A stretch of 5,792 nt of DNA from a virus: the IMG/VR virus record IMGVR_UViG_3300045988_001343, positions 1 to 5,792 of that record; one strand, 5' to 3'. Below are positions 1 through 5,792 of the stretch, piece by piece. The translations under genes were made by a program, and so were the position numbers. The notes under the pieces are model-generated. The model ran no database searches. It was not told where the DNA came from and was given only the letters and a program-made list of their open reading frames with translations. How positions within the stretch are numbered: the stretch's first letter is position 1; each line of letters opens with the position of its first letter.

Positions 1-127
1 ATCATTGTGCAACTTTATGTTGAAAACCTGTTGAAAGTGTTGAAAGTGTTGAAAACGCGCACAGCGCTAAAAAAGAATGGATTAAGCCGCGTTCCGCATT
101 CGCTACACACGGCAAGGCGCTAAAGCG
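1..127. repeat. Terminal direct repeat, copy 1. This is assembly redundancy of a circular genome, and the unique unit is 5,665 nt.
   Basis: A base-by-base read shows 1..127 (atcattgtgcaactttatg...ggcgctaaagcg) is identical to 5666..5792. The repeat runs to both window edges. Confidence 0.95.
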
Positions 128-146
128 CCATTCAAAACAAAAACAA

Positions 147-176
147 TTGACAAGCAACGAAAAAAAATAGTAAAAT
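147..176 (+). promoter_or_regulatory. Candidate sigma70-type promoter driving the peptidase and small-ORF block
   Basis: TTGACA at 147..152, an 18-nt A-rich spacer, then TAAAAT at 171..176. It sits about 10 nt upstream of the GAGAGG Shine-Dalgarno sequence (187..192) of the first gene. Confidence 0.5.
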
Positions 177-200
177 CCGAAATAAAGAGAGGTGAACACA

Positions 201-593
201 ATGGCCATCCAATGCTATATCATGGACACAGACGCAAACGAAAAAGTCGGACAGCACTTCAAAGTAAAAGAATTCGCTTGCAAAGACGGTTCACAAGTAG
301 TTTTTATAGATAACTACCTAGTATCTATCCTAGACATTCTCAGAAACCAAGTCGGAAAGCCTGTAATCATCAACAGTGGATACCGGACACCGGCAAGGAA
401 TGAAGCAGTAGGCGGTGCAAAATACTCATACCATATGCGCGGTATGGCAGCAGACATTCGAATAAACGGAATGAACGCAAAAGAAATTGCCGAAAAACTG
501 AATAAAATTATTCCGAACGAATGCGGCATTATCGTATACAAAAATTGGGTGCACATAGACACACGCAGCAGCAAATACAGAAAGGGGGTGTAA
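201..593 (+). CDS. Peptidase M15 family (M15_3 / D-Ala-D-Ala carboxypeptidase-like zinc peptidase); putative peptidoglycan hydrolase or endolysin
   Basis: The translation contains KVKEFACKDGS...VFID, SGYRTPARNEAVGGAKYSYHMRGMAADI (SxHxxGxAxD zinc-ligand signature) and WVHIDTR (third zinc ligand His). This is the typical M15_3/DUF882-type architecture. The ORF track starts at GTG 192, but that codon overlaps the SD. ATG 201 lies 8 nt after GAGAGG and is the more likely start. Confidence 0.8.
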   Translation: MAIQCYIMDTDANEKVGQHFKVKEFACKDGSQVVFIDNYLVSILDILRNQVGKPVIINSGYRTPARNEAVGGAKYSYHMRGMAADIRINGMNAKEIAEKLNKIIPNECGIIVYKNWVHIDTRSSKYRKGV

Positions 594-595
594 AA

Positions 596-700
596 ATGGC
601 ACTTATCAGCATTAAAGACCTCAAAGCCGCAATTGCAGTTATGCGACAGATCTTGGAAAAGCTAGACGAGATCTATCATGTACTACACGACAAGCAGTAA
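596..700 (+). CDS. Hypothetical 34-aa protein (MALISIKDLKAAIAVMRQILEKLDEIYHVLHDKQ), apparently coupled to the peptidase gene
   Basis: The ATG is 2 nt after the peptidase stop, and a GGGGGTG SD-like sequence (583..589) lies 6 nt upstream. The product is a predicted amphipathic helix. It is below the ORF-track length cutoff and I recognise no family. Confidence 0.4.
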   Translation: MALISIKDLKAAIAVMRQILEKLDEIYHVLHDKQ

Positions 701-736
701 ATGAATGACGAATGACCTGTGAAGGAGAATAGCTAA

Positions 737-958
737 ATGAAATCATGGAATGTACGCGACCAGACCAAAGAAGCATTGGAAGAACTGCTCACGCGAAAAT
801 ACAAAGAAATTAATGGAAATTACAAAATGCTTAGAAAAATGTCAAACATCGAGGACGCAAAAAGACTGATAGACGAAATTTGGCAAATAAAAAGCTTTGT
901 AAACGCCATTGAATTAGAGCTAATACGAAGGGAGTATAACAATGGGACGACATCGTAA
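737..958 (+). CDS. Hypothetical 73-aa protein, helical and charged
   Basis: AAGGAG SD at 722..727 lies 9 nt upstream of ATG 737. The ORF is same-strand and compactly arranged, and its 3' end overlaps the next gene by 17 nt. I see no recognisable motif. Confidence 0.55.
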   Translation: MKSWNVRDQTKEALEELLTRKYKEINGNYKMLRKMSNIEDAKRLIDEIWQIKSFVNAIELELIRREYNNGTTS

Positions 959-1064
959 AGCAATGAGCGGCGCAAAAGACCGCCGCATGTTTAACGTAAC
1001 TGCACGAAAAACCAAAAGCATCAACCTCAGCCAAAAGCCTATGCGCGGTGGCATCCGGCTGTAA
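942..1064 (+). CDS. Small basic DNA-binding/packaging protein, resembling phiX174 J and gokushovirus ORF8
   Basis: My own translation gives 40 aa: MGRHRKAMSGAKDRRMFNVTARKTKSINLSQKPMRGGIRL. It is very rich in Arg/Lys and ends in PMRGGIRL. I recognise that ending as the characteristic C-terminus of the small basic proteins of gokushovirus-type Microviridae. An AGGGAG SD lies about 8 nt upstream. The ORF is missing from the track because of its size. Confidence 0.7.
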   Translation: MGRHRKAMSGAKDRRMFNVTARKTKSINLSQKPMRGGIRL

Positions 1065-1079
1065 AAAAGGAGAAAAAAA

Positions 1080-1319
1080 ATGGAACATCTGTATTATGGC
1101 ATTTGGGACAACGTAGCAAAATGCTACGCATGGGTAGGCGAGAGCAAGAACAATGCAACCTTTGCACGTATGTGCAGCGTAATGGCGAAGGATGAAAAAA
1201 CCTTCATTGGACAGGAGCCAGGTGATTACATCGGCTACCAGTTAGCAGCATTCAACGACGAGACCGGCGAATTTTGCAACAACAAGGAAAAAGTGTGGGA
1301 GGGCAAGCCACATGAATAA
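1080..1319 (+). CDS. Hypothetical 79-aa protein, possibly a non-structural microvirus protein
   Basis: AAGGAGA SD at 1067..1073 lies about 6 nt upstream of ATG 1080. The stop overlaps the next gene's start (ATGAATAA). The N-terminal LYYGIWDNVAKCYAWVG...NNATFARMC loosely resembles small conserved proteins I recall from metagenomic Microviridae, but I cannot name a family. Confidence 0.6.
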   Translation: MEHLYYGIWDNVAKCYAWVGESKNNATFARMCSVMAKDEKTFIGQEPGDYIGYQLAAFNDETGEFCNNKEKVWEGKPHE

Positions 1320-1704
1320 ACGATACGAAGAAGGGCGAGAGCCCTTCTTTTCTAAATCAGGAGAGAAATTCCAAAAACAATACGTTTGGACAAAAAACGA
1401 AAAAGGAGAAGAAGTACTGCAAGAAACTGCACCAATCGACATCCAACAGGAAATTGAAAGCTATGCAGATGAATGTGATATCAAAAGCATTGTCCGAAAA
1501 GCAAGTTTTGACCCGCAGTTTCTGAAAAGCCTGTCAGAAGGAGCACTAAACGGAACAGAAGTAGACATCACGGAATTTCCGCAGAACATTCACGAGTATC
1601 ACCGCATGATGGCGACCGCACAGGCAAACGCCATGAAACTTAAAGAACTGCAAAAAATGGCAGCAGCAGAACCTAAAGCAGAACCTAAAGCAGAGGAGGA
1701 ATAA
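1312..1704 (+). CDS. VP3: Putative internal scaffolding protein (VP3-like)
   Basis: A 130-aa acidic protein sits immediately upstream of VP1. The motif ESYADECDIKSIVRK matches the (S/D)xxDECDIxxI motif I associate with gokushovirus VP3 scaffolds. A GGAGG SD (1298..1302) lies 9 nt upstream. Confidence 0.6.
   Translation: MNKRYEEGREPFFSKSGEKFQKQYVWTKNEKGEEVLQETAPIDIQQEIESYADECDIKSIVRKASFDPQFLKSLSEGALNGTEVDITEFPQNIHEYHRMMATAQANAMKLKELQKMAAAEPKAEPKAEEE
1328..1349 (+). other. Stem-loop followed by a T-tract, just inside the 5' end of the VP3 ORF. It could be a weak terminator, an attenuator or an RNA-stability element.
   Basis: aagaagggc (1328..1336), loop gaga, then gcccttctt (1341..1349), followed by ttct. 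The stem is 9 bp. It lies 9 nt after the stop of the 79-aa ORF. Confidence 0.35.
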
Positions 1705-1706
1705 AA

Positions 1707-3389
1707 GTGAATCGAAACAACGAAAGACACTTTAATCAGATTCCAGAAATGAAAGCGAGTCGAACGCGATTTAACCGTGACCAGACGATTTTAACAACGT
1801 TCGATGCCGGCAAGCTGATTCCATTTTATGTTGACGAAGTATTACCAGGCGATACCTTCAACGTAAACACGACAGCAATTATTCGAATGACCACACCAAA
1901 GTATCCGGTGATGGACGATGCATTCATTGACTTCTACTACTTCTATTGTCCTAACAGAATTCTATGGGACAACTTCAAATACTTCATGGGAGAAGTAGAG
2001 GCAACGCCATGGCTGCCAAAAAAAGAATACGCAATGCCAAGAATCGTAATCGACGGAACGGATAGCAAACCAAAGCCAAACGAAAAATCCGTACTAGACT
2101 ATATGGGAGTGCCAACCAAAGTCAAAAAAACGTTTGTGATTAACGCGCTACCCGTAAGGGCGTACGTCAAAATCTGGAATGAATTTTTCAGAGATGAAAA
2201 CGTAGATAACGTAGCAGCGATAAAAACAGACGATAATCCCGTAATATACGAATTTGGAGACGAAAACTGGGTGCAAGCAGCAGAAAACAACGCGTACAAA
2301 GGCGGAAATCTGTTGCCGGTAAACAAATTCCATGATTATTTTACAAGCTGTCTGCCGTATCCTCAGCGCGGGCCGGCAGTAACAATTCCAATGACTGGTA
2401 ATGCACCTATCAGATTGGGAAGCCCCGAAGGACAATACCAAGATTACGAAGGGTCGGTAGAAATGGTGCTAGGTGCAACAAGCACATCCAACGTACCCGG
2501 GTCTCTAACATATGGAAATTTCACAGGAACACCCGGAGAAAAAAAGGCAATGCAATTTACCGGAAAAGAAAAAACAACCGGCGAATTAGGTGCAGGCGGG
2601 TGGATGTATGCAGACCTCGCATCAGTCACCGCAGCAACCGTAAACGACTTGCGAAAAGCAATAGCAGTACAGCAGTACTACGAAGCACTGGCAAGAGGCG
2701 GCAGCAGATACCGTGAACAGGTACAAGCACTATGGAACGTAGTTATCAGTGATAAAACCGTACAGGTGCCAGAATACCTTGGCGGTGGCAGATACCACGT
2801 AAATATCAATCAAATCGTACAGACAAGCGGACAGCAGGCAAACGCAGACACGCCAATTGGCGAGACGGGCGCAATGTCGGTAACGCCAATCAACGAAAGC
2901 TCTTTTACCAAATCTTTTGAAGAACATGGATTTGTAATTGGTGTATGTTGTGTACGACACAACCGCAGTTATCAGCAAGGTTTGGAGCGTTTTTGGAGCA
3001 GAAGAGACAAACTTGACTATTATGTACCGCAGTTTGCAAACCTGGGCGAGCAACCGGTAAAAAAGAAAGAAATCATGTTAACCGGCGATAAAACGGACGA
3101 AGAAACGTTCGGATATCAAGAAGCATGGGCAGAATATCGCATGAAACCTAACCGGGTATCTGGCAAAATGAGAAGCAATGCAACAGGCACGTTAGATTTC
3201 TGGCACTACGCAGATAACTACAATACAGTGCCAACACTTTCGCAAGACTGGATGGAAGAAGGAAAAGCAGAAATTGCACGCACACTCGTTGTGCAAGATG
3301 AGCCGCAATTTTTCGGTGCTATCCGCGTAGCAAACAAAACCACGAGACGGATGCCGCTATACAGCGTACCGGGCTTGTACAAACTGTAA
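1707..3389 (+). CDS. VP1: Major capsid protein VP1 (Microviridae F-protein family)
   Basis: The product is 560 aa. The N-terminus HFNQIPEMKASRTRFNRDQTILTTFDAGKLIPFYVDEVLPGDTF...RMTTPKYPVMDDAFIDFYYFYCPNRILWDNF matches the conserved gokushovirus VP1 N-terminal block. The start is GTG, 6 nt after the AGGAGGA SD (1694..1700). Confidence 0.93.
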   Translation: MNRNNERHFNQIPEMKASRTRFNRDQTILTTFDAGKLIPFYVDEVLPGDTFNVNTTAIIRMTTPKYPVMDDAFIDFYYFYCPNRILWDNFKYFMGEVEATPWLPKKEYAMPRIVIDGTDSKPKPNEKSVLDYMGVPTKVKKTFVINALPVRAYVKIWNEFFRDENVDNVAAIKTDDNPVIYEFGDENWVQAAENNAYKGGNLLPVNKFHDYFTSCLPYPQRGPAVTIPMTGNAPIRLGSPEGQYQDYEGSVEMVLGATSTSNVPGSLTYGNFTGTPGEKKAMQFTGKEKTTGELGAGGWMYADLASVTAATVNDLRKAIAVQQYYEALARGGSRYREQVQALWNVVISDKTVQVPEYLGGGRYHVNINQIVQTSGQQANADTPIGETGAMSVTPINESSFTKSFEEHGFVIGVCCVRHNRSYQQGLERFWSRRDKLDYYVPQFANLGEQPVKKKEIMLTGDKTDEETFGYQEAWAEYRMKPNRVSGKMRSNATGTLDFWHYADNYNTVPTLSQDWMEEGKAEIARTLVVQDEPQFFGAIRVANKTTRRMPLYSVPGLYKL

Positions 3390-3400
3390 GAAAGGAGGAT

Positions 3401-3426
3401 GCCTGGGAAAAACCCAGGCTATTTTT
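3401..3426 (+). terminator. Rho-independent terminator between VP1 and VP2
   Basis: gcctggg (3401..3407), loop aaaaa, cccaggc (3413..3419), then tattttt. It begins 12 nt after the VP1 stop. Confidence 0.7.
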
Positions 3427-3428
3427 AA

Positions 3429-4298
3429 ATGAGCGCATTACCAGGACTTTTAACAGCGCTAAACGTAGCGGGAAACGTGGCGAACACAATCGGAAATTTT
3501 GCAGGAGCAGCTAAAAACATAGCCGGAGCGTTTGGCGGATGGGGACAGACAGGCAATAGCCAAAGCAGCGGCGGCAGCACAAGCCAGGGCGGCGGACACT
3601 CCGAAAGCGGAAGTCAATCAGGCACCAACGTACAGCAAGTAAATGACTGGCTAAAGCAGGCATACGCATACCAAGGGCAAGAAGCAGCCATGCAAGGTAA
3701 ATACAACAGCCAGAGTATGCTTAAACAGATGGGCTATAACACGCTGCAAGCAATCATGCAAGGCGTATACAACCACATCGAAAACAGCGTAGCAATGAAC
3801 TACAACAGTGCAGAAGCACTAGCAAACCGTGAATGGCAAGAGCACATGTCAAGCACAGCGTACCAACGAGCCGTTGAGGACATGAAAAAAGCAGGACTTA
3901 ACCCTATCTTAGCATTCTCAAACGGCGGCGCAAGCACACCGGGTGGAAGCGCAGGAACAATCAGTGGAGCAAGTATGGGACTTGCAAGCAGCAGCGCACT
4001 AGGAGTGAGTCGAAGCGGAGGATTTGTGCCTAACGCATACGAAAGCAGCAGTTGGAGCAAAAGTGACTGGTACAATGCAGCACAAAGCTGGCAGCAGATG
4101 CTAAGTACAACGCAAATGACACCGTACGGACTGCAAAAAGCACTTACGGAAGTCGGAAACGACACGGACGAAGCCATCACAAAAGCAACGGATAAAATGG
4201 GAAAAGGAAAAAGCACAGAACCAAACAGAAGCATAAAACCGCAAGATAAAACAGGAAGCTACGGAGAAAAACGAAAGCCAGGTGATTATTTAAGGTGA
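3429..4298 (+). CDS. VP2: DNA pilot / minor capsid protein VP2
   Basis: The product is 289 aa with a Gly/Ala-rich hydrophobic N-terminus and Gly/Ser/Gln low-complexity stretches. The block EWQEHMSSTAYQRAVEDMKKAGLNPILAF matches the MSxTAxQRxxxDxKxAGLNP signature of gokushovirus VP2. The gene lies directly after VP1. Confidence 0.85.
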   Translation: MSALPGLLTALNVAGNVANTIGNFAGAAKNIAGAFGGWGQTGNSQSSGGSTSQGGGHSESGSQSGTNVQQVNDWLKQAYAYQGQEAAMQGKYNSQSMLKQMGYNTLQAIMQGVYNHIENSVAMNYNSAEALANREWQEHMSSTAYQRAVEDMKKAGLNPILAFSNGGASTPGGSAGTISGASMGLASSSALGVSRSGGFVPNAYESSSWSKSDWYNAAQSWQQMLSTTQMTPYGLQKALTEVGNDTDEAITKATDKMGKGKSTEPNRSIKPQDKTGSYGEKRKPGDYLR

Positions 4299-4996
4299 GT
4301 TGCTGCAAGCCATTAATAAGGCTGTACAACCCGAAAAATAAAGACATAAGCGGGCGGGTGTATTCACTCGCCCGTTTTTCTGAAATATCGGGAAAACAGC
4401 TCAAATATGAAGATTTGATGTACAGAAAAGATGTCATGCTAATACCATGTGGACAATGTATCGGATGCAGAATTCGACAGCGTGAGGACTGGACAACACG
4501 AATAGAATTAGAAGCAAGAAAATATCCAAGAGAAGAAGTTTGGTTTATTACACTCACCTACGATGACGACCATGTACCAGGCATGATAGTAAACACAGGC
4601 GAAATCATGCGAAAAGTACAATACGTCTGGAAGCCGGGAGAGAAGCGCCCTGAAAGCGTCCAAACGTTGCTATATACTGACATTCAAAAGTTCTTAAAAC
4701 GTCTCAGAAAAGCTTATAGAGGCAAATTACGCTATTTTGTAGCGGGAGAATACGGAGAACAAACAGCAAGACCACACTACCACATGATACTATACGGGTG
4801 GCAGCCAACAGACCTAGAGCACCTATACAAGATACAGCACAACGGATACTTTACAAGTAAATGGCTAGCAGACCTATGGGGCATGGGTCAAATCCAGATA
4901 GCACAAGCAGTACCGGAAACGTATAGATATGTTGCGGGATACGTTACAAAAAAAAGTGTACGAGATAGACGGCAAAAAAGCAAACGCATACTATGA
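4295..4996 (+). CDS. VP4: Replication initiation protein VP4 (HUH rolling-circle endonuclease), N-terminal frame. The frame is lost at the A8 run at 4948..4955.
   Basis: The GTG start overlaps the VP2 stop (GTGA), and an AGGTGA SD lies 9 nt upstream. Motifs are PCGQCIGCRIRQREDWTTRIELE, HYH-MILYG (HUH motif, 4775..4783) and YVAGYVTKK (two catalytic Tyr at 4928..4930 and 4940..4942; compare phiX174 A protein YVAKYVNK). After the A8 run this frame gives 14 unrelated residues and then a stop. Confidence 0.85.
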   Translation: MSCCKPLIRLYNPKNKDISGRVYSLARFSEISGKQLKYEDLMYRKDVMLIPCGQCIGCRIRQREDWTTRIELEARKYPREEVWFITLTYDDDHVPGMIVNTGEIMRKVQYVWKPGEKRPESVQTLLYTDIQKFLKRLRKAYRGKLRYFVAGEYGEQTARPHYHMILYGWQPTDLEHLYKIQHNGYFTSKWLADLWGMGQIQIAQAVPETYRYVAGYVTKKSVRDRRQKSKRIL

Positions 4997-5513
4997 ACTA
5001 GGGCAGCAAAAACCTTTTGCGTGTATGAGCCTCAAGCCAGGATTGGGAGACCAATATTATCAAGAACACAAAGCAGAAATCTGGAAACAAGGCTATATCC
5101 AATGCACAAACGGCAAACGCGCACAAATTCCACGCTATTATGAAAAAATGATGGAAGCAGAAAACCCACAAAGGTTGTGGAGAATTAAACAGAACAGACA
5201 AGCAGCAGCCATAGCAGAAAACCGACTAAAGTATGAAGACACAGACTTTGCGGAACAGTGCAAGACAAAAGAAAGGGTCATCAAGAAGCAGATGAAAAAA
5301 ATGAGGGACACTTTAACAGCGTCATGGTGTCACCTAGCCCAGTACCTATCAAGTAAGGTACTGGGCTATTGTCATTTAAAGGCTCCATATATCAGTCTAT
5401 TCAGTCTATCAAATAGCTATACTTTATCGCGCGTGCACACGCGCGCGAAACGCGCACGCGCGCACGCGCGGCTCTTCGGCGCTATTGTTCGCAAGCTCAC
5501 AAGCGCTGTATAA
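4929..5513 (+). CDS. VP4: Replication initiation protein VP4, C-terminal continuation in the +1 frame. The ATG at 4929 is probably not a real start, and the last ~65 codons are of doubtful coding status.
   Basis: From 4956 onward this frame reads VYEIDGKKANAYYELGQQKPFACMSLKPGLGDQYY...RAQIPRYYEKMM. That is the expected continuation of a microvirus Rep after the catalytic Tyr motif (the F-x-MS-x-KPG-x-G block). The tail from about 5320 runs through a hairpin, a tandem repeat and the CG tracts. Confidence 0.75.
   Translation: MLRDTLQKKVYEIDGKKANAYYELGQQKPFACMSLKPGLGDQYYQEHKAEIWKQGYIQCTNGKRAQIPRYYEKMMEAENPQRLWRIKQNRQAAAIAENRLKYEDTDFAEQCKTKERVIKKQMKKMRDTLTASWCHLAQYLSSKVLGYCHLKAPYISLFSLSNSYTLSRVHTRAKRARAHARLFGAIVRKLTSAV
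5335..5368. other. Perfect 13-bp stem with an 8-nt loop. Candidate ssDNA structural element, either a complementary-strand priming site or a 3' end-forming hairpin.
   Basis: tagcccagtacct (5335..5347), loop atcaagta (5348..5355), then aggtactgggcta (5356..5368), which is the exact reverse complement. No clean T-tract follows (ttgtcattt), so it is not a textbook intrinsic terminator. Confidence 0.6.
5392..5409. repeat. 9-bp tandem direct repeat, 2 copies (tcagtctat)
   Basis: tcagtctat at 5392..5400 and again at 5401..5409. Confidence 0.8.
5438..5480. repeat. GC-rich island with two 20-nt perfectly alternating pyrimidine-purine tracts and a CACGCGC/GCGCGTG heptamer cluster
   Basis: 5438..5457 (cgcgcgtgcacacgcgcgcg) and 5461..5480 (cgcgcacgcgcgcacgcgcg) both alternate Y-R at every position and are separated by aaa. 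GCGCGTG at 5439..5445 is the inverted form of CACGCGC at 5448..5454, 5465..5471 and 5473..5479. The island contrasts sharply with the A-rich genome. Confidence 0.85.
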
Positions 5514-5554
5514 TATATAACTTGTTGCAGGAGTAGTAGTAGAGGTGGTGGAAA

Positions 5555-5719
5555 AGTTGAAAAGTACTAAAATTTAACGCCAAAGCGTAAATAAAAAAGA
5601 AAATAGCTGTTGAAAATTTTGTTAAAAACTTGTTGAAATGTTGAAAGTTCGTCAAAATGACAAAGATCATTGTGCAACTTTATGTTGAAAACCTGTTGAA
5701 AGTGTTGAAAGTGTTGAAA
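5555..5719 (+). repeat. Iteron-like array of eight same-orientation (T/A)GTTGAAA octamers in the major intergenic region
   Basis: Copies lie at 5555..5562 (agttgaaa), 5608..5615, 5631..5638, 5639..5646, 5683..5690, 5694..5701, 5703..5710 and 5712..5719. The last four equal 18..25, 29..36, 38..45 and 47..54 in the first repeat copy. The last three form a 9-bp tandem, tgttgaaag. Degenerate copies are gttaaaa at 5621 and gtcaaaa at 5651. Confidence 0.85.
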
Positions 5720-5792
5720 ACGCGCACAGCGCTAAAAAAGAATGGATTAAGCCGCGTTCCGCATTCGCTACACACGGCAAGGCGCTAAAGCG
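5666..5792. repeat. Terminal direct repeat, copy 2 (identical to 1..127)
   Basis: Exact 127-nt identity with the start of the window. Confidence 0.95.

Follow-up and report, generated by a model that had tools for sequence, protein, structure and literature searches.

On balance, the M15-type zinc peptidase encoded by the gokushovirus genome analysed here is best explained as an accessory cytoplasmic endolysin, which would reach the cell wall after a separate membrane lesion; we lean to this reading with modest confidence. The peptidase itself is a known feature of modest interest, and it has an export question attached to it. M15_3 peptidases were described in human-gut Gokushovirinae and Alpavirinae, where an endolysin role was proposed and an affinity to Faecalibacterium was seen (Roux et al., 2012; PMC3394797), and such peptidases were later regarded as recurrent lysis-associated accessory genes (Kirchberger, 2022). 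The GenBank relatives KX513868, KX513876 and KX513877 also carry a 'peptidase M15' annotation. The gokushovirus enzyme has thus been known since 2012 and is not new. A preliminary description of this DNA had mentioned M15-like peptidases in metagenomic Microviridae, correctly in view of Roux et al. (2012), and had noted that they came without functional work; a search of the literature found none for M15 microvirus enzymes. This study adds an analysis of the small genes alongside, the boundaries of an exchanged cassette and a peptidase-less sister lineage.

Identity and conservation of the M15 peptidase

The window, which is the whole stretch of DNA that was analysed (5,792 nt; positions 1 to 5,792 of the IMG/VR record IMGVR_UViG_3300045988_001343), holds a complete circular genome, with a 127-nt terminal overlap that leaves a unit of 5,665 nt. 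VP1 (Phage_F), VP2 (pilot protein), VP3 (scaffold of Chlamydia-phage type), VP4 (replication initiator) and VP5 of gokushoviruses are all encoded on one strand (Pfam, PHROG), with family matches to PF02305 (4.8e-141), PF09675, PF20577, PF23343 and PHROG 8742. VP4 shows an apparent frameshift at about 4940-4960. The closest relatives in GenBank carry a Gokushovirinae classification, and the virus belongs to this subfamily. The following features are discussed:

54..598, + strand: promoter-plus-peptidase cassette, from blastn against the genomes L006, L013 and L045
147..176, + strand: predicted sigma-70-like promoter (TTGACA, 18-nt spacer, TAAAAT; 11/12 consensus matches, by pattern match only)
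201..593, + strand: peptidase gene, 130 aa, predicted single-domain zinc peptidase of the Peptidase_M15_3 / M15A type
596..700, + strand: o34, a helical peptide of 34 aa (32-47 aa in its family), amphipathic and with a heptad pattern
737..958, + strand: o73, a 73-aa soluble helical protein
942..1064, + strand: 40-aa arginine-rich ORF ending in ...MRGGIRL, a probable VP8/J-like DNA-binding protein by position and composition
3429..3545, + strand: Gly/Ala-rich N-terminus of VP2, the pilot protein (PHROG 8742 'pilot protein for DNA ejection', E=3e-125)

The peptidase ORF starts at ATG 201 after a Shine-Dalgarno-like GAGAGGTG, GTG 192 being the mechanical ORF start. The preliminary description had called the product an M15_3-type metallopeptidase and had proposed a comparison with Pfam profiles, and the Pfam scan bore the call out: PF08291 (Peptidase_M15_3) was matched over profile positions 2-108 of 108 with E=5.9e-24 and 84.7 bits, above the gathering cut-off of 23.2 bits, which places the protein in family M15 (clan Peptidase_MD). 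A weaker match was obtained with PF05951 (E=1.8e-8), and PHROG 894 'endolysin' was matched with E=7e-44. The motifs SGYR (R62, nt 384-386), SYHMRGMAAD (H78, nt 432-434; D85, nt 453-455) and WVHID (H118, nt 552-554; D120, nt 558-560) are all present. The zinc-triad pattern His-x6-Asp...His, together with the Arg of SG[YF]R, is found as H78-x6-D85, H118 and R62, and H78, D85 and H118 are proposed as the putative zinc ligands. All five residues (R62, H78, D85, H118 and D120) are constant in divergent microvirus alleles, down to 42% identity, as well as in two Faecalibacterium-phage endolysins, and the signature SxHxxGxAxD was found in 170/170 microvirus copies. In an alignment to the zinc D-Ala-D-Ala peptidase 1LBU, the counterparts of H78, D85 and R62 are H154, D161 and R138, which are the ligands in MEROPS M15. 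The enzyme is probably muralytic.

The gene is under purifying selection (dN/dS = 0.19). Its product is a free-standing protein of 14.7 kDa (pI 9.3), which in alignments has neither a capsid- nor a pilot-binding extension. A profile search with divergent peptidase alleles returned at least 7,837 clusters in the family; the same microvirus clade topped this search, which therefore gained family size and little diversity. The best 120 proteins in both homologue searches were all 71-92% identical. A structure model built on a 52-sequence alignment reached a moderate mean pLDDT of 73.8, and the top PDB match of this moderate model was 1LBU (probability 1.00, TM 0.49, rmsd 3.4 Å over 87 columns). 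Other LAS-fold wall peptidases, among them LysECD7 endolysin, T5 endolysin and ChiX, stood lower in the list, VanXYc and VanY were also among the fold matches, and many phage 'Peptidase M15A' models matched as well. The first model, from a shallow 25-sequence alignment (pLDDT 69), had given just weak VanY matches in the PDB (E about 0.01, TM 0.35); deepening the alignment from 25 to 52 sequences brought a modest gain.

Exchange of the peptidase cassette and its tailed-phage origin

On its upstream side the peptidase adjoins the predicted promoter (consensus scan), and the two form a cassette of about 550 nt that is exchanged among gokushovirus lineages. This segment is 82-86% identical at the DNA level to that of three distant-lineage genomes (L006, L013, L045), the rest of which is essentially unalignable, and two lineage-1 genomes (L091, L125) align throughout except here. 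The peptidase site is a variable slot directly after the intergenic region, and differing alleles are found on near-identical structural backbones. In the first-aligned relatives of the window's own lineage, complete or partial genomes from several metagenomes and GenBank, the position of the peptidase relative to the other genes is identical in 72/72.

The best non-microvirus matches are annotated endolysins of the Faecalibacterium phages FP_Toutatis (48%) and FP_oengus (39%), which are single-domain proteins of 138-139 aa that share the invariant residues. Of the 80 best-matching cellular loci (38-52% identity), nearly all belong to Clostridia. A same-strand TM ORF lies at most 1 kb from the cellular homologue in 48 of 62 loci vs 42 of 101 control windows (Fisher p=9e-6), and in FP_oengus the second gene downstream of the endolysin is annotated as a holin. 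Most likely, tailed (pro)phages of Clostridia were the source of the gokushovirus peptidase, and the holin that accompanies it there was left behind. The closeness of the gene to Clostridia identifies the donor, which need not be related to the host. Together with the Shine-Dalgarno-type ribosome-binding sites, the affinity to endolysins of Clostridia phages hints at Gram-positive gut hosts, probably of the Clostridia type; gokushovirus hosts are almost entirely unassigned. Among bacterial genomes a single microvirus-like contig came up in a bin (L193, a Prevotella MAG), with a peptidase of 49% identity, and a host assignment from it was rejected as too unreliable and too distant.

Membrane passage and the role of the peptidase

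How the enzyme reaches the wall is a legitimate question, as raised in the preliminary description, which had seen neither a holin nor an export signal. TM segments were called from hydropathy windows alone (Kyte-Doolittle, 19 residues, threshold 1.6). No + strand ORF of at least 20 aa reaches the threshold, overprinted frames included; the maximum is 1.27. A TM-grade ORF occurs anywhere in 13 of 158 distinct microvirus genomes and none of these ORFs is conserved, so that no conserved TM-grade ORF of at least 25 aa was found among the 158 related genomes; a linked small TM protein of holin type is neither detected in the window's genome nor conserved in these relatives. An overprinted gene like phiX174 E was rejected on the same grounds. 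The Gly/Ala-rich N-terminus of VP2 had been named as the one exception; the absence of other TM ORFs stood, but with a KD of 1.11 the VP2 segment is not a clear TM helix here. It reaches 1.62-1.73 in four relatives (L046, L123, L133, L173), is the sole recurrent moderately hydrophobic segment of the clade and is a candidate membrane-active element. In the peptidase, an N-terminal signal or SAR segment is absent: the N-terminus MAIQCYIMDTDANEKVGQHF is polar and acidic, non-hydrophobic as had been described, and it lines up with the start of the tailed-phage homologues and is therefore part of the fold and not a signal. The highest KD19 of the protein (1.07) lies within the core. A SAR or signal-peptide endolysin was accordingly rejected, and the lack of a signal sequence is as for the cytoplasmic enzyme of a holin-endolysin cassette.

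In the explanation that we favour, the peptidase would be a small, soluble, cytoplasmic zinc enzyme that cuts peptidoglycan peptides (an M15A/M15_3 endolysin). It would build up in the cytoplasm and degrade the wall only after the cytoplasmic membrane has been breached. Since sister viruses without the peptidase exist, this breach would be brought about by a peptidase-independent step already present in the virus clade. Candidate effectors are the VP2 N-terminus, the 34-aa amphipathic peptide or an inhibitor of wall synthesis; the step is hypothetical, and no candidate in the genome has a convincing TM helix. A role in lysis and this order of events appear probable to us. Against an endolysin speaks the promoter-proximal site, which would lead to early expression, unlike the timing of a regulated lysis gene. 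As a remote possibility, o34, a coiled-coil peptide that is found throughout the clade and carries no annotation, may be the primary lysis effector of the clade, with the peptidase only assisting.

The gene for o34 starts 3 nt past the peptidase stop, and its conserved Shine-Dalgarno sequence (GAAAGGGGGT) lies within the end of the peptidase gene. Its dN/dS of 0.07, where the shifted frames give 1.26 and 3.75, identifies it as a real gene under very strong purifying selection. By tblastn it was found in 81/82 genomes, the remaining one having a divergent copy, and every peptidase-bearing genome examined has it. In one register 9/9 a/d heptad positions are hydrophobic. A family search, for which a 40-aa family member was placed first as the query, gave 1,285 protein clusters; the 120 listed came nearly all from microvirus-sized contigs. 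In addition, Dulem virus 198 has a true TM peptide of 31 aa at the same post-peptidase position. All this could suggest that o34, alone or with o73, is a dedicated partner that helps the peptidase across the membrane, either as a holin of a non-classical kind or as a chaperone for export like Gp1 of mycobacteriophage Ms6. We consider such a partnership unlikely. The gene is equally conserved in eight genomes of the peptidase-less sister lineage, in which a profile search found no M15 domain (best E=3.3 vs 1e-50 for controls), and for this reason it is not a dedicated partner. In lineage 2, VP8 lies between it and the peptidase, in some genomes together with o73. It keeps about 70-80% identity where the peptidase allele has been swapped for one of 44-53% identity, and it lies outside the exchanged cassette. 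Moreover, it lacks TM-grade hydrophobicity (KD at most 1.27; net charge 0 to -2). Thus, o34 is a small gene conserved within the clade and independent of the peptidase. The preliminary description was right in taking the 34-aa ORF as real, but the tight linkage that it saw, and for which it had suggested a survey of co-occurrence, is not peptidase-specific. A part for o73 meets the objection that this protein is dispensable: it is a gene by selection (dN/dS 0.16 vs 1.1-1.3 in shifted frames), is optional in lineage 2, where many genomes miss it, and has a distant 68-aa counterpart in the peptidase-less lineage. Searches of Pfam, PHROG and NCBIfam gave no usable family match for o34, o73 or the slot ORFs of the peptidase-less lineage. 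The 40-aa arginine-rich ORF, presumably gokushovirus ORF8 (VP8), is 78-95% conserved in lineage 1, and its counterparts elsewhere end in ...SRGGIRL or ...MRGGTRL.

An enzyme that stays in the cytoplasm and hydrolyses precursors (UDP-MurNAc-peptides, D-Ala-D-Ala, inner-leaflet lipid II), thereby starving wall synthesis, would account for the lack of an export signal and of a conserved holin over at least 158 genomes. VanXYc and VanY of the fold list are M15 D,D-peptidases acting on cytoplasmic precursors, and constitutive expression from a promoter-proximal site would fit a slow depletion. A peptidase of this kind would achieve enzymatically what the protein antibiotics phiX174 E, Qbeta A2 and LysM of phage M achieve and, if this reading is true, would be the first 'protein antibiotic' of a small phage that is an enzyme. 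Lysis via blocked wall synthesis is characteristic of small phages according to the discussion of Roux et al. (2012; PMC3394797) and to work on single-gene lysis proteins. Nevertheless, precursor hydrolysis seems improbable to us: the closest homologues, at 39-48% identity and with the same length and invariant residues, are tailed-phage endolysins that sit beside holins and therefore act on the mature wall, the sequence bears no sign of a substrate change, and the literature search gave no precedent. A virion-associated peptidase that opens the wall locally for DNA entry, not for release, might be expected where a thick Gram-positive wall is an obstacle to a tailless 5.7-kb phage, and M15A domains are found within large tailed-phage proteins (about 400-1,190 aa), which may be tail lysins. 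We hold a function in entry to be scarcely probable, as the enzyme is small and free-standing without an extension for binding capsid or pilot protein, sister lineages infect without it, and it is a swapped accessory cassette with various alleles on near-identical structural backbones. The unrelated hydrolase of the microvirus Ebor can be read both ways, since it is found in virions, but as a non-structural trace (PMC11980548). Finally, the peptidase gene might be an assembly chimera, or a host MepK/YcbK-like housekeeping gene without a role in the phage cycle, as JGI pipelines label relatives 'YcbK (DUF882 family)' and PF05951 is weakly matched. The probability of this is negligible. Well over 100 independent circular assemblies, drawn from many samples, carry the gene at one and the same site, as do GenBank genomes from China, and it is under purifying selection. 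A chimeric insert, which the preliminary description had considered, is excluded because the 72 relatives keep the peptidase position and the GC content is uniform over the junctions flanking the gene. Its idea of a host-derived MepK/YcbK gene did not hold either: the NCBIfam MepK model (NF053624) gave 50.4 bits vs a cut-off of 185 and was matched at positions 73-171 of 176 only, within its C-terminal catalytic part, and the homologues closest to the peptidase are endolysins of phages.

In the mammalian gut, gokushoviruses rank with the most abundant phages. The clade described here is a clean natural experiment, with close genomes that have the enzyme, have divergent alleles of it or are without it, and none with a recognisable holin. 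Therefore, two questions become testable, namely the breach of the membrane in gokushovirus infection and the part of the 34-aa protein in it.

Comparison with known lysis systems

The E protein of phiX174, whose gene overprints another one, is a small TM protein that inhibits MraY and is not enzymatic on the wall. E and other amurins share with the window the problem of lysis from a genome of about 5 kb without space for a multi-gene cassette. In contrast to the E type, the window has no conserved small TM or overprinted ORF but has a predicted wall hydrolase. The only experimentally tested microvirus wall hydrolase is Gp7 of the Rhodobacter microvirus Ebor, which is zymogram-positive and a trace, not structural, component of the virion (mBio 2025, PMC11980548). 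Ebor resembles the window's virus in that its peptidoglycan hydrolase is small and free-standing. However, Gp7 is of amidase type (PHROG 822) and has no detectable similarity to the window enzyme, and was therefore rejected as a functional precedent for M15; furthermore, Ebor encodes a small TM protein, Gp1 (45 aa), whereas the window's clade is without one.

The same PF08291 domain is found in two uncultured microviruses, Dulem virus 198 (E=3.5e-19) and Dipodfec virus UOA04_Rod_462 (E=1.7e-17). The gene order of Dulem virus 198 is that of the window, with the peptidase, a small ORF, a VP8-like ORF and an 87-aa 'nonstructural protein' at the place of VP5. The small flanking ORFs of both viruses encode TM peptides (KD 2.2-2.5), where the window has the non-TM o34, and their strong hydrophobicity makes holin-like partners plausible. 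Relatives of these peptidase loci in IMG/VR numbered 15 for Dulem virus 198, mostly tailed phages, and none for Dipodfec virus UOA04_Rod_462.

Among solved structures, 1LBU of Streptomyces albus (MEROPS M15A) is the closest by sequence profile (E=1.3e-8) and by fold, and its GGFR...SRHMYGHAAD block aligns with SGYR...SYHMRGMAAD of the window. It is a secreted protein of 213 aa with an extra N-terminal wall-binding domain, whereas the window enzyme has a single domain. The endolysins of FP_Toutatis, FP_oengus and the Clostridia prophages presumably share the wall-peptide chemistry of the window enzyme. In the two phages the endolysin is followed by TM-grade proteins, one of them an annotated holin, whereas the microvirus is without any. 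The closest systems are the gut microvirus M15_3 peptidases (Roux et al., 2012; KX513868, KX513876, KX513877), which agree with the window in family, subfamily, habitat and genome position. KX513868 has 83% DNA identity over 91% of the window, and the peptidase of KX513876 is 86% identical to the window's at the protein level. In summary, the window is a further member of this group, with no essential difference from it.

Genome organisation

The window is a complete circular genome, with bases 1-127 repeated exactly at 5666-5792 to leave a unit of 5,665 nt, and all its recognisable genes are encoded on the + strand. It is the genome of a gokushovirus, and the closest GenBank genome is Human gut gokushovirus KX513868 (83% DNA identity across 91% of the window).

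Genes of the window, with strand and profile matches
201-593, + strand, peptidase (PF08291, PHROG 894)
596-700, + strand, o34, 34-aa ORF
737-958, + strand, o73, 73-aa ORF
942-1064, + strand, arginine-rich 40-aa ORF (probably VP8-like)
1080-1319, + strand, VP5 (PF20577)
1312-1704, + strand, VP3 scaffold (PF09675)
1707-3389, + strand, VP1 capsid (PF02305, E=4.8e-141)
3429-4298, + strand, VP2 pilot (PHROG 8742)
4295-4996 and 4929-5513, + strand, VP4 replication initiator in two frames

VP4 is split by one extra G at 4956, right after a run of eight A (site 4948-4956). Among 108 distinct sequences at this site the G was seen only in the window, and VP4 is intact in 72 of the 78 sequences in which the same A-run is followed by T. 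The extra G probably arose in sequencing or assembly, or else marks a defective variant; slippage at the A-run may be the explanation instead. The second frame stays open for ~55 codons past the end of the replication-initiator homology (residue ~140 of 194) and passes through the intergenic hairpins, thus the true VP4 stop in this genome is uncertain. Intergenic features are located at 5335-5368, 5428-5470, 23-56 (= 5688-5721) and 5602-5648. They include a 13-bp terminator-like hairpin just past the end of the VP4 homology, a GC-rich inverted repeat of alternating CG/CA whose 20-nt arms are 85% complementary, and several copies of a 9-nt repeat of the GTTGAAAGT type, any of which may serve as a terminator, an origin or a regulatory site.

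Family and origin of the peptidase

The preliminary description recognised an M15_3-type metallopeptidase from its motifs, and profile searches agree: the 130-aa product matches Peptidase_M15_3 (PF08291) over the entire profile (E=5.9e-24) and PHROG 894 'endolysin' (7e-44). Membership of the M15_3 family can be regarded as established on sequence grounds. Among solved structures, the zinc D-Ala-D-Ala peptidase 1LBU is nearest in sequence (E=8.8e-5 when the single sequence is searched, 1.3e-8 with a profile); its GGFR...SRHMYGHAAD aligns to SGYR...SYHMRGMAAD of the window peptidase. R62, H78, D85, H118 and D120 do not vary when microvirus alleles as low as 42% in identity are aligned together with two endolysins of tailed phages. 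All 170 extracted microvirus copies contain the SxHxxGxAxD block, and the dN/dS of 0.19 indicates purifying selection on the gene. With an alignment of 52 sequences, AlphaFold gave a model (mean pLDDT 73.8) that has 1LBU as its top PDB match (probability 1.00, TM 0.49, 3.4 Å, 87 alignment columns), followed by Sonic hedgehog-N and VanXYc; VanY, endolysin LysECD7, ChiX, LdcB, MepA and the T5 endolysin are found lower in the list amid unrelated folds. Many phage 'Peptidase M15A' models were also matched. The comparison of this predicted fold with solved structures is supportive but not decisive.

The best matches outside the microviruses are annotated endolysins of the Faecalibacterium phages FP_Toutatis (48%) and FP_oengus (39%), while the best 80 bacterial-genome loci are nearly all from Clostridia (Faecalibacterium, Oscillospiraceae, Lachnospiraceae, Eubacteriales; 38-52% identity). 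Downstream of the enzyme, both phages encode proteins that contain an unmistakably hydrophobic stretch, and one of these proteins carries a holin annotation. A TM-grade ORF (Kyte-Doolittle mean of at least 1.6 over 19 residues) lies on the same strand <1 kb from the enzyme in 48 of 62 bacterial loci versus 42 of 101 control windows placed 3.5 kb away from the loci (p=9e-6). These neighbours suggest that the holin stayed behind when the enzyme passed to the microviruses. A host-derived MepK/YcbK-like identity, also considered previously, fails, as 185 bits are required and only 50 were scored.

Good Shine-Dalgarno sequences precede eight of the nine window genes. Given how translation starts in the two phyla, this is more in line with a host of the Firmicutes type than with one from the Bacteroidota, which is a hint and no more. 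Microvirus prophages have been reported from Firmicutes isolates. A complete-looking gokushovirus contig of 5,840 nt was also found binned with a Prevotella genome (MAG; CALBJK010000280.1, L193; VP1 and peptidase both 49% identical to those of the window), but since binning of such small contigs is unreliable, it was not taken as host evidence.

An M15 peptidase in a gut gokushovirus is already known, and the gene is annotated as 'peptidase M15' in GenBank relatives of the window. M15_3 peptidases were described in five human-gut Gokushovirinae and six Alpavirinae, their horizontal acquisition was shown, and the gokushovirus copies group with Faecalibacterium genes that adjoin holins; an endolysin role was proposed and Gram-positive hosts were speculated on (Roux et al., 2012; PMC3394797). 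Peptidases are among the recurrent lysis-associated accessory genes, and a 700-nt peptidase region was swapped between distant microviruses (Kirchberger et al., 2022). M15 peptidases also occur in cultured roseophage microviruses. The earlier suggestion that the peptidase implies a lysis strategy other than that of phiX174 is reasonable and likewise not new. No report on the function of any microvirus M15 enzyme turned up in the literature searched.

Three lineages, a mobile cassette and the o34 gene

The comparison covered 80 related genomes fetched via the peptidase and 100 further locus records fetched via the conserved o34 motif. In the window's own lineage (lineage 1) the gene order is peptidase, o34, o73, VP8, VP5. 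Lineage 2 has peptidase, optional o73, VP8, o34, VP5, and its VP1 identity is only about 40-46%. Lineage 3, comprising eight genomes of 4.9-5.5 kb (L087, L093, L098, L103, L105, L123, L169, L173), has an o73-like ORF, o34, VP8, VP5 and no peptidase. A sensitive profile search detected no M15 domain in lineage 3 (best E=3.3 versus 1e-50 to 1e-53 in positive controls). The slot after the intergenic region is occupied there by unrelated soluble ORFs of 65-78 aa that have no family match.

The window and lineage 2 share DNA only at about 54-598 (82-86% identity), which is the intergenic promoter region plus the peptidase, and in the o73 gene; bases 2-45 are about 93-95% identical even with lineage-2 genomes. 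Conversely, some lineage-1 genomes have a peptidase allele only 44-53% identical to that of the window, yet o34 at about 70-80%, and are alignable to the window everywhere but in the peptidase. Judged from these alignments, the peptidase is a mobile cassette. By pattern match, it carries a strong sigma-70-like promoter at 147-176 (TTGACA, 18-nt spacer, TAAAAT). On otherwise similar gokushovirus backbones, this same slot holds no fewer than three or four divergent M15_3 alleles, with 43-56% identity to that of the window (L091, L095, L106, L110, L121, L122, L125, L126, L129, L133, L137, L141, L142, L144, L147, L149, L164, L171, L176), which indicates repeated cassette replacement.

o34 is a real gene. 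Its variation falls mostly at third codon positions, with a dN/dS of 0.07 versus 1.26 and 3.75 in the two shifted frames (76 distinct sequences), a sign of very strong purifying selection, and a conserved ribosome-binding site, GAAAGGGGGT, lies upstream. Members of the family (32-47 aa) share the core MALISIKDVKQAI..MMQILEKLDEIYHALHD, whereas their acidic tail varies. They are amphipathic, with hydrophobic residues at all nine a/d heptad positions in one register and a net charge of 0 to -2. o34 resembles a short coiled coil that carries this acidic tail. The family comprises 1,285 protein clusters; among 120 listed, almost all are on microvirus-sized contigs and none is named, and o34 is unannotated in 27 of the 31 GenBank records that contain it.

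Membrane passage and release

The lack of a visible holin or export signal, noted in the preliminary description, was borne out. Across all + strand frames of the window, no ORF with a length of at least 20 aa is TM-grade; the highest Kyte-Doolittle mean is 1.27, and the VP2 N-terminus has 1.11. The N-terminus of the peptidase is polar and aligns to that of cytoplasmic tailed-phage homologues. TM-grade ORFs of 25 aa or more were found in only 13 of 158 distinct related genomes, as unconserved overprinted frames, in over-length (possibly chimeric) contigs or as the VP2 N-terminus. The Gly/Ala-rich VP2 N-terminus, which reaches 1.62-1.73 in some relatives, and the universal, amphipathic o34 are candidates for breaching the membrane, neither of them convincing.

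Given its conserved chemistry and its descent from endolysins, the enzyme is best read as degrading the wall for release. One sister lineage is without any peptidase, so the clade must have other means of compromising the envelope, which makes an accessory role for the peptidase the most plausible view. Potentially, the membrane is breached first by a peptidase-independent route, and the peptidase would then complete or speed up wall breakdown. We favour this picture of an accessory enzyme acting after membrane breach, with modest confidence. A dedicated partner of the peptidase, either o34, as was proposed from its tight linkage, or o73, is quite unlikely: for o34 this role is not supported, because the gene is kept in lineage 3 without a peptidase and is placed differently in lineage 2. 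Hydrolysis of wall precursors in the cytoplasm, which would not require export, is a very improbable role for the peptidase. A virion enzyme serving entry is equally hard to credit; Ebor Gp7, the single microvirus wall hydrolase to have been tested, gave a positive zymogram and was present in virions in no more than trace amounts (PMC11980548). The gene is almost certainly neither an artefact nor a host housekeeping gene. The export question is now better framed.

Some other microviruses differ in this respect. Strongly hydrophobic mini-ORFs flank the peptidase in two of eight sampled other peptidase-bearing microviruses (Kyte-Doolittle means 2.2-2.5). In Dulem virus 198, a 31-aa TM peptide (L269:1547-1642) directly follows the peptidase, in the place that o34 has in the window. 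In Dipodfec virus UOA04_Rod_462, the peptidase lies between a TM protein of 97 aa upstream and a TM peptide of 39 aa downstream (L266:795-1088 and 1569-1688). Ebor Gp7 is amidase-type, without similarity to the window peptidase, and the 45-aa TM protein Gp1 (L287:67-204) is encoded elsewhere in that genome, not beside the hydrolase gene. These small ORFs (31-97 aa) are possible holin-like partners, and no prior discussion of them as such was found. Thus, a holin-endolysin pair may have been put together anew in some microviruses, but not in the clade of the window.

Follow-up and report, generated by a model that had tools for sequence, protein, structure and literature searches.

A BUS-like module of putative DnaA boxes next to the candidate Rep nick site of a gut gokushovirus

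Introduction

One of the described systems closest to the locus analyzed here is the oriC basal unwinding system (BUS) of Bacillus subtilis, on which Richardson is said to have worked in 2016 and 2019. In this bacterium, it is made up of the DnaA-boxes 6/7 of incC, of DnaA-trios and of an AT-rich element (Pelliciari 2021, PMC8287927). A BUS is defined by a DnaA box, no fewer than three NAN trios and, between them, a spacer that does not exceed 16 bp; the spacer most often measures ~13 bp from the better box, including a GC-rich gap of ~4 bp, and 3'-GAT-5' (5'-TAG-3') is favoured as the trio nearest to the box (PMC8287927). Also known already are DnaA boxes beside the theta origins of plasmids and phages. 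In pSC101, P1 oriR, F oriS and RK2 oriV, an initiator of the replicon's own is combined with host DnaA sites, by means of which opening or helicase loading is borrowed from the host. We know of no chromosome-type trio array in such theta replicons, nor, to our knowledge, is there a rolling-circle replicon that depends on a BUS; a literature search for the latter found none.

The Microviridae studied so far, phiX174 and G4, do not need DnaA, and the phiX origin is a stretch of 30 bp inside gene A with no repeats, no hairpin requirement and no involvement of DnaA. Gokushoviruses are among the commonest phages of the human and animal gut; almost none has been cultured, their hosts are mostly unknown and their replication origin is undefined. 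Our full-text literature searches returned nothing that links Microviridae or gokushoviruses to DnaA boxes, iterons or a defined origin, and no description of DnaA-trios in a phage; a search for the string TTTTCAACA retrieved primer lists only.

Here, we analyze a stretch of 5792 nt from the virus record IMGVR_UViG_3300045988_001343 of IMG/VR (hereafter the window). An earlier note on this DNA had described an array of eight octamers in the same orientation and had likened them to the iterons of replication initiators, with stacked -35-like elements or binding sites for a phage or host regulator as alternatives.

Results

The window is a circular gokushovirus genome

Positions 1–127 of the window are an exact copy of positions 5666–5792. 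The window is a circular genome with 5665 nt of unique sequence, printed with a terminal overlap. The identities of the genes, every one of which is located on the + strand, assign it to the gokushoviruses (Microviridae), and the closest GenBank records are gut gokushoviruses of humans and pigs with 75–84% identity. The genes are:

192–593, + strand: peptidase M15 endolysin
737–958, + strand: 73-aa ORF
1080–1319, + strand: VP5
1312–1704, + strand: VP3 scaffold
1707–3389, + strand: VP1 capsid
3429–4298, + strand: VP2 pilot
4295–4996 and 4929–5513, + strand: VP4 Rep, split in two ORFs

The octamers belong to a larger module

All seven exact copies of TGTTGAAA that had been described before were recovered, with starts at 5608, 5631, 5639, 5683, 5694, 5703 and 5712, together with the eighth copy, AGTTGAAA, at 5555 and a degenerate one, TGTTAAAA, at 5620. 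The layout was likewise confirmed, with two copies abutting at 5631–5646 and spacings of 11, 9 and 9 nt between the last four. Counting the heptamer GTTGAAA on both strands yielded 12 matches in the window, all of them on the + strand, compared to 1.30 ± 1.17 expected from 200 dinucleotide shuffles (highest count in any shuffle: 5). Four of these 12 matches (19–54) fall in the terminal duplicate and are not independent; since window 1–127 repeats 5666–5792, the true count is 8. All eight lie on the + strand within the 165 nt from 5555 to 5719. The impression that the heptamer is missing from coding regions proved correct (0 copies), and there is none anywhere else in the 5665-nt circle, where ~1.3 would be expected by chance.

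Beyond the first description, we found a further box-like 9-mer, GGTGGAAAA, at 5547–5555. With one mismatch to TGTGGAAAA for GGTGGAAAA and one mismatch to TGTTGAAAA for AGTTGAAAA, both proximal sites are within the two mismatches allowed for the box of a BUS, and both of these box types, TGTGGAAAA and TGTTGAAAA, occur in dnaA-dnaN origins of Oscillospiraceae. An alignment of the intergenic region revealed a larger conserved module, which extends from 5509 to 5720 and whose right-hand part is made up of the octamers. The module and its immediate surroundings comprise:

5509–5520, no strand assigned: AT-only tract TATAATATATAA of 12 nt, conserved in the alignment, a putative DNA unwinding element
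5528–5542, + strand: five DnaA-trios, CAG GAG TAG TAG TAG (5'-TAG-3' equals 3'-GAT-5')
5543–5546, no strand assigned: AGGT, a 4-nt spacer that separates the trios from the first box and matches the 'GC-rich' gap of the BUS
5547–5555 and 5555–5563, + strand: putative proximal DnaA box pair, GGTGGAAAA and AGTTGAAAA, the latter being the first copy noted earlier
5572–5592, + strand: small hairpin of variable sequence, flanked by the proximal boxes and the middle cluster (−4.4 kcal/mol, z = −3.7)
5608–5647, + strand: putative middle DnaA box cluster, TGTTGAAAA at 5608, TGTTAAAAA at 5620, TGTTGAAAT at 5631 and TGTTGAAAG at 5639
5683–5720, + strand: putative distal DnaA box cluster, TGTTGAAAA at 5683, TGTTGAAAG at 5694, TGTTGAAAG at 5703 and TGTTGAAAA at 5712
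18–54, + strand: second printed copy of the distal cluster, due to the 127-nt terminal redundancy and not independent
5722–5732, no strand assigned: short palindrome GCGCACAGCGC, right boundary of an invertible segment

The region of the AT tract is unstructured as a single strand according to folding, and it is directly followed by CTTGTTG (5521–5527), which is invariant and phage-specific. AACTTG at 5519–5524 resembles what we take to be the origin recognition sequence of phiX174. The middle cluster has spacings of 12, 11 and 8 nt, which are found in host origins too. The hairpin at 5572–5592 keeps its pairing in relatives with differing sequences, and a second small hairpin is located between the middle and the distal cluster. 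The second ACTTGTTG (5627) is no more than a box after the usual 'AACT' spacer, which is present in host origins too.

Compared to the BUS, the module has five trios with TAG nearest to the box, a distance of 12 nt from the trios to AGTTGAAAA and a 4-nt gap to the proximal box. The AT tract is present and short, and the polarity of the parts is that of the bacterial loci L155, L162 and L172 described below. A BUS-type pattern of this kind occurs once in the genome of the window and in 0 of 2000 shuffles. Because the module is located between VP4 and the peptidase gene of a microvirus, and not in a chromosome origin beside dnaA/dnaN, we call it BUS-like and not an oriC.

The module is conserved among gut microviruses

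Equivalent arrays, which the earlier note had proposed to look for in related microviruses, were present in 10 of 10 GenBank relatives, at the same place and with 5–8 clustered copies each. The 236-nt module matches 45 GenBank records, all of them Microviridae or Gokushovirinae of the gut, sampled from humans, pigs, monkeys, dogs, mink or raccoons, and it is annotated there as nothing beyond an occasional 'hypothetical protein'. Such features, which some records place over the array, are probably spurious. No conserved ORF runs across the distal boxes in 111 genomes (stop-free spans of 11–194 codons, considering every frame), and a small-protein reading of the array was dropped for the lack of a conserved open frame. 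A reading as ncRNA was dropped as well, since Rfam, searched with the whole window under a permissive threshold, gave no match over the array and one chance-level match elsewhere.

Scanning IMG/VR for three tandem octamers, we found at least 117 stretches, and ~104 of those listed are microvirus-sized contigs whose VP1 is 38–88% and whose VP4 is 37–95% identical to that of the window. The non-microvirus matches among those listed are mostly irrelevant tandem repeats in coding sequence. When 80 relatives were picked by VP1 similarity alone, 66 of them carried at least four exact boxes; of the other 14, five are truncated contigs, and the further ones that were inspected carry boxes in degenerate form. 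The noncoding module is conserved above the genes, with 77–88% nucleotide identity where VP1 is only 39–55% identical. In the viral set, (TAG)2–5 together with spacer and boxes is found in 103 of 128 loci, and the spacer between trios and box is exactly 4 nt long in 95 of these 103 phage modules. Box orientation is similarly uniform: in 114 microvirus genomes, 855 boxes share the strand of the array, as opposed to 10 boxes on the complementary strand. No match to the module was found among the plasmids of PLSDB.

The relatives also help to define the repeat. Many of them have TGTGGAAAA in place of the window's TGTTGAAAA, including the first position of the distal cluster (5683), and some clades (L012, L018 and L020) carry a perfect TGTGGATAA at homologous positions; the proximal position in other clades, and in the hosts, reads TGTTGAAAC TGTTGAAAA. 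Because TGTGGAAAA or TGTGGATAA takes the place of the octamer at homologous positions, the repeat can be written as TGT(T/G)GAAA(A). The complement of this repeat, TTTTCAACA, differs by a single base from TTWTNCACA, the relaxed consensus of DnaA boxes; TGTGGAAAA fits this relaxed consensus, and TGTGGATAA is the complement of the consensus DnaA box TTATCCACA. Scans of IMG/VR for (TAG)3 plus TGTGGATAA and for three copies of TGTGGATAA returned, among the matches listed, one microvirus only (L359), which has three canonical boxes without trios.

The module matches dnaA-dnaN origins of Clostridia

When 185 579 species genomes were scanned for triplets of TGTTGAAA separated by short gaps, at least 120 bacterial loci were found. 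In the 120 listed, there were neither microvirus genes (0/120) nor a prophage. Thirteen of them fit the pattern of (TAG)n, spacer and box, and these are mostly MAGs of Oscillospiraceae, Ruminococcus, Anaerofilum or other Clostridia. The best of these host loci (L155, L162, L172 and L190) consist of an AT-rich stretch, (TAG)2–5, a spacer GGGG, GGGC or GGTA, the tandem TGTTGAAAC TGTTGAAAA and then clusters of TGTTGAAA/TGTGGAAA. According to Pfam, the box cluster is located between dnaA (3416–4774) and dnaN (5119–6258) in L172, between dnaN (443–1585) and dnaA (2330–3712) in L155 and just downstream of dnaA in L162; in L172 and L162, further boxes immediately precede dnaA, an arrangement known from the bipartite origins of Firmicutes. 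Given this position in their dnaA-dnaN origins, the octamer is presumably the DnaA box of these bacteria.

The phage module and the host origins agree in their parts and in the order and polarity of these, including an AT-rich stretch in the host origins that occupies the same place relative to the trios as the AT tract of the phage. The correspondence extends to single letters: the module of phage L084 reads TAGTAGTAG-GGGC-TGTTGAAAC-TGTTGAAAA, host L172 is letter-identical up to the end of the first box, and in host L155 the tandem TGTTGAAAC TGTTGAAAA of phage L084 follows a GGGG spacer. The string TGTTGAAAaccTGTTGAAA is common to the distal cluster and the host origins, box spacings of 8, 9, 11 and 12 nt occur in both phage and host origins, and the position-weight matrix of the boxes resembles that of the hosts. 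As an orientation control, the IMG/VR contigs L248 and L256, which have canonical boxes, read (TAG)n-GGGC-TGTGGATAA TGTGGATAA with the same polarity. In blastn comparisons with the listed host loci, the module gave motif-level matches only and no long homology, so that a recent capture from a host origin is not supported.

These data bear on the initiator-iteron idea of the earlier note, of which one half stands: the octamers do look like initiator sites of one orientation, their intergenic region resembles an origin, and related microviruses have kept them. The other half, with the phage Rep as the binder, probably does not. Iterons that position VP4 (Rep) at the origin would be in line with direct repeats in an intergenic region downstream of VP4 and near a conserved hairpin (hairpin A, see below), and the bind locus of pMV158 and the iterons of geminiviruses and circoviruses likewise are short direct repeats near a nick hairpin in a small replicon. 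Rep iterons are, however, Rep-specific and expected to co-vary with the Rep, whereas the octamer is invariant over VP4 identities of 37–95% and equals the host DnaA box. The same octamer and its neighbours are found in cellular dnaA-dnaN origins without microvirus genes, canonical DnaA boxes substitute for it at homologous positions, and the array changes its orientation with respect to VP4 and hairpin A. We thus consider VP4 iterons very improbable.

A conserved hairpin lies at a short distance from the module

Two further elements precede the module in the window:

5335–5368, + strand: hairpin A, with a 13-bp stem and the 8-nt loop ATCAAGTA, just after VP4
5428–5470, no strand assigned: GC-rich (CG/CA)n imperfect palindrome (inverted repeat I1), left boundary of the inverted segment

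Hairpin A is preceded by a conserved GGTGTCA (5326–5332) and folds with −14.3 kcal/mol (z = −5.4). In the relatives, 58 of 58 unique variants fold with at least 10 bp each; the variants were folded one by one, the MAFFT alignment shifting one clade by one column. There are at least four unrelated stem sequences, and the loop keeps (T)ATCAAG or AGACAAG. Variable stems with a kept loop fit a site that is recognised by a protein in stem-loop form. Hairpin A is always co-oriented with the genes. Judged from the sequence, it is a likely candidate for the nick site of VP4 (Rep). The phages phiX174 and G4 belong to the same family, and here too a site-specific nick in the viral strand would be expected from an HUH Rep; in contrast to these phages, the present genome has its candidate nick hairpin, as well as the DnaA module, between genes.

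The I1 palindrome has 20-nt arms that are 85% complementary; it does not fold better than shuffles (z = −1.15) and is absent in some clades. Relative to the genes, the DnaA module was found on either strand. Three close relatives, L044, L061 and L078 (VP4 91–95% identical), have it inverted with respect to genes and hairpin A, with the GC-rich palindrome (5428–5470) and GCGCACAGCGC as the breakpoints of the inversion; in a whole divergent clade (VP1 ~40%), it is inverted as well and located between VP2 and VP4. On either strand, the distance between module and hairpin A is always ~30–340 nt. With the module on either strand, the AT-rich end faces hairpin A in 84 of the 86 genomes in which both were located (distance 31–274 nt), a number to be read in view of the relatedness of these genomes, which represent about three independent arrangements, two of them with the AT end by the hairpin. 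In the lineage of L044, L061 and L078, it is the box end and not the AT end that faces hairpin A.

The inversions are informative with respect to a role in transcription, be it as stacked -35-like TTGAAA elements, as the earlier note had considered, or as DnaA boxes that tie early transcription to the DnaA status of the cell. In favour of such a role, DnaA is known to act as a transcription factor, TTGAAA is similar to TTGACA, and two promoter-like matches, both weak (9/12), start in the array. Stacked sigma-70 promoters would have a -10 element 16–18 bp behind every TTGAAA and one direction toward the genes downstream, and the array has no more than these two matches. The number of promoter-like sites does not exceed that in shuffles (7 versus 8.7), though, and the strong promoter of the downstream peptidase gene (TTGACA-18-TAAAAT, 147–176) is found ~95 nt past the last box. 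Moreover, the module is inverted, or located between VP2 and VP4, in several lineages. The -35 alternative hence finds no support, and we give little credence to a transcriptional element in either form.

Inversion relative to genes and hairpin A is also not expected of a strand-specific element, such as a complementary-strand origin, a packaging signal or a small RNA with protein-binding UGUUGAAA motifs. Spacings of 8–12 nt, which are out of helical phase, would suit an element acting as ssDNA or RNA, as would octamers that have no complement on the same strand and so would stay single-stranded, and small hairpins with compensating changes between the clusters. Yet this reading lacks an Rfam match and a conserved promoter upstream of the module, and it leaves the identity with the architecture of double-stranded host origins unexplained; we regard it as highly improbable.

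A more serious alternative is that the boxes act as a decoy only, i.e. that they titrate host DnaA and thereby shut down or retune host initiation without being part of a phage origin. Dense boxes outside the chromosomal origin are also a feature of titrating loci such as E. coli datA and the clusters and inc regions of B. subtilis. Multicopy DnaA-box clusters inhibit initiation in B. subtilis, whence the name of the 'inc' region. With ~10 host-type boxes per genome, in a module that works on either strand relative to the genes, the phage could have such an effect. A dense cluster of putative DnaA boxes as in datA-like loci is indeed present, with trios and an AT tract besides. Titration loci need neither of the latter, nor an exact 4-nt spacer, yet these parts are kept in 95–103 of the module-bearing genomes, and the conservation of trios and AT tract hints at a role beyond titration. 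The single box orientation (855 versus 10) and the AT end toward hairpin A point to directional growth of a filament and to opening instead. Thus, a function as decoy only appears unlikely to us.

Discussion

Taken together, the octamers are quite likely host-type DnaA boxes within a BUS-like module that would open the replicative form next to the origin of the Rep. We read the sites as host DnaA boxes because the same octamer is found together with trios in the dnaA-dnaN origins of the hosts, and because the phage has trios and an AT tract just upstream of its boxes. Of the proposals made in the earlier note, its fallback, binding sites for a phage or host regulator, comes closest to this evidence. 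The type of box and the gut origin of the samples suggest that the hosts are probably gut Oscillospiraceae/Ruminococcaceae (Clostridia).

With the BUS, the module shares an AT tract, at least three trios with TAG nearest to the boxes, a gap of ~4 bp, tandem boxes and further boxes behind them, and the core of the phage type is almost letter-identical to dnaA-dnaN origins of Oscillospiraceae. It differs from the BUS in that it is carried by a 5.7-kb ssDNA phage with an HUH rolling-circle Rep and is not placed beside dnaA/dnaN. Furthermore, the phage boxes share a single orientation, while boxes of both orientations are found in host origins; the phage AT tract is short (12 nt) and faces a Rep-type hairpin; and the phage has no second box region upstream of a dnaA gene. 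Like the theta origins of pSC101, P1, F and RK2, the locus combines a mobile replicon with host DnaA sites beside the origin, but those replicons use a Rep that binds iterons, replicate by the theta mode and have one to few boxes.

From the architecture, the conservation and the match to host origins, we infer a binding of DnaA, an unwinding of the module and a coupling to the Rep that could proceed as follows. Host DnaA-ATP would occupy the ~10 boxes of one orientation on the double-stranded replicative form, and DnaA would oligomerise from the proximal boxes onto the strand of the TAG-trios. The resulting filament would melt the AT tract, which faces hairpin A. As the AT tract faces the likely nick hairpin, its opening would serve either the Rep or helicase loading: it could make available the single-stranded DNA that is required as substrate by an HUH Rep or, alternatively, load the host helicase and so start the replication of the replicative form. 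In multiple copies, the replicative form would in addition titrate DnaA from the host.

A further-reaching proposal is that gut gokushoviruses of Clostridia have a hybrid origin, in which a chromosome-type DnaA unwinding module, either copied from the host oriC or convergent with it, would open the replicative form for an HUH rolling-circle Rep. We put this forward tentatively, rating its chances slightly below even. If it is true, this would be the first time that a BUS is described away from a cellular chromosome, and the module would provide the first DnaA-dependent step in the replication of Microviridae, with the box variant as a built-in host signature for uncultured phages. The replicative form might then behave as a DnaA-dependent mini-chromosome during a carrier state.

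As far as our literature searches reach, a complete chromosome-type unwinding module, as predicted here, is new for a rolling-circle ssDNA phage. With a length of ~210 bp, it is also a natural substrate for the study of DnaA filaments, including those formed by DnaA from bacteria that are hard to grow, and the type of DnaA box could serve the prediction of phage-host pairs. If our reading is true, a large group of gokushoviruses would be assigned to hosts with DnaA boxes of the TTTTCAACA type (Oscillospiraceae/Ruminococcaceae), and a testable picture of how replication of these phages starts would be at hand. It would also mean that the minimal bacterial unwinding unit can be moved onto a virus of 5.7 kb and be combined there with a rolling-circle initiator.

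Record structure, VP4 and hairpin A

The first 127 nt of the window (1–127) are an exact copy of positions 5666–5792, and this terminal repeat therefore indicates a circular genome printed with an overlap, so that everything within 1–127 is counted twice. The VP4 (Rep) gene lies in two pieces in the window (4295–5513) and is a single ORF of ~339 aa in relatives. Compared to these relatives, the A8 run at 4948–4955 is followed by an additional G (4948–4956), which shifts the VP4 frame. A second 1-nt length difference is located in an A-rich stretch (~5296–5303) close to the usual VP4 stop; as a result, the second VP4 ORF extends across the following hairpin, termed hairpin A, and ends at 5513.

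5326–5368, 3' of VP4: strong hairpin with a conserved GGTGTCA prefix and ATCAAG inside the loop

Both length differences are probably homopolymer sequencing errors; alternatively, the split may reflect slippage on the A run. The stems of hairpin A vary in sequence by clade and their pairing is kept in all cases. We regard hairpin A as a candidate Rep nick site, and the literature yielded no description of it.

Inversion of the DnaA module and an invariant stretch beside the trios

In three relatives that are otherwise close to the window (L044, L061, L078) the DnaA module is inverted. The inverted segment lies between two palindromes, which suggests that these are sites of recurrent inversion:

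5428–5470: GC-rich (CG/CA)n palindrome, first inversion boundary
5722–5732: short palindrome GCGCACAGCGC, second inversion boundary

Beside the DnaA-trios (5'-TAG-3' repeats) we found a further conserved element:

5514–5527: TATATAACTTGTTG, unchanged in nearly all module-bearing microviruses

This stretch is not present in host origins; it includes AACTTG, which we take to resemble the phiX174 origin recognition sequence.

DnaA boxes in other bacteria and on other IMG/VR contigs

Boxes of the TGTTGAAA type adjoin TAG trios in Mesoaciditoga (L224), Anaerolineae (L148 and L243) and Chloroflexota (L217), i.e. in bacteria distant from Clostridia, and this DnaA-box variant thus spans more than one phylum. 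The Mesoaciditoga cluster is flanked by groEL and a phosphoesterase gene and does not adjoin dnaA. Box clusters also occur on two IMG/VR contigs, a distant gokushovirus (L359; VP1 36–41% identical) and a large contig of 126 kb filed as viral (L097):

L359, 2250–2280, reverse strand: three canonical TGTGGATAA boxes with 11-bp spacing
L097, ~8100–8230, reverse strand: ten TGTTGAAA boxes within ~130 nt

TAG trios are absent at the L359 cluster, which is situated ~230 nt away from a GGTGTCA-type hairpin, and from the 80 nt upstream of the L097 boxes. Other microvirus lineages, such as that of L359, may recruit DnaA in other hosts, too. The L097 boxes may form a DnaA-box cluster that belongs to a different phage or to a piece of bacterial DNA. 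Four further IMG/VR contigs (L248, L257, L268, L256) carry complete canonical origin cores in the order AT-rich, (TAG)3–6, GGGC/GGGG, TGTGGATAA and more boxes, with a second TGTGGATAA directly abutting the first in L248, L257 and L268. They represent either bacterial oriC regions that were classed as viral, or large phages or plasmids whose origins depend on DnaA.

Apparent exchange between gokushoviruses

The GenBank relative KX513876.1 shares 84% identity with the window in peptidase M15, 39% in VP1 and 38% in VP4. Very different gokushoviruses thus appear to swap their endolysin and DnaA module with one another, which fits the expectation for host-specific parts.
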